From an uncultured Candidatus Binatia bacterium (GTDB lineage Bacteria > Desulfobacterota > Binatia > Bin18): 64,000 nt of DNA. Numbering within the stretch: the first letter of the stretch is position 1; every line of letters begins with the position of its first letter. Location of the stretch: positions 1,792,001-1,856,000 of the forward strand of contig OZ241744.1 of the NCBI GenBank assembly GCA_965200965.1. The letters are read 5' to 3'. The notes under the pieces are model-generated. The model worked only from the letters and a program-made list of their open reading frames with translations, was not told the origin of the DNA and did no database searches. Both the position numbers and the translations under genes were made by a program. Of the stretch, positions 1-64,000 are shown in pieces.

Positions 1-1326
1 GGCGGCCGGCACAATGGCTGACTCGAGTTCGTGGCCCAGCAGCAATTGCTGGAGCTGGGTGGCCTGGACCCGGCTCGATACGGTCAGGAACACCCCGGTG
101 CGCTCCTCTTGCCACTGCCGCAGCCGATCAACAAGGGCCGCCAGGCCGCCGGTGCCGCTTTTGGGCAGGGCACTCCGCAGCAGCGAAGAACTGACCGTGT
201 GGTCAGCCTCGACATGTTCAAGACCGAGCAGCTCACACACCGGGCCGGTGAGGTACCGGCGCAGGTCTTCGGGCCGCACATAGAGTTGTTCGGGTTGAGC
301 GGCAAAATGGCCGTGCATAGAGGCAGCCTCGGCCTGCTGGGTGAGGGCCTCCCAGCTCTGTTCCAGACTGGCCTGGGTAGCCAGCGGATCGACCAGCCAG
401 ACCAGCGTATGGGGCGGGAGGTAGTCCCACAGGCTCTCCAGGGCCGGATAGAGCCACGGCAAAAAGGCTTCGACGCCGGGGAACAACAGACCGCTTTTCA
501 CATTGTCGGTCAGGCGTTGCTGTTCCCGATGGGGCATCTCACTGGCTGCCAGGGCAGCTTCAATTGAGCGGGTGGCGGCCTGCAAGCAGGCTACCGAAAA
601 AAAACGCATCGGCAGCAGCATGGCTTCGTCAAGCGGGGCGCGGGAACGCTGCGAGGACGGGTCAAAGGTCCGCAAGGACTCTACCACATCGCCAAAGAAC
701 TCGGCCCGGATGGGCGCGTCGGACAGCGGCGGAAACACGTCAAGCAGGCCGCCGCGGACACTCAACTCGCCCTTTTCCTCAACCACTGGAACCCGTCGAT
801 AGCCCCACTGGAGCAGGCCGTCGGCGACCTCGGTCAAGGCCAGATCCTGGCCGCGGGCAATGCGCCGGGTGGCAAGCATGAACTCTTCCTGGGGCATGAC
901 CCGCTGGCTGAGTGCCGGGGCGCTGGTGACGATCACCGGGGCGCTGAGCGACAGCAGATAATAGAGGCCCTCAAGCTGAGCCGCCACCGCGTCGCTGCTG
1001 GGCGACAGCCCCTCAAAGGCTGGCACGTCCCAGGCCGGGTAGAAGTGGAGGCGGCGGGCGGCGGTACCGTCCGGCCCGGGCTGGCCGGCGAGAAACAGGC
1101 GCAGGTCCTCGGCAAAGGCTTCTGCCGCCCGGTCGGATTCGAGCACGCACAGGGTTGGGCGTGGCTGTTGGAGACAGCCGGCCACAAAGAAGGCCCGCGC
1201 CGCGCCTTTGAGCCCAGCGACGCGCAGCCGCTCTCCGGGCCTGAGCGTCGGCACAGCGGCCAGTACCTCGGCCTGCGTGTCAGACACCGGATGCAGGTGA
1301 GCGGCAACGGGCGGGTCAGCAGCCAT
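1..1326 (-). CDS. mfd: Transcription-repair coupling factor, N-terminal part (runs off the window edge; absent from the ORF track)
   Basis: Manual translation from ATG at 1326 is open to position 1: ...FYPAWDVPAFEGLSPS... and ...GYRRVPVVEEKGELSVRGGLLDVFPPLSDAPIRAEFFGDVVESLRTFDPSSQRS, the UvrB-homology region typical of Mfd. Confidence 0.9.
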   Translation of the reverse strand, partial: MAADPPVAAHLHPVSDTQAEVLAAVPTLRPGERLRVAGLKGAARAFFVAGCLQQPRPTLCVLESDRAAEAFAEDLRLFLAGQPGPDGTAARRLHFYPAWDVPAFEGLSPSSDAVAAQLEGLYYLLSLSAPVIVTSAPALSQRVMPQEEFMLATRRIARGQDLALTEVADGLLQWGYRRVPVVEEKGELSVRGGLLDVFPPLSDAPIRAEFFGDVVESLRTFDPSSQRSRAPLDEAMLLPMRFFSVACLQAATRSIEAALAASEMPHREQQRLTDNVKSGLLFPGVEAFLPWLYPALESLWDYLPPHTLVWLVDPLATQASLEQSWEALTQQAEAASMHGHFAAQPEQLYVRPEDLRRYLTGPVCELLGLEHVEADHTVSSSLLRSALPKSGTGGLAALVDRLRQWQEERTGVFLTVSSRVQATQLQQLLLGHELESAIVPAA

Positions 1327-1342
1327 GTTTTGTCGAGTCGGC

Positions 1343-2446
1343 TCAGCGCGGGGCCCGGGACGGCTCAGCCACCCGCCCATACAGCGGGATGCTGAGCGTT
1401 TTTTCGAGCGGGTGATCGGTAAAAACCTGCACTTCGCCCTGGATGCGGCCCGGCTGACTATCTGCCGCAACCTTCATCACCAGCGTGTATTCGGCCCCCT
1501 CGGTGACCGTTGCCAGCCGGGCCGCCACCCGCCCGGCCGTGCTTGTGACCCGGTTGATGCGCACCGGCATCTTGGACCGATTGGTGATGGTGACCCTGCG
1601 GGTTGTGTCCGCGCCCGGCGGCACCACGCCAAAGGTGACCTGGGGCGGCCGGACGACGAGTTCGCCCTCAACGCTGCCAAAGACCGGGATGAGCACCGAC
1701 GGACGCTTTGGGCTGGTCGTGGTCACGGTAATCTGGTCGTTCAGACGGCCTAGCGGGGCGTCTTCGGCCACGGTCACAATCAGGGTTTTGCCCCGCTGGC
1801 CGTCTCGTTGGAGCGGCTCGGTCCGCACACGAACCGAAGGGTGGGTGTTCCTTACCTGGGTGATCTCAACATCGGCGCTGGATATGACCTCAACCCGGCG
1901 GCTGACCGCCTTGCCGTAGGCCAGCCGGCCGATGTACAACTGGGACGGATCGGCCGCCACCTCAACCCGGATCTCACCCTGTAGGGTCAGGGTTGCAGCC
2001 GCCTGCCCGGGGTCGTTGGTATGCACGACAACGGTCTTCTTTTTTTCACCCAGAAATTGGCCGGTATCAAAGGTCGCGCTGATCGTGCCCTGCCCGCCGG
2101 GCGGGATGAGGTTGTCTGAGAGAACGGCGGCGGTGCAGCCGCACGAAGCCTTGATTGACTCGATCCGCAGGTCTCTTCCCCCCCGATTGTGAAAGCGGAA
2201 CAGGTGGGTCACCTTTTCGCCCTGCTCAACTGTGCCAAAATCATACACCGGCTGGTCAAACACCACCCGCGGCGCAACACCACTGTCGTCCGCGGTGTCC
2301 GGCTCGACCGCCGGTGGAGCCGGCTGGGCCAACGCGGTGGGGGTCAGCGTCCGATTTTGGGCCTGAACCAAACCGGCCCACAGGACGACCGCCAGCGTTG
2401 TCAGCCAGCGCCGCGCAGCAGGAGCCGCTGTCCACCCGTCAGCCAT
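1343..2446 (-). CDS. Secreted DUF1573-domain (Ig-like repeat) protein
   Basis: Signal peptide, then 'YDFGTV..GEKVTHLFRFHNRG...L.I..IKASCGCT' and 'IPPGGQGTI' motifs of DUF1573, followed by further Ig-like repeats. Confidence 0.8.
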   Translation of the reverse strand: MADGWTAAPAARRWLTTLAVVLWAGLVQAQNRTLTPTALAQPAPPAVEPDTADDSGVAPRVVFDQPVYDFGTVEQGEKVTHLFRFHNRGGRDLRIESIKASCGCTAAVLSDNLIPPGGQGTISATFDTGQFLGEKKKTVVVHTNDPGQAAATLTLQGEIRVEVAADPSQLYIGRLAYGKAVSRRVEVISSADVEITQVRNTHPSVRVRTEPLQRDGQRGKTLIVTVAEDAPLGRLNDQITVTTTSPKRPSVLIPVFGSVEGELVVRPPQVTFGVVPPGADTTRRVTITNRSKMPVRINRVTSTAGRVAARLATVTEGAEYTLVMKVAADSQPGRIQGEVQVFTDHPLEKTLSIPLYGRVAEPSRAPR

Positions 2447-2464
2447 AGTGCGCTCCTCCCTGTG

Positions 2465-3880
2465 CTAGGCAACCTGCCGAATCCGCGTCAGGTCTTGAGC
2501 CGCGTCGTGCTGAGCGCTCAGGAACTCTTCCAGATACCTGGTATGAATGTTGCCCGCCAGAAAATCAGAGTCCTGCAAGATGCGCTGATGAAAAGGGATA
2601 TTGGTCTGAACGCCGCCGAGCTGGTACTCGGCCAGCGCCGTCCGCATACGCCGGATGGCCTCCTCGCGGCTGGCCCCGCTGGCGATCACCTTGGCCACCA
2701 GGGAATCGTAGTACATCGGCACTAGCGAGCGATCGGTCACCCCCGATTCAACCCGAATACCGATTCCACCCGGGGCGGCATAGCCACGGATTTTGCCCGG
2801 GGAAGGCAGCATGGTGCGGGGATCTTCGGCCACGATCCGGCACTCAATGGCGTGCCCACGGGCAGTGATCTCTCGCTGTTTCCAGGCCAGCGGCTCGCCC
2901 GCGGCCGAGCGAATCCCGGCCTGGACAATGTCGATGCCGGTGACCATCTCGGTCACCGGATGCTCAACCTGGACCCGGGTATTCATCTCAATAAAATAGA
3001 ATCGCCCCTTGGGATCGACCAAAAACTCAATTGTCCCGACATTGGTGTAGCCAACGGCCCGGGCCGCCTTGACCGCGGCGGCCCCCATCCTGTCCCGCTG
3101 TCTTTTGGTCAGGACCGGCGACGGTGCCTCTTCGATCAACTTCTGATAGCGACGCTGGATCGAGCACTCGCGTTCGCCCAAATGGATGACGTTGCGGTGC
3201 TGGTCTCCCACAATCTGGAACTCGATATGCCGCGCGTTGTCCAAATACTTCTCCACATACAGACTGCCGTTGCCAAACGCCTTCTCGCCCTCGTCGCGGG
3301 CAACCGCAAACAGGGCGGCCAACTCACCCGGATCATGTGCAATGCGCAAGCCGCGCCCCCCACCGCCGGCCGCGGCTTTGAGCAGGACCGGAAAACCGAT
3401 CTGGGCGGCAACCGCCTGGAGTTCGCGGACATCCGAGACGGCCGCGGTCGTACCGGGCAGGACCGAGACCTTGGCCTTTTCCATGATCCGGCGCGCGCGC
3501 GGTTTATCGCCCATGAGTTTGATGTTGCGCACCCGGGGCCCGATAAACACCAGCCCAGAGCGTTGGCAGGCTTCGGCAAAGTCTGCATTCTCCGACAGAA
3601 ATCCATAGCCCGGATGGACCGCATCGGCACCAAAAGACAGCGCTGCGCTGACAATCGTCGGGATATTCAGATAACTGCCGGCCGGCTCGGGCGGCCCGAT
3701 ACAGACACTCTCATCGGCCAGACGAACATGCAAGGCGTCTTTGTCGGCCGTTGAATACACAGCAACGGTCGCAATATCGAGCGAGCGACAGGCCCGGATA
3801 ATCCGAACCGCAATCTCGCCTCTGTTGGCAATCAGGACTCGCCTGAACACACGCTCTCCATTTCGAGCTCGGACCACCAT
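2465..3880 (-). CDS. accC: Acetyl-CoA carboxylase, biotin carboxylase subunit
   Basis: LIANRGEIA, HPGYGFLSENADF, GGGGRG, ERECSIQRR, EMNTRVQVEHPVTE motifs; adjacent to accB. Confidence 0.96.
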   Translation of the reverse strand: MVVRARNGERVFRRVLIANRGEIAVRIIRACRSLDIATVAVYSTADKDALHVRLADESVCIGPPEPAGSYLNIPTIVSAALSFGADAVHPGYGFLSENADFAEACQRSGLVFIGPRVRNIKLMGDKPRARRIMEKAKVSVLPGTTAAVSDVRELQAVAAQIGFPVLLKAAAGGGGRGLRIAHDPGELAALFAVARDEGEKAFGNGSLYVEKYLDNARHIEFQIVGDQHRNVIHLGERECSIQRRYQKLIEEAPSPVLTKRQRDRMGAAAVKAARAVGYTNVGTIEFLVDPKGRFYFIEMNTRVQVEHPVTEMVTGIDIVQAGIRSAAGEPLAWKQREITARGHAIECRIVAEDPRTMLPSPGKIRGYAAPGGIGIRVESGVTDRSLVPMYYDSLVAKVIASGASREEAIRRMRTALAEYQLGGVQTNIPFHQRILQDSDFLAGNIHTRYLEEFLSAQHDAAQDLTRIRQVA

Positions 3881-3884
3881 ATGT

Positions 3885-4334
3885 TCAGACCGGCTCTAAG
3901 ACAAACAGCGGCTGCTCATATTCGACCGGTTCGGCATTTTCGACCAAAATCCTGGTCACCCGACCGCGCTGTTCGGCCTGAATCTCGTTCATCATTTTCA
4001 TGGCTTCGATGATGCACACCACCACGCCCTTTTCCACGACGGTTCCAATCTCAACATAGGGCTCGGCATCGGGGTTCGGAGCGCGATAGAAGGTCCCGAC
4101 CATCGGCGAATGAATGGCCAAGCCCGGATCGAATGGTTCCGGGGTGGCAGCCTTGGACGGCTGGGTGGCGACCGAAGCCGCGGTCGGCGGCGGGACCACA
4201 GGCTCGGCCTCGCGGGCCGAGCGGGCAATCCCCCGGACGAGGCGGACCTCGCCCAGCCGGTTTTTGAGTTCCAACTCGGCCAAGCCCTTTTCTTCCATCA
4301 GCTCAATGAGCTTTCTGATATCGTCAAGTTCCAT
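3885..4334 (-). CDS. accB: Biotin carboxyl carrier protein
   Basis: [11 protein letters not shown] and the EAMKMMNEI biotinylation motif. Confidence 0.96.
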
Positions 4335-4782
4335 TGTGCAGTAGTGTGGCCACCGCTCGCAGCCCTAACAGATAGCTCTGGGCTCCAAAGCCACAGACCT
4401 GGCCAACGGCGACCCGGGCGAGGTACGAGTGGTGACGAAATTCCTCGCGCTTGTAGAGGCTCGACAGGTGAACCTCAACGACCGGCAAGCCGACCGCCAG
4501 CAGCGCATCCAGGATGGCCACGCTGGTATGTGTATACGCCCCGCCATTGATGATAATCGCCGCGTACTGCTCGCGCGCGGCCTGAATGCGATCAACCAGG
4601 GCACCTTCATGGTTGGACTGAAAGGACTCGACCTCAAGCCCCAACTCGCGGCTCAACTCAAGCAGACTGGCGTTGATGTCGGCAAGTGTCGTAGAGCCAT
4701 AGATTTCGGGTTCGCGCTGTCCGAGCAGGTTGAGATTCGGGCCGTGGAGCACAAGCACCCGTGCAGATTGGCCTTTTTCCAT
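4324..4782 (-). CDS. aroQ: Type II 3-dehydroquinate dehydratase
   Basis: [36 protein letters not shown] motifs; conserved aroQ-accB-accC order. Confidence 0.95.
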
Positions 4783-4917
4783 GACTCCGCCCCCCTCCCG
4801 TTCCAGCCGGGAGTGTAAGAGGAAAAGGCGGGAACGTCAAGGCGTGCTGGCCGCGTCTGGCTTGACCCACAGCGGGCCGAAGGGCTAGGCTCGGCTCAGC
4901 CTGAGGAGGGAGCAACC

Positions 4918-5391
4918 ATGCAGATCGAAGAACTCGCCCAACGTATCCAGACCCTGGAAGACATTGAAGCCATCAAGCAGCTCAAAGCCCGCTACTGCGC
5001 GGGTGCTGATGAACGCGACGAAGCGGCGTTTGTCGGCTGCTTTACTGAGGACGCCAGTTGGGACGGCGGCAGTTTTGGCCACTATGAGGGCCGCGAGGCG
5101 ATTCGGACCTTTTTCCGCGCCATTCCCAAAAGCCTGTCGTTTGCCGTCCACTATGTGATGAACCCCCAGATTGAGGTCAAGGGCGACCGGGCCAGCGGAC
5201 GCTGGTACCTGCTGGAGCCGTGTACCATGCTGTCCGAGGGCGGGCCGCAGGCGGTCTGGGGTTCGGCCCGCTACGAAGAGGAGTACGCGCGGCAGCACGG
5301 CGAGTGGAAAATCCACCGGCTGCGCCTGATCCCGAACTTCTGGACGCCGTTTGATCAGGGTTGGGTCAAGCAACGGTTTTGGGGAGAATAA
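4918..5391 (+). CDS. SnoaL-like / NTF2-fold protein
   Basis: LEDIEAIKQLKARY...FTEDA.WD...GREAI...H...NP.I.V.GD.A.G.WY pattern; GGAG RBS upstream. Confidence 0.85.
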   Translation: MQIEELAQRIQTLEDIEAIKQLKARYCAGADERDEAAFVGCFTEDASWDGGSFGHYEGREAIRTFFRAIPKSLSFAVHYVMNPQIEVKGDRASGRWYLLEPCTMLSEGGPQAVWGSARYEEEYARQHGEWKIHRLRLIPNFWTPFDQGWVKQRFWGE

Positions 5392-5509
5392 TACGCCGTG
5401 CCTCGACTGGCACGAGTTGAACAGCCAGAGCAGACCACGCCGGTCGTGCTTGCATTCAGACCCACGCCTGAGGCGAGGGAGCCGTGGGATTGCCGCTTGT
5501 CCCGTGGAC

Positions 5510-6769
5510 TTACTTGCCCTGCAACATCAGCGTCATCACGCTGAACTGATTGGGGCTCAGCGGCCGGTTGAAGAGAATTTTGTAGACCTCAAACGTATTG
5601 GCCCGCTGCAACTGATAGTCAACCGACCCCTGGGCGGCGATCTGGGCAAACCACTCCTTATTATCCCAGGGGTCATACTCGGGGTGGCGACCCACCACGA
5701 AGAATGTCCGCTTGTGCTTGCCCTCGTGACCGTAGGTCAGGGCGTACAACGGGAGGGCGGTTTGCACATCCATGTACAGCACCCGGCGGCTGTACAGCGG
5801 ATGGGAGATTTTGGGCGTGCCCTCGACAACGACCGCCAGGCGCAGCTCCCACGGATTGACCATGTACCAGTTGGCCTTGCCGCCCCAGGTCGGCCGGTCG
5901 GCCTTGATCGGGCCGGGGGTCAGCACAACTTTTTCTTCAACAAAGGTCCACTCGTAGTCGGCGATATAGCCCAGAAAACCGGACCGGTCCTCAATCAGCA
6001 AAACGCCCCGCTCGGGCGAGACATACGGATTATACACGACCTTGCGCGTCCGCCGACTCTTGGGGTCATAGGCCCACTGGTCCTGGGGCCGGGCGTCGTT
6101 GTCGTAGGTGACGCCGACGAGCTGGTTGCCCTCCACGTCAGAGGGGGCGACCATCAGCGAGTAGCGTTTGGTGAACACCCCCTGACGCTGCCACTGGGCC
6201 ACGTTGCGGGCCGGGTCGGGCCGGTGCATGCCGTACAGCGACAGAAAGGCAAACCGCGTGCTGCGCTCAACCGTGCCGGCGGTGTTCAGCAGGGAATTGA
6301 TGGCCCACATCTGGCTGGTGTCGCCCTGGTCACGGTAGCGCAGATTCCAGGCCGCCTTGAGCCCGGCCTGGGGGTCGTCGGCCTCCAGCAGGGGAAAGGG
6401 CTGGCCGGCCACATAGTTCTGGAGGATGTCTTCGGCGGCGATCACCCCTTCGGCGTGTTGCAGGGTGGCGTCAAGAAACGCTTGGCGAGTCGGCAGATTG
6501 GTCGTCTCCTGGACCACGACCGAGAAGTCGCCGGCGGCAATATAGTTCAGGATCTCGAGCGGCAGGACCGCGGCCGCGGCGCTGGCGTTGGTGCTGTCCA
6601 GGGTCATGCCGGGGCGGACACCGGCGACCTGCGGTGTGCCGGCCTCATACGGGAAAAAACGCTGCATGACGCGCTCACGGAAAGACTGCGCCTGGGCCGG
6701 CGTGGCGCTCAGCAAACCGAGGGCGAGCAGGGGAGCGGCGAGCAGCATCCGGGAAAGAGCACATCGCAC
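5510..6769 (-). CDS. DUF1329 family secreted/periplasmic protein
   Basis: Signal peptide; G.PFP...DPQAGLKAAWN; D.WAYDP..RRTR; HPLYSRRVLYMD motifs. Confidence 0.8.
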   Translation of the reverse strand: MRCALSRMLLAAPLLALGLLSATPAQAQSFRERVMQRFFPYEAGTPQVAGVRPGMTLDSTNASAAAAVLPLEILNYIAAGDFSVVVQETTNLPTRQAFLDATLQHAEGVIAAEDILQNYVAGQPFPLLEADDPQAGLKAAWNLRYRDQGDTSQMWAINSLLNTAGTVERSTRFAFLSLYGMHRPDPARNVAQWQRQGVFTKRYSLMVAPSDVEGNQLVGVTYDNDARPQDQWAYDPKSRRTRKVVYNPYVSPERGVLLIEDRSGFLGYIADYEWTFVEEKVVLTPGPIKADRPTWGGKANWYMVNPWELRLAVVVEGTPKISHPLYSRRVLYMDVQTALPLYALTYGHEGKHKRTFFVVGRHPEYDPWDNKEWFAQIAAQGSVDYQLQRANTFEVYKILFNRPLSPNQFSVMTLMLQGK

Positions 6770-6780
6770 CGCTGTCCCCC

Positions 6781-8085
6781 TTAGCGTCGGCCGCTGACCA
6801 TGTTGCGCAGCGAGTAGAACTGTTTGGCCCGGCCCGGCGAGAAGGTCCTTCGCATCACATAGCAGTGGGAGTAGGTCGCGTGGGGCTTTTTGGCGTTGAT
6901 GTCGGTCTCACCGACATGAATGAAAACGTAATGGCCGAGATTGTTGGAAAAGTCCTGCTTGAGATAGGGTGCCTGGGCAGCCGGCTCATCGGCATAGCTC
7001 TCCGAGTACTTCAGAAAGTGCTGGTTCATCCGCAGCAGCTTGTCGTCCCGCCGGTCAAAGGCAAACATCCAGTGGGTCCAGTAGGTCTCGGCGTCAATAA
7101 AGACAATTTTGTGGCTGTAGGGGTGGGACTCGCTTTTGGGATCTATCAGCAGTACATGGCTGTCGCGCAACTCCCAGCGGGCATTGTTCGGCACCCACAG
7201 GTGGGGGCCACCGGCCTCCGGGTTGGTCTCGACATTGGTGGTCGCCAGGATCTTCTTGCGACCCAGATAGGTCCAGTTCTGTTCATGGACCTTGCCGCCA
7301 AAGCCCATCTGGTCTTCTCTGGTAAAGTCCATGCCCATGAGTTCGCTCGTCCGCTCTGAGGCCAGGGTACGCCGCGGTTTGCGCTGGGAGGGCAGATACA
7401 TCCAGCCGCTGTCTTCCTTGTAGTGATCGACATAGGTGATCGACAGGTTCTTGGCTCCGGCCATATCGCGGGGAGAGCGGAACTCCATCAGGGACTTGGT
7501 CCGGACCTCTTCATAGCCGGGTACCAGGCAGTTTGCTCCGAGCGCATATTGGGCGTTGATTGAGGTGAACTCAAACTCTCGGTCAAGCTGACCATGTTCA
7601 CTGCGCGACCAAGCCACCATTGGCATCACATAATCGTCGGTCCCGGGCCGCCACAGCATATTCCAGATGACCTTGACGGCGATCTGCGGGTCGTCGGGGG
7701 CGATGGTCGGAAACGGAAAGCCGCCGCCCTTGAAATCGACCAGCACGCCCTCGTCATCCAGATAGTAGCCAGTCGGGACATTCTTGCCCCACTCAGGCGG
7801 GGGTGGATAGTCGCCGGTCTCGGCAATGGCCATCTGCATATCGTCAAAGAAATAGTACTCCCAGGCCGACTGGGGAATGAAGGGCTCAAGGGCTTGGCGG
7901 TCTTGTACGCCCAGGGTCTGTCCAGGCTCAAACATCGGCGGGGCTTCCCGGTGCTGTTCAACCCACTTCACCAAGGCTTGATAGCTCTGATCCTCCGCGG
8001 CCCAGGCCGGAGATGAGGCCCCGAGTATGAGGGCGGCAAAAATCCACATCAGGTGGCTGAAGGGTGGGTGGTGTCCTGTACGCAT
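6781..8085 (-). CDS. DUF1329 family secreted/periplasmic protein (second paralogue)
   Basis: Signal peptide; GFPFP..DDPQ...VIWN; WMYLPSQRKPRR; WELR; HPYSHKIVFIDAE motifs. Confidence 0.8.
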   Translation of the reverse strand: MRTGHHPPFSHLMWIFAALILGASSPAWAAEDQSYQALVKWVEQHREAPPMFEPGQTLGVQDRQALEPFIPQSAWEYYFFDDMQMAIAETGDYPPPPEWGKNVPTGYYLDDEGVLVDFKGGGFPFPTIAPDDPQIAVKVIWNMLWRPGTDDYVMPMVAWSRSEHGQLDREFEFTSINAQYALGANCLVPGYEEVRTKSLMEFRSPRDMAGAKNLSITYVDHYKEDSGWMYLPSQRKPRRTLASERTSELMGMDFTREDQMGFGGKVHEQNWTYLGRKKILATTNVETNPEAGGPHLWVPNNARWELRDSHVLLIDPKSESHPYSHKIVFIDAETYWTHWMFAFDRRDDKLLRMNQHFLKYSESYADEPAAQAPYLKQDFSNNLGHYVFIHVGETDINAKKPHATYSHCYVMRRTFSPGRAKQFYSLRNMVSGRR

Positions 8086-8164
8086 ATCTTCCTCCTTGGA
8101 AAGGCTGCTGTCGGGCGGATATCAGCGGCAGGGTAGCAAACCGGACGCGGAAAGTATAGCCGGT

Positions 8165-9952
8165 TCACAACCCCAGGGCGTGGAGCTTGTGGCCCGGGAT
8201 TGTCCCGTCCGGCCGCCAGCCGCGAGCCTGATAATAGCTCTGGATCATGCGCCGCAACTCATCCGGGGTGAGGCCGACGCCGGCGACCGGCCCGCCCGGC
8301 AGGGTCTCGTTCAGCAGCCGGGGCGGCAGCCAGTCGTCCTGGGGCTGCCAGCCCTCGCGGATGTTGAAGCGCTTTTTGAGGCTGGTGATACGCTCGCCGA
8401 CCTGGCACAGCTCGTGGGCCGACACCGGCCAGCCGGTGACACACTCCAGCAGCCGGGCCGTCTCGGGGTAGAAGTCGTCAAAGCATTTGCGCAGAAACTT
8501 GCACACGATCAGCGAGTCCAGGACCGCGGCAAAATCCTCGGAGGCGGCCACGAACTGACCCCGGCTGTCATCGACCCGCAGGCGGTCAACCTGACCGGAA
8601 AAATCGGCCTCATAGGCCCCAGACCGGTTATGGCAGGCCCCGCGCGGGCTGACCGCCAGCCCCAGGGCCATGGTCTTGAGGCTGCGCGGCTCATAGCCGG
8701 GCAACTCCATGCCCTTGACCTGCACGGTCAAGCGCTCGGCCTCCGGCCCCAGCCGGCCCGCGGCCCGCTTGGATCCCTCGGCCAGCAGCACGCCCTGGTC
8801 ACGGCGCTCGCCAATAGCCGCAATTGTCGCCAACAGGGCCCCGGTCCGGCCAAAGCCCAGCCCTGCGTCCTGGGGAAACAGGCCCTTTTCGGCGCATTCC
8901 ATAGCCCAGGCGATGGTGCCGCCGGTGCTGATCGTGTCCAGACCGTAGTGGTCGCACAGGCCAGCCGCTTGCAGCACAACCTCGGGGTCCGCAATCCCGC
9001 ACAGCGGGCCTAGCGCAAACAAGGTTTCATACTCAAGCCGCTGCTCTGCGCCGCTCCTGGCCTTGAACAGGCGCTCGCAGCGAATCGTACACGACGCGCA
9101 GCCATGGGCGCGGCTGAAATTGGTGTCCAGCAGGGCCTCACCGCTCAGGGCTTCTGCCCCGGCAAAGCTGGACTGCTGAAAATTGCGGGTCGGCAGGCTG
9201 CCCAGGCGGTTGAATACCGACAGGTTGGCCACCGTGCCAAGCTCCCGGTATTTGGCGGTCAGCGGGCCGCGGCTGCGCCGGCGCAAGGCCGCGGCCAGCG
9301 CCTCAACGCCGGCCGGGTCCGCCACCGCAGTCTTATGCTGGCCACGCAGAGCAATCGCCTTGAGGTTTTTTGCCCCCATCACCGCCCCCACCCCACCCCG
9401 GCCGGCATGACGGCCCTCGTTGCTGATGGTGGCAAAACGGACACGGTTTTCCCCCGCCGGGCCGATTGCCGCAATACGCGCCTCGGCGGTGTTGAGAGCC
9501 GCCCGCAGCGCGGTCTCGGTCTCCCTGGCGCTCTTGCCCCACAACCCCGCGGCTTCACGGAGTTCGACCTGTTTGTCGGAAATCCAGACCCAGACCGGTT
9601 CCCTGGCCCGACCGCTGATGAGCAGCGCGTCAACGCCGAGGCGTTTGAGTTCCAGGGCGAAGAAACTTGAGGACAGTGAATCGGCGATACAGCCGGTCAG
9701 CGGCGATTTGGTCACCACCGCCAGCTTGGCCGTGGTGGTCAGCCCGCTGCCAACGAGGGGCGCGCTGGCAAAGATCAGCGGATTGTCCGCGGCAAACGGC
9801 TCAACCCCGGCCGGCGCATAGTCGTACAGCAGGCTTGTGCCAAGCCCGACCCCGCCCAGAAAGGCACGCAGACGCGATTCTTCCAGGGAACGCCAGTTGG
9901 CACGCCGGCGCGACAGATCGATGTGCAGCAAGCGGCCGTGGAATCCGTACAC
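8165..9952 (-). CDS. Aldehyde:ferredoxin oxidoreductase family (W/Mo-pterin, 4Fe-4S)
   Basis: KSPLTG, IGPAGEN, AGRGGVGAVMGAKNLKAI, CASCTIRC, EYET, DHYGLD and GACH motifs; GTG start. Confidence 0.92.
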   Translation of the reverse strand: MYGFHGRLLHIDLSRRRANWRSLEESRLRAFLGGVGLGTSLLYDYAPAGVEPFAADNPLIFASAPLVGSGLTTTAKLAVVTKSPLTGCIADSLSSSFFALELKRLGVDALLISGRAREPVWVWISDKQVELREAAGLWGKSARETETALRAALNTAEARIAAIGPAGENRVRFATISNEGRHAGRGGVGAVMGAKNLKAIALRGQHKTAVADPAGVEALAAALRRRSRGPLTAKYRELGTVANLSVFNRLGSLPTRNFQQSSFAGAEALSGEALLDTNFSRAHGCASCTIRCERLFKARSGAEQRLEYETLFALGPLCGIADPEVVLQAAGLCDHYGLDTISTGGTIAWAMECAEKGLFPQDAGLGFGRTGALLATIAAIGERRDQGVLLAEGSKRAAGRLGPEAERLTVQVKGMELPGYEPRSLKTMALGLAVSPRGACHNRSGAYEADFSGQVDRLRVDDSRGQFVAASEDFAAVLDSLIVCKFLRKCFDDFYPETARLLECVTGWPVSAHELCQVGERITSLKKRFNIREGWQPQDDWLPPRLLNETLPGGPVAGVGLTPDELRRMIQSYYQARGWRPDGTIPGHKLHALGL

Positions 9953-10035
9953 ACCGCCCTTGTAGAAAATTGGCAGACAAAAAGAAACAATGGGGAAGGC
10001 GTCTTATTTTCGACCTGTGCCTTTCCGTCTCTTCT

Positions 10036-10941
10036 TCACCCGCCCGCATCGCTCGACACAATCAGCACACTATCTCCGTCCCGCAGCGGAGCGCGCATGT
10101 CGGTGATAAACGCTTGGCCGTTCACATTGCACGCAAAGCCCGGTCCCAGCCGCTGGGCGTCCTGGCTCAGCACCGACCCGCGCAGGGCTGGAAGCCGGTC
10201 TGCCAAGGCGGCCAACACAGCACCGAGGTCAGCCCCGGACGGGAGGTTCAGAGACACCCGACCGGTCCGGGCTTTGAGCCGGGCGACCCCGAATAACTCA
10301 ACCGTACAGGCGATAGGGTAAGCGCTCGGGCGCAGACGCGGCCACAGTTCCAGGGCGGCCTGATAATCCTGGGGGCTGTTCAGATTGCGGAAGCTGTGGC
10401 CGTCGGGATCGAACCCGCGGAGTTCTTCGGAGCTGACCCGCCTGGTCCGAACGGTGTCGTACAGGGCAACAGGTCGCAGCTGGCCGCGTTCGAGCTGGGA
10501 TTGCAGCAGGGGAATGACGCTGCGCCGGTAGACCGCGTGCAAGGGCTGCAAGCGGTCCTGCCATACCGGGACCACCACGTCATAGCCGTCGCTCAGCGCA
10601 ATCAGCCGCGCCACCAGTTCCAGGTTCAGAAACGGCGCGTCGCACGAGCTCACAAAACAGACGGCCCGGCGGGCGGCCTGTAAGCCGTAATAGATCCCCC
10701 CGACCGGTCCCTGATAGGCAAGCGCATCGTGGACAAGCGTTACCGGGAGCTGCGGCAGGTCTTGTCCTGGGGCGGCCACCACCACGATATCGGCAAAGCG
10801 GGTGGCCAAGTGTCGTACTGTATGGACGATCAGCGGCTTGCCGGCAAACGGCAGCAGCGCCTTGGGCCGGCCCATGCGCGAGCTTTTGCCGCCGGCCAGG
10901 ATCAGGGCCGAGGCGTCGGGCAGGGGTATCGGGCCATTCAT
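10036..10941 (-). CDS. MobA-like NTP transferase fused to a C-terminal MoaD/ThiS sulfur carrier
   Basis: N-terminal LILAGGKSSRMGRPKA, CDAPF, QPLHAVY, NLNSPQD; the last ~90 aa is ubiquitin-like (VELFGVAR...NVNG...L.DGD.V.I) and ends in AGG. Confidence 0.85.
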   Translation of the reverse strand: MNGPIPLPDASALILAGGKSSRMGRPKALLPFAGKPLIVHTVRHLATRFADIVVVAAPGQDLPQLPVTLVHDALAYQGPVGGIYYGLQAARRAVCFVSSCDAPFLNLELVARLIALSDGYDVVVPVWQDRLQPLHAVYRRSVIPLLQSQLERGQLRPVALYDTVRTRRVSSEELRGFDPDGHSFRNLNSPQDYQAALELWPRLRPSAYPIACTVELFGVARLKARTGRVSLNLPSGADLGAVLAALADRLPALRGSVLSQDAQRLGPGFACNVNGQAFITDMRAPLRDGDSVLIVSSDAGG

Positions 10942-13247
10942 GTGGTCTGGCCCGAAAGCGGCTCAGCCGGGCGGTTGAGCGACTGGAGTTGAAGCGGAAT
11001 CAGCGTGTTCGCCAGGCTGAGGCCCAGCATATACAGGCCCATCTCGGTCTGGAGGCGCAGCGGCGACAGCAGCCACACCAGGGCCGCCCCGGCGCTGACA
11101 ATGGCCAGGGCTGTCAGGGCAGAGCCGAGCCAGTCCCAGGCCGGGGCGTGGTCGGCCGTGTCTGTGTCGCGCAGGGCCAGACTGGCCGGTAGAATGACCG
11201 TGCCCAGAGCGACCAGGACAACCGGCAGGGTGTGCATATTGAGATCGATATTGGCCACCCACAGCACGATCAGCATCACCGCTTGCGACAGAACAACGGC
11301 CAAGCTGAGCAGGCCAGCCGCGCGCATGCTGCCCAGGCCGATCAGCCCGCCGCAAAACGCCAGACCAAGCAAGGCGCTCAACAGAGACCAGTAGCTGCAC
11401 GCTACCCCGGTGTGGATGGCGGCCACCACCCCAAGCAGGCCGCCGCCAGAGCGAAACTCAACCGGCATACCCGTATTGGGTCCCTCAAAGGACCGGAGGC
11501 GGGCCAGGGCGCGCTTGACCAGCCCCGGAGAATAGTCCCGATAGAAGAGCGTGACCGCGGTGGTGCGGAAGTCGGTTGACAGAAAGCTCCCGACCTCGCT
11601 CGGCGTGGTTGCTCCGGCCACGATCCGAAAGATGATCTGTCCGGTTGAGCTGATATCGTCGGGCAGCATCGCCCATTTGGGAATGTTTTCGTGAAACATA
11701 CGGGTGATGGACTTCACAAAACCGGGGACTGCTACCGCGCCACCAAACTGCCGGTCGGCGGCCATGTGGAGCTGAAACGCTTCAAGGACTTGCAGGGCAC
11801 CAAGATCACGAAACCCGGCCTCACCGGGCGTATGGGCGACCACGATCAACTGATTGACACCAATGAAATGTTGGTTGAGCAGGCCGAAGGCGCGGCTATA
11901 CGGATGCCCGGTCGGAAAAAGCCGACTGCCCAGCATCGACCGCCCGGCTTCGAGTTGAAGGGCGGCCAGCAGGCCGAAAAAGGCAAGCGCAATACATCCC
12001 GTCCGGGTCAGCGCGCGGGTCTGAGCGAGGCTGCGCAAGCGCGGAGTAAAGCGGGCGATCAGCGGCAGCTCTCCGCGGCCGAGCGCGCCGTACCGAAAGC
12101 CGGCAGACCACGCCGGGAGGACCAGCCACACCGACATCAGCAGGCCAAGCAGCCAACCTGTACCCAGCAGACCAAAGGTGCGGACGGCTGGCACGTCCGA
12201 CCACCACGCCACCACCCCAAGAGACAGCCCGTCAATCAGCACCGCCGAGGTACACGGAGGCCACAGCGCCCGGGCGGTCCGGACGACCGCCTGAGGGGGT
12301 GTATTCTGTCGCTCAGAACTCGTCTGCCACTCGCTCGTCACCCGGCTCGTCCAGCCCAGCACCAGGCACAGGCCGCGGCCGGCCAGGGGAAAAAGCATGA
12401 GCCAGGCGAGCGGTTCAAACGAACGTCCAGCCATCCCCAGCAGGCCGAGTCCACCCGCGGCAGCCAGGCCCGAGACGATCAGCAGTCCGCCCACCGTATG
12501 GACCACCCCCGGCAGGATGCCACACACGCCGGCCAGCAGGAGCGCGGCCAGGGCGCTGAGCACCAGCACCAGCAGCACACGCGGGCCGGCCTCCATCAAC
12601 CAGCCGGCCAGGACGATGTTGCCGGCAAAGGCCACCTCGGTGTTGACATCTCGCTCTTGTGCGGCAAAGCGCCGCAGCCGACTAAACACGCGGTAAGGGT
12701 TGACCTCGGCGTCCCAAAAGCCGGCCCGGATGAGTGCGGTTTTATTATCCTCCGACACATACACGCCGCGGATGCCCAGGTTGGTGTACACCGCGTTCTT
12801 GATCCGGGCCAGTTCCTGCGGGCTCTGGGTCTGGCCAGGCGTGCGGACAACGGGCAGGATATTGATCATCCCGTCGCGGATTTTGATATCTGTCAGCCGA
12901 CTGTGGGTGAGGGACAGGACCTCGTGCGGGTTGACCCCTTTGGTTTCGAGCAGTCCGACCGTCAGGCGATGAATCTTCCCCAGCGTCTCGGTATTGTACA
13001 GGTCGCCGTCTTTGACCGAGACCAGCACGACCACGGCATTGGTCATCCGCAACATCTCGGGGAAGTCCTGATACAGACGGATATGGGGGTGCCGGTCGGG
13101 GTAATAGTCCGTTATGCTGGTGAGCAGCCTGAGCTGTTGAGCGGAGGATGCTCCCCACACGAGCACCACTGCGGCTACCGGGATGGCCAGCCACCGCCGG
13201 CGCAGCAAAAACCGACAATATCGCTCTGCCCACCCGTCTCCAGGCAT
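10938..13247 (-). CDS. MMPL/RND-family membrane protein (divergent paralogue of 14486..16981)
   Basis: Two periplasmic domains plus TM blocks; shares GVNP..LSLTH, AVYTN.G, AGFW, IPKWA, GGLLGV with the paralogue. Confidence 0.8.
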   Translation of the reverse strand: MPGDGWAERYCRFLLRRRWLAIPVAAVVLVWGASSAQQLRLLTSITDYYPDRHPHIRLYQDFPEMLRMTNAVVVLVSVKDGDLYNTETLGKIHRLTVGLLETKGVNPHEVLSLTHSRLTDIKIRDGMINILPVVRTPGQTQSPQELARIKNAVYTNLGIRGVYVSEDNKTALIRAGFWDAEVNPYRVFSRLRRFAAQERDVNTEVAFAGNIVLAGWLMEAGPRVLLVLVLSALAALLLAGVCGILPGVVHTVGGLLIVSGLAAAGGLGLLGMAGRSFEPLAWLMLFPLAGRGLCLVLGWTSRVTSEWQTSSERQNTPPQAVVRTARALWPPCTSAVLIDGLSLGVVAWWSDVPAVRTFGLLGTGWLLGLLMSVWLVLPAWSAGFRYGALGRGELPLIARFTPRLRSLAQTRALTRTGCIALAFFGLLAALQLEAGRSMLGSRLFPTGHPYSRAFGLLNQHFIGVNQLIVVAHTPGEAGFRDLGALQVLEAFQLHMAADRQFGGAVAVPGFVKSITRMFHENIPKWAMLPDDISSTGQIIFRIVAGATTPSEVGSFLSTDFRTTAVTLFYRDYSPGLVKRALARLRSFEGPNTGMPVEFRSGGGLLGVVAAIHTGVACSYWSLLSALLGLAFCGGLIGLGSMRAAGLLSLAVVLSQAVMLIVLWVANIDLNMHTLPVVLVALGTVILPASLALRDTDTADHAPAWDWLGSALTALAIVSAGAALVWLLSPLRLQTEMGLYMLGLSLANTLIPLQLQSLNRPAEPLSGQTT

Positions 13248-13469
13248 ACCCCCTCCTGAAAAAGCGCACTGAGTATACCACTCTGATTGTTGAGGGGCGA
13301 GGGATTCCAGTTCACGGGCTGGCCCCCAGCCTGAAATCCATCTGACTTACCAGTGAGAAATTCAGACCGGGCTGTTGACAATGCTTTCTCCCCTGGTCTA
13401 AGAGGGGGCACCTGTAGGGATGACGCCTGCGTTGCCCCTGTACGCCACATCGGGGGAGGAATTCGGTCC

Positions 13470-14447
13470 ATGATGAGGAATGCTTTTGCACTCCGCCACC
13501 TGTTGGGAGCCGTCCTTACGCTGGTACTTGTCGGCGGCTCTTCACGCGCCGCGAGCGCACAGCCGGTCGAGCGCATCCGCGACCATATCTATGCCACCTT
13601 TCTGTTCAACGCCGAAAAAGCCTGGGCGGTCGGCAGTTTTGGCTCCATCTACCACAGCACCGACGGCGGCCGGCGGTGGGAAAAACAGGACAGCGGCTCT
13701 ATTGATCCCTTGTACGGCGTCAGTTTTGTCGCCGAACACGAGGGCTGGATCTCGGGCAAGTCGGGGCTCATCCTCCACACGACCGACGGCGGGAAAAGCT
13801 GGCAGCGCCAGATCACCGGCACAACCCATCACCTGTTCAATCTCACCTTTGTGGACAAGCAGCGTGGCATTGCGGTCGGAGACTACGGTATCGTCCTGCA
13901 AACCGCCGACGGCGGCAAGAGTTGGACTGACCGTTCCCTTGGTGAGGATATTTTCCTCTACGGGGTCACCATGCACCCCTCGGGCAAAGCCTGGGTGGCC
14001 GGCGAGATGGGCGTCATCTTAGTCAGCGAAGACAGCGGGGCGACCTGGACCAAAAAAGAAACCGGTACCGAAAGCTCACTCCTGGGCGTGAGTTTTGTTG
14101 ACGAAAACCGGCTGTGCGCCGTGGGTATGGACGGCACGATTGTACAGAGCAGCGACAGCGGTCAGACCTGGCAGCGGTATGAGAGTCCGATCCAGACCGC
14201 GCTGTACAACCTGGCCCTCAACGGCCAGACCGGCTGGGCGGTTGGCGATGAGGGCGTGATCCTGCACTCGAGCGATGGGGGCAGGAACTGGAAGCTGTTT
14301 GACACGCCCGAAGAATTGGCCCTGTACTGGATGATGGGCCTGTCGCTGAGCCCGTCCGACTCCAAAGGCGTTATTGCCGGCTCGAACGGGTTGGTCCTGC
14401 GGATTGACGGCAATGGCGTTGATTACGGCAGCCGGTTTACACGCTAG
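13470..14447 (+). CDS. YCF48-like / BNR-repeat beta-propeller protein
   Basis: Repeated S/T.DGG..W BNR motifs and W.VG..G.I; signal peptide; start placed at the ATG after GGAGG. Confidence 0.88.
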   Translation: MMRNAFALRHLLGAVLTLVLVGGSSRAASAQPVERIRDHIYATFLFNAEKAWAVGSFGSIYHSTDGGRRWEKQDSGSIDPLYGVSFVAEHEGWISGKSGLILHTTDGGKSWQRQITGTTHHLFNLTFVDKQRGIAVGDYGIVLQTADGGKSWTDRSLGEDIFLYGVTMHPSGKAWVAGEMGVILVSEDSGATWTKKETGTESSLLGVSFVDENRLCAVGMDGTIVQSSDSGQTWQRYESPIQTALYNLALNGQTGWAVGDEGVILHSSDGGRNWKLFDTPEELALYWMMGLSLSPSDSKGVIAGSNGLVLRIDGNGVDYGSRFTR

Positions 14448-14485
14448 AGCTTGTCCGTTCCGTTTTCTGCTCCAAGGAGGGTCTT

Positions 14486-16981
14486 ATGCTCCCGCGCAGA
14501 TGGATGGAAGCCTACATCCACTTTCTCCTCAGATTTCGCTGGTATGTGCTTGTCGGCCTGACGATTGCCACCTTGTTTCTGGGCTTTCATGTGACCAAGA
14601 TGCAGGTCCAGCCCAACTTCTTTGACTTTTATCCGCCGACCCACGAATACATCCAGCTGTACCAGGAGTACCGGCGGATGTTTGGCACGGCCAACATCCT
14701 GAGTGTTGTCATTGAGGCCACGGAGGGCGATATCTTCAATGTCCACTCGATCAATCAAATCGACAAGGCGACCCGCCGTGTGCTGGAAACCGCGGGGGTC
14801 AATCCATATCAGATTCTGTCGTTGACCCATCCCAAGATGCGCAATATTCAGATCAGCGGGCCGGCTATTACCGCCTACCCGATCATGTATCCGGCCCCGC
14901 CGAAAACGTCCGACGACGTCAAACCGATCAAAAAGGCGGTGTATACCAACGAAGGCGTGCATCGCTTCTATGTTGCCGAGGACAACACTTCGGCACTCAT
15001 CACGGCCGGCTTCTGGGAAGAGGGCATTGACTTTGAGAACCTGTTCAGCCGCATGCAGACCCTCAAGACGGAGCTGGAGGCTGACGGCAAGCATCGGGTG
15101 TACGTCACCGGCTTCCCCATGCTGTACGCCTGGGTGTTCAGCTACAAGAACGCCATCCTGTTTGTCATCGGCCTGACCGCGGCCGTCATTCTAGGCATGC
15201 TGTGGTTCTACTTCCGCACCTTTACCGGGGTGTGGGTGCCGCTGTTTTCGGGCCTGTTGAGTTCGGTCTGGGCCTTGGGTTTTGCCGGCTATTTTGGCTT
15301 TAACCTTGACCCGCTGGTCCTGGTCGTGCTGGTCCTGATTACCGCCCGGGCGCTGTCCCACTCGGTCCAGTCAATGGAACGCTATCACGAGGAATACCAC
15401 CGCCTCCGGAACAAACAGGAAGCCATTCTGTCGTCATATTTGAGCCTGTTCAGCCCGGCCCTGGTGTCGATCGCCTCGGACGGACTGGCCATTCTGACCC
15501 TGGCGGTGGCCCATATTCCGCTGATTCAGAAGCTGGCCTATGTGTCGAGTTTCTGGATCTTTACCATCTCCATCAGCGTCGTCACCCTGCACCCGATCAT
15601 CCTGTACTTTATTCCCCCGCCGCCCCACGACCCCAAAGCGGGTCAGCGGTTTTCGGACACGCTGTACAACACGATCAATCGCTTCATGGTCACGATCAGC
15701 TATGGCGGCTATCGCTGGGCGGTGATCGGGTCCTTCTCAGTCGCCCTGCTGGGCGGCATGTTCTACGCCCGCTATCTCAAGATCGGCGATGTGTCGATCG
15801 GCAAAGCCCTGCTGTACGACACCCACGAGTATAACGTGTCCTACGACAAGGTGAACGACCAGTTTGTGGGCGCGTCACGCCTGATCGTGATTGCCGAAGG
15901 CCAGCGCGAGGGCGCGATTAAAGACCCCGAGACACTGCTGACCCTGGAGAAGTTCCAGCGCTATATGCAGGAGCAGGAGATGGTCGGCGGCAGCATCAGC
16001 ATCACCACCTGGGCCCGGCGGCTGTACCAGCTCTTTCAACTCGGCATCCCCAAATGGGCTATCATCCCCAACAACCCGCGCGACGTGGGCAATATCTTCT
16101 ATCAGTTCCTGAACACGGTCGGCTCGGACGATCTCGACCGCTTCATCGACAAAACCTCAACCAACGCCACCGTCACAATTTATTACAAGGACTACAACCA
16201 CGCCACTGTCACCGGCTCGATCGCCATGGCCGAGGAGTTCATCTACAACAATCCGGTCGAAGACCTGAACTTCCGGCTGGCCGGCGGTCTGCTCGGGGTG
16301 CTGGCGGCCATCAACGACGAGGTTGAATGGTCGTACAAGTGGAATCTGATCCTGGTCATGGTCACGGTCTTTACCCTGAGTATGCTGACCTACGCCTCGG
16401 TGGTCGGCGCGCTGATTGTGATGATTCCGTCGATTGTGGCCCAGCCGCTGTCCGAGGGCCTGATGTACGCCATGGGCATTGACGCCAATATCAACTCGCT
16501 GCCGGTTGCCGCGGTCGGCATCGGCATCGGGATTGACTACGGCTATTATGTGCTGTCACGGATTGTCGAGGAGTACCAGAGGTTTGGCGACCACGACCGG
16601 GCCATTGAAGAGGCCCTGATGACCACCGGGCGGGCGATCATGTTTACCGGCACGACGCTGACCGTCAGCGTCATTTTCTGGATCTTTTTCCCCATGAAAT
16701 TCCAGTCGGAAATGGCCGTGCTGCTGACCCTGCTGTTGTTCTTCCATGTGGTCGGGGCGCTGGCCTTTATTCCCGGGACGGTTTCCCTGCTCAAGCCACG
16801 CTTTCCCCTGCCCAACAAGGTCATGCTGGTCATTCTGGCCTGTATTGCCGCTCCATCAGCAGCCCTGGTCTACACCAACTATGCCGACCTGCTGAGCCTG
16901 GGCATTCTGGCCCTGGTTGTGGCCGTAGGTGAGCATATGTGGTCGACCCGTCATAATATCGGTATGGAGTTGCGCGTTTAG
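14486..16981 (+). CDS. MMPL/RND-family transporter
   Basis: 12-TM RND topology; ALSHSVQ..RY.EE in TM4 and GIGIDYG in TM10; AGGAGG RBS. Confidence 0.9.
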   Translation: MLPRRWMEAYIHFLLRFRWYVLVGLTIATLFLGFHVTKMQVQPNFFDFYPPTHEYIQLYQEYRRMFGTANILSVVIEATEGDIFNVHSINQIDKATRRVLETAGVNPYQILSLTHPKMRNIQISGPAITAYPIMYPAPPKTSDDVKPIKKAVYTNEGVHRFYVAEDNTSALITAGFWEEGIDFENLFSRMQTLKTELEADGKHRVYVTGFPMLYAWVFSYKNAILFVIGLTAAVILGMLWFYFRTFTGVWVPLFSGLLSSVWALGFAGYFGFNLDPLVLVVLVLITARALSHSVQSMERYHEEYHRLRNKQEAILSSYLSLFSPALVSIASDGLAILTLAVAHIPLIQKLAYVSSFWIFTISISVVTLHPIILYFIPPPPHDPKAGQRFSDTLYNTINRFMVTISYGGYRWAVIGSFSVALLGGMFYARYLKIGDVSIGKALLYDTHEYNVSYDKVNDQFVGASRLIVIAEGQREGAIKDPETLLTLEKFQRYMQEQEMVGGSISITTWARRLYQLFQLGIPKWAIIPNNPRDVGNIFYQFLNTVGSDDLDRFIDKTSTNATVTIYYKDYNHATVTGSIAMAEEFIYNNPVEDLNFRLAGGLLGVLAAINDEVEWSYKWNLILVMVTVFTLSMLTYASVVGALIVMIPSIVAQPLSEGLMYAMGIDANINSLPVAAVGIGIGIDYGYYVLSRIVEEYQRFGDHDRAIEEALMTTGRAIMFTGTTLTVSVIFWIFFPMKFQSEMAVLLTLLLFFHVVGALAFIPGTVSLLKPRFPLPNKVMLVILACIAAPSAALVYTNYADLLSLGILALVVAVGEHMWSTRHNIGMELRV

Positions 16982-17088
16982 CATCAACTTGACAAGGCAA
17001 TTGCCGGGGGTGTATGAAGCGGCGGCAACGGAGGGAGGGCGCTGGCTGGGCGAGAGGCCAGACATACCACACCAAAGGAGGGTTTCTT

Positions 17089-19317
17089 ATGAGGTACAGG
17101 CAGAGATTCAGGCGGCTGTTGGCCGCAGGGGTTGTCCTTCTTTTATCCGCGCCAAGCGCGTGGGGCTATTACTTTGACGAGCGTCGGGAGATGAGCCTGT
17201 CTGGCCAAGCCTATACCCGAGCGACTATTCAGACTGGCAAAGGCGATGAGATTGGGACCGGCAAGGGCCTGTGGAAGCGGGGCAATGTGGTCCAGCACCG
17301 CAACTACCTGACCCTGGAGTGGCGCCACAATCTGAACCGCCTGTCGCGTGAATTCCCGACCATCGGGACCTTGTTCCAGTATGTGAACCTGGACTCCCTT
17401 GATTACTACCTCAATGTGCGCGAGGAGTTTGAGGGTATCTGGGAGTATGGCGGCGCTTCGGCGCGCCGGCAACTTGACGGCGGCGGCGGGGCCGAGTTCT
17501 GGGATAAGTACTACGGCCGGCGTATGGATGCCGGTGGAAATTATTACATCAACAAATACCCTGGTGAGCTGGCCCGCTTTAAGGAATTCGGCTATGTCAG
17601 CAGCCAGAACTTCCTGGAAAAGCGAGTCCAGCAGTTCCGCCTGTTTGAGTGGTATTTCAACGTCACCAAAGGGCCGCTGTTCTTGCGGATTGGCCGCCAG
17701 AACCTGTCCTGGGGTGAAGCCGATTCCTTCCGTCTGCTTGACCAGATCAACCCGCTCGACAACGGCTTTGGCGGTTTCACCACCGCCCTGGACGAACGAC
17801 GGATCCCGCTGTTCATGGTCCGGGCGCAGTGGAACTTCGGGAGGGTCGGGCCGATTCAGGACCTGACCCTGGAAGGCTTTGTCGCCCCTGACCGTCGGAC
17901 GGCCGCGGTTCCGGCCCTGCACCAGGGCAGCATGTGGAATATCCCGACCAACACCTCGCCGGTCAGCGTCTATCGCATGCCGTGCGGCGGGCCGATCTAC
18001 GGCAAAGCACTCAAAAAAGCCGGGGACTTAGGATTCAACACCAACGGTGCCCAATTCAACTGCTCAACCCGTGCCCAGGGGCCGTCGAGCAGCATAGGCG
18101 ACAGCCGTGGCGGAGCGCGCATCATCGGCACAATCCGCGACTTTACCTTCTCTCTGGCCCACTACTATACCTGGTCGGACAGCGTGATGAGCGACGGGAC
18201 GATCGGCTCGCCAACGCCGGCCCATTTGGCCTGGGACACGCTGCCAGATGCGTTCACCGCTATCACCGGGCTGGAGGCCACCCCAGAGAACAACCCCTGG
18301 GGACCGAATGATCCGTGTTATCGAGGCAGCCCGGGCGGCGTCTTTGCCGGCGTCCCCTGCACCGTTGAGCGTACCCTGCCCGTCCCGATCCACGCCAAAC
18401 GGGTTCAGATCACTGGCGGCAGTCTGTCATTTCCACTGAACGCCCTGACCAGCCTGTTTGTCGATAGCAGCAGCCCCCTGTTCTACCTGTACACCACCAT
18501 CCGGGCTGAGTTCACCTACACCCGCAATAACCTGATGCGTGAGCAGTTCGCCGGCGGCAGCGAATCGCTGGAGAACATGAAGCGGTTCATGACCCGGCCC
18601 CTGCACCACGCCGGCGTCACACGGCATACGCTCTACGACCCGCGCTACCTGGCGGACGGTCTGTCGTCCAGCGAGGGAAACTGTGACGATCACATGGGCG
18701 TAGATGTGGGTGGCCTAACGGGTGTACGCGGTTGCCGGCGCGGTCATTTCTCGAGCCGTGACCAGTGGGCCTTCGTGCTCGGTATAGACCACATTCAGTG
18801 GATTCGGTTCCTGAACAAGAGCAACAGTTTTGTGTTCTCCGGCCAGTACTTCCACCGCCACACCAACAACGTCAAGCGCTACAAAAAAGGTATGCCAGTA
18901 GGGCGGGACAACGATACCCACTCAATCGGCGTGACGAGGCGGTCAGCCGCGCCAACCGGCGGGGAAGAATCGGACCGTGTTGGTGGCACCGGCAACCGGA
19001 CCACGGCCTGTCTGACCGTGGACGGCAGCAATATGCCGCCGTGTGATTTCAAGCGACTGCTCCAGATGCAGTCTACCTCACAGGTGTTCACCCTGGCCGT
19101 CACCACCAGCTATAAGGCAGGGAGTGTCCGGCCCCGGTTTGTCGTTTTCTACGACACGGCGGGTGCCTACCTGCTCCAGCCCGGTCTTGACTGGTGGTTC
19201 TGGGACCCGTTCCGGCTCAGCATCCGGTACAACTTCATTGACGGGAGATACACCGGAATCGGCTTCTTCAAATTCAAGGACAGCGTCTGGTTTGAGCTCC
19301 AGTACCTGCTGTACTGA
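17089..19317 (+). CDS. DUF1302 family outer-membrane protein
   Basis: Signal peptide; LRIGRQNLSWGEAD.FRLLDQINPLD and LDERRIPL motifs; aromatic C-terminus; context with DUF1329/YCF48/MMPL. Confidence 0.78.
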   Translation: MRYRQRFRRLLAAGVVLLLSAPSAWGYYFDERREMSLSGQAYTRATIQTGKGDEIGTGKGLWKRGNVVQHRNYLTLEWRHNLNRLSREFPTIGTLFQYVNLDSLDYYLNVREEFEGIWEYGGASARRQLDGGGGAEFWDKYYGRRMDAGGNYYINKYPGELARFKEFGYVSSQNFLEKRVQQFRLFEWYFNVTKGPLFLRIGRQNLSWGEADSFRLLDQINPLDNGFGGFTTALDERRIPLFMVRAQWNFGRVGPIQDLTLEGFVAPDRRTAAVPALHQGSMWNIPTNTSPVSVYRMPCGGPIYGKALKKAGDLGFNTNGAQFNCSTRAQGPSSSIGDSRGGARIIGTIRDFTFSLAHYYTWSDSVMSDGTIGSPTPAHLAWDTLPDAFTAITGLEATPENNPWGPNDPCYRGSPGGVFAGVPCTVERTLPVPIHAKRVQITGGSLSFPLNALTSLFVDSSSPLFYLYTTIRAEFTYTRNNLMREQFAGGSESLENMKRFMTRPLHHAGVTRHTLYDPRYLADGLSSSEGNCDDHMGVDVGGLTGVRGCRRGHFSSRDQWAFVLGIDHIQWIRFLNKSNSFVFSGQYFHRHTNNVKRYKKGMPVGRDNDTHSIGVTRRSAAPTGGEESDRVGGTGNRTTACLTVDGSNMPPCDFKRLLQMQSTSQVFTLAVTTSYKAGSVRPRFVVFYDTAGAYLLQPGLDWWFWDPFRLSIRYNFIDGRYTGIGFFKFKDSVWFELQYLLY

Positions 19318-19373
19318 ACCGGGCCACTCGCTGGCTTACACGCCCGTGGGCGTCTTCCCACGGGAGCTTCCTG

Positions 19374-19408
19374 ACACGGGCGGCGGATGCGTCGCCCGTG
19401 TTGCTTTT
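19374..19408 (+). terminator. Probable intrinsic terminator after the DUF1302 gene
   Basis: ACACGGGCGGCG-GATG-CGTCGCCCGTGT, a 12-bp stem with one G-U pair, followed by TGCTTTT. Confidence 0.5.
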
Positions 19409-19515
19409 GGGCCGAATGATCCCGGCCCTGATCCAGGGACCCGGAAGCACGCCTGACAGCCTGCGCTCGATCCGACCGCCAGGAATAAGCCCGGCATTTC
19501 AGAGGTTATGCCCCT

Positions 19516-20505
19516 ATGAGTATGATCCGCGTTGAAAACGTGACCAAACGCTTCGGTCCCATCCTGGCCGTTGACAAGGTCTCCTTTCAGGTCTCTCGTG
19601 GCGAAGTGGTCGGTTTCCTCGGTCCGAACGGAGCCGGCAAAAGCACGACCATGCGCATTCTGGCCGGCTTTTTTCCGCCAACCTCGGGGCGGGCCAGCGT
19701 CGGCGATCATGATGTCGTCAGCCACGCCCATCAGGTCAAAGAGATCGTCGGCTATTTCCCCGAACGGGTGTCGGTGTATCCCGACCTGCCGGTTCACAAC
19801 TTTCTCAGGTTTGTGGCTGAGGCAAAAGGGGTCCCCCGGTCTGAACGCAAGAGAGCGGTCGGCACTGTGACGGAAGCCTGCGGCTTACAGGAAGTCAGAA
19901 CCCGCATCATTGGCCACCTGTCCAAGGGCTATCGCCAACGGGTCGGCATTGCCCAGGCCCTGATGCACCGGCCCCAGGTCCTGATCCTTGACGAGCCAAC
20001 TATTGGTCTTGACCCGGCCCAAGTGGTGGAGATTCGCAAATTGATCCGCACCCTGGGCTCAGAGCGGACCGTTATCCTGTCAACCCATATCCTGTCTGAG
20101 GTCAGCTCGGTGTGTGATCGGGTCATTATTATCAACCGGGGCCGTATTCTTGCCTCAGAATCGCTGGAAACCCTGCGCACCCAGCTGCACCGAAACCGCC
20201 AGGTTCGGGTTGCAGTGACCGGTGCCCATGCCCGTGTTCCGGAAGCCCTGAACCGCCTACCCGGCGTGGTCCAGGTGCGTCCGGACCAAGTCGCCCACCC
20301 CGCGGGGGACGGCTCCACGGGCTGGATCGTTGAACACGGGGGCGAGGATGTACGAACCGAGATCAGCCAGGCGGTCCTTGATCAGGGCTGCGGCTTGCTC
20401 GAGCTTCGCTCTCTGGAGCCAACCCTGGAGGATATGTATTTGCAGTTGATCCGCCAGGCCCAGGAAGAATACCAAGCGGGACATACAGGCCGGGGAGAAC
20501 GATGA
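19516..20505 (+). CDS. ABC transporter ATP-binding protein (GldA-like)
   Basis: Walker A GPNGAGKST, signature LSKGYRQR, Walker B LILDEPT. Confidence 0.92.
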   Translation: MSMIRVENVTKRFGPILAVDKVSFQVSRGEVVGFLGPNGAGKSTTMRILAGFFPPTSGRASVGDHDVVSHAHQVKEIVGYFPERVSVYPDLPVHNFLRFVAEAKGVPRSERKRAVGTVTEACGLQEVRTRIIGHLSKGYRQRVGIAQALMHRPQVLILDEPTIGLDPAQVVEIRKLIRTLGSERTVILSTHILSEVSSVCDRVIIINRGRILASESLETLRTQLHRNRQVRVAVTGAHARVPEALNRLPGVVQVRPDQVAHPAGDGSTGWIVEHGGEDVRTEISQAVLDQGCGLLELRSLEPTLEDMYLQLIRQAQEEYQAGHTGRGER

Positions 20506-21233
20506 AATTCTGGTGCGTTTTCAAAAAAGAGCTTCAGGTCTACTACGGTTCGTTCATCGCCTACGCCTTGTCTATGGCCTTTCTGGTCCTGGCCGGATAT
20601 TTTTTTTACACCGACATGATCTTCTACGACCTGTTCGGCGACTTCATGGATATCACCACCTCGCTGTGGTTCTACTATTTTCAGGACCTGCGCTTTTTCA
20701 GCCTGCTCATCCTGCCCCTGCTGACCATGCGCCTGTTTGCCGAGGAAAAAAAGCTGGGCACGATCGAGCTGCTGTGGACCTATCCGCTCAAGGACTCGCA
20801 CCTCATTTTGGGCAAGTTCCTGGCCAGCTTTTTTGTATTTTTCCTGATGCTGGCCGCCACCCTGCTCTACCCGCTGCTGCTGTCAACGATTCACGCCTTT
20901 GCCTGGGGGCCACCCCTGTCGGGCTACTGCGGCATTCTGCTGCTGGGCGCGTCCTTTATTGCCTGCGGCACATTTATCTCGTCACTGACCGAGAATCAGC
21001 TGGTCAGCGCCATGTCAACCTATGCGGTGCTGGTCTCGTGGTGGTTTTTGACCTGGAATGAAGAGGCGGTCGGGGACGAGTTGCTGGGGATTTCCCTGTT
21101 TGATCGCTTTGAGCCGTTTGCCAAGGGCGTGATCAACACCAAAGATGTCTTCTTTTTTGTGATCGTCACCCTGGTGTTCCTCTATCTGACCCTCCGATCC
21201 ATGGAGTCGCGGAAATGGCGCGGGACACGTTAG
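20502..21233 (+). CDS. ABC-2 type permease (GldF-like)
   Basis: LTMRLFAEEKKLGTIELL.T.P, LGKF, ISSLTENQ motifs. Confidence 0.9.
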   Translation: MKFWCVFKKELQVYYGSFIAYALSMAFLVLAGYFFYTDMIFYDLFGDFMDITTSLWFYYFQDLRFFSLLILPLLTMRLFAEEKKLGTIELLWTYPLKDSHLILGKFLASFFVFFLMLAATLLYPLLLSTIHAFAWGPPLSGYCGILLLGASFIACGTFISSLTENQLVSAMSTYAVLVSWWFLTWNEEAVGDELLGISLFDRFEPFAKGVINTKDVFFFVIVTLVFLYLTLRSMESRKWRGTR

Positions 21234-22627
21234 AAGACCTCACTGCACCGGACCCCGGGACCGGTCTGTGGCCGGGCGCGGAAACCGTTCGGCGCAGCTG
21301 CCTGTTGGGGCTTGAGATCGGGTTCGTGCTGGGAATAGTCTTTTCGCTGGGCAGCCTGATCGGTCGTTGGAATGCCCGCTTTGATCTCACCCCCAACCAG
21401 AAGTACAGCCTGGCCCCCATCACCGTCCAAACCCTGGACAGCATCACCTTTCCGGTCCAAGCCACCATTTTTTACCGACGCGGCGACCGTGAAAAGCATG
21501 ACGAACTGCTCAGCCTGATGCACCAGGCAAACGCGCTGTTCCAATACCGCTTATACGACCTCGACCGTGCCCCCGGCCTGGCCCAACGCTATGGGGTCAC
21601 GGCCTATGGGACGGTCATCCTGGAGTCGGCCGACAATCGGGTAACCCTGCCGATGGTGGACGAAGAGCGTCTGCTGAACGCGCTGCTGCGCGTCTCCCAG
21701 AGCCAGAAAAGCGTCTATTTCCTGGTCGGTCACGGCGAGAATAATCCGGGCGACAGCCAGGAACGCAACGGCTATGGCGTAGTCCGGCAGGTCCTGGAAA
21801 CCGAAAACTATCAGGTCCGCCCCCTGGCCCTGCTCCAGACCAGACAGGTTCCGTCCGACGCCAACCTCGTTATTGTCAGCGGCCCCAAGGAAGACCTGGC
21901 CCCGGCCGAGTTAGCGGCCCTCACGACCTATCTCGACGCCGGCGGGAACGCCTTGCTAATGCTCGACCCCTTTACCGTGCCCCGTCTGTCCGCCTACTTG
22001 GCCCGGTTCGGGCTGCGCCTAGCCGAAGATGTGGTGATTGATGAAGAGCGCGGCGTGGCCGGTGGAGAGCCGCTGATGCCGATCATCTCGGATTTTGCCG
22101 AAGACATTTTTCCCCGCCGGCTAAGCGGCTCGCCAATTCTGCCCTACACCCGTCCGGTTCGCGTTCAGGACGGCCAAGCCACCCCATTTGCCTTCTCCAG
22201 CGAAGGCAGTTGGGCCTTAAAGAACAGAGCCCGGGCCGAACAAGAGGGACTGTATTTCAAAGAGGGTGAGGACGAGCGCGGCCCCATTCCGGTCGCCGCG
22301 GTCGCCGCGGTCGGCACAGAGCGGTCGGGCAAGTTGGTCGTGCTGGGCGACTCAGACTTTGTGAACAATTTTTACGCCCGCATTCCGGGCAATGTGGACT
22401 TCTTTATGAATACGGTCGGCTGGATGTTGGGACGCCAGCAGCTGATCAGCATGGGCCGCAACCCGGGCGGCATCCCCGACCAGAAACGGGTCTCAACTCC
22501 CCGTCAGAGCTTATACCTCTCCGAGTTGCAGAAGCGTCGCTTCTTCTGGTTGATGGTCGTCCTCGAACCTGCCCTGGTCCTGGCCATCGGTCTGTGTATT
22601 GCCGTTCAACGGAGAAGACGCGGATGA
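21215..22627 (+). CDS. GldG-like ABC transporter auxiliary protein
   Basis: RFDLT..QKYSL, VYFLVGHGE, GP..DL...E, LVVLGDSDF..N, C-terminal TM helix; start uncertain. Confidence 0.85.
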   Translation: MARDTLEDLTAPDPGTGLWPGAETVRRSCLLGLEIGFVLGIVFSLGSLIGRWNARFDLTPNQKYSLAPITVQTLDSITFPVQATIFYRRGDREKHDELLSLMHQANALFQYRLYDLDRAPGLAQRYGVTAYGTVILESADNRVTLPMVDEERLLNALLRVSQSQKSVYFLVGHGENNPGDSQERNGYGVVRQVLETENYQVRPLALLQTRQVPSDANLVIVSGPKEDLAPAELAALTTYLDAGGNALLMLDPFTVPRLSAYLARFGLRLAEDVVIDEERGVAGGEPLMPIISDFAEDIFPRRLSGSPILPYTRPVRVQDGQATPFAFSSEGSWALKNRARAEQEGLYFKEGEDERGPIPVAAVAAVGTERSGKLVVLGDSDFVNNFYARIPGNVDFFMNTVGWMLGRQQLISMGRNPGGIPDQKRVSTPRQSLYLSELQKRRFFWLMVVLEPALVLAIGLCIAVQRRRRG

Positions 22628-23169
22628 GCCTGTCAGCAGAAAGTCGTCGAGTTATTGGGCTGGGACTCATCGCGCTCGCCCTGGGCAGCTACACTTATCT
22701 CAGCGCTCCCAAAAGCCGGCCCCTCAGCCGACCTCAAGCTACCGCCGACCGGGAACGCCCGGCCCTGAACTTTACGGCCAAAGAAGTTACCCGGATTGAG
22801 CTGGTGTATAGACAACAACACCTGGTCTGCCAGCGCGGCAAAGACGGCTGGCAAGTGGCCGCAACCGGGATGCCGATCCGTGCCGAAGCGGTCCAGGACT
22901 TTCTGAGCAATCTCGGCAAGCTGCTTCACCTTGGCGATGTCGAAGGCATACAGGAAGAGCTGGGCGAATATGGCCTCAAGCCGCCTCAGGCCTCAATTAC
23001 CCTGCTGAGCGGCCAGGAAACGCGCCGGCTGCGCATCGGCACCCGCAATCCGGTCCAGAGCAGCCTGTACGCCCAGATCAACGATTCGCCCCAGGTCCTG
23101 CTTGTCGGTGCCGTTGTCCTGTGGGACATACGCAAGCTGTTCACCGCCGCCAACCAGGCCCAGGGATAG
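22624..23169 (+). CDS. DUF4340-domain protein
   Basis: N-terminal TM, L.EYGL..P and L.IG..NP....YA motifs; ATGA overlap with the gldG-like gene. Confidence 0.75.
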   Translation: MSLSAESRRVIGLGLIALALGSYTYLSAPKSRPLSRPQATADRERPALNFTAKEVTRIELVYRQQHLVCQRGKDGWQVAATGMPIRAEAVQDFLSNLGKLLHLGDVEGIQEELGEYGLKPPQASITLLSGQETRRLRIGTRNPVQSSLYAQINDSPQVLLVGAVVLWDIRKLFTAANQAQG

Positions 23170-23220
23170 GGCCGACAGCACGCCTTCTCAGACCGGCGTC
23201 TTTGGCCGCGATCTCTCCCA

Positions 23221-23249
23221 TTGTCTCGCCAATCAGAATTTGCTATGGT
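23221..23249 (+). promoter_or_regulatory. Putative sigma70 promoter for the RRM genes
   Basis: TTGTCT-N17-TATGGT with an extended -10 TGn. Confidence 0.5.
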
Positions 23250-23304
23250 GGCGATCGGTCACTAGCTGACCGTCTGTATTCGCTGAGTGAGTTGGTTCGA
23301 GAGC

Positions 23305-23346
23305 AAAGGCCCGGGAACCCGCTCATGGTTCCCCGGGCCTTTTTTT
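23305..23346 (+). terminator. Terminator-like hairpin in the 5' leader of the RRM gene
   Basis: AAAGGCCCGGGAACC-loop-GGTTCCCCGGGCCTTT with a T7 run, about 10 nt upstream of the GGAGGAG RBS. Confidence 0.65.
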
Positions 23347-23365
23347 ACCACGACGGAGGAGAAAC

Positions 23366-23644
23366 GTGGCAAACAAGCTTTTTGTTGGAAATCTGCCCTT
23401 TAGCGCGACCAATCAGGATCTCGAAGAACTCTTTGCTCAGTCGGGGGCCGTGACATCGGTCAACATCATTATGGACAAGTTTACCGGCCGTTCGCGCGGG
23501 TTTGGCTTTGTCGAAATGGGCACTGACGAAGAGGCGCGGGCGGCCATCGAGCGCTTCCATGAGTACGAACTGAACGGCCGGCCGCTGACGGTCAACGAGG
23601 CCAAGCCCAAAGAACCGCGCGGTGAGGGCCGCGAGCGCTGGTAG
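23366..23644 (+). CDS. RNA-binding protein, single RRM
   Basis: RNP2 LFVGNL, RNP1 RGFGFVEM, L.VNEA; GTG start with a strong RBS. Confidence 0.93.
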   Translation: MANKLFVGNLPFSATNQDLEELFAQSGAVTSVNIIMDKFTGRSRGFGFVEMGTDEEARAAIERFHEYELNGRPLTVNEAKPKEPRGEGRERW

Positions 23645-23699
23645 CCCCAGCCGCTCATGTCCGTCGCTCCGATCCTATGCGCCAGGCAGGGAGGTCGTC

Positions 23700-24308
23700 T
23701 TGAGTACGCGTCTGTATGTCGGAAATCTACCCTCACGTCTGTGTTTTCCCGAACTGGAAGACTTGTTTACCCCGTTTGGTCCGATCGCCACGGCCGAGCT
23801 GATTACCGACCCGGCCACCGGCTGGTCGCGCGGCTTCGGCTTTGTTGAGATGACCAACAACGAAGACGCCCAAGCCGCCGTAACGGCCCTGAACGGCCAC
23901 GAGGTGGAGGGCAATACCCTCGTTGTCAACGAAGCCAGCCTGATGCGTGGAGGTCCGCGAGACAGAGGCCCACGGTTCGGTGGGGGAGACGGCGGACGAT
24001 CGTCGGGCGGTCCGCCACGTTCACGCGGGACCCGTCTATTTGTCGGCAACCTGCCCTATAGCGCCAGCGCTTCAGATGTTGAAACCTTGCTCAAAGAAGC
24101 CGGAACCGTGGCCAGTGTCGGTCTCGTGACAGACCGCGGGACCGGCCAGTCAAAAGGCTTCGCCTTTGTTGAGATGGGATCAAAAGAAGAGGCCGAGGCG
24201 GCTATCAAGCGCTTTAACGGCCAGACCCAACTCGGGCGCGTGCTCAAAGTGAACGAAGCCCGGCCGGCAGAGCGGCGGGGCGGTGGCGGCGGACGCCGCC
24301 GCTATTAG
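23700..24308 (+). CDS. RNA-binding protein with two RRMs and Gly/Arg-rich linkers
   Basis: LYVGNL/RGFGFVEM and LFVGNL/KGFAFVEM; TTG start after GGAGG. Confidence 0.9.
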   Translation: MSTRLYVGNLPSRLCFPELEDLFTPFGPIATAELITDPATGWSRGFGFVEMTNNEDAQAAVTALNGHEVEGNTLVVNEASLMRGGPRDRGPRFGGGDGGRSSGGPPRSRGTRLFVGNLPYSASASDVETLLKEAGTVASVGLVTDRGTGQSKGFAFVEMGSKEEAEAAIKRFNGQTQLGRVLKVNEARPAERRGGGGGRRRY

Positions 24309-24357
24309 ACCACAGGCGTCCCGCCCGGTTCTGAAGTCCACAGGCCAGGGGTACGGC

Positions 24358-25659
24358 TCAAAACCCTGCCCCTTGTTCCTCGCCGGTGCCGGTCGCAAGA
24401 CTGTAAAACACCAGGCCGGTCAGGAGTTTCGGATAGAAATAGGTTGATTTGTGGGGCATGGTCTCCCCCCCGGCACACACCTGCTGCACCTGCTGATACG
24501 GAGTCGGGTTCAGCAGAAAAGCGGCTTGGCAGCACCCCTCAGCCACCGCTTGCAGAGCCTCCTGGTCGCTGCTGGTATACGAGACGACTTCTTCCTGCCG
24601 CTCGGGCCTGAGGCCCAAGACACGCCCCAAGAGCACATCGTGCAGGACCGTCACATCAACAGCCCGCAGGGCGGCAGATGTGCCCGCACCCCGATTGACC
24701 CGATCGTCAAAGGACAACAGCCAGTAGTGTTCAGCCCCGGCTACAGCACAGCCGATCCGCCGTTCGGTCCCGCGGTCGCGGAGCGCGACCAGGAAATCCG
24801 CGGCCTGCCGCCGGGCGTACAGCCGCAGCCGGAAATCCCGACTGAAAACGGCCCGCAAGGCGTTCACGCTCGGCAGGGGCGCGTCGTGAAGCAGGCGGTG
24901 GGTGGGCAGAATCACCACGCCTTCGTCCTCGGCGTTGGCCACATACGCCAAGACATACCGCATCGCGGCCTCGGGCGGTGTACGCACCACAAGGTTTTCC
25001 CGGCAATAGCGCAGCGCGGTCTCATAGCGATGATGGCCGTCGGCAATAATCAGGGACTCCGCAGACAAACCCGCCACCACTTCGGCGATCATGGCCGGGT
25101 TTGTCACCCGCCAGACGGTGTGTCGGTTGTTGTATCCGTCTGTGACGGTGATAATCGGCCGGCCAGTCAGTTCCGCGGCCAGGACCCGTTCAATTGACCA
25201 GTCTTTGCGCATGTACAACAAAAACACCGGGCTGAGTTGCGCCCGACAGGCTCTGAGTAAAGCCAAGCGATCTTTTTTGGCGTCCTCAAAGGTTCGCTCG
25301 TGGGGACGAATGACACCGCTGGCAAACTCTTCGAGCCGGACCGCGGCTAGGAGCCCGGTGCGGCGACGCGGGCGGCCATCGGGCAGGCTGAAGTCCTGGC
25401 TGTAGACGTACAGCGAAGGCTCGGGGTCCTGCATCAAGACCCGTTTTTCACGCCAGATGCACCACAGATTGGCCGCGGCGGCATAGCGCTCCGCGGTCTG
25501 ATTCAGGTCGAGATGAATCGCGTTATAGGGGCTCTGGCTGTGGAGCAGGGTCTGTTGGTGGGCGGAGATCACATCGTAGGGCGGGCAGACGAGCGCTTGC
25601 AGGTCGCCGGCCACCGCCGGATTGTAACGGATGCCGCGAAAGGCTCGAAGGTGTGCCAT
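24358..25659 (-). CDS. DUF1015 family protein
   Basis: PPYDVIS, IRPHERT, IADGHHRYET, MPHKSTYFYPKL.TGL; ATGA overlap with purD. Confidence 0.9.
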   Translation of the reverse strand: MAHLRAFRGIRYNPAVAGDLQALVCPPYDVISAHQQTLLHSQSPYNAIHLDLNQTAERYAAAANLWCIWREKRVLMQDPEPSLYVYSQDFSLPDGRPRRRTGLLAAVRLEEFASGVIRPHERTFEDAKKDRLALLRACRAQLSPVFLLYMRKDWSIERVLAAELTGRPIITVTDGYNNRHTVWRVTNPAMIAEVVAGLSAESLIIADGHHRYETALRYCRENLVVRTPPEAAMRYVLAYVANAEDEGVVILPTHRLLHDAPLPSVNALRAVFSRDFRLRLYARRQAADFLVALRDRGTERRIGCAVAGAEHYWLLSFDDRVNRGAGTSAALRAVDVTVLHDVLLGRVLGLRPERQEEVVSYTSSDQEALQAVAEGCCQAAFLLNPTPYQQVQQVCAGGETMPHKSTYFYPKLLTGLVFYSLATGTGEEQGAGF

Positions 25660-26945
25660 CAGTCTTGCGAGGCGGTACGCTGGAAGGCCCGCCAACCGAT
25701 ATCACGCCGGTAGTGCATACCCGGCCAGCTCATCTGTTCAACGGCGCGGTAGGTGTTGGCCAGGGCCGCCCGAAAATCGCGCCCGCAGCCCGTCACGCCC
25801 AAGACCCGCCCGCCCCTGGTGACAAAGCGGTCGTCCTGTTTTGCCGTTCCGGCGTGGAAGACCACCCCCTCCGACCAGTCGTGGAGGGCGTCCAAGCCGC
25901 TGATCGGATGACCAGTTTCATAGCTGCCGGGGTAACCCTTGGCCGCCAGCACCACACATACGGCCGGGCGTTCATCCCATACCAGGGACACATCGGCCAG
26001 GCGTTCATCAATGACCGCTTCCATCACCTCAACCAAATCGGACTTGAGACGGAGCATCAACGGCTGGCATTCCGGGTCGCCAAAACGGACATTGAACTCA
26101 AGCACCTTGGGCCCGTCCCGGGTGAGCATCAGCCCCGCGTACACGATCCCTTTGTAGACAATGCCCCGCTGTCTCAAGCCGTGGAGGGTGGGGGATAGAA
26201 TCTCCTCAAGAATCTGTGCGGACAGCCGGGGCGTTATCACCGGGGCCGGAGAATAGGCACCCATACCGCCGGTATTTGGCCCCTGGTCGGCGTCAAAAAC
26301 GCGCTTATGGTCCTGCGCAGACGCTAACGGGAGCAGGCTCGTGCCGTCGCTCAAGGCCAGAAACGAGACTTCTTCACCCTCCAGGAACTCTTCAATCACC
26401 ACCCGGTCGCCGGCCGCGCCAAAGGCCCGTGCCCGCATAATATGCTCAATTGCCACGTCGGCGGCCTCGGGCGTGGGACAGATCAGCACGCCTTTCCCCG
26501 CGGCCAGACCGTCGGCCTTGACCACCAGCGGCGCGCCAAGGCTGGCCACATAGCGATGTGCCTCGTCCGGGTCAGTACAGGAGTGAAACGTGGGTGAGGC
26601 CACCCCCTGGTCGCGCAACAACTGGCGGGTAAAGGCTTTGCTGGCCTCCAGCTGGGCAGCCTGACGCCGCGGACCAAAGATACGCAGGCCGGCGGCCTCA
26701 AAAGCGTCAACAATGCCCAGACTCAGTGGCAGTTCGGGACCGACTACGGTCAGATCAATGCGCTGAACTTGGGCAAAGCGCACCAGACCCGGAATGTCTT
26801 CGGGGGTGAGGGTGACCAGCTCGGCCAATTCCGCCATGCCCGGGTTGCCCGGGGCGCAATAGAGCCGGGATACCCGCGGACTGTGGCGAATCTTCCACAC
26901 CAGGGCGTGCTCACGGCCACCGCTGCCAATGACAAGCACCCTCAT
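25659..26945 (-). CDS. purD: Phosphoribosylamine-glycine ligase
   Basis: MRVLVIGSGGREHAL, KADGLAAGKGV, QDHKR, GPNTGGMGAYSP, EFNVRFGDPE. Confidence 0.97.
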   Translation of the reverse strand: MRVLVIGSGGREHALVWKIRHSPRVSRLYCAPGNPGMAELAELVTLTPEDIPGLVRFAQVQRIDLTVVGPELPLSLGIVDAFEAAGLRIFGPRRQAAQLEASKAFTRQLLRDQGVASPTFHSCTDPDEAHRYVASLGAPLVVKADGLAAGKGVLICPTPEAADVAIEHIMRARAFGAAGDRVVIEEFLEGEEVSFLALSDGTSLLPLASAQDHKRVFDADQGPNTGGMGAYSPAPVITPRLSAQILEEILSPTLHGLRQRGIVYKGIVYAGLMLTRDGPKVLEFNVRFGDPECQPLMLRLKSDLVEVMEAVIDERLADVSLVWDERPAVCVVLAAKGYPGSYETGHPISGLDALHDWSEGVVFHAGTAKQDDRFVTRGGRVLGVTGCGRDFRAALANTYRAVEQMSWPGMHYRRDIGWRAFQRTASQD

Positions 26946-26946
26946 C

Positions 26947-28530
<1,584 letters not shown>

Positions 28531-28616
28531 CAACTCTCCTCCCCCTTGTCTGGCTGCGCATGTGCGAGGGGACATACCAAAAGCCCGGCGGCTTGTCCAG
28601 GGACGGCCGCTATGGC

Positions 28617-28645
28617 TTGTCAAGCTCGGGGCGAAGGCATATGGT
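28617..28645 (+). promoter_or_regulatory. Putative sigma70 promoter for thiSGE
   Basis: TTGTCA-N17-TATGGT, ending 9 nt before the thiS ATG. Confidence 0.45.
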
Positions 28646-28654
28646 GGGACGGTT

Positions 28655-28855
28655 ATGAGGATTGTCCTTAACGGCGAAGAGCGCGAGTGTCAGGACGGAT
28701 GGACACTGGCGGACCTGGTCAAAGACCTGGGCCTCAGCCACAAGCGCATTGCCGCTGAGGTGAATCGAGACATCATCCCCCGCACCGAGTATGACCAGCA
28801 GCGTCTCCAGGCCGACGATGTGGTTGAAGTCATCAACTTTGTGGGCGGGGGATAG
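28655..28855 (+). CDS. thiS: Sulfur carrier protein ThiS
   Basis: 66 aa MRIVLNGE...AAEVNRDII...[10 protein letters not shown]; C-terminal GG; precedes thiG. Confidence 0.93.
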
Positions 28856-28886
28856 CGGGCAGCATGCAGAACGGGGCAGGTGGACT

Positions 28887-29660
28887 ATGAAGGACCCTTT
28901 CATTCTTGCCGGCAGAGAGTACCAGTCACGCCTTATTGTGGGGACGGGCAAGTATAAAGATTTCACCGAGACCAGGCGGGCCGTTGAAGCCTCGGGGGCT
29001 GAGATTGTCACCGTGGCCGTGCGACGGGTGAATATCACCGACCCCAACAGGGAGAATCTGCTTGACTACATTGACCCGCACACCTATACCATCCTGCCCA
29101 ATACCGCCGGCTGCTCCACGGCTGAGGACGCGATTCGGACCTGCCGGCTGGCGCGTGAGGCCGGGGTTGGCAATATGGTCAAGCTGGAGGTCATCGGCGA
29201 CGACAAAACCCTGTTCCCCGATATTCCGGCCACGCTGGAAGCGGCCCAGGTGCTGGTGAACGAGGGCTTTGTCGTCCTGCCGTATATTCACGACGACCCG
29301 GTCTCGTGCAAAAAACTCGAAGACATGGGCTGTGCCGCGGTCATGCCGCTGGCCGCCCCGATTGGTTCCGGTCTGGGTATCCGCAATCCATACAATATTC
29401 AGATTATTCGTGAACACAGCGCGGTGCCGGTGGTGGTTGATGCCGGGGTTGGGACCGCCTCGGATGCCGCGGTCGCCCTTGAAATGGGCTGTGACGCGGT
29501 GCTGATGAACACGGCGATTGCTGCGGCCCAAGACCCCATCCTGATGGCCGAAGCGATGAAGCTGGGTATCGAGGCCGGGCGCAAAGCCTTCTTGGCCGGG
29601 CGTATGCCCAGGAAACTGTACGCCACAGCCTCAAGCCCCGTCCAGGGGCTGCTCGGATAA
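28887..29660 (+). CDS. thiG: Thiazole synthase
   Basis: [46 protein letters not shown]. Confidence 0.97.
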
Positions 29661-29661
29661 A

Positions 29662-30291
29662 TTGATCGACTTCCGCCTGTACTTTGTCACCGACCGCCAC
29701 CAGACGGCCGGCCGGCCCTTGCCCGATGTCGTCCGGGCCGCCTTGGACGGCGGCGTGCGTGCCGTGCAGCTGCGCGAGAAAGACCTGGAGGCCGGGGAGT
29801 TGTATCGGCTGGCCGCCCGGCTGCGCGAGCTCACCGCTCGCTACGCGGCTCGCCTGCTGATTAACGATCGACTCGACGTGGCCCTTGCCGTTGAGGCCGA
29901 CGGTGTCCACCTTGGACAGATGTCTTTTCCGGTCCGGGCCGCCCGCCAGTTGCTCGGCCCGGACACACTCATCGGCGTCTCCACCCATACACCGGCCGAA
30001 ATCGTGGCCGCGGAAGGAGCGGATTTTGTGATCTTTGGACCGGTGTATTTCACCCCCTCCAAGGCGACCTACGGCAAGCCGCAAGGGCTTGAACGTTTAC
30101 GCCAGGCGGTCCGCTCCAGCCCGGTGCCGGTCTTCGCCATTGGCGGCATACACACCGGCCGCATCGCCGCGGTCCGGGCGGCCGGCGCACGCGGCATCGC
30201 CCTCATCTCGGCCTTGAGCGGCGCGCCCGATCCACGCCGGACGGCCCAAGCCCTGTTAGCCCAACTCGACCCGCCAGACAGGGCCGATTGA
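29662..30291 (+). CDS. thiE: Thiamine-phosphate synthase
   Basis: VQLREK, LLINDRLD, DGVHLG, GVSTH, T.SK, AIGGI. Confidence 0.93.
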   Translation: MIDFRLYFVTDRHQTAGRPLPDVVRAALDGGVRAVQLREKDLEAGELYRLAARLRELTARYAARLLINDRLDVALAVEADGVHLGQMSFPVRAARQLLGPDTLIGVSTHTPAEIVAAEGADFVIFGPVYFTPSKATYGKPQGLERLRQAVRSSPVPVFAIGGIHTGRIAAVRAAGARGIALISALSGAPDPRRTAQALLAQLDPPDRAD

Positions 30292-30343
30292 CATTCTGTC
30301 AGCCGTCCTCTATCCCTCTTCCTCTATATCCACTCTCCTCTCT

Positions 30344-30416
30344 GCCACCCTAGCTCAGCTGGTAGAGCAGCTGATTCGTAATCAGCAGGTCGTCGGTTCA
30401 AGTCCGATGGGTGGCT
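30344..30416 (+). tRNA. tRNA-Thr (anticodon CGT); CCA not encoded
   Basis: Acceptor stem GCCACCC/GGGTGGC, D arm GCTC..GAGC, anticodon arm GCTGA-TTCGTAA-TCAGC, T arm GTCGG-TTCAAGT-CCGAT. Confidence 0.95.
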
Positions 30417-30423
30417 CTTGCCA

Positions 30424-30447
30424 CGCCCCCTGAGTGCTCAGGGGGCG
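30424..30447. other. Near-perfect inverted repeat downstream of the tRNA (terminator or processing hairpin)
   Basis: CGCCCCCTGAG-TG-CTCAGGGGGCG; no clear U tract. Confidence 0.45.
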
Positions 30448-30516
30448 GCTATGTGGCTGCACGGCGACGATTCAGGCAGGCATCGCGTGGAAAACCGCCC
30501 CTGACCGAGCTTGAAC

Positions 30517-32478
30517 ATGGGCCTGGAGACGCTTGATATCTGCATTCTGGCCGCTTTCCTGGTGTATGCCATCAGCGCGGGTCTGCGGTCCCGGCGTCTG
30601 GCCTCAAAGAATCTGGAAGAGTACTTTTTGGCCGGTCGGCGGCTGAGCGGTTGGCAGGCCGGCATCAGCATGGCGGCGACGCAGTTCGCCGCGGACACAC
30701 CCCTGTTATGCACCGGCCTGCTGGCGGTGTCCGGCATTTTTTCGCTGTGGTGGCTGTGGTCCTACGCCCTGTCCTTTCTGTTGGTCGGCTTTGTCCTGGC
30801 CCCGGCCTGGCGGCGGGCTGGCATACTGACCGATGCCGAGTTGACTGAACGGCGCTACGCCCAGCCGAGCGCCCTGCTGCTGCGCGGGGTGAAGGCAGTC
30901 TATTTTGGCACGATTTTCAACTGCACGGTGCTGGCTATCGTCCTCCTGGCCACAACGCGCATTGCCGAGCCTTTTCTGGTCTGGCATCGCTGGCTTGGCC
31001 CGGACCTGTACGAGCCCGTGTTGTCCGCGGTGCAGTGGCTCAATATCCCCCTGACCACCCTCACCGACAGCAGCCCGGAGGTGTGGATTCGCTCGACCAA
31101 CAACCTGGTGTCCATCGCGCTGATTGTGCTGGTCACCGTTTTCTACTCAACAACCGGCGGCCTGCGCAGCGTGGTGGCAACCGATGTGTTGCAATTTGGC
31201 GTAGCCATGCTGGCCACGGCCGTCTATGCCGGCTGTATCCTGGCCGAGGTCGGCGGGCTCAACGGCCTGGCCGAACGGCTGTCTGCCGTCTACACCGGCC
31301 AGTCCGATCCTGGCGAAATCCGGGCCAGCCAGCTCCTGGCTTTTATCCCGTCTCAGGCCAAAGACGTTTCGGGCGCGTTTCTGGCCGTGCTGACCCTCCA
31401 ATGGCTGCTGCAAATGAACGCGGACGGCACAGGCTACCTGGCCCAGCGGAGCATGGCCTGTCGGAGCGATCTTGATGCCAAACGGGCCAGCGTGGTGTTC
31501 ACCCTGTCCCAGGTCCTTGTTCGGAGCCTGTTATGGATTACCATCGGCTTGGGTCTGCTCGTGTTACTGCCGCCCGAGCCGAACTTGACCGGCGGCGCTC
31601 TTACTGCCGACCGGGAGGCGTCCTTTGTGCGTGGGATTGCCGAACTCCTGCCCTCCGGCCTCAAAGGGCTGATGTTGGTGGGCTTACTGGCCGCCCTGGC
31701 CTCAACGGTTGACAGCCATCTGAACTGGGGCGCGTCGTACTGGAGCAACGACATCTACCGCCGCCTGGTGTGCCAGTGGTGGCTGGGCCGTGAGCCGAGC
31801 GACCGGTCGCTGGTCTGGGTGGCGCGTGGGGCGAATATCGGGATTCTGCTCATTGCTCTGATCATCATGCTTCAGCTGTCTTCGATTCAAACGGCCTGGA
31901 AAATCAGCCTCCTGTTTGGGGCCGGCATGGGCGTCATGCTGGTCCTCCGCTGGGTGTGGTGGCGGATTACCGCGGTCGGAGAACTCACCACCATAGGCGT
32001 GTCGTGCGTGCTGGCTCCGACCCTGCTGCTCACCGTGCCTGACAGCCATGAAGCCCTGCGCCTGCTTCTTGTGGCGGCCGTTTCGTCTGCCGCGGGCATA
32101 TGGACCTCGGTGCGAACGGCCAGACCGGACGATGAGCAACTCCTGGCCTTCTACCGTCAGGTCCGCCCGCCGGGTTTTTGGGGACCCCAACACCGGGCGC
32201 TGGGTCAAGACCCTCGCCACGGACACCGCCGGCTGGGCCAAGCGCTGCTGGCGGTGCTCAGCGCCGCGCTGTCGGTCTTTTTGCTGCTCACAGGACTGGG
32301 CAGCTGGCTCTTTTCCAGCCCGTCCCCAAGCTGGTTTCCCTGGCGGTCGGTTTGGCTGGCCGTGCTGGTAGTCCTGAGCCTCGGCCTCGTACCAGTGTGG
32401 TGGCGGCAGGTCTTTCCGCCCACGCGGTCCACGCACCGGCAAGGGCGGCTGGGCCAGGCAGGGGCACACCGGCGGTGA
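30517..32478 (+). CDS. Sodium:solute symporter (SSS) family protein
   Basis: EEYFLAGR.L, SMAATQFAADTPL, GGLRSVVATD, AQR.MA, LAALASTVDS.LN; many TM segments. Confidence 0.9.
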   Translation: MGLETLDICILAAFLVYAISAGLRSRRLASKNLEEYFLAGRRLSGWQAGISMAATQFAADTPLLCTGLLAVSGIFSLWWLWSYALSFLLVGFVLAPAWRRAGILTDAELTERRYAQPSALLLRGVKAVYFGTIFNCTVLAIVLLATTRIAEPFLVWHRWLGPDLYEPVLSAVQWLNIPLTTLTDSSPEVWIRSTNNLVSIALIVLVTVFYSTTGGLRSVVATDVLQFGVAMLATAVYAGCILAEVGGLNGLAERLSAVYTGQSDPGEIRASQLLAFIPSQAKDVSGAFLAVLTLQWLLQMNADGTGYLAQRSMACRSDLDAKRASVVFTLSQVLVRSLLWITIGLGLLVLLPPEPNLTGGALTADREASFVRGIAELLPSGLKGLMLVGLLAALASTVDSHLNWGASYWSNDIYRRLVCQWWLGREPSDRSLVWVARGANIGILLIALIIMLQLSSIQTAWKISLLFGAGMGVMLVLRWVWWRITAVGELTTIGVSCVLAPTLLLTVPDSHEALRLLLVAAVSSAAGIWTSVRTARPDDEQLLAFYRQVRPPGFWGPQHRALGQDPRHGHRRLGQALLAVLSAALSVFLLLTGLGSWLFSSPSPSWFPWRSVWLAVLVVLSLGLVPVWWRQVFPPTRSTHRQGRLGQAGAHRR

Positions 32479-32630
32479 ACAGGGCACATGTTTGAGACAG
32501 GGCGAGTCAGCGGAACTCGAAAAGCAGCTTTGGCCATTTGACGCTCTGTTGTTGGAGCGCCAGGCTTGGCTGGCACTGAAGCCGGGCGGTTTGCAGAGGG
32601 GTAAACTTCAAGACGGCGAGAGGGGGAGCA

Positions 32631-33220
32631 GTGACCGGGCTCAGGCGCGTCTTCATCAGTAATCGCGGCGAGATTGCCATTCGCATTACCAAAGCCGCGG
32701 CGGCCCTCGGCATGGAATCGGTGGGCGTGTACCCTCGCGTTGATGCGCTGTCGCTGCCCACGCGGTTCACGACCGAGGTACGCGAGCTGGGCAGCCGTAA
32801 CCGCGGACCGGCAGACGCCGTGAGCACCTACCTCAACGCCCAAGCCCTCATCCGCACGGCCAAGGCCGCGGCCTGTGACTGTGTCCACCCGGGCTACGGT
32901 TTCTTGTCCGAGAACGTACACTTTGCCGAGCATTGTGCGTCCGTGGGCCTCACTTTTGTTGGCCCACCACCCGCCGCGCTGGCGCTGTTTGGAGACAAAC
33001 TTCGCGCCCGCCTGCTCGCCCAAGCCCTGGACATCCCGATCGTGCCCGGCAGCGCCAAACCTCTGATATCGTCTAATATCGCCGGATGAGGCGACAGAAC
33101 TCGCGCGTGAGCTTGGCTAGGGACACCAGAAAACTGGTCTGTGAGTGGCTGGAGATCGCCTACACCTTGGTGTCGCAGCCGGCCCGGCTTGGGCCTGGGG
33201 CCTTACAGTTCAGACCCTAG
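32631..33220 (+). pseudogene. Remnant of a multidomain biotin-dependent carboxylase (BC N-terminus joined to a CT-like C-terminal tail)
   Basis: ISNRGEIAIRI, HPGYGFLSEN, GDK..AR; a 10-bp tandem duplication at 33062-33081 shifts the frame; stop at 33118-33120; then DTRKLVCEWLEIAY...LGP...RP* ending at 33220. Confidence 0.75.
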
Positions 33221-33287
33221 ACCGGCTTGGTCAGTTGAGGTCGGCCCTGGCCGGGGAAACCGCCCCGCTGGAAAGGATGAACCCGCC

Positions 33288-34448
33288 ATGCGTCACGAGT
33301 TTGAGAGCCTGCGCCAGAACGGCATTACCCAGGTCGGCCTGCCCCGCCTCGGCGACCCGTCCGTCATTCCGCTGTGGTTTGGCGAGGGCGACCTGCCCAC
33401 CCCGGCCTTTATCCGCCAAGCCGCCAAAGACGCGCTCGACGCCGGCCTGACCTTCTACACCCATCCCGTAGGACGGCCCGAGCTGCGGGCGGCGATCAAG
33501 ACCTATCTCGACCGGCTGTACGCGATTGACCTTGAGGTCGGCCGCATCGGCGTGCCGGGCTCAACCATGCTGGGCATCTCAATGGCGGCCCGCATGGCAC
33601 TCGGCCCCGGCGACCACGGCCTGATCGTCAGCCCCAACTGGCCTAATATCGACCGGGCGTTCCAGATGACCGGGGCGAGGTTCGACTTTGTGCGCCAGCG
33701 GTTCGGGCCGGCCGGCTGGCGGCTTGCGCTTGACGATCTGTTCACCGCGGTCCGCCCGGAGACCACGGCGCTGTTTCTCAACACGCCCTGCAACCCCACC
33801 GGCTGGGTCATGCCCGGCGACGAACAGCAAGAGTTGCTGGACTTCTGCCGGCGGCGCGGCATCGTCATCATTGCCGACGAGGTCTATCACCGGAACATCT
33901 TTGAGGGTGAGGTTGCCCCGTCTTTTCTGTCCATTGCCACACCGAACGATCCGCTGATTGTGGTCAACGGCTTTTCCAAGGCATTCGCCATGACCGGCTG
34001 GCGGCTGGGCTGGATGGTTGTGCCGGCCGGCTACGGCGAGCAGATGGCCGCCTTCTCCGAGTGCGCCAATACCGGGGCACCGCCCTTTATTCAGAGCGCC
34101 GGCATGGTCGCCCTCAGCCAGGGTGAGCCGTTTGTGCGGGAGCTGCGCGAGCGCTACCGGGCCGGCCGTGAGGCGGTCATGCGCCGGCTGGCCCCGCATC
34201 CGCGTATTGAGTTGAGTGAGCCGACCGGGGCTTTCTACGCCTTTCCCCGCGTCCGGGGGCTGCGCTCCAGCCTGGAGTTTGTGAACGGCCTGCTGGCCGA
34301 GAAAAACGTCGGCCTCGCCCCGGGCTTTACCTTTGGGCCGGGCAACGAGTCCCATTTCCGGCTGTGCTTTGCCCAGTCCGGCCAGCGGCTCGAAACCGCC
34401 CTCGACCGCATCCTTGACTATCTTGACAACTATGAGTTTGCCGGATAA
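33288..34448 (+). CDS. PLP-dependent aminotransferase class I/II
   Basis: GEGDLPTP, NTPCNPTG, ADEVY, GFSKAFAMTGWRLG, GAFYAF. Confidence 0.92.
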   Translation: MRHEFESLRQNGITQVGLPRLGDPSVIPLWFGEGDLPTPAFIRQAAKDALDAGLTFYTHPVGRPELRAAIKTYLDRLYAIDLEVGRIGVPGSTMLGISMAARMALGPGDHGLIVSPNWPNIDRAFQMTGARFDFVRQRFGPAGWRLALDDLFTAVRPETTALFLNTPCNPTGWVMPGDEQQELLDFCRRRGIVIIADEVYHRNIFEGEVAPSFLSIATPNDPLIVVNGFSKAFAMTGWRLGWMVVPAGYGEQMAAFSECANTGAPPFIQSAGMVALSQGEPFVRELRERYRAGREAVMRRLAPHPRIELSEPTGAFYAFPRVRGLRSSLEFVNGLLAEKNVGLAPGFTFGPGNESHFRLCFAQSGQRLETALDRILDYLDNYEFAG

Positions 34449-34516
34449 GTGAGTCGGACGAAGCGGGGTCTTGCTTGCCCAGAACGCGCGGGCTGACCTG
34501 GCAGCATCCAGGGCCA
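34422..34516 (+). repeat. Direct repeat copy 1 (aminotransferase 3' end plus downstream sequence)
   Basis: Ungapped match to 34962-35056; 78/95 identical by hand count. Confidence 0.85.
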
Positions 34517-34525
34517 GGAGGAAGC

Positions 34526-34741
34526 ATGCGTTACACCGTTCTTGCAGAAGCCGAAGAGGAAGGGGGCTTCCATGTCTGGTGCCCCACGCTCAAAGGGTGT
34601 CATTCGCAGGGGGAGACGCGAGAAGAAGCCTTGGAGAACATACAGGAGGCCATAGCCGCCTATCTGGAGAGCTTACAAGACGACGGCTTACCCCTGCCGG
34701 CAGATGTGACGATCCACCATGTCGAAGCGGCGGTTTCATGA
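34526..34741 (+). CDS. hicB: HicB-like antitoxin (short, no DNA-binding domain)
   Basis: MRYTVL....EEGGF.VWCP.L.GC.SQGET.EEALENI.EAI..YLE; AGGAGG RBS. Confidence 0.85.
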   Translation: MRYTVLAEAEEEGGFHVWCPTLKGCHSQGETREEALENIQEAIAAYLESLQDDGLPLPADVTIHHVEAAVS

Positions 34742-34833
34742 AGCTCCCTCGGGTGACGGGCCGCGAAGTCGTGCGGGCTGTTGAACGGGCCGGTTTCATC
34801 ATGGAGATAATGAAGCGGCAAACGGGGCCATGA
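34738..34833 (+). pseudogene. Truncated HicA toxin remnant
   Basis: MKLPRVTGREVVRAVERAGF is a typical HicA start, but the ORF stops after 31 aa without the GSH catalytic motif; ATGA overlap with hicB. Confidence 0.7.
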
Positions 34834-34988
34834 AGCAAAAGGACTTTGACCGCTTGGCGACAACTGTGAAGCAGGTGGAGGTCAGTTGCCGAGAACAAAT
34901 TCAACTCGGACGGACGACCGATTTTCGACCCAAAGATATGCACGCGATGCACACTCAGCGACTTGACACTTATGAGTTTGCAGGATGA
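34830..34988 (+). pseudogene. Degenerate N-terminal fragment of an HTH (HigA/NadS-like) antitoxin running into repeat copy 2
   Basis: MKQKDFDRLATTVKQV....REQIQLGRTTDFRPKDM resembles the leader of NadS/HigA-type antitoxins; the HTH is missing; ends LDTYEFAG*. Confidence 0.45.
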
Positions 34989-35056
34989 ATGTGTCAGGCG
35001 AAGAAGGTTCTTGCTTGCCCAGGACGCGCAGGCTCATCTCGCGGCATCCAGGGCCA
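34962..35056 (+). repeat. Direct repeat copy 2
   Basis: Encodes LDTYEFAG* versus LDNYEFAG* in the aminotransferase; offset is exactly 540 bp. Confidence 0.85.
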
Positions 35057-35107
35057 AGCGGTTTTGCCGCATATTTGGAATGGGAATGGACTCACACGGA
35101 ACGACCA

Positions 35108-35575
35108 ATGACGCGCAACGTGTTTCTGAGTTTCACCATGACAGACAAGGGGTTTGTTGATCTCCTGCGTGGCCAGGCGGAGCGCAGACAACCGGCCCTT
35201 GTGTTTCGTGACTACTCAATCAAGGAAGCGTTTGAGGCCACTTGGAAGACGAATGCGGAACGCCTCATTCGAGCCTGTAGCATCACGCTGTGTTTGATCG
35301 GCAAGACGACGCATCGGAGCCAAGCCGTTGATTGGGAAGTCAGAAAAAGCGTGGATCTCGGCAAGCACGTCATGGCGGTTGCCATCGATCCGACAGGGCC
35401 GATAGTGCCGCCGGCTCTGGCGGATCTCAAGGTGAAACCCCTACCCTGGGACATAGAGAGAATTGTAGGTGAGTTGCATGGCACCAGGACTCAATGCCGT
35501 AGAGTGAGCGATATTCGGGGAATACGATTCAGCAGCACAGCAGGGTGCGTTTCGCTAACCTACGGACTGTCATAA
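35108..35575 (+). CDS. TIR-domain protein (ThsB/MTH538-like)
   Basis: RNVFLSF, D.SIKE, I.ACSITLCLIG..T.RS.AVDWEV..S...GK; the catalytic Glu is retained. Confidence 0.8.
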   Translation: MTRNVFLSFTMTDKGFVDLLRGQAERRQPALVFRDYSIKEAFEATWKTNAERLIRACSITLCLIGKTTHRSQAVDWEVRKSVDLGKHVMAVAIDPTGPIVPPALADLKVKPLPWDIERIVGELHGTRTQCRRVSDIRGIRFSSTAGCVSLTYGLS

Positions 35576-35588
35576 ACTGATTAACACG

Positions 35589-36475
35589 ATGACATATTTC
35601 AGCGAAAAAGAAAAAGATGAATGTCCTCGGGATAACGAAGATGTCAATAAGAGTGCGTGGAACGGAGTGAAGGTACTCATAAAGTCTCTCGTTGATGATG
35701 GTTCATTCGGTTATCGTTATCGTTATGCCTGTCCTGACGGGTCTGTCACAGCAGGCACCGATAAGAATAGCTTCTGGCAAGCCATGCAAGCTGAAATTCC
35801 GGAGTTGCCGGAAGACCTCCGCTACATACCCGAGACCCGCCACCTACTCTGGCTATACTCGACATGATCGAGTTTTGCTGGCGTTCTCTCGGTAAACCAA
35901 TCAAATTGGACTATCATCAATACTTCAGCCACCATCATCTAGAGTTCGATGTCGAGGCGGGTCGAGAAGAGTTTGGCGAAAGCATCAACCGCATTTTTCG
36001 TCGCAACGGGCTTGCCTATCAACTCACTGATGAAGAGCATATCGAGCGGCTTTCACCTCCGATTCTTCATGAAGAATTGACATCCGCTCATTTCTACACC
36101 GGAGATTCAGAGCTCGACCGTATATTGGAGACGGCGAGATACAAGTTCCGCAATCCTGATCCAGCGACGCGGCGCGAGGCGTTGAAGGCCCTGTGGGATG
36201 CGTGGGAGCGGCTCAAGACCACGGGAGATGGCCAGGACAAGAAAACGCAAGTGAAGGGTCTTCTCGACGCTACTGCCGGATCATCCTCTCCTCAGTTCCG
36301 CGATGTCTTGGAGCGAGAAGCCACGGAACTCACCAAGGTAGGCAACAAACTGCTTATACGCCATTCCGAGACAAATCAGGAACGGCTCGCAAAAGATGTG
36401 CATGTCGATTATCTCTTTCACCGTCTTTTCATCCTCATTACCGTAATTTTACGGACTGACGGTCAGTCCCGATAA
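35589..36475 (+). pseudogene. AbiJ-related (NTD4/HEPN-like) protein, split by a frameshift near 35833
   Basis: YFSE..., CPDG, then in another frame PPTLAILDMIEFC...INRIFRRNGLAY.L...LWDAWERLKT...GN..IRHSE; adding one base joins the two ORFs. Confidence 0.65.
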
Positions 36476-36492
36476 ATTCGCCCGAACTCTCG

Positions 36493-37667
36493 CTATTCCC
36501 TTATGGAATAGTCTGGATCGAAGACAGAACTATCTTCATCATAGAATATCTCATGCAACATAGATGGCAATATAGCGTCCGCGTTTTCTTCCATATCGGT
36601 CTGCACCAATTCTAAATCCCATAACCTCCCAAACGACCGCAAAGCCGCCTTTTGCGCTTCCAGAGCGGGCATTCGGATTTTCATACCGAGCAGCATTTCA
36701 GGCCGAAGGCGTTGGCGCCTCGCCCCCTGACCGCGCGTCAGCTTTGTCAACTGATTTTGAAACCAGGGGGTCAAGAGCAGCGCCGTCAAGTATTGCGCGT
36801 CAAGCAGGGCAGGTTTGCAGCGAAAAGTCCGATATTCGGGCGAGACATACCAGCCCTGGTGACTGCTGTCGCAAACGGCTACCGCGCCTTCCCATCCTTT
36901 CGGTTGGCTGACGACAAACAAGCCCTCTCTCAAACGGTTAAACGTCTTGTATGTCGTCTCAGAGCCACGCACCCCGTCCTTGAAAAACAGACCACCGCCG
37001 AAGCCACGCACCCCGACCTGCGGGTAGCGTTCTGTCGGCTCAATGGAGACCCGGTCTTCCCATAGTTCTATGAATTCACCCAACGGTCGCTCTGTAACAC
37101 CCGCCAGTTTGAAGTGAATACTCTGGACTAGAGAACGTATCTCTCGGTCGATAGCTTTACGGAGCCTTTGCGCTTCCTCCACCAACCCCGCCACTTTGTC
37201 CAGCTTGGCGACAATCCGTTGCTGTTCGGCGAGGGGCGGGAGGGGAACTTTATATGTCAGTACGTCATGAGGCCGAATGGCGGCATAATTCGTGGAGCCA
37301 CGCGCATTCACCTGCTCAAAAAAATCGGATGTTTGGCAATACCAGTGGAGAAATTTTCTCAGAAGACACCGCTCATCAATCTCAAAAAGAAAATAGTGGC
37401 TGCTGACAATCGCGCCATTAAGTTGCTCTGGGACAATCCCGTACCCGCCCATCTTGGCGTCAATCTCCGCGACAAGAAACTCTCCGCCCGGCAAACCTGT
37501 TGCTTCTTCGTCTTGATTACGCTGCTCGGCACGCGGTCACGCAAAACGATGCCGCGGGCTGACGTTTGAACCCGACACCTGGAGTACATTTGATCCGGCT
37601 GAATGATGATGAACTCCTTTCGATGTCTCATTAATTCACCCAGTGGAACGACTGGCCAGCCCATCAC
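36493..37667 (-). pseudogene. hsdS: Type I RM specificity subunit, frameshifted near 37485
   Basis: WPVVPLGEL start, PLPPLAEQQRIVAKLD coiled-coil, two TRDs; the ORFs join as KKQQVCRA|GEFLVAEID if one G is added. Confidence 0.85.
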
Positions 37668-39229
37668 TCCCCCTCTGCCAGCGTGGCCTTGAGTGCGTCC
37701 ATGATGGCCAGAATGTGCCGCTCTTTTTCGATGATGCTGTCTACAATCTCGGCCGGCGGGCGGTGGTCCACGGTCTCGCCCGAATGGGGGTTTTTGATGT
37801 CCAGGTTACAGGCGACGGCGCGGCCCTGCTCGTCGCGCCGGACCAGCCCCTTCACGTCCACCTTCCAGGCGCGTGCGCACTCCTGGCGGTCCTTCCACCA
37901 AGCCAGGCAGTCGGCCAACTCCTCGTACAGCAGGGGCGCGGTCTTGGAGTATTTCCGGCGGCCCTCTGGCCGGGGCTGCTCATAGTACCAGATGGCCCGG
38001 GTCGGGCCGTCCGTGTCGAAGAAGATCAGGTTGGTAGGGATATCGGTATAGGGCGCGAACACGCCCTCGGGCAGACGGACGATGGTGTGCAGGTTGAACC
38101 GCTCCAGCAGGTCGGCCTTGATCCGGGCCGACAGGCCGTCGCCGAACAGCGTACCGTTGGGCACGACTACGCCGGCGCGTCCGCGGGCACCGCGCTTCAG
38201 GCGGCGCATGATGAGCTGCAAGAACAGCAGAGCGGTCTCGGTGGTGCGCCGGTCCTCGGGGAAGTTGTTGAGGATGCCGGCCTCCTCCTCACCGCCGAAC
38301 GGCGGGTTGGTCAGGATGACGTTCACGCGCTGCTCCTCGCCTATCCCGGCCAGGCGGAAGCGGAGCGAATTGCCCGGGTCAATGCGCGGGGCGTAGAGTC
38401 CGTGGAGCAGCAGGTTCATCTGGGCCAGCAGAAAGGGCAGCGACTTGGACTCGCCGCCGGAGATGCTGCCGTCTTGCAGGACCGCGCGCCGCTCCACCGT
38501 ATCGGCCTGAGGCTCCAGATGACGGAATGCCTCGGTGAGAAAGCCGCCGGTACCACAGGCCGGGTCAAGGACCGTTTCGCCAAGCCGCGGGTCGCTGACT
38601 TCCACCATGAAGCGGACCACCGGGCGCGGGGTGTAAAACTCGCCGGAATCGCCGGCCGCGTCACGCATCTCGCGCAGCAGGCTCTCGTACAGGCGGCCCA
38701 GGGTGTGAATCTCGTCGGAGGAGTCAAAGTGAATGCCGTCCACCAGATTGATCACATCGCGCAGCAGATAGCCGCTCTCCATCCGGTTGGTAAAACGCTG
38801 GAATACGGCGGCGATAACGTCACGCCGCTCACCCTGGCCGGTGTCACCGCGCAAACCCTGGAGATAGGCAAACAGGCCGGGACCGGGGAGGCCGTCGGGC
38901 CGCGCCGTCTGCTCCGCGGTCAGGAAGGTGAGCAGGTCAGGGCCGCTGATGCCGTCGGCCCGGGCCGCCCAGTCCCGCCAGCGGTAGGGCGGTTCAATGA
39001 GCGGCCGGTAATCCCGGCCGGCCAAGTCGGCCCGCTCCTGTTCAATCCGCTCCAGGTCGTCCAGAAACTTGAGCAACATGATCCAGGTCAGCATGGGCAG
39101 TCGGTCCAGGTCGCCGTTCAGCCCCTTGTCCTTGCGCATGATCCTGCGCGCCGACTTGATGATGCCGCCGAGCCGCTGAACGGTGGTCAGCGGTTTGGCC
39201 GCGGCGTTTTTGCGGGGGGATGTGACCAC
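37664..39229 (-). CDS. hsdM: Type I RM N6-adenine methyltransferase
   Basis: GEFYTPR, DPACGTGGF, NPPF, IVRLPEGVF; intact. Confidence 0.95.
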   Translation of the reverse strand: MVTSPRKNAAAKPLTTVQRLGGIIKSARRIMRKDKGLNGDLDRLPMLTWIMLLKFLDDLERIEQERADLAGRDYRPLIEPPYRWRDWAARADGISGPDLLTFLTAEQTARPDGLPGPGLFAYLQGLRGDTGQGERRDVIAAVFQRFTNRMESGYLLRDVINLVDGIHFDSSDEIHTLGRLYESLLREMRDAAGDSGEFYTPRPVVRFMVEVSDPRLGETVLDPACGTGGFLTEAFRHLEPQADTVERRAVLQDGSISGGESKSLPFLLAQMNLLLHGLYAPRIDPGNSLRFRLAGIGEEQRVNVILTNPPFGGEEEAGILNNFPEDRRTTETALLFLQLIMRRLKRGARGRAGVVVPNGTLFGDGLSARIKADLLERFNLHTIVRLPEGVFAPYTDIPTNLIFFDTDGPTRAIWYYEQPRPEGRRKYSKTAPLLYEELADCLAWWKDRQECARAWKVDVKGLVRRDEQGRAVACNLDIKNPHSGETVDHRPPAEIVDSIIEKERHILAIMDALKATLAEGE

Positions 39230-39247
39230 TGCCTGCCCTCCTTCGGC

Positions 39248-41612
39248 TCAGGCCGCGTACAGCCGGCGTTGCAGCTGACTGACCGCGCCGCGCAAGGCCC
39301 CACTCCCGCCAAAGCGGGAGGCGAGTTCAATCACGTTGCCCCAGCCGTTGAACGGCGGCACCTCAAGGATATCGGGCAGGGTGAACTGTGCGCTGCCGTG
39401 TTCGGTGTATTTTTCCAGCAGCGCGTCCAGCACCTCGCGGGCCGACCGGCCAAACGTTTCAAAGAAATCCGTTTCCTCCCGCCTCAGCCGCTCGGCCCGC
39501 TCGCGGCGCGTCCGCAGGGGCGCGTTGTAGGCCAGATGACATAACAGGTCAAAGGGGTCAGCCTCGGGCTTGCCGACGGACTCAGCAAGGGTTTCGATCT
39601 CAATCCCTCTCCGCTCCAGGTCCTCAACGATCCGCGCCCGCGGACCGGGCTCGCGCCAGTCCGTGCGCAACTCGGAGGCGTTCGGGTAAAGCGTGCGGAC
39701 CGTGTCGCCCGTGTAGTCGGTGAGCTGACGGACCGAGAGTCTTTTCCCCTCGGCGTCGAGCTCAAAGACCAGGTGTCGCAGAATCTCCACCCACCCACCG
39801 TCAACATACAGCTTACGCGGCTCGGCGTCCGGCGGCTCATCTACCTCCGGTGCAGTGTCGAAATCTTCGGTAGAAGCGACCGGCTCAGCCGTCTCCTGCT
39901 CCTCAAGCACAGCGCCGGCAGCGTCAACAACGGCCTTCCGCTCGCCGACCGGCTGGCCGTCAAAAGCCGGGTCGGCGAACTTCCCGGTCGCGGTCCCGGT
40001 GTAGTCAATGATGTTGAAGGCCAGTTTGCCGTAGTCGGGACGCAGCCGGGTGCCCCGGCCGATAATCTGCTTGAACTCGGGCAGTGAGCCGACCACGCGG
40101 GCCAGGACGATGTTCTTGCAGGTCGGCGCGTCAACGCCGGTGGTCAGCAACTGTGAGGTCGTCAGGACGGCCGGCGTCCTGGTCTCGACATCCTGGAACT
40201 TGGCGCGGTGGGCGCTGCCAATATCGCCCTCGTCCGCGGTCACGCGACAGAGATAGTCAGGGTAGTGTTTGACCAGGTCGGCGTTGAGCGAGGCCAGGGC
40301 GTGGCGCATCTCCGAGGCGTGCTCCTGGTCAACACAGAACACGATAGTCTTGGCAAAGCGGTCGGTCTGCTTGAGGAAACCGGTCAGATGCCGGGCGATG
40401 GCCCGGGTCCGGGCGCGGAGGGCAACGCTCCGCTCAAAGTCCTTTGTCGCGTACTCGGCGTCTGGAATCTGTCTGCCGTAGCGGTCACGCTCGCCCCTGG
40501 GCCGGCCTCCAGCCGGCAGCGTCATAGTCGGTGATGACCCGGTGGACGCGGTAGGGGGCGAGAAAACCATCGGCAATGCCTTGAGCCAGGCTGTATTCGT
40601 ACAGCGGGTCGCCAAAGTAGGCGTAGGTGTCGGCGTTGTCCTGCCGGCGGGGCGTGGCCGTCATGCCGAGTTGATAGGCCGGCTCGAACCATTCCAGAAT
40701 CTCCCGCCAATGGCTGTCATCGCGTGCGCTGCCGCGGTGGCATTCGTCCACCAGGACCAAGTCGAAGAAGTCTCTCGGATACGCGCGGTACAGCCCCGGG
40801 CGGTTCTCATCACGCGCAATGGCCTGGTAGATGGCAAAGTACATATCCCGGCTCTTTACCGCCTCGCCACCGCCGATCTTGTGCCGGGCGTCGCCGAACG
40901 GGCGGAAGTCCTTTGCTATTGGATCATCAACCAGAACGTTGCGGTCAGCCAGGAACAGCATTTTCGGTTTCCGCCCCGTGCCTGTGGCGTTCCAGCCGGC
41001 CGTCCACAGCTTCCAGCATATCTGGAAGGCCACCGCGGTCTTGCCGGCACCGGTACACAGGGTCAGGAGGACGCGCCGGTGCCCCTGCAAAACGGCTTGC
41101 AACGCGCGGTTGACCGAGAGTTCCTGGTAGTAGCGGAGCGGCTTTGCCCGGTCGGGATGGCTCGGGGTGAGCAGAGTGTCGGCCACGCGGTCATCGATGA
41201 TGGCGTCTGCCTCTCGCAGGCGGTGCCACAGTTCCTCGGGCCGGGGGAACTCGGCACGGTCACGTTCAAGGCCGGTCGTAGAGTCGAACTCAATAAGTTC
41301 GCTGCCATTGGTCGCATAGGCAAACTTCAGGCCGAGGATGTCGGCGTAGTCTTTGGCCTGCTGGAGCCCATCGCTCGCCCGCCTGTGACGCGCCTTGGCC
41401 TCAACGACCGCAATGGGAAAGTCGGAGCGATAGCGCAACAGATAGTCGGCGCGCTTCTGTCTGCCGCGCCTGGCCCTGTTGCCGACAAAGAGAACCCGGC
41501 CGTCGGTGAAGGTCCGCTGCTCGTTGATGGCGTGGGGCGGAGCATCCCAGCCGGCTGCCTGCAACTTGGGGACAACAAACTTCCGGCAGGTATCGGCTTC
41601 GGTCAGCGGCAC
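39248..41612 (-). pseudogene. hsdR: Type I RM restriction subunit (EcoEI-like), frameshifted near 40495
   Basis: VVEAK, QQAKDY, TGAGKT, DECH, MTATP in one frame; LTTGVD, QIIGRGTR and an EcoEI-type C-terminus in the next; one extra base in the CCAGGGG run. Confidence 0.9.
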
Positions 41613-41624
41613 GCAAACACCTCT

Positions 41625-42809
<1,185 letters not shown>

Positions 42810-42871
42810 CAGCACCCTTCCTCTTTTCCTCACTGGCCCGCGGTCAGCCCCAGCTCTCCACCCTGCTCTGC

Positions 42872-45103
42872 TCACTCGGACAGCGGCCCCTCAGCGGCAA
42901 AGCGGCGCAGGACATTGTCGGTAATGCGCGACACGTTGTTCTCATAGCCGTTGTGAGACAAGGCTCCACACCAGGCGATCGAACTGGACGAAAAGACTGC
43001 TCCGCCTTTGGGATATTCACAATACACCATATCGGCCCGGACCTTGGGGTTGACCGTGCCGCCCTGGCGCGAATCGCTCGACAGGACCTCTTCAATCACA
43101 TGCTGGTAGGCGTCCGAATGGCCGGACGAGGAGGCCAGCACCAGGGCGTGGGCCGGCGTGCCCAGGGAAGGTTCGGCGCGGTCCAGCTCAAAACCTGCCG
43201 CCCCGTAGTTCAAGACCAGCGAGTCAAAATCGCCTATCGCTTCGTCGGCTTCGATGCCTTCAAAAATAAACCCCGCGCGCGGGTCAAAGCTGCCCGGCTG
43301 GCGCTGATAGGCGGCGCTGGTGTCAAAGCCCTGGCTGGTAAAGCCAACCCCGACCAGGCCTTGCGGCGCTCTGCCGCGTGAACGCCACAGGCCGCCCGGC
43401 TCCCCGGTGGTGCTGTGATAATACTCGCCAGGTCTGGCCTGCCAGGTGCGCGTCCCGCCCCAGCGCCGGACCTCAATCACATGTGGCCGACCGGGGGCAA
43501 ATGAGGTTACCCAGTAGAAGCCGTTGCCGCCCAGATACATCAGCCGCCCGCCGTTTTGCAGGTAGCTTTCCAGGGCGTCCAGCATCGGCCCTGACCAGTA
43601 CTCGGGGTGAATGCCGGTGAGAATGACCCTGTAGCCGGCCAGCAGGTCCAGGCCCTCGTGGTGCAGGTCCTCATCGGTGATGACATCAGAGGCGTGGCCT
43701 TTGGCTTCGAGCCAGTCAAGCAGGTGCAGGTCAGCGGGAAACTGGTGCGGGCAGCCAAGCGCCCGCATGTAATAGCGGGGGCGCATATTCATAATCGGCC
43801 GCAGGCGTGAGGAATAACACACCCCGCTGCCGTCCGTGTGGTGGTCGTACAGGCTGACCAGACCGTTGGCCGCGGAATAGCGATCTTCGGCAGTCGCCTC
43901 GCCCTGATGCTGGTTGGGGGCCAGGCCCGGCGGAATATCGGTCAGTTGCTCGTTGGCATAGGCCAGATAACTGTTGGTGGGAGCCAGGAAAGCAATATCG
44001 GCGCTGGGCTGACCTTGTGGCGGATGCACAAAAAACGGAATATGGTCTTCGTCGTCCCCGGTGCGCAGGCGGGCGGCATACACCCCGCTTTTCAGCCCGG
44101 CCGGCAGGGTCCAGGCAAAATCCACCTGCCAGCCGGCGTCCTCAAGGTCGTCATCGTGAAAATGCATAGCCCCGTACTCGTGCGGAGCGCGCTGAAAGCA
44201 GGTTTCCTGCCCCCTCCAGTTATGGCCGGTCATGGCCCGGGCCGGCATATTGACCGTGTGGCCGTGCAAGCCGTGGGGTGCAGTGTCTCTGACTGTCGCC
44301 GAGGCCATATCGACCGAAAAATCCCAGGCGGCGACAAGATCATCACCAAAGGCCAGCGGTGAGGCCCCGCGCTGGAGCGAGATCAGTTCTTCTTGACTCA
44401 GAGCACGGCGGAACACGCGCGGGCGGTCGAGCTTGCCGTTGAAATGTCGCTCAACCCGGGACTCTCCGTCGGCCCCAGCCTGCCACAGGCCGGCCATCAG
44501 AAAGTCGGCTGTGGTCGTGTGGACCGTCCGGCTGTTGGTCGAGGCAGTCGCCACCCCCCGGGTCGGATCGTGGGGCCAAGTCCGCAGCGGCTCCTGATAG
44601 ACCGCCAGCGTTCCGCTTTGGGCGTCAAAGGTTGCCGCCACAAAATACCACTCTGCGGCGCGCAATGACGCACCACCCCGCACCTGCCGCCGGCGGCCTT
44701 CGGCATCAGTCAGCCACAGGGCCAGGACCCCGCCGGCCTCAAGCACCAAAGCATAGCCGCGGTCAGCGGCCGCCCATTTGGCAAGAATCCCCTGTTCACC
44801 TTTGTGCGGAGTGGTGGGATAGAGCCAGGCTTGCAGGCTGAAGCTGGTGTGCAGGCGGAGCGCCGGGGCGTCGGGCACGACGATGTGCGAGCCAGTGTGG
44901 AGCACCTGTTCACGGCCCGGGTACTCACCGCTGACCGTCGTCTGAACACGCTCCTCTTTGAAGCCCGGACCGCGTGGATTGGGATCACCGTGGATCAGGC
45001 GCACCATATCGGCCTGATAGCGCGGCCGCCGGCAACTGACATGAAAATGAATCGTTTCACCTGGAGCGACGCTGAGTTGATCAGCATAGCCGACGATCTC
45101 CAT
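42872..45103 (-). CDS. N,N-dimethylformamidase large-subunit family protein with a LamG insert
   Basis: GYAD.LSVAPGE, GAMHFHDDDL, YLAYAN, SLYD.H.DGSG, HPEYWS, MYLGGNGFYW, NNVSRIT.NVL. Confidence 0.88.
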   Translation of the reverse strand: MEIVGYADQLSVAPGETIHFHVSCRRPRYQADMVRLIHGDPNPRGPGFKEERVQTTVSGEYPGREQVLHTGSHIVVPDAPALRLHTSFSLQAWLYPTTPHKGEQGILAKWAAADRGYALVLEAGGVLALWLTDAEGRRRQVRGGASLRAAEWYFVAATFDAQSGTLAVYQEPLRTWPHDPTRGVATASTNSRTVHTTTADFLMAGLWQAGADGESRVERHFNGKLDRPRVFRRALSQEELISLQRGASPLAFGDDLVAAWDFSVDMASATVRDTAPHGLHGHTVNMPARAMTGHNWRGQETCFQRAPHEYGAMHFHDDDLEDAGWQVDFAWTLPAGLKSGVYAARLRTGDDEDHIPFFVHPPQGQPSADIAFLAPTNSYLAYANEQLTDIPPGLAPNQHQGEATAEDRYSAANGLVSLYDHHTDGSGVCYSSRLRPIMNMRPRYYMRALGCPHQFPADLHLLDWLEAKGHASDVITDEDLHHEGLDLLAGYRVILTGIHPEYWSGPMLDALESYLQNGGRLMYLGGNGFYWVTSFAPGRPHVIEVRRWGGTRTWQARPGEYYHSTTGEPGGLWRSRGRAPQGLVGVGFTSQGFDTSAAYQRQPGSFDPRAGFIFEGIEADEAIGDFDSLVLNYGAAGFELDRAEPSLGTPAHALVLASSSGHSDAYQHVIEEVLSSDSRQGGTVNPKVRADMVYCEYPKGGAVFSSSSIAWCGALSHNGYENNVSRITDNVLRRFAAEGPLSE

Positions 45104-45138
45104 GTGTGTCTCCCTCCTGATAGCGCCCCGCCGGCCGC

Positions 45139-45759
45139 CTAGTGGCCGAGGCCGGGGATGGCTTCCAAATGCGGTAAGGGATGGCCTATAACGTCCGAAA
45201 AAAGCAGCAACACCCGGTGGGTGATCCCCCACACCACCTGCTGGCGGTAGCCAATCGCCGGGTACCATATGGAGACGCGCCGGGTCGGGAGATTGAGCGC
45301 GGTGGCGTTGCGCTCGTCCCACAGATGCGCCAGGGGTATCCAGTACGCCTCCCCAACCTCGTCGTTGGGGGTCAGCGGGGCGAGGGTCGGCCCCAGGTAA
45401 TACACAAACGGGGCGAGGAACAGCAGCCGGTCGCGGCCACGCAGCACGATCGACAGTTCGGCCAGCGCTCCCAGCCGGTGGGCGGGCGCTAACACGAGAC
45501 CCACCTCTTCATACGTCTCCCGTTCGGCCGTTTCCTGTAAACTGGCATCCTCTGGCGCGGCCCGGCCGCCCGGCAGGGCCATATCGCCCGCCCAGGGGTC
45601 ACCCGCCCGGTCGGCCCGACGGATGACGCACAGGTACAGGGCGGGTTCAGCCCCGGCTAAGACCAGCGCCACCGCGGTCCGGTTGCGGTCGAGTTGAGAC
45701 ATCCCCCCGGCTGGGGTGTGCTGAGCCAGAGCGTGCTCAATGGCGGCAATGCGGAACAT
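45139..45759 (-). CDS. Nudix hydrolase (CoA pyrophosphatase-like)
   Basis: DPWAGDMALPGG....D......A.RETYEEVG Nudix box; VWGIT. Confidence 0.88.
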   Translation of the reverse strand: MFRIAAIEHALAQHTPAGGMSQLDRNRTAVALVLAGAEPALYLCVIRRADRAGDPWAGDMALPGGRAAPEDASLQETAERETYEEVGLVLAPAHRLGALAELSIVLRGRDRLLFLAPFVYYLGPTLAPLTPNDEVGEAYWIPLAHLWDERNATALNLPTRRVSIWYPAIGYRQQVVWGITHRVLLLFSDVIGHPLPHLEAIPGLGH

Positions 45760-45863
45760 GGCTGGCGGCAATTATTCTGCCCTTGGGCCGGCTTTGTCAA
45801 ACCAACCTGAGCTTGACGCTGATACCGGAGCGGAGTAGGGATGACGACACAGGAGGAGCGCCT

Positions 45864-46307
45864 ATGGCCAAAACCTATGCCAGACAGATGCTATCGTATG
45901 AGACTGCTGCCAAGATGGTAGCCGCGGCAGTTGCCAAAGCCGAGGAGTTGGGGTGCAAACAGAATGTGGCGGTGGTTGATAGCGGGGGCAATCTGAAAGC
46001 CCTGGCCAGTATGGACGGAGCGCTGTTGCTCGGCATTGAGGGCTGTCAGCGCAAGGCGTTTACGGCGTTGTTTGGGGTCGGCACCCAAGACCTGTACGGC
46101 CGCATCAAGGACAACCTGTCGCTGGTGGTCGGCCTGTCCCACTTCTCACGCGCGACCCTGGTCGGGGGCGGCCTGCCGATTGTGGTCAATGGAGAAGTAA
46201 TCGGCGGGATCGGGGTCGGGGGCGGGACGCTTGACGAAGACATCGCCTGCTCTCAGGCCGGGCTGGACGCTCTTGCCGACGAATCGTCAGAGAAAGGAAG
46301 CCTGTGA
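45864..46307 (+). CDS. GlcG/HbpS family heme-binding protein
   Basis: VAVVDSGG.L....MDGA, KAFTA, GGLPI...GEVIGGIGVGG; AGGAGG RBS. Confidence 0.88.
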   Translation: MAKTYARQMLSYETAAKMVAAAVAKAEELGCKQNVAVVDSGGNLKALASMDGALLLGIEGCQRKAFTALFGVGTQDLYGRIKDNLSLVVGLSHFSRATLVGGGLPIVVNGEVIGGIGVGGGTLDEDIACSQAGLDALADESSEKGSL

Positions 46308-47173
46308 TGCAAACCATCAGCAAAGAGCATATTGTACGGACGTTTGACGCCGCGCACCCCGCGGCTGCCACGGTCAAGCCCGGGGAAGTGTTTGTGATGG
46401 AAACCAACGACCGCTTTCGAGACTGGAACGAGGGCGGGGAGTGGCCCATGGAGCAGCTGGCCGTCATGACCGGGCCGGTCTGTATTGACGGCGTGCAGCC
46501 CGGCCAGGTGCTGGCCGTGGAAGTGTTGGACATCAAAGCCTCCCAGGGCTTCGGCTATGTGGTGACAATTCCGGGCTTCGGCCTGCTCAAAGACCGGGTC
46601 GAGTTTCGGAAAAAAGTCGTCCCGATTGAGGGCAACCGCATTCGCTACAGCGACACCCTGAGCCTGCCTTTTCTTCCCAATATCAGCAAAATCGGCTTGG
46701 CTCCGGCCTCGGGCTCTCAGCCGAGCGGGGCGTGTGGAGATTTCGGCGGTCAGCTCAGCAACAGCCAGCTGGGGGTTGGCTCAACCGTCTTTTTGCCGGT
46801 GTTTATTGAGGGCGGGCTGCTGACCATTGAAGACGTCCATGCCAGGATGGGCGATGGTGAGGCCACCGCCTCGGCGGTGGAGATTGCGGCCGGCGTGACG
46901 CTGCGCTGTCAGATTGCGACGGAACTGCCGCTCGGCCAGCCGATCGTTATCACCCGGGACGAGGTTCAGACCATGGGCAGTGGCGAAACGGCCGAAGCCG
47001 CGGCACGGGCGGCCCTGGACGAACTGGCCCGGCTGCTGGTTGAGCGGACCGGGGCCGATATGACCGAGGCGGCGATGCTGGCCAGCGTGGCGGCCGATCT
47101 GCGCATTTCCGAGATGGCCGGCAGCCCGTGTCATATCCGGGCGGCCATGAAGCGCGAGATTCTGGGTCTGTAG
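46304..47173 (+). CDS. Acetamidase/formamidase family protein
   Basis: V.PGE..V.ET.D, TGPV.I.G..PG..L.V..LDI, FGG.L.N, D.HA.MGDGE. Confidence 0.85.
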   Translation: MMQTISKEHIVRTFDAAHPAAATVKPGEVFVMETNDRFRDWNEGGEWPMEQLAVMTGPVCIDGVQPGQVLAVEVLDIKASQGFGYVVTIPGFGLLKDRVEFRKKVVPIEGNRIRYSDTLSLPFLPNISKIGLAPASGSQPSGACGDFGGQLSNSQLGVGSTVFLPVFIEGGLLTIEDVHARMGDGEATASAVEIAAGVTLRCQIATELPLGQPIVITRDEVQTMGSGETAEAAARAALDELARLLVERTGADMTEAAMLASVAADLRISEMAGSPCHIRAAMKREILGL

Positions 47174-47182
47174 CTTGACAGC

Positions 47183-47533
47183 TCAGGAAATCTCCACATC
47201 CTCAACAATGAAGACGCGGGAGCTGGCAAAGTCAACAAACTTCAGTTCGTCCGGTCGGATTAGTTCGAGATAGCGAGGATGGCTGAAGGCTCGGCCGATG
47301 TCCTCAACGCTGTCAAACCACAGCTCGGCGATGCCGTCGAACGGGGCGTCGTCCTGGGGCGGGAAGCCGGGCACTGGATCGCTCAGGGTGTGGCCCTGGA
47401 CATAGCGACGGACATAGCCCCAGAACTCGGGCACGCTGCGGACGAGCGGCCCGTGCCGGTTTTTCCAGTAGTCCTGAAACTCGGCGGTTGTCATCCCGGC
47501 TTTGCGGCGCGCGCAGGCAACAAATTTGACCAT
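47183..47533 (-). CDS. EthD-domain protein
   Basis: RKAGMT..EF..YW...HGPL, RYVQ.H, DGIAELWFDS, DE.KFVD. Confidence 0.88.
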   Translation of the reverse strand: MVKFVACARRKAGMTTAEFQDYWKNRHGPLVRSVPEFWGYVRRYVQGHTLSDPVPGFPPQDDAPFDGIAELWFDSVEDIGRAFSHPRYLELIRPDELKFVDFASSRVFIVEDVEIS

Positions 47534-47727
47534 CAGCTTCTCCCTCCACGGGCTGGGCTGTCTGACTGCCGGACTATAGCCTGCCGTTGGCGGAGAGTCA
47601 AACGCCGCCGGCCTCATCCTCCCACCGCCTGATACGCGCCGCCTTATAGGTCTCTGCATCCTCTTCAATTTTGGCGATCTGGCCAGCCCGGCAGTGGTGG
47701 GGCGGGCGGGTCACGAGCAGGGCGGAC

Positions 47728-49446
47728 TCACATCGCTTCCAGGGTCTCAATTCCCAACAACTCTAAGCCCGTCTTCAAGTAGCGGGCGGTCAGGGCACAC
47801 AGCAACAGCCGGGTCGGGCGGTGGTCCGGGGGCGCTTTGAGCACCTGATGAGCCTGGTAGAAGAGGTTGAATCTGGTGGCCAGATCGTACAAAAAACCGG
47901 CCAGCAGATTGGGTTTATAGGTACGCTCGACTTCGAGCAAGACATCGCCAAAGCGAATCATCTGTTTGGCCAGCGCTTGTTCTTCTGGCGCGTGGAGCCG
48001 GATGTCCATATCCGCCGTGGGCTGCCAGTCGGCCAAGTCACCGCGCCGAAAAATCGAACGAATACGGGCGTAGACATACTGGAGATACGGAGCGGTGTTG
48101 CCCTCAAAGGCCAGCAGCTTGTCCCAACTGAACCGATAGTCGGCCGTGCGGTTCTGCATCAGGTCGGCGTATTTCACCGCCCCAAGCCCAACCACCCGGG
48201 CAACCTCTTGCTGCTCGGCCTCAGACAGACTTGGATTTTTGTCGTGGACCACGACCAGGGCACGCTGTACGGCTTCGTCGAGCAGCGCTTCGAGCTTGAC
48301 CGGCTCCCCCTCGCGGGTCTTAATCGGCCTCCCGTCCTCGCCCAGGATGGTCCCAAACCAGACATGGTTGAGCTCAGGCCGATAGCCCCACCTCCGGGCG
48401 GCGGCAAACAGCTGCTTGAAGTGGAGCTGCTGGCGGCCGTCAGTCACATACACAATGCGGCCCGGCTGAAACGTTTCGACCCGATATTGAATCGTCGCCA
48501 AGTCGGTGGTGGCATACAGATAGGCCCCGTCCGACTTCTGGATCAGAAACGGGCGCTCGGACAACTGGGGGTCATCGTCATAAAAGATGCACACCGCCCC
48601 TTGACTGGGGCGAGCAATGCGCCTGGCCTGTAAGTCCTGCACCACCCTGGCCAGCATCGGATGATAAAAACTCTCGCCCAGCCAGTGGTCAAAGCTGATA
48701 TTGAGCCGCTGGTAGAGTCGCTCAAAGGCGTGGCGTGAAATATCCAGAAACTCTTGCCACAGGGCCGTATTCTCAGCATCGCCTTGTTGCAGCTTGGCCA
48801 GCTCGTGGCGGGCCTGCTCGGCGACCGCCGGCTGCGTCTTGGTCTGGGCCTGCACGACCTTATAGATGCGCTCCATTTCGCTGAGCGGATCGCGGCGGTA
48901 GGCGTCTGTGTCCAACACGGTCCGATAGCCAACGATCAGCATCCCGAACTGGGTGCCCCAGTCACCAACGTGGTTGTCCGTCACCACCCTGTGGCCGACA
49001 AAGCGCAGGAGGCGGGCCAGGGCGTCGCCCAGAATCGTTGAGCGGATGTGGCCGACGTGCATGGGCTTGGCGATATTGGGTGCGCTGAAATCAATCACAA
49101 TCGTTTCCGGCTGATCGACAGGCCCCAGCCCCAGCCGGACATCAAGGGCGGTCTTGATAAGGATCTGGCCGAGCCAGTCAGGATCGAGGCGAAAATTGAT
49201 AAAGCCGGGTCCGGCAATCTCCCAGCGAGCCGGAATTTCATCACGACTCAGCCGATCGCTTACCTCTTGGGCGAGCTGGCGGGGGTTTTTCTTTTGCGTC
49301 TTGGCCACCGCCATCACTCCGTTCGCCTGATAATCGCCAAAGCGTGGATTGACCGCGGGGTTGACCAGGGCGGGGGCCGAGGTCCCGCTGGCTGCGGCCA
49401 GGGCTTGGGTCGTTTTTTCTTCGAGCAGCTGTTGAATCGTTGCCAT
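47728..49446 (-). CDS. argS: Arginine--tRNA ligase
   Basis: FGDYQAN, AGPGFINF, PNIAKPMHVGHIRSTILGD, GDWGTQFG, GNTAPYLQY, C-terminal M. Confidence 0.97.
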   Translation of the reverse strand: MATIQQLLEEKTTQALAAASGTSAPALVNPAVNPRFGDYQANGVMAVAKTQKKNPRQLAQEVSDRLSRDEIPARWEIAGPGFINFRLDPDWLGQILIKTALDVRLGLGPVDQPETIVIDFSAPNIAKPMHVGHIRSTILGDALARLLRFVGHRVVTDNHVGDWGTQFGMLIVGYRTVLDTDAYRRDPLSEMERIYKVVQAQTKTQPAVAEQARHELAKLQQGDAENTALWQEFLDISRHAFERLYQRLNISFDHWLGESFYHPMLARVVQDLQARRIARPSQGAVCIFYDDDPQLSERPFLIQKSDGAYLYATTDLATIQYRVETFQPGRIVYVTDGRQQLHFKQLFAAARRWGYRPELNHVWFGTILGEDGRPIKTREGEPVKLEALLDEAVQRALVVVHDKNPSLSEAEQQEVARVVGLGAVKYADLMQNRTADYRFSWDKLLAFEGNTAPYLQYVYARIRSIFRRGDLADWQPTADMDIRLHAPEEQALAKQMIRFGDVLLEVERTYKPNLLAGFLYDLATRFNLFYQAHQVLKAPPDHRPTRLLLCALTARYLKTGLELLGIETLEAM

Positions 49447-49573
49447 AGCGGTTGAGGGAACAGGAGCGTTGGGCCACCGGTAGATGTAGCAAATGCCGTT
49501 CTGGCTTCGCAAGGGTCACGATCCATTTGCGTCGGTTCCGGCTTTGTGTCATTTTCTGGCTGGGAACGGAGAA

Positions 49574-50812
49574 TTGGACAAGAACGCGGGACAAGATTTT
49601 GGCGTGAGTCGGCTCAGCCCCCAGTTGGCCCAGTGGCGCGAATGGCTGGCTCTGCGTTCGGTGCGCGGGGTAGGCAATGTCAGCTTCCGCATGCTGCTTG
49701 AGCGCTTTGATTCGCCTCAGGCCGTCTTTGCCGCGTCTGTGGCACGGCTGACCGATGCCGGATTTCAGCCCGCGGTCGCCCGGGCTATTGTGAGCTTTGA
49801 CCAATGGGGAGCGGTTGACGCCGAGTTGGAGCAGATCGTTCGGGCTGGGGTGCGCCTGGTGACCCAGGCTGATTCGGAATATCCGAAAAATCTCACCCAC
49901 ATTCATGACCCCCCGCCCTTTGTGTATATCCGTGGCAGCTTGGAGCCGCAGGACCAGGTCGCCGTCGCGATTGTAGGCGCACGGTCTGCCAGCCCCTACG
50001 GTCGAGATGTGACCAGACAGCTGGCGCGTGATTTAGCCCACAGACGAGTGACCGTGGTGAGCGGGTTGGCCCGGGGTATTGATGCCGAGGCGCACCGTGC
50101 GGCGCTGGAGGCCGGGGGACGGACGATTGGCGTGCTTGGGTCGGGGCTGGATGTGCTCTACCCGTCCGAGCATAGGCGACTGGCCCAGGACATGACCCAG
50201 CACGGCGCAGTGATTTCGGAATTCGCTCTGGGCAGCCAACCCGAAGCCGGCAATTTTCCCTACCGCAACCGGGTTATCAGCGGCCTGAGCCTGGGGACGA
50301 GCCCAAGGGGCACGGTCCGTAGCGGCCCCGGGGACCGCAACCGGGTTATCAGCGGCCTGAGCCTGGGGACGGTGGTCATTGAGGCAGCCGAAAAGAGCGG
50401 CTCTTTGATAACCGCCCGCTGCGCCCTGGAGCAAAATAGAGAGGTGTTTGCCGTTCCGGGCCATATCACCGCCAGCCGGAGCCGGGGGCCGCACGATTTG
50501 ATCAAACAGGGGGCAAAGCTAGTTGAGAGCGTTGAGGATATTCTGGTTGAAATTGCGCCGACGGTTCCAGTCCGGGCTGAGGCTCAAGACGGCACCGGGG
50601 CGGTGTCTGGCCAGCCTGGGCTATCCGCTATCGCGGCCCTTGAGCCCGACGAAGAGCTGCTGGTCAAGCTGTTTGACGGGGAGCCCTTGCATGTCAATGT
50701 CTTGATTGCCAGAAGTGGACTTGGGCCGGCCCGCGTGCTTGAGGTATTATTAGGGCTGGAACTCAAAGGGATGGTCAGCCAACTGCCCGGCACCCATTTT
50801 ACCCGGGTCTGA
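49574..50812 (+). CDS. dprA: DNA-processing protein DprA carrying a 24-aa in-frame insertion (start uncertain; alternative GTG at 49604)
   Basis: VAIVGAR, VVSGLARGID..AH, RNRVISGLS (present twice), VIEA..KSGSLITA, REVFAVPG; upstream of topA. Confidence 0.93.
   Translation: MDKNAGQDFGVSRLSPQLAQWREWLALRSVRGVGNVSFRMLLERFDSPQAVFAASVARLTDAGFQPAVARAIVSFDQWGAVDAELEQIVRAGVRLVTQADSEYPKNLTHIHDPPPFVYIRGSLEPQDQVAVAIVGARSASPYGRDVTRQLARDLAHRRVTVVSGLARGIDAEAHRAALEAGGRTIGVLGSGLDVLYPSEHRRLAQDMTQHGAVISEFALGSQPEAGNFPYRNRVISGLSLGTSPRGTVRSGPGDRNRVISGLSLGTVVIEAAEKSGSLITARCALEQNREVFAVPGHITASRSRGPHDLIKQGAKLVESVEDILVEIAPTVPVRAEAQDGTGAVSGQPGLSAIAALEPDEELLVKLFDGEPLHVNVLIARSGLGPARVLEVLLGLELKGMVSQLPGTHFTRV
50262..50371 (+). 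repeat. 38-bp perfect direct repeat flanking a 34-bp unique insert (repeat-spacer-repeat)
   Basis: ACCGCAACCGGGTTATCAGCGGCCTGAGCCTGGGGACG at 50262-50299 and 50334-50371; insert at 50300-50333. Confidence 0.95.
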
Positions 50813-50847
50813 GTTGGCAGGGGTTGGGGATGAAGGGGGCTGAAAGA

Positions 50848-53196
50848 ATGGCAAAAAATCTGGTGATTGTGGAATCTCCGGCCAAGGCCAGGACGATCGG
50901 CAAATACCTGGGGCCTGACTATCAGGTCAAGGCTTCGGTCGGGCATATCATGGACCTGCCCAAGAGCAAGCTGGGGGTGGATGTGGACAAAGGCTTTGCC
51001 GCCCACTATCAGGTCATTCGGGGCAAGGCCAAGGTGGTTGAGGACCTGCGCAAGGCGGCCAAGGGCAAAACGCAGATTTTTCTGGCCTCTGACCCCGACC
51101 GCGAAGGGGAAGCGATCGCCTGGCATATTGCCGAAAAAATAGGCGCGAAAAACGGCCCGCAGGGGCCCAGAATCTCGCGTATTCTGCTGAACGAAATCAC
51201 CAGGAAAGCGGTCAGCGACGCGCTGGACAATCCCAAGGCACTCAACCGCGAGCGCTACGACGCCCAGATTGCGCGGCGGATTCTGGACCGCCTGGTCGGG
51301 TATAAAATCAGTCCGCTGCTGTGGGAAAAGGTGAGAGGCGGCCTATCCGCCGGACGCGTTCAGTCAGTAGCGGTTCGTATCATCAGCGAACGCGAGGCCG
51401 AGATTCGCGCCTTCGTACCAGTCGAATACTGGTCAATCATCGCCAACCTTGAGGGCCAACTGCCACCGGCTTTTGAGGCCCGGCTGTCAAAAGTCGGCGA
51501 CCGGCGGGTTGATAACAAAACCTTCCGTATCGAGAACCAGGAGCAGGCCGAGGCGATCCTGAGCCGGCTTGACGAAGCCCGTTGGACGGTGGACAAGATT
51601 GAAAAGCGCGACCGCCGGCGCAATCCTGCCCCCCCGTTCATTACCTCCCGGCTCCAGCAGGAAGCGTCGCGTAAGCTCGGTTACGCCCCAAGCCGGACGA
51701 TGGGCATTGCCCAGCGTTTGTACACGGGCGTTGAGCTCGGCGCTGAGGGCGCGGTCGGCCTGATCACCTACATGCGGACCGACTCCCCGCGCATCTCCCC
51801 GGCAATGATGGTGGCAGCGCGCGATTACCTGACGACAAACTACGGTGCGCAGTATGTCCCAAAACGGCCCAATGTCTTTCGCTCGGCCAAAAGCGCCCAG
51901 GAGGCACACGAGGCGATTCGCCCCACCTCCCTGGAGCATATGCCCCAGCGGGTCGCGGCCTTTCTGAAGCCTGATGAACTGCGGCTGTATACCCTGATCT
52001 GGAACCGTTTTCTGGCCAGCCAGATGGCCCCCGCTCTTTTTGAACAGACGACCGTGGATATTCGCGTCAACGACTACACCTTCCGCGCCAGCGGCCAAGT
52101 CATGCGTTTTGACGGCTTTCTGCGGGTCTATACCGAGGGAAAGGACGATAAAACCAGCGAGGATGAGGATGCCGAAAAACAACTGCCGGCCCTGACCCAG
52201 GGCGAGGTCCTGCACCTCCTCAAGCTGACCCCCAACCAGCACTTCACCCAGCCGCCGCCGCGTTTTACCCAGGCCACGCTGATCAAAGAACTGGAAGAGA
52301 ACGGCGTAGGTCGTCCCTCGACCTACGCCTCAATCATGGGCACGATTCTCAATAAAGAATATGTGCAGGAGGATGGGCAACGGCGTCTGCGACCGACCGA
52401 CCTCGGCATGTTGGTCACCGAACTCCTCGTTGAGTCCTTCCCCGATGTGCTGAACGTCGAGTTTACTGCCGGCATGGAAGAAATCCTGGATAAAATCGAA
52501 GAGGGCAAAGAAGACTGGCAGCGGGCGATGGACCGCTTCTACGCCCCATTCGCGGCCCGGCTTGAAAAAGCCGCCACACAGATGCGGGATGTCAAAGGCA
52601 GCGGCACGCCGACCGACATCGCCTGTCAAGACTGCGCCGACGGCCAGATGGTCATCAAGTGGGGCCGCAACGGCGAGTTCCTCGCCTGCACCAAGTACCC
52701 CAAGTGTACCGCCACCCGCAACTTCAGCCGCGATGAAAACGGGCGGATCGTAGCCGAGGAACGGGAAGAGACCCTGACCGACGAGACCTGCGAGAAGTGT
52801 GGCCGGCCTATGCAGGTCCGCTTTAGCCGGTATGGCAAGTTCCTGGGCTGCTCAGGCTACCCGGAATGCAAGGCGATCAAAAAGCCGGGCCGAGCCGCGG
52901 CTGTGTCCTTGGACATTACCTGCCCAGACTGCCACGAGGGTAAGATCCAGCAGAAGCAGTCTCGCCGCGGAAAAACCTTCTACAGTTGTAATCGTTATCC
53001 GAAGTGCAACTTTGCCCTGTGGGACAAGCCTGTGGCTGTGCCCTGCCCACAGTGCCAGGCACCCTTTGTTGTTGAAAAAACGACCAAGCGGGCCGGCACG
53101 GTCCGACGCTGTTTCCGGGACGAGTGCGACTATGCAGTGCCGGTTGAGCAGGCACCGGTCGCAGCCGAGCCGCCCGTGGAGCAGGTGGCAGGCTGA
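50848..53196 (+). CDS. topA: DNA topoisomerase I with C-terminal Zn ribbons
   Basis: LVIVESPAKA, DPDREGEAI, SAGRVQS, GLITYMRTDS, AQEAHEAIRPT, several C4 Zn ribbons. Confidence 0.97.
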   Translation: MAKNLVIVESPAKARTIGKYLGPDYQVKASVGHIMDLPKSKLGVDVDKGFAAHYQVIRGKAKVVEDLRKAAKGKTQIFLASDPDREGEAIAWHIAEKIGAKNGPQGPRISRILLNEITRKAVSDALDNPKALNRERYDAQIARRILDRLVGYKISPLLWEKVRGGLSAGRVQSVAVRIISEREAEIRAFVPVEYWSIIANLEGQLPPAFEARLSKVGDRRVDNKTFRIENQEQAEAILSRLDEARWTVDKIEKRDRRRNPAPPFITSRLQQEASRKLGYAPSRTMGIAQRLYTGVELGAEGAVGLITYMRTDSPRISPAMMVAARDYLTTNYGAQYVPKRPNVFRSAKSAQEAHEAIRPTSLEHMPQRVAAFLKPDELRLYTLIWNRFLASQMAPALFEQTTVDIRVNDYTFRASGQVMRFDGFLRVYTEGKDDKTSEDEDAEKQLPALTQGEVLHLLKLTPNQHFTQPPPRFTQATLIKELEENGVGRPSTYASIMGTILNKEYVQEDGQRRLRPTDLGMLVTELLVESFPDVLNVEFTAGMEEILDKIEEGKEDWQRAMDRFYAPFAARLEKAATQMRDVKGSGTPTDIACQDCADGQMVIKWGRNGEFLACTKYPKCTATRNFSRDENGRIVAEEREETLTDETCEKCGRPMQVRFSRYGKFLGCSGYPECKAIKKPGRAAAVSLDITCPDCHEGKIQQKQSRRGKTFYSCNRYPKCNFALWDKPVAVPCPQCQAPFVVEKTTKRAGTVRRCFRDECDYAVPVEQAPVAAEPPVEQVAG

Positions 53197-53247
53197 ACAT
53201 GGGGGGACATGGTGACGATGGGTCCATTTTTTGAGCTTGGATAGACC

Positions 53248-54576
53248 ATGCACGCCATTACAGTCATCGGCGGCGGGCTGGCCGGCAGCGAAGCCGCGTG
53301 GCAAATCGCCCAATCCGGCCTTGCCGTGTGTCTGTACGAGATGCGGCCGGTACGGCCGACCGAGGCCCACCACACGGACAGCTTTGCCGAACTGGTGTGC
53401 TCAAATTCTTTACGCAGCGCAGCGCTGACGACCGCGATCGGGCTGCTCAAGCAGGAAATGCGCCACTTGGGTTCGCTGATTATGCGCGCCGCGGGTGCCT
53501 CGCAGGTGCCCGCCGGCCAAGCCCTGGCTGTGGACCGGGAGGTGTTCTCGCGGACGGTGGGCGAGGCGCTGGCCCGCCATCCGTTGATCGAGATTCGGCG
53601 CCAAGAAGTCCAGGACCTGCCAAGCGGAGTCACCGTTATCGCCACCGGTCCCCTGACCTCGCCCGCTCTGTCCGCCCGGCTCCAGACCTTACTTGGCAGT
53701 GACTATCTGTATTTTTATGACGCCATTTCTCCCATCATTCAGGCCGACTCCATCAATCGAGAGGTTGTGTTTCGGGCCTCTCGCTACGATCGCGGCGGCG
53801 ACTATTTGAACTGTCCGCTGAATCAGGACGAGTATGAGCGCCTGGTTGACGACATCAGGACGGCGCGCAAGATGGACGCCAAAGCGTTCGAGCGGACGGT
53901 ATATTTTGAGGGCTGCTTACCGATTGAGGAGATGGCCCGACGCGGCAGAGACACCCTGGCCTTTGGGCCGCTGAAGCCGGTCGGCCTCAGCGATCCGCGA
54001 ACGGGCAAGCGTCCCTATGCGGTTGTCCAACTCCGCCAGGACGACCGAGCCGGCAGCTTATGGGGCATGGTCGGCTTTCAGACCAAGATGAGTTACCCGG
54101 AACAACGCCGGGTGTTTCGGAGCATCCCAGGTCTGGAACGGGCCGAGTTTGTGCGCCTCGGCAGCCTCCATCGAAACACCTTCATTGACTCCCCCCGGCT
54201 GCTGAAACCGACCCTCCAGTTTCGAGACCGCGCCGCTCTGTTCTTTGCCGGCCAGATGGTTGGGGTAGAGGGCTATGTGGAGTCGGCCGCGGCCGGCCTG
54301 CTGGCAGGGCTGAACGCCGCCCGGTACGCCCGACAGGCACCGCTCTTGATCGCTCCGGCGACGACCGCACTAGGCGCTTTGTTCACCTATATCACCAGCA
54401 GCGAACGCCGTGAGTTTCAGCCCATGAACGCCAACTACGGCCTGTTTCCGCCGCTGGTGCGTCGCTTGCGGGGACGCGAAAAAAAGGCTGCCCTGGCCGA
54501 GCGGTCGCTGCGCGACCTGGCCGCTTGGCAGACCGCCCATCAGCTGCCCGCCGCCGCGTCTGTCGGAGCCTCCTAA
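53248..54576 (+). CDS. trmFO: Folate/FAD-dependent tRNA U54 methyltransferase
   Basis: IGGGLAGSEAA, ELVCSNS, FYDAISP, YFEGCLPIE, HRNTFI, GVEGYVES; follows topA. Confidence 0.96.
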   Translation: MHAITVIGGGLAGSEAAWQIAQSGLAVCLYEMRPVRPTEAHHTDSFAELVCSNSLRSAALTTAIGLLKQEMRHLGSLIMRAAGASQVPAGQALAVDREVFSRTVGEALARHPLIEIRRQEVQDLPSGVTVIATGPLTSPALSARLQTLLGSDYLYFYDAISPIIQADSINREVVFRASRYDRGGDYLNCPLNQDEYERLVDDIRTARKMDAKAFERTVYFEGCLPIEEMARRGRDTLAFGPLKPVGLSDPRTGKRPYAVVQLRQDDRAGSLWGMVGFQTKMSYPEQRRVFRSIPGLERAEFVRLGSLHRNTFIDSPRLLKPTLQFRDRAALFFAGQMVGVEGYVESAAAGLLAGLNAARYARQAPLLIAPATTALGALFTYITSSERREFQPMNANYGLFPPLVRRLRGREKKAALAERSLRDLAAWQTAHQLPAAASVGAS

Positions 54577-54583
54577 GCCACCT

Positions 54584-55132
54584 ATGGCCTTACCCCGGCA
54601 AACCGAGCCGAGCAGCCGCCCGCCCGCGTCCCCAGGCCGGTTCTGCTGCGTGCTGAGCTTGGTGTGTGGGCTGCTCGGCTCATGTACCGCGTCCCCACAG
54701 CCCGGTTTTCGTCTTCCACCGCCCTCCCAAGCCCAGACCAAGACCTGCGGCGAACTGCGGGTCCGCTTCACCCTGAGCTACGGTCAGGACGACACGCCCA
54801 CCTATACCGCATCCGTTCGGAATAGCGCCGGCCAGCCGCCGACCACGGTCAGCCGGGTGCTGTTTGCCTTCACCCCCCTGCCCGATCTGGGCAAACCGAG
54901 CGGGACGACCACGACCCTCGTTGCCGCGCCCCTCGGAGAGGGCCGCTATCGGTCGAGCGGTGGCGTGCGGCTGTACGCCGACAGCTGGCAGATCGAGGTC
55001 ATCGTGCGTCAGACCGGGACGGCCGAGGTGGTGTGTAGCTTCGAGGTACATCTCTCGTCTGTCGCTGCTGTTGCGCCGGAGCGGTGCTTGCACCGTCCCG
55101 CAGGGCGGTTTATGGTGGGAGTGACTAGCTGA
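54584..55132 (+). CDS. Hypothetical lipoprotein (possibly YtkA/FixH-like Ig fold)
   Basis: Lipobox-like LLGSC; G.Y and W.IEV.VR pattern; start uncertain. Confidence 0.45.
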   Translation: MALPRQTEPSSRPPASPGRFCCVLSLVCGLLGSCTASPQPGFRLPPPSQAQTKTCGELRVRFTLSYGQDDTPTYTASVRNSAGQPPTTVSRVLFAFTPLPDLGKPSGTTTTLVAAPLGEGRYRSSGGVRLYADSWQIEVIVRQTGTAEVVCSFEVHLSSVAAVAPERCLHRPAGRFMVGVTS

Positions 55133-55158
55133 CCTCAGCCCAACAGGAAAGGCGGGCC

Positions 55159-55662
55159 ATGCACCTCATCTGCTGCTGTTTGCTGCTCGTGTCGGGATGT
55201 TTGCTGGCAGGTTGCTCGCCCAAGGGAAAACCGGTGGCCTGGGTACAGAGAACCGCACCGGTCTACCCCAACCCCCGCCCCCACGATTGTCACATGACGA
55301 TGCTCCAAACGCCGCCCGACAGAGCCCATGAAACCATTGCCCAAATCTGGTCCTACGGCAACGAACAGGACGAGTTGTCTCGAATGCAACACCTGATTCG
55401 CTTTGAAGCCTGCCAGCTCGGTGCCCACGCCGTCATTCTGCTCCCGGTCCAAGACGTCGCCCATGTGAACACCTTCAACGCCTATCCGGACTGGGCGACC
55501 GAACTGTCTGGATTTGGCCAGGGGGCGGGTTCGGTGCGCACCCGGACGAATAAAACCTTTAGCCTCTCCCAGATAGGCTTTGCCCTCGTCTATCTCCAAG
55601 ACGGGGAGAATAACAGCGGTCCGGAGAAGACACACAATGCTCAAAATAATGCTGTTCATTGA
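55159..55662 (+). CDS. Hypothetical lipoprotein
   Basis: Lipobox LLAGC; EA..LGA.AVIL motif reminiscent of YbjQ-like folds. Confidence 0.6.
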   Translation: MHLICCCLLLVSGCLLAGCSPKGKPVAWVQRTAPVYPNPRPHDCHMTMLQTPPDRAHETIAQIWSYGNEQDELSRMQHLIRFEACQLGAHAVILLPVQDVAHVNTFNAYPDWATELSGFGQGAGSVRTRTNKTFSLSQIGFALVYLQDGENNSGPEKTHNAQNNAVH

Positions 55663-56719
55663 CGGGACGTGGCTGTACTCGAACACGCCGCGCTTGGCCG
55701 AGTCGTATGGCAAAGGCGACTTTCAACTCGATTTTGGTCGCCTGCCCCAGGTCTTGGCCGAAGAGATCCGCAATCAGCTAAACGATCTGGACATCCACGT
55801 CGTCCGCACCTACCTCTTTGGCAGCTACGCCGCCAACTATGATCCACACGACCACGAGGTCGTGCAGCGGCGACTCGATTTTTTCTTCCGGCTCAAAGAA
55901 GAGTACCATTACGAGTTAGACACCTTTCCGATCAATTTTCGGGGCCGACGCCTGCGGCGAGTCGATCGAGACCCCAGCGACCCGTTTGAGCCCAAAGAAA
56001 AATGCGTGGATATTGCCCTGGCCACCGCCATTCTGTACTACGCCGCCATCCCCAACGCCTACGATATTGCCGTCGCCGTGGTTGGCGACCAGGACTTCAA
56101 ACCAGTCTTTCAGCACGCCCGGCGGTTGGGCAAGCAGGTCGCACTGGTCAGCATCCAGGGGAGTTGCGCGCCCGAGTTTGCCGACCCTCGGGACGAAGCC
56201 GGGGTCAAGGATTTTGATATTATCTGGCTGGACGACTTGCTCCACCGGCTCGAACTCAAATACGAACGCCACCAGCTCGACTGCCAGTCACCCGGCCATG
56301 TCGGCGACCGCCGGGTGTGGACGACCTTCCATCCCCGCAAAGGCCAGAAGTTTTTCTGTGACGTGTGTCGGGAAGCGTTTGCCCAGCAGCGGCAGGAAAT
56401 CCGGCACGAGTACCTGAGCAGCATCGACGCGCCGGCTGTGGCCGGTCCTCAGGTCCAACTCGGCGCACCGCTTAGAGGTCTGGTTAAGAAAAAGGTCGCC
56501 GAACGTGGGTTTGGCTTTATCCAAGGCGCGGACGGCCAGGACTATTTCTTCCACTGCACCGATGTCGAGCCGGGGTTTGCCTTTGAAACGCTTGACGAGG
56601 GCAGACCGGTCAATTTTGTCGTCAAGAAGGTCCCAGAGTTTGAGCGGGCCGGGGCGGCACAAAATGTGTCGCCGGCGACCGAGACAAGCGCGGAAGGCGT
56701 GTCAGACGCAGAATCCTAG
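55637..56719 (+). CDS. NYN (LabA/DUF88) domain protein with a putative Zn knuckle and a C-terminal cold-shock domain
   Basis: LFIDG, EKCVDIALA, GDQDF.P......GKQV (NYN acidic residues); C-x4-H...CxxC; RGFGFI....GQDYFFH (CSD RNP1/RNP2). Confidence 0.85.
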   Translation: MLKIMLFIDGTWLYSNTPRLAESYGKGDFQLDFGRLPQVLAEEIRNQLNDLDIHVVRTYLFGSYAANYDPHDHEVVQRRLDFFFRLKEEYHYELDTFPINFRGRRLRRVDRDPSDPFEPKEKCVDIALATAILYYAAIPNAYDIAVAVVGDQDFKPVFQHARRLGKQVALVSIQGSCAPEFADPRDEAGVKDFDIIWLDDLLHRLELKYERHQLDCQSPGHVGDRRVWTTFHPRKGQKFFCDVCREAFAQQRQEIRHEYLSSIDAPAVAGPQVQLGAPLRGLVKKKVAERGFGFIQGADGQDYFFHCTDVEPGFAFETLDEGRPVNFVVKKVPEFERAGAAQNVSPATETSAEGVSDAES

Positions 56720-57552
56720 CGCCACCCCGAATGTGGATCAGCATTCCCCGGATCAATCCGAACCTCCTGGACACCAGGAATTGAGCCAAGGGAGAACAGC
56801 ACATCGGGCAGGACCGGGCCGAGTTCGACCTGCTCATACACCACCGTCATCCGCTGCCCGCCGGACAGGTCGGACAGACTGATTTCAAACGGAAACTCAT
56901 GGTGCTGGACTTTCTGATAACGGCTCAAGTCAACCCGGCTGACAAGCCGTCCCTGCGGCGTGTGTCTTTCCCAGCGTCGCAGGATGGACCTTGCAGGCTC
57001 AAACCACACCCGGTGGGTCTCGACTTCGGAGATAGCCAACTCCAGACGATGCCAGCCGCGCTGGCGGTCAAAAGACATTGACCAGGCGGCCTCAGGCGCG
57101 GGCAGGACGGGGACACCACGCAACAGATTGACCACCTCCCGGGCGGACAACAACACCCGGGTAAAGCGGGCAATCGTCAACGGGTCGGCTTGGCCCCGGT
57201 ACAGCACCTTGTCGCGCGGGAAATAGGCGGCCAGGGTCTCACCGTTACAGCTGGCGAGGGCGGTCATACCGAACGGAGAAAAGAACTCAAGCCGGAACCG
57301 GTCCGGCGCGGCAACCGCAATCGCTTGCCTGGCCGTGCCTTTTCCGTGTGGGCCAGCATAGCTCACCCGGGCCAAGCCACGCACCCGCTCAAGCGCTGGA
57401 CGCCGGGCGTGCAACTGCTCAAGTAAAGCCCTGGCGCTCGCAACCCGCGGCGGTGGGGATGGCCCCGGACGGAGGCGGACACTACAGGCGCTCAAGAACA
57501 CCAGCACAACACAGGCCGGCCAGATCGGAAAGACAGGGAAAGACAGGACCAT
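56716..57552 (-). CDS. LolB/DUF4292-like outer-membrane lipoprotein
   Basis: Lipobox LSAC; PDRFRLE..SPFG; FP.EI; follows a TPR lipoprotein. Confidence 0.65.
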   Translation of the reverse strand: MVLSFPVFPIWPACVVLVFLSACSVRLRPGPSPPPRVASARALLEQLHARRPALERVRGLARVSYAGPHGKGTARQAIAVAAPDRFRLEFFSPFGMTALASCNGETLAAYFPRDKVLYRGQADPLTIARFTRVLLSAREVVNLLRGVPVLPAPEAAWSMSFDRQRGWHRLELAISEVETHRVWFEPARSILRRWERHTPQGRLVSRVDLSRYQKVQHHEFPFEISLSDLSGGQRMTVVYEQVELGPVLPDVLFSLGSIPGVQEVRIDPGNADPHSGWR

Positions 57553-57584
57553 CTGATTCGGCGCAGCCCCCGGGTATGCTCGGC

Positions 57585-59393
57585 CTATTCAAGCCCGGAA
57601 GAGCGCGTCTCCTGACGCTGAGCCAACTCGGCAATTTTATCCCGCAGGCGCCGGCGCTGCTCGCTCCCGGTCGTCTGGTCCAGGGCCGCCCGATAGGTGC
57701 GGGACGCGTCGCTGAGCCTTCCGACCTTCTGGTAGGCGTCGCCCAGATGCTCGGTGATGGTCGGATCGTCGTTGACCAGCTCGACGGCCCGCTCTAAATA
57801 CTTGACGGCTTCGGGGTACTCTCCACGCTGGTAATACACCCAGCCCAGGCTGTCGATATAAAATCCGTCGTCGGGCTCGACCTTGAGCGCCCGGCGGATG
57901 AGATGCTCCGCCTCGTCAAGGCGTATCCCCTGTTCGGCCCAGGTATAGCCCAGGTAGTTCAGGGCCGCAGAATTCTCCGGGTTGAGGTCGATCGCTTTTT
58001 GCAGAGAGGCAACACAGCGGTCTTTATCTTTATGCTCGTCGTAGATCGCTCCCAGCGTGAAATGATAGGCATCATTGGTGGGGGCCAGGCTGATCATTCT
58101 TTTGAGAATTTCAATCGCCCGGGGGAGATTATCGTTCTCTCGCTCCAGGCTGGCCAGATATTCCATCACATCGAGGTCATCCTTCCTCACCCCCAGGGCG
58201 CGCTTGGCCTCGACAATGGCTTGGGCCAGGTTCTTCTGGCGCCGATAGATATAGCTCAGATGCAGACGCGCATCGGCGTAGTAGTCGGTATCATCCGGGA
58301 TCTTCAGCAACTCGGTGATAGCTTTGTCGTCTTCCTCGGCTTCGGTAAAAATGACGCCCAGGAAGTAGCGCGCCTGGGCGTTGTCGGGCTGGGCGGTCAA
58401 GACCAGATTCAGCTCGGTGACCGCCCGGTCGTACTCCCCTTTTTCGCTGTAAATCAGGCTGATGCGCAGCCGGGTGTCATGGGGGTCGGTCTGAATCCTC
58501 TCCTGGATTTTTTCTAACTCGCGAAACTGCTCCAGGGCACCGTCGAGATCTTTTTCCTCAAGAAATACGCGTCCCAGGCGTTTGCGCGCCTGCTCGCTGT
58601 CGGGGTTGTAGTCAAGCGCCTGCTGATAGGTGTCGCGGGCGCGGTCAAGCTGCTCTTGCATCTCATACACGAGCGCCAGGTCGAGCATTACCATTTCCGA
58701 GCGCTCGTTCAGCGCCAGGGCCTTTTTATAGTAGGTTTCGGCCGTGTCGAGCTGGCCGGCCGCGGCCGAAATCTGCCCCAGGTAATAATAGCCCAGCAAC
58801 GAACGCGGATAGCGATCGACCAGGATCGACAACACCTCAGCGGCTTTTTCAAAGTGCTGTTGCTTGGCGTACAAGGTCCCCAGATATAGATACGGTTCTT
58901 GACTATCGGGCTGCCGCTCAAGGACGGCCTCGTAGACCGCCGCGGCCTCGTCTTCCCGATGTGTTGAAGACAACAGACCGGCCAAAAACATCTGAGCCTC
59001 AACATTGTCGGGCTCCTGTTCAACAACGATCCGACAGTGTTGAAGGGCCAACTCGGTCTTGCCCATCCGAACATACAGCTTGGCCAGGCGAAGGCGTAAC
59101 AGGGCGGTATCAGGGTCCAGCTCAACCGCGCTGGCCAAGCTGCTGAGCGCCGTGTCATAGTCGCCGCGTGTCTGGGCCACGCTGCTCTTGAGAAAGTGGG
59201 CCGGGGCGCGTTCTTTAGCGGTCAGGGCGGTTGGGCTGCCCGGGATAGCGTCCACCGCGGACGCAAGGACGGAGGTGGACGGAGGGCGCGGCAGGGCCGG
59301 GCCGGCGGCTGCGCAGGCCGACAGCGCGAACATCCCACCATAAAGAAAACCGGAGAGCCAGGGGAGCGCTCTCAAGCGTGGCCGCCCAGACAT
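57585..59393 (-). CDS. TPR-repeat lipoprotein
   Basis: Lipobox LSAC; many TPRs; ALNYLGY..A, YIDSLGWVYY, EHLGDAY. Confidence 0.9.
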   Translation of the reverse strand: MSGRPRLRALPWLSGFLYGGMFALSACAAAGPALPRPPSTSVLASAVDAIPGSPTALTAKERAPAHFLKSSVAQTRGDYDTALSSLASAVELDPDTALLRLRLAKLYVRMGKTELALQHCRIVVEQEPDNVEAQMFLAGLLSSTHREDEAAAVYEAVLERQPDSQEPYLYLGTLYAKQQHFEKAAEVLSILVDRYPRSLLGYYYLGQISAAAGQLDTAETYYKKALALNERSEMVMLDLALVYEMQEQLDRARDTYQQALDYNPDSEQARKRLGRVFLEEKDLDGALEQFRELEKIQERIQTDPHDTRLRISLIYSEKGEYDRAVTELNLVLTAQPDNAQARYFLGVIFTEAEEDDKAITELLKIPDDTDYYADARLHLSYIYRRQKNLAQAIVEAKRALGVRKDDLDVMEYLASLERENDNLPRAIEILKRMISLAPTNDAYHFTLGAIYDEHKDKDRCVASLQKAIDLNPENSAALNYLGYTWAEQGIRLDEAEHLIRRALKVEPDDGFYIDSLGWVYYQRGEYPEAVKYLERAVELVNDDPTITEHLGDAYQKVGRLSDASRTYRAALDQTTGSEQRRRLRDKIAELAQRQETRSSGLE

Positions 59394-59502
59394 GGCCAGA
59401 GCGTATCACGCGCGAAAAGAAATGGTCAATCAGCAAAGGCCGGCCCAGAGTCGCAACTTGCTCTCCCGGTCGGGGGATTATAGGTTGTCCCTGGAGCCTG
59501 AA

Positions 59503-60534
59503 GTGTGCGTAGACATCCCCTCAACCCCACAGCAGATCAGACAAGCGGCCTATGACCTGGACCGGATGTTTTCTCTGCGTGAGGCCGTCACCAGCCTGGA
59601 CCCCAGCGGTCCGCCCCGGGTACGGATGATTTCGTCCGAACCCATCCAAGCCTGCCGCCGAGTCGGTATTCTGTGCGGCTCGTTTAATCCCCTCACCCTG
59701 GCCCACAGCCAGCTGGCCGAACAGGTCTGCCAGACTTGGCAGCTTGACCGGGTGTTCCTGAGCCTGGCCACACGCACCGTTGATAAAGAACAGGTGACCG
59801 GCCTAGGGCTTGAGGATCGCCTGGCACTGCTGTGCCTCTACGCCGCCGGCCGGCCGTCAATGAGTGTGGCGCTGCTTAACCGCGGCTTGTACATCGAACA
59901 GGCCCGGGCCTTTCGCCGCCTGTTGGGAGCAGACACCGAGCTGTGTTTCCTGACCGGGATGGACAAACTAACCCAGATTCTTGACCCCCGCTATTACCAG
60001 GAAAGAGATGCCGCCCTCGGCGAACTGTTCGGCCTAGCCTGTCTGATCGTGGCGAATCGGGGCGATCTGGACCACACCGCTTTCCACCAATTGCTGGCCC
60101 AGCCGGAAAATCGGGCCTTTGGTCCGGCCGTCCATTTTTTTCCCCTGGCCGCGGCGACGAGTGCGATCAAGGACCTGTCGGCCACCGCCATTCGAGACGC
60201 GCTGGCAGCCGGCCGTTCAATTGGTGAGCATGTCCCGGCCGAAACGGCCCACTACCTGAACGAAACTCGTGCCTACCTTCCGGCCGAACTGCGAGCCGGA
60301 GAAGCCGTAGACGCCTACGCTATCCGGCTGGCACTCCTCCGGCTGCTGTACCGCGCTCGCCCCCGGGTCCAGCCCGATTTTCAGCGGCTGATGCGGACTG
60401 CCCTGACGACGAGCCCACAGGGACGGCTCCTCCGCCGGGCGTGTGCCGAGCCGTCTCCCAAGGCGGCTGTCGCGCTGTTACGCGCGTGCCTTGACCGGCC
60501 AGTGCTCCCCGTGGGTGAGGGTGGTTCGGGCTAG
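59503..60534 (+). CDS. Nucleotidyltransferase, NadD/NMNAT-like
   Basis: GSFNPLTLAH, GMDK, SAT.IR motifs; GTG start after GGAG (uncertain). Confidence 0.7.
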   Translation: MCVDIPSTPQQIRQAAYDLDRMFSLREAVTSLDPSGPPRVRMISSEPIQACRRVGILCGSFNPLTLAHSQLAEQVCQTWQLDRVFLSLATRTVDKEQVTGLGLEDRLALLCLYAAGRPSMSVALLNRGLYIEQARAFRRLLGADTELCFLTGMDKLTQILDPRYYQERDAALGELFGLACLIVANRGDLDHTAFHQLLAQPENRAFGPAVHFFPLAAATSAIKDLSATAIRDALAAGRSIGEHVPAETAHYLNETRAYLPAELRAGEAVDAYAIRLALLRLLYRARPRVQPDFQRLMRTALTTSPQGRLLRRACAEPSPKAAVALLRACLDRPVLPVGEGGSG

Positions 60535-60610
60535 CCGCTGTAGGGTCATGATGCTAGCCTGTGGACGGTCCGAGGGTCCGATCCAGCTTGTCCGAAGGAG
60601 GCAGGAGCGT

Positions 60611-61588
60611 ATGAGCAGTCAGCCGGTGACCGACTTTCTCAAGCACCACTTCCGCCATTTTAATGCGGCCAGCCTGATTGCGGCATCAGACGGCTATAGG
60701 CGACATATTGACCGGGGCGGAAAGATGCTGCTGACCATGGCCGGCGCTATGAGTACGGCGGAAATCGGGCTGTCTCTGGCCGAGATGATCCGTCAAGACT
60801 GCGTACACGCCATATCCTGCACCGGGGCGAACCTTGAAGAGGATGTTTTTAACCTGGTTGCCCATGACAACTATGAACGCGTCCCCCACTACCGCGACCT
60901 CACCCCGGCTCAGGAGGCCGACCTGCTCAATCGACATCTGAACCGGGTCACCGACACCTGCATCCCTGAGGATGAGGCCATGCGGCGAGTAGAAGCGGCC
61001 ATCCTCGAGGTGTGGCTTGAGGCCGAACAGCGGGGCGAGCGCTACTTTCCACACGAATATTTTTATCAGATTTTACGCTCCGGCGCGTTGCGGGCCTCCT
61101 ACCAGATTGATCCCAAAGACTCGTGGCTGATGGCCGCCACCGAGAAAAATCTGCCTATCGTCGTGCCGGGCTGGGAAGATTCAACCACCGGCAATGTGTT
61201 TGCCAGCCATTGTATAACGGGCACCCTCAAAAGTCCCCAAACGGTCCGCAACGGCACCGAGTACATGACCTTTCTGGCCGGGTGGTATGAGGAGGTGTGC
61301 CGGACGAGCCCGGTCGGCTTTTATCAGATCGGCGGGGGGATTGCCGGCGATTTCCCGATTTGTGTCGTCCCGATGCTCATCCAGGACCTGCGCCATGCTC
61401 AGACCCCGCTGTGGAGCTATTTCTGTCAGGTCAGCGATTCGACAACCAGCTATGGCTCGTATTCGGGAGCGGTACCAAATGAAAAAATCACCTGGGGCAA
61501 ACTCGGGGTAGAGACGCCGCGCTATATCATCGAATCTGACGCGTCGATCGTCGCCCCGCTCATGTTTGCCTATGTGTTAGGGATGTAA
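60611..61588 (+). CDS. Deoxyhypusine synthase family protein
   Basis: AGAMSTAE, CTGANLEED, PGWEDST, IGGGIAGDF, GSYSGA.PNEKITWGK, ESDAS. Confidence 0.9.
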   Translation: MSSQPVTDFLKHHFRHFNAASLIAASDGYRRHIDRGGKMLLTMAGAMSTAEIGLSLAEMIRQDCVHAISCTGANLEEDVFNLVAHDNYERVPHYRDLTPAQEADLLNRHLNRVTDTCIPEDEAMRRVEAAILEVWLEAEQRGERYFPHEYFYQILRSGALRASYQIDPKDSWLMAATEKNLPIVVPGWEDSTTGNVFASHCITGTLKSPQTVRNGTEYMTFLAGWYEEVCRTSPVGFYQIGGGIAGDFPICVVPMLIQDLRHAQTPLWSYFCQVSDSTTSYGSYSGAVPNEKITWGKLGVETPRYIIESDASIVAPLMFAYVLGM

Positions 61589-61594
61589 GGGCCG

Positions 61595-62428
61595 ATGACA
61601 GACCGCCTGGACCGCGAAAAAACCACGGCCATGTCCGCCGCCCGGGCGGCTGGCGCGCGTATTCGGGCGGTGTATGAGACGAACTATCGCGTCGATTACA
61701 AACACAACGACAGCCCGGTCACCGTTGCCGACCGCGAGGCCAACCACAAGATCCACCAGATTATCCACCAGGCCTTTCCGCACGACGGCTGGTTATCGGA
61801 AGAAACCACCGATTCCCCGGCCCGGCTGTCCAAACGCCGCGTGTGGGTTGTTGACCCGCTTGACGGGACCAAAGAGTTCATTGACAAAATCCCCGAGTTC
61901 GCCGTTTCGATCGGCCTGACTGAGGACGGTTGGCCTATCCTGGGCGTCATCTACTACCCGGCCCTGGACGAGTTGGTGTGGGCCGCGCGCGGCAGGGGAG
62001 CCTGGCACCGAACGAGTACAGCCGGAGAGACGCCGCTGCGCGTCAGCCCGACCGGGCGTTTGGTCAATGCAACGGTGTTGTCCAGCCGCTCAGAAACAAA
62101 ACGGGGCGAATGGAAGCCGTTTCGGTCCTTTTTTCACGCTCGACCGGCGGGCGGGATGGCCCATAAGCTGGCCATGATTGCCAAGGGCGAGGCTGACGCG
62201 ACCTTCACCCTCGTGCCAAAGAATGAGTGGGATGTGTGCGCCGGTGCTGTGCTGATCGAAGAGGCCGGCGGCACCCTCACCACACTGGGCGGCAAACCGG
62301 TGCGCTTCAACCAGGCTACCACCCTGCTCCAGGGGCTGGTGGCCAGCAACAGACTCCTCCATCCGCAACTCATGGCCGTGGTGACGCCCCACCTCAAAGA
62401 GCGCCACCAGACGGAAAAGCGTCGCTGA
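61595..62428 (+). CDS. cysQ: 3'(2'),5'-bisphosphate nucleotidase / inositol monophosphatase family
   Basis: SPVT.AD, LSEE, WVVDPLDGTKEF, SRS, EWDVCAG. Confidence 0.8.
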   Translation: MTDRLDREKTTAMSAARAAGARIRAVYETNYRVDYKHNDSPVTVADREANHKIHQIIHQAFPHDGWLSEETTDSPARLSKRRVWVVDPLDGTKEFIDKIPEFAVSIGLTEDGWPILGVIYYPALDELVWAARGRGAWHRTSTAGETPLRVSPTGRLVNATVLSSRSETKRGEWKPFRSFFHARPAGGMAHKLAMIAKGEADATFTLVPKNEWDVCAGAVLIEEAGGTLTTLGGKPVRFNQATTLLQGLVASNRLLHPQLMAVVTPHLKERHQTEKRR

Positions 62429-62508
62429 AGGGAGCGGGGGTGGACTCCCGACCTCGACGCCGGCAGCGGTCTATGCTAGGCTGGGCTGGCCTGCCACAGG
62501 AGAGTGTT

Positions 62509-62727
62509 ATGGCTCAGTTCGCCAGCCTTTTTCAGGGACATCCAAAGCCCCGCTGCCCGGCCTGCCACAAGTGGAACCGGGTGTATGTGACCGGCGGCTC
62601 GTTTCTGTCCGAATGTGTCTACTGTGGCGCGGCGCTCGATCGTTACCGGGCACCGGCTTGGCGGATCGGGGTTATTCTTGCCGCCAGCGCACTCGCCCTG
62701 GCCGCAATCCCCCTCCTCGCCCGCTAG
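62509..62727 (+). CDS. Small protein with a CxxC...CxxC Zn ribbon and a C-terminal TM helix
   Basis: AGGAG RBS; CPAC...CVYC; hydrophobic tail; 72 aa. Confidence 0.6.
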   Translation: MAQFASLFQGHPKPRCPACHKWNRVYVTGGSFLSECVYCGAALDRYRAPAWRIGVILAASALALAAIPLLAR

Positions 62728-63551
62728 TCCTTTTCGAGCGGCAGATCTTCCCGATTGCCCCACTCGGCCCACGAGGCATCATAGTTCCGCACCGTGTCAA
62801 AACCGACCAAGCGCAGGCTGAAGAGTCCGTGCGCCGCACGGATCCCCCCCTGTCAATAGGTGATAACTTCTGATTCAGGGGTGATGCCGGCCTCGGCAAA
62901 CATGGCCCGCAGATGGGAGGCCGGCTTGAACTTTTTGGTCTGGCTGTCAACACAGTTCAGCCATTCCAGGTGAACGGCACCGGGGATACGTCCCCCCCGC
63001 TTGGTGCCCCGTGCGTTCTCCCCGGTCCATTCGCCGTCGGAGCGGACATCAAGCAGCACCCGGCCGGGCTGCGCGATCGCGGCCCGGACATACTCCCAGC
63101 GGGCAAGCAACTCCTCGCGCACCCGTGGGCGAAAGCGTGCCGCGGCCCGCCTAGCCGGCGCATTCGTCAGCGGCCATCCCTCGGCTAACCAGGCGTCCCA
63201 GCCGCCGTTGAGAACCGCGGCCTTGGTGTGGCCATAATAATTGAGTGCCCACCACAGACGGGTGGCATACAGGCCACTAAATCCGTCGTAGGCAACCACC
63301 AGGGTATCGTCCCCGATCCCCAGCCCCCCCACGGTCTCGGCAAACTGCTCGGGCCCCATGATGTGCGGCGCGCCCTCTTTTTCTTTGAGATAATGGTGGC
63401 CGCGAAACGTCAGCGCCCCAGGAATATGCGCCCGGCGGTAAGCCTCACGGTTATCACAGTCCACGATACACAGCTTGGCGTCTTGGAGATGCTCGGCCAG
63501 CCAGTCGGTCTCAACCAGCATCTCCGGCCGACTATAGTTCTGGTCTGCCAT
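62724..63551 (-). CDS. Tandem-rhodanese sulfurtransferase (SseA/TST-like), predicted selenoprotein with Sec at codon 233
   Basis: HIPGA, ATRLWW.L, LNGG..AW, DVRS..EW.G, GRIPGA; TGA at 62855-62853 in VITY-U-QGGIRA; the frame continues to the rhodanese signature NYDASWAEWG and TAG at 62726-62724. Confidence 0.9.
62820..62852 (-). promoter_or_regulatory. Putative bacterial SECIS element
   Basis: Immediately 3' of UGA: CAGGGGGGGA-UCCGUGC-GGC-GCACGGA-CUCUUC; 7-bp stem starting at +11, loop starting with G at +18. Confidence 0.75.
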
Positions 63552-63783
63552 ACTCCGCTCTCCTTCGTGTTTCTTTTGGAATCGCGTCACAAATCACCAC
63601 CTGCTCGCCGTGCTGTAGCAAGTGGCACTAAATGCCGGCCCAGAAATCCTGTTCCGTGCGTACTCAAAATTGCCATGCTCTTGTCTTCCTGTGGCGTTTC
63701 TGCTCTTTACCATAGCCGGCCCCTGGCCGGCCAGCGGGAGATGTCGTAGACAAGCGGCGTCGGGTGTGAGGGAGGCAGCGCTT

Positions 63784-64000
63784 ATGAAATTCGGTATCGT
63801 TCCCATTAACCTGGGGGAGTTCACTGACCCGCAGATCATGATTCCGTTTGTGCAACAGGCCGAACGGCTCGGCTATGAGTCGATCTGGACGGCCGAGCAT
63901 ATCATTATCCCCAAACAGTATGACTCGGTGTATCCGTATAACCCCAGTGGCAAGGTGCCGTTTCAGCCCGACACCCCGATTATTGACCCGCTGGTTGCCC
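63784..64000 (+). CDS. LLM-class (probably F420-dependent) oxidoreductase, 5' part only
   Basis: MKFGI...AERLGYESIWTAEHIIIP....SVYPY...G.........DPLVA; GGAGG RBS; runs off the window. Confidence 0.85.
   Translation, partial: MKFGIVPINLGEFTDPQIMIPFVQQAERLGYESIWTAEHIIIPKQYDSVYPYNPSGKVPFQPDTPIIDPLVA

Follow-up and report, generated by a model that had tools for sequence, protein, structure and literature searches.

An in-frame duplication-plus-insert in dprA of an uncultured Candidatus Binatia bacterium, very probably left by off-target spacer integration of a type I-C CRISPR system

The window, that is, the whole stretch of 64,000 nucleotides that was analyzed, corresponds to G000:C1:1792001-1856000 in the single-contig 3.62-Mb genome (G000) of an uncultured Candidatus Binatia bacterium. 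It carries a dprA gene that is interrupted by a short unit of two direct repeats and an insert (Table 1). The longest open reading frame of dprA starts at 49493. Inside it, identical 38-bp copies at 50262-50299 and 50334-50371, 72 bp apart from start to start, enclose a 34-mer, and the unit reads RNRVISGLSLGT-SPRGTVRSGPGD-RNRVISGLSLGT in frame without a stop codon. The first-pass annotation had described this duplication at 50262..50371 as an open in-frame insertion, and its letters were recovered exactly as quoted. Two bases can be assigned to the repeat or to the insert, and the unit can accordingly be read as 36+36, 37+35, or 38+34, which agrees with the boundary range of 36-38 plus 34-36 bp given earlier.

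Table 1. Positions of dprA, the parts of its duplication-plus-insert unit in the favored 37+35 reading, and the second unit of the window.
Feature	Position in the window	Strand	Description
dprA	49574..50812	+	412 aa with the insertion; 388 aa in other alleles; sole copy in the genome
Target site, copy 1	50262..50298	+	37 bp in the favored reading; exact identity extends to 50299
Spacer-like insert	50299..50333	+	35 bp (34-36 possible); donor at G000:C1:1312089-1312123 with TTC directly 5′
Target site, copy 2 (duplication)	50334..50370	+	exact identity extends to 50371
Second unit	41927..42013	-	27-bp duplication around a 33-bp insert; type I-E geometry

No third copy of the 38-mer was found in the 3.62-Mb genome, where the next-best match was 15 bp. 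The proposed comparison of the 38-mer with the CRISPR repeats of the genome gave no exact match to any array repeat. The 60 bp upstream of the unit consist of dprA codons and showed no likeness to the I-C leader. With only two copies, 17/37 identity to the nearest repeat (I-C), and no leader, the unit is probably not a working CRISPR array.

The dprA unit is real and recent. Short contigs of run X1 covered both insert junctions at depths of 45.7 and 46.8, compared with 42.7 and 41.8 in the flanks, and no joint skipping the unit was found among the X1 contigs placed on window positions 41000-52000. Because X1 may be the source sample of the window, it shows the unit in reads and not its recurrence. 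In runs X2, X4, and X10, which belong to three other studies, one contig each jumped from 50261 to 50334, skipping 72 bp, which corresponds to an empty site holding a single 38-mer; the X2 contig had 15 letter differences on its left piece and none on its right piece. The prevalence of the insertion is therefore based on four runs (X1, X2, X4, X10). The runs carrying the window stretch were labelled as sponge metagenomes, and the DprA homologues belonged to Candidatus Binatia wherever the source gave a name.

The relatives gave the same picture. The dprA gene was matched in 24 of 30 relatives, the matches of family members broke at the insert (query to ~700, then from ~735), and the sister species G007 had an empty site at offset 0. 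Among the 120 DprA homologues listed, 13 near-identical proteins (P0002-P0014) could be compared. Only the window's own protein had 412 aa and two motif copies; the other 12 had 388 aa and one copy, and P0008 was the pre-insertion protein. The read support and the orthologue comparison that had been proposed as checks thus both confirmed the insertion, and its recent origin, earlier deduced from the identity of the two copies, was upheld by the empty sites.

The 36-bp form of the insert matched C1:1312088-1312123 at 36/36 positions, a single chromosomal site 530 kb away. This donor lies in a single-copy stretch inside a 190-codon open reading frame beside pmoC/pmoA-like genes and is also present in G007 at 97%. 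When shuffled 35-mers were compared with G000, the best had 22 matches and 0/1000 reached 31. The insert had previously been called foreign; the suggested BLASTN-type search instead traced it to one exact site on the cell's own chromosome. Templating from neighboring sequence, which the first-pass annotation had set against its own interpretation, was not observed, as the best local alignment of the insert to the dprA flanks scored 7, the background level. Directly 5′ of the donor lies TTT in the 36+36 reading, TTC in the 37+35 reading, and TCG in the 38+34 reading, with TGA on the other strand. TTC accounts for 1.3% of the triplets in G000 and is described as the canonical I-C PAM (PMC8482600). 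The genes adjoining the donor open reading frame, at L019:2058-3869, are pmoC/amoC-like and pmoA/amoA-like.

G000 contains six arrays, located beside type I-C, I-MYXAN, II-C, I-E, III-B, and V-C genes. In the I-C array, 128 identical repeats of 37 bp alternate with spacers of 34-38 bp, of which 37/127 are 35 bp long. The I-MYXAN array combines a 36-bp repeat with spacers of 34-38 bp, the III-B array has a 37-bp repeat and no 35-bp spacer (0/86), and the units of the II-C and I-E arrays measure 61-68 bp. Among the arrays of G000, a 37+35 unit fits only I-C and a 36+36 unit only I-MYXAN. The I-C genes cas3, cas5c, cas8c, cas7, cas4, and cas1c all scored above their cut-offs (Cas1c with 504 bits against a cut-off of 385), and cas2 was present. 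Where array spacers overlap each other, five rows among the matches listed were informative: three had TTC 5′ of the I-C spacer, two of these sharing one start, and the other two had TCC and TAC. Compared on the PAM-predicted strand, the 37-bp target agreed with the I-C repeat at 17/37 positions (genome tail p = 0.0058, uncorrected, and the best of ~14 strand, offset, and system tries), and with the I-MYXAN and III-B repeats at 13/36 and 13/37. Most other target sites were not repeat-like.

Some observations speak against type I-C. Read as crRNA, 116/127 of the I-C spacers in G000 have C as their last base, and the dprA insert ends in G; this C-end bias is absent from the I-C array of G007 (41/111). 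The boundary is ambiguous by two bases, and TTC arises from the 37+35 reading only. The leader of the I-C array (G000:C1:1689412-1698693) also ends in C. Loss of IHF/HU was considered as a cause and rejected, as three PF00216 genes are present, the same as in four congeners.

The window contains a second unit of this kind, which the first-pass annotation had also read as a spacer integration; this was substantiated by a donor at G000:C1:1665370-1665402 with the I-E PAM AAG, whose G is the first base of the insert. It introduces a stop into a gene for a FAD-dependent oxidoreductase. X1 and X2 apparently carry the second unit; X4 and X10 lack it. Elsewhere in the window, two 100-bp copies at 34422-34521 and 34962-35061 are 81% alike and 540 bp apart.

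G000 and 2.80 Mb of the 3.64-Mb genome of G007 were scanned for isolated direct repeats at a period of 40-100 bp, which yielded 33 and 43 rows, respectively. The inserts of 22 rows in G000 and 34 in G007 were not templated from the flanks, and periods of 60-80 bp were enriched among these units (15/22 in G000, p = 0.0013; 31/34 in G007, p = 8e-12). By eye, 14 units were retained in G000 (3.6 Mb) and 28 in G007 (2.8 Mb). An automatic filter returned the same rows plus three that had been dropped by eye, namely a coiled-coil repeat, a unit with its donor 300 bp away, and a degenerate I-MYXAN mini-array. Units in repeat proteins and a unit of period 66 at C1:1769160 were discarded because they are tandem duplications.

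In both genomes the duplications clustered at 27-30 and 35-41 bp with inserts of 25-43 bp, and unit sizes mostly followed those of the resident arrays. Every unit had its own insert and its own target. Exactly empty orthologous sites were scored for 5/14 units of G000 against G007 and for 15/28 units of G007; a sixth G000 unit was empty in G007 across a locus boundary. The remaining units mostly lacked an orthologue in the sequence compared or had indels there, and no unit filled in both G000 and G007 was found. Self-derived inserts, defined by an own-genome match of at least 88%, made up 5/14 units against 7/476 array spacers in G000 (Fisher p = 6e-6) and 8/28 units against 0/199 array spacers in G007 (Fisher p = 2e-8), with V-C arrays left out of the counts. 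Pooled over both genomes, 13/42 inserts came from the cell's own chromosome, compared with 7/675 array spacers. For 9/14 of the G000 inserts no donor was found. A 36+35 unit in G007 had ATG, which we take to be the I-MYXAN PAM, directly 5′ of its donor; at several other donors no canonical PAM was seen. In-frame units accounted for 27/42 (p = 4e-5 against one third), 14/20 inside called genes and 13/22 outside them (Fisher p = 0.53, with a crude home-made gene caller). Since the in-frame share did not differ significantly inside and outside called genes, frame selection specific to coding DNA is not claimed. Several of the six Cas systems are likely to lie, through the same process, behind the other isolated units of G000 and G007.

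Several features of the resident systems were recorded alongside the scan. An isolated 37+39 unit in the III-B cas locus (G000:C1:3359968-3360080, L017) causes a frame shift near the end of a small gene. The insert of an isolated unit in G007 (L126:908-1007) resembles the V-C repeat of G000, that is, array DNA taken up as a spacer. The few self-matching spacers in the I-E and I-MYXAN arrays of G000 have off-register or non-canonical PAMs, such as CA before AG... and GAT before G..., which is what spacers that survived should show. The V-C array (G000:C1:678575-679116, L018) has a 25-bp repeat and 18-19-bp spacers, of which 5/12 match the own chromosome exactly; its Cas12c is split over two open reading frames, and its cas1 has a TAG inside the match. 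In G007, one I-MYXAN spacer (L064, near 13100-13150) matches the I-C repeat, and one CRISPR system may thus target the array of another. Solitary copies resembling the I-C repeat occur outside the array in L070, L078, L089, L102, L104, and L115 of G007 and at G000:C1:891605-891632. The cas1 content of relatives varies, with no cas1 hit in G003 and 8 in G004.

The dprA unit is very probably a scar of off-target spacer integration by the cell's own type I-C Cas4-Cas1-Cas2. The spacer-like integration by a non-I-E system that had been proposed at first was thereby sustained and narrowed to type I-C by the unit sizes, the TTC PAM, and the intact cas4-cas1-cas2. Another integrase of the same cell, either the I-MYXAN Cas4-Cas1 fusion or the III-B Cas1, is an unlikely source, even though both cas1 genes are intact and accompanied by cas2. 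A 36+36 unit would suit the I-MYXAN repeat and spacer lengths and account for the full 36-bp donor match, but its flanks are then TTT or, on the other strand, TGA, and not ATG. III-B integration would need no PAM, but 35-bp spacers are missing from its array, and the target is less similar to both repeats than to that of I-C.

Very unlikely is a repair accident without Cas1, in which a staggered break took up a distant fragment through template switching or end-joining, with duplication of its ends. Such an event would be expected to yield self-derived inserts; the donor has two bases (CG) in common with the left junction, and the insert can form a hairpin of -17.6 kcal/mol (a value without shuffle control). 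However, repair does not explain the two duplication size classes and the insert sizes seen in two genomes. It also fails to account for the TTC, AAG, and ATG motifs beside three donors, whose units have sizes in agreement with the corresponding systems. Mobile elements are known to integrate into competence genes, and many integrated elements are flanked by direct repeats of such length, so the 38-bp copies could be attL/attR or the target duplication of an integrative-element or small-transposon remnant; this is extremely unlikely, as the core is only 34-36 bp without terminal inverted repeats and is a single-copy stretch of a chromosomal open reading frame also found in G007, and all units differ in insert and target. 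An assembly or polishing artefact, which would agree with an insert seen in one assembly and one listed run only, has a negligible probability because X1 contigs run across both junctions at the depth of the flanks and include no joint of the empty-site kind, and the second unit of the window breaks X2 contigs, from another study, at its repeat with no skip joint.

For off-target integration by type I-C, we infer the enzymatic steps from what was observed, namely the unit geometry, the donor, the TTC PAM, the empty sites, and the intact cas genes. Cas1-Cas2 makes two 3′-OH attacks one repeat length apart (PMC10011333). The I-C complex would have captured a piece of the chromosome next to a TTC PAM and trimmed it to 35 bp. 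The two ends of the fragment would then have been joined to opposite strands 37 bp apart in dprA, at a site weakly resembling the I-C repeat, and host gap repair would have copied the 37 bp to give the duplication. Without a leader or a true repeat, the unit presumably yields no guide RNA, so the cell could have survived a self spacer with a correct PAM. This proposal fits the high share of self-derived inserts among the scars. The allele may subsequently have spread in the population because the 72 bp keep the frame and the added residues either loop out of the fold or hit a transformation pathway that was already decaying.

The DprA protein scored 267 bits against TIGR00732 (cut-off 191), matched PF02481, and contains both the G-A-R (G-S/T/A-R) and the F-x-x-R-N motifs. 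These are described as the single-stranded DNA-binding motifs of DprA, and the R143E substitution in H. pylori DprA as decreasing binding ~173-fold (PMC3950713). The insertion adds 24 residues, and the doubled segment begins at the Arg of F-x-x-R-N. The doubling of the most conserved motif claimed earlier therefore held for the R-N-R-V-I-S-G part and not for the Phe just upstream, which stays single. In the first copy, F-P-Y-R-N-R stays contiguous. In the suggested protein modeling, AlphaFold (mean pLDDT 82, 68 sequences) built the fold around a disordered loop of residues 226-250 with the second copy as the native helix. The modeled register follows the alignment gap and sets the Phe apart from Arg-Asn. 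With the first copy as the helix instead, the motif would be intact and the loop would leave at the helix-strand turn; a model of this other register, made with 10 part-length relatives, reached a mean pLDDT of 49 with too few sequences. The first-pass annotation had considered impairment of DprA and natural transformation probable; for the full-length 412-aa allele, we put the chances of damage at about even.

The genes comEC and comM were intact. The dN/dS of dprA was 0.26 (76th percentile of 1427 genes), compared with a median of 0.19 and 0.37 for comEC; relaxed selection on dprA was rejected, as this value still indicates purifying selection. In the comEA-like gene of G000 (G000:C1:2590300-2590780), the HhH domain lies behind an in-frame TGA and the 5′ part is unrelated to the open reading frame of G007, which encodes an intact comEA-like protein of 105 aa. 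The transformation pathway may already be decaying in the G000 strain.

A target duplication of repeat length is the expected footprint of off-target integration. Off-target integration and "neo-CRISPR" loci are described for the E. coli I-E system in cells that overproduced Cas1-Cas2 and were given oligonucleotides (Nivala, Shipman and Church 2018, as cited in 10.1101/148544 and PMC7054753), and the evidence for off-target integration in two other species is called circumstantial (10.1101/148544). As in the E. coli loci thus described, a spacer-sized piece was placed at a site other than the array, very probably by an integrase of the cell itself. Unlike them, the dprA event is natural, stands at full depth in a wild population, lies in a conserved gene, and is attributed to type I-C; moreover, the self donor and its PAM are mapped, and the size classes fit several subtypes in one genome. 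The unit resembles leader-directed I-C acquisition as described in PMC8482600 in its 37-bp duplication, 35-bp insert, TTC 5′ of the donor, and array orientation. Unlike in I-C acquisition into an array, the insertion lies in coding DNA that lacks a leader and agrees with the repeat at 17/37 positions. In addition, the insert matches the cell's own chromosome perfectly and its donor has a correct PAM, a combination seen in 0/238 I-C array spacers of the two genomes. The protein itself is, like known DprA (PF02481; structures 3MAJ, 3UQZ, 4LJR), a full SAM-Rossmann-winged-helix protein with both single-stranded DNA-binding motifs, and unlike them has 24 extra residues that double the R-N-bearing helix and are absent from the near-identical alleles checked. 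Among the titles and abstract openings of literature accessible without subscription, no report of natural, genome-wide, multi-subtype scars or of such a dprA insertion was found. We regard the dprA unit as a natural and well-supported form of an integration error that is already known, and the valuable part is the multi-system catalogue with its self-spacer contrast.

Autoimmunity removes self spacers from arrays, and most data were obtained with overexpression, which leaves open at what rate the native Cas1-Cas2 integrates outside its array and what share of naive adaptation is self DNA. Both quantities can be counted from genomes, here as 14 units in 3.6 Mb and 28 units in 2.8 Mb. For uncultured systems, such units further reveal PAMs and the lengths of duplications. 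They also illustrate how proteins can gain new loops, and dprA offers a natural allele pair differing by the insertion alone. Tentatively, and with somewhat more doubt than belief, we suggest that in CRISPR-rich bacteria the Cas1 integrases of multiple subtypes may act as a standing insertional mutagen, which would place duplication-plus-insert loops of 20-26 residues in conserved proteins and knock out others. Since the scars would give no guide RNA, they would form an unfiltered record of naive acquisition, about one third self and in some cases PAM-correct, which arrays lose. In the same tentative reading, dprA would be a case of an immune system disabling the gene-uptake route of its host.

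What the first reader, a model, noticed from the sequence alone, without database searches (positions are those of the whole stretch)
62724..63551. Hidden selenoprotein: sulfurtransferase with UGA at the catalytic cysteine and a SECIS-like hairpin
Seen: the ORF track stops at VITY*, but the frame continues QGGIRAAHGLFSLRLVGFDTVRNYDASWAEWGNREDLPLEKD*, a complete rhodanese C-terminus. The TGA occupies the Cys of the C-x-x-G-x-R active-site loop. A hairpin UCCGUGC-GGC-GCACGGA starts at +11 with a G-led loop at +18, extendable by GGGGA/UCUUC. Known: this fits the bacterial SECIS layout, and Sec-containing rhodaneses have been predicted in some bacteria but are little characterised. Inference: a 275-aa Sec233 sulfur/selenium transferase that pipelines would miscall as truncated.
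Basis: partly seen in the sequence, partly recalled or inferred. Interest (0 to 1): 0.78.

Follow-up and report, generated by a model that had tools for sequence, protein, structure and literature searches.

The report
Selenocysteine rhodanese with conserved recoding hairpin
The apparent early stop codon in this bacterial sulfur-transfer enzyme gene very likely encodes selenocysteine at the catalytic site; this kind of selenoprotein has been predicted since 2005, so the find is correct but ordinary, though public gene calls cut the protein short.

Summary
Confirmed, on the minus strand (63551→62724). Reading TGA as Sec gives a 275-aa tandem rhodanese with U233 at the catalytic cysteine position. 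The genome has selA, selB, selC and selD. TGA stands at this site in 71 of the 80 best GTDB loci; the other 9 have Cys. The inner hairpin with its G-led loop is intact in 71 of 71 TGA loci and 0 of 9 Cys loci. Across 25 orthologues only 7 of 107 residue-invariant degenerate codons are frozen: the six hairpin codons and the codon before TGA. The genome's selD has a matching GGC loop at +18. The public protein collection holds only the 232-aa truncation. Close relatives are mostly Candidatus Binatia; more distant ones are Dehalococcoidia. The family is known: COG2897 Sec-rhodanese (Sargasso Sea, 2005), listed as predicted, not verified, in a 2026 review. This scan reported it on other genomes eight times. 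Likely a sulfane-sulfur transferase working through a Sec-Se-S intermediate; substrate untested. Real, ordinary, biochemically uncharacterised.

The parts
62724..63551 (-). Gene for a 275-aa tandem-domain rhodanese (SseA/COG2897 type) with in-frame TGA at codon 233 and a TAG stop
   Evidence: Translation with TGA=U; two Pfam Rhodanese stretches; full-length match to T. thermophilus rhodanese 1UAR, E 2.7e-45; AlphaFold pLDDT 95.7, TM 0.91 to 1UAR
62853..62855 (-). UGA codon 233, predicted selenocysteine, first residue of the active-site loop U-Q-G-G-I-R
   Evidence: Aligns with the Cys of YCRIAER in 1UAR; TGA in 71 of 80 GTDB loci, TGC/TGT in the other 9
62826..62842 (-). Predicted bacterial SECIS core: 7-bp stem with GGC triloop at +18 to +20, inside codons 237-242 (IRAAHG)
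   Evidence: Fold; codons 237-242 invariant in 25 of 25 orthologues; inner 5 bp plus G18 in 71 of 71 TGA loci and 0 of 9 Cys loci, one compensatory G-C to U-A change
62820..62847 (-). Possible lower-stem extension (GGGGA/UCUUC) in this genome; not conserved
   Evidence: Folds here at -14.2 kcal/mol; all 5 pairs in only 8 of 71 TGA loci
62727..62852 (-). 42 codons after the UGA that finish the C-terminal rhodanese domain and are lost in public gene calls
   Evidence: 41-42 residues follow the TGA in 25 of 25 orthologues, with free synonymous change outside the hairpin; only the 232-aa product is in the collection
63560..63565 (-). Shine-Dalgarno-like AAGGAG 8 nt before the ATG
   Evidence: Sequence; orthologues align from the same Met

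Best explanation
This gene encodes a two-domain rhodanese whose UGA codon 233 is very likely read as selenocysteine, and the enzyme likely moves sulfane sulfur from a donor to a thiol acceptor through a Sec-bound Se-S intermediate. Recoding (inferred from established bacterial Sec biology): SelB loaded with Sec-tRNA(Sec) binds the GGC-loop hairpin just after the UGA and delivers Sec, and translation continues 42 codons to TAG. Shown here: the machinery, the hairpin, and its strict coupling to TGA. Catalysis (inferred from the rhodanese double-displacement mechanism): Sec233 opens the six-residue loop of the C-terminal domain, takes a sulfur atom from the donor and hands it to an acceptor such as thioredoxin, a small thiol, sulfite or cyanide. 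The N-terminal domain has Asp89 at the matching loop position and is likely non-catalytic (recalled pattern). The loop UQGGIR lacks the basic pair of the human TST motif CRKGVT, so a persulfide, polysulfide or 3-mercaptopyruvate-like donor is somewhat more likely than thiosulfate (weak inference). The genome also keeps a 41%-identical Cys paralogue with loop CAVGIR. Odds by step: Sec decoding about 0.97; sulfur transfer as the main job about 0.75.
For: selA 581.8 bits vs cut-off 267.9, selB 366.5 vs 242.25, selD 396.3 vs 125 with its own in-frame TGA, tRNA-Sec 72 vs 47 bits with UCA anticodon. 25 of 41 genomes searched carry the TGA form, and all 25 have selA over the cut-off (four of these matches are partial, one with an internal TAG). 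Codon freezing is confined to codons 232 and 237-242. Hairpin in 71 of 71 TGA loci vs 0 of 9 Cys loci, including 24 TGA loci under 60% identity. selD in the same genome has GGUCC-GGC-GGACC with the loop at +18. The element meets all four constraints of the published bacterial SECIS model. Fold TM 0.91 to 1UAR. Mechanism as described in PMC9369223.
Against: No direct evidence of Se incorporation or of activity; the 2026 review lists the family under 'predicted'. The hairpin is so invariant that covariation is nearly absent (one compensatory pair), so pairing is inferred from folding and conservation. Below the cut-off of every NCBIfam equivalog (best: PRK11493, 147 vs 250 bits), so no substrate can be assigned. 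No conserved sulfur-pathway operon in the neighbours.
Confidence: 0.75

Rival explanations
1. It is a true selenoprotein, but its main job is selenium handling: it carries or detoxifies Se (a Sec-Se-Se adduct from selenite or selenide) and may feed SelD.
For: Cys rhodaneses bind Se 1:1 as a perselenide in vitro (PMC9369223). Weak match to the selenite/tellurite operon rhodanese ExtH (61 vs cut-off 200 bits).
Against: Not linked to the sel genes: selA/selC are about 130 kb away and selB/selD about 1.4 Mb away. No Se-pathway genes among the 46 neighbours scanned. The Cys paralogue matches ExtH about equally (69 bits).
Confidence: 0.12
2. It is a true selenoprotein, but Sec has turned it into a redox enzyme (persulfide or polysulfide reductase, or thioredoxin-coupled) rather than a group-transfer enzyme.
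For: Most predicted selenoproteins are thought to be redox enzymes. The Sec form is kept across two phyla, beside a Cys paralogue in this genome, which suggests a Sec-specific advantage.
Against: No second redox Cys near the active site: the only invariant C/U in the 45-sequence alignment is position 233. Fold and loop are those of ordinary sulfurtransferases. This reading overlaps the best explanation when thioredoxin is the acceptor.
Confidence: 0.1
3. The TGA is a real stop: the gene is a pseudogene or makes a truncated, inactive 232-aa protein.
For: Gene callers stop there. TGA is the commonest stop after long open frames in this genome (386 of 691).
Against: The 41-42 downstream residues are conserved with free synonymous change in 25 of 25 orthologues. 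The same TGA occurs in 71 of 80 loci from several lineages. The hairpin tracks the TGA.
Confidence: 0.02
4. The organism reads UGA as Trp or Gly genome-wide (code 4 or 25), or the TGA is an assembly error.
For: An in-frame TGA in a conserved gene.
Against: TGA ends 386 of 691 long open frames. tRNA-Trp has a CCA anticodon and the UCA tRNA is tRNA-Sec. Trp261 and Trp264 are TGG in 25 of 25 orthologues. Homologues have Cys, not Trp, at this site. Contigs of public runs carry the same bases.
Confidence: 0.01

Closest known systems
Predicted selenoprotein family 'Rhodanese-related sulfurtransferase', COG2897/SseA. [quoted passage not shown]
   Same: SseA-type rhodanese, one Sec, UxxG motif (U-Q-G-G), Cys homologues widespread, bacterial SECIS downstream.
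   Different: I could not fetch the published representative sequences (MQG53192.1, MCY3690685.1, AACY01016424), so identity to them is untested. 'Binat' does not occur in the 2026 review text, and Binatota plus selenocysteine gave 1 paper, on methane cycling by its listing. BSepDB did screen Binatia genomes (11 rows in the stored part of its Table S1), so such members may already be in that database.
Cys tandem rhodaneses with solved structures: T. thermophilus rhodanese 1UAR, M. tuberculosis SseA/CysA2/CysA3, A. vinelandii RhdA 1E0C, bovine and human TST, MPST, E. coli SseA
   Same: Two-domain fold, TM 0.82-0.91; catalytic residue at the same loop position.
   Different: Sec instead of Cys. 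Loop UQGGIR against CRIAER (1UAR) and CRKGVT (human TST). About 24-35% identity; below the MPST equivalog cut-off.
Other Sec-rhodanese families: ExtH (NF040901) and rhodanese_LYCAU (NF041203, CxU)
   Same: Rhodanese domains; NF041203 is described as a (seleno)protein family.
   Different: Far below both cut-offs (61 vs 200 and 31 vs 115 bits); different length and motif. Not a member.
Bacterial SECIS consensus model (as summarised in PMC13188914)
   Same: 3-nt loop, 7-bp stem, GG at the loop start, 17 nt between UGA and loop, -9.9 kcal/mol.
   Different: [quoted passage not shown]

Membership tests
Bacterial selenoprotein gene | In-frame UGA aligned to Cys in homologues | tested here: met
   Aligns to the catalytic Cys of 1UAR; 71 TGA and 9 Cys among 80 loci
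Bacterial selenoprotein gene | selA, selB, selC and selD in the genome | tested here: met
   All four over their curated cut-offs
Bacterial selenoprotein gene | SECIS: 3-9 nt loop, 4-16 bp stem, G in the first two loop positions, 16-37 nt from UGA, MFE at or below -7.5 | tested here: met
   3-nt loop GGC, 7 bp, 17 nt, -9.9 kcal/mol (model); conserved only with TGA
Bacterial selenoprotein gene | Coding conservation continues past the UGA | tested here: met
   41-42 conserved residues with synonymous variation in 25 of 25 orthologues
Bacterial selenoprotein gene | Selenium actually incorporated at the UGA | not testable with these tools
   Needs 75Se labelling or mass spectrometry
Tandem-domain rhodanese (SseA/COG2897, TST/MPST fold) | Two rhodanese domains, catalytic loop in the C-terminal domain | tested here: met
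   Two PF00581 stretches; TM 0.91 over 278 columns to 1UAR; alignment
Tandem-domain rhodanese (SseA/COG2897, TST/MPST fold) | Sulfurtransferase activity | not testable with these tools
   Needs an assay
Sec-rhodanese 'form 4' / COG2897 (Sargasso Sea 2005) | PF00581, single Sec, UxxG motif | tested here: met
   U-Q-G-G, one TGA; definition
Sec-rhodanese 'form 4' / COG2897 (Sargasso Sea 2005) | Sequence grouping with the published representatives | not testable with these tools
   The accessions named could not be fetched and figures are not held; 'form 2' also has UxxG but is COG0607 type
3-mercaptopyruvate sulfurtransferase equivalog PRK11493 | Score above the curated cut-off | tested here: not met
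   147 vs 250 bits
ExtH (NF040901) / rhodanese_LYCAU (NF041203) | Score above the curated cut-off | tested here: not met
   61 vs 200 and 31 vs 115 bits

The most novel reading that the evidence does not exclude
This widespread Binatia-Dehalococcoidia clade may be a sulfurtransferase family whose natural chemistry runs through a selenenyl-sulfide (Sec-Se-S) intermediate with a donor or rate that Cys rhodaneses cannot match, for example fast turnover of persulfides or polysulfides. Its SECIS core is identical across two phyla and also encodes the active-site helix, which would make it a clean natural Sec/Cys pair for testing what selenium adds to sulfur-transfer catalysis.
Probability: 0.2. Interest if true: 0.55.

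Novelty: new member of a known kind. Interest (0 to 1): 0.24.

Why it matters
Practically, a lineage-wide enzyme is recorded without its catalytic residue and last 42 residues, so metabolic reconstructions of Binatia would treat an active sulfurtransferase as broken. Scientifically, the Sec-rhodanese type has been on the predicted list since 2005 and was still listed as predicted in the 2026 review. This clade has close natural Cys counterparts with the same QGGIR loop, so the question of what Sec does for a rhodanese is directly testable. None of this would surprise a selenoprotein specialist, and the scan has already reported the same thing from eight other genomes.

Tried and rejected
Hairpin stability as proof: z only -1.2 to -2.4, and 0.7% of all TGA triplets have a comparable hairpin; rejected as stand-alone evidence. 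Lower-stem extension as part of the SECIS: not conserved. Invariant TAT before the UGA as a required signal: 25 of 25 in close orthologues but 61 TAT, 9 TAC and 1 CAT among 71 TGA loci; left open. Operon clue to the substrate: the gene faces a convergent neighbour and a divergent one. Shared neighbours (CysQ/inositol-monophosphatase-like, deoxyhypusine synthase-like, LLM oxidoreductase, epimerase) recur only among the close, mostly Binatia, loci, and the Dehalococcoidia neighbours differ (46 of 99 called neighbour ORFs from 16 loci were scanned). Expression: RNA-library contigs of a relative about 89% identical bridge the UGA in 4 of 4 runs, but they come from one study, are contigs without strand, and DNA carry-over was not excluded; not counted as evidence. 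Direction of Sec/Cys change: the tree (54 rows, close loci thinned to 14 plus the window's, rows under 240 aa dropped) needs 3-5 changes, with two Cys Tepidiformaceae rows nested among Sec rows (95/86), but it has no firm root and I ran no clade test. Genome-wide selenoprotein scan by hairpin and codon bias: noisy, and it missed selD among the top 45; only hits confirmed by family searches are used. Literature: five searches listed no experimental study of a Sec-containing tandem rhodanese; the library lacks most subscription journals. deep-Sep (PMC12013277) contains none of the four terms searched.

Full report
Observation. The feature is on the minus strand. Window 63551→62724 read with TGA=U gives 275 residues with a single recoded step, U233, and a TAG stop; the plus strand gives no such protein. 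The table-11 ORF ends at VITY*. An AAGGAG lies 8 nt before the ATG. Taken alone the hairpin is unremarkable: z-scores are -1.19, -1.95 and -2.37 for three cuts, and 780 of 113,011 TGA triplets in the genome have a similar stem and loop.

The protein. Pfam finds two rhodanese stretches. The best solved relative is T. thermophilus rhodanese 1UAR (E 2.7e-45), whose YCRIAER loop aligns with YUQGGIR. An AlphaFold model from 45 sequences has mean pLDDT 95.7 and TM 0.91 to 1UAR; Sec was modelled as Cys. No NCBIfam equivalog cut-off is reached (MPST 147 vs 250; ExtH 61 vs 200; LYCAU 31 vs 115). The genome holds a second, 41%-identical rhodanese with Cys, loop CAVGIR.

Machinery. The single 3.62-Mb contig (99.3% complete, 5.74% contamination) has tRNA-Sec, selA, selB and selD, which itself has an in-frame TGA. 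TGA is otherwise a normal stop: it ends 386 of 691 open frames of 500 or more codons, and tRNA-Trp is CCA.

Orthologues. Of 41 genomes searched (own plus 40 relatives), 25 carry a TGA form: this genome, 23 of 24 others in its family, and 1 of 1 in another family of the order. The miss, G023, is 84% complete in 1,250 contigs and gave only distant matches of 36-38% identity. All 25 have selA over the cut-off; four of those matches are partial and one has an internal TAG. Of 31 loci inspected, 25 have TGA at position 233 and 6 distant ones have Cys. In a codon alignment of the 25, 107 columns have an invariant, degenerately coded residue, and the codon is frozen in only 7: Tyr232 and Ile237-Gly242, which are the hairpin; the neighbouring Gly235 and Gly236 use 4 and 3 codons. 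The frame runs 41-42 residues past the TGA in all 25. A GTDB scan found 336 relatives and returned the best 80; some are the same genomes as, and kin are not independent. The close ones are mostly titled Candidatus Binatia (some carry other record titles), and those at 48-56% are mostly Dehalococcoidia. 71 have TGA and 9 have Cys. The inner five pairs plus G18 hold in 71 of 71 TGA loci and 0 of 9 Cys loci, although the Cys loci share the same QGGIR or QAGIR loop. The core 15-mer is exact in 69 of 71, including 22 of 24 under 60% identity. L122 swaps G16-C22 for U-A, changing two residues to do so.

Internal control. The genome's selD has GGUCC-GGC-GGACC with the loop also at +18. Three UGSC-family genes with a TGA (one just under the cut-off) and a GrdB-like UxxC gene have G-led loops at about +19 to +20.

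Annotation. The 232-aa truncation is in the public collection (NCBI, Logan, ENA); the full-length sequence, looked up with C for U, is not; the 15 listed members of the 50-member cluster are 220-232 aa. Contigs of runs X5, X6 and X7 span the whole stretch with 0-1 differences, none at the TGA; they may be this DNA's source.

How it most likely works. Recoding by SelB, Sec-tRNA and the hairpin is inferred from established bacterial Sec biology; machinery, hairpin and coupling are shown. Catalysis is inferred from the rhodanese double-displacement mechanism (PMC9369223, passages): Sec233 would take sulfane sulfur from a donor as a Se-S adduct and pass it to a thiophilic acceptor. That review ties thiosulfate preference to the basic residues of CRKGVT, which UQGGIR lacks, so a persulfide, polysulfide or mercaptopyruvate-type donor is a weak preference. 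Neighbours give no pathway. Rivals: selenium carrier (0.12), redox enzyme (0.10), true stop (0.02), other code or error (0.01).

Comparison with what is known. PMC1088965 (passages and table text; figures not held) lists three COG2897 rhodanese-related sulfurtransferases among the new Sargasso Sea selenoproteins, with a predicted SECIS. PMC1976440 and PMC2398784 (passages) list the family again. PMC9312934 (passages) gives it as COG2897 SseA. PMC13188914 (passages) gives 'form 4, PF00581, UxxG', which falls after the heading 'Predicted with high confidence', and states the SECIS constraints, all met here. PMC13326102 (passages; one supplement, cut when stored) screened 64,762 genomes including Binatia; its gene lists are on a website that I could not see and may already hold such members. 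I could not compare with the published representative sequences, so membership rests on domain, motif and Sec position. Five literature searches (listings only for papers not named above) showed no experimental study of such an enzyme. Eight earlier scan notes on other genomes reach the same verdict; they are not independent support, and I tested their two leads (database truncation, 2026 review) myself.

Verdict. A real and very likely selenocysteine-containing tandem rhodanese, well supported by comparative evidence, and a new member of a family predicted two decades ago. Interest 0.24. What remains open is biochemical: the substrate, and what selenium adds.

Noticed in passing
G000:C1:2189740-2190381 (+), 666291-666848 (-), 2801916-2802350 (-): Three UGSC-family (NF041046) genes, each with an in-frame TGA and a G-led hairpin; one scores just under the cut-off. 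Further hidden selenoproteins in this genome.
   Followed up: partly
G000:C1:3479723-3480715 (+): GrdB-like (PF07355) gene with an in-frame TGA in a UxxC motif and an 8-bp hairpin with GUG loop at +19. A second PF07355 match at 981195-981551 (-) was not inspected.
   Followed up: partly
G000:C1:3224694-3227707 and 1720603-1722075: selB lies just before selD (itself with TGA); selA and selC are adjacent on opposite strands.
   Followed up: yes
L062:5845-6726, L059:5798-6757, L061:5837-6715, L088:5836-6687 (+): A gene of about 290 aa with a signal-peptide-like start and no Pfam or NCBIfam family over cut-off directly follows the Sec-rhodanese gene on the same strand; its ORF cluster covers 40 of 81 loci. 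It is not at this locus and was not found in G000 with one query.
   Followed up: partly
window 62808-62862: In the public runs laid, many other contigs match only the UGA-plus-hairpin stretch and continue as other rhodanese-like sequence, raising summed depth there far above the flanks. Related Sec-rhodaneses appear to be common in those communities.
   Followed up: no
G015:C21:87024-87836: A second TGA-containing copy at 57% identity in one relative, possibly a duplicate or an acquired copy; bin contamination is 10%.
   Followed up: no
L125:4077-4805: A second rhodanese gene lies directly upstream of the Sec-rhodanese gene in a Dehalococcoidia locus; whether it also has a UGA was not checked.
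   Followed up: no
window 62509-62727 (+): A 72-aa ORF with two CxxC motifs and a hydrophobic C-terminus, converging on and overlapping the rhodanese stop by 4 nt; no Pfam or NCBIfam hit; conserved in RNA-library contigs of a relative.
   Followed up: partly
window 59392-62428 (+): NadD-like, deoxyhypusine-synthase-like and CysQ/inositol-monophosphatase-like genes, all below equivalog cut-offs, recur downstream of the rhodanese in 31-38 of 81 loci.
   Followed up: partly
L060, L063, L085, L089-L091, L095: Records titled 'uncultured Enterobacteriaceae' carry 67-76%-identical copies; the two put in the tree fall among Binatia rows. The record titles are probably wrong.
   Followed up: no
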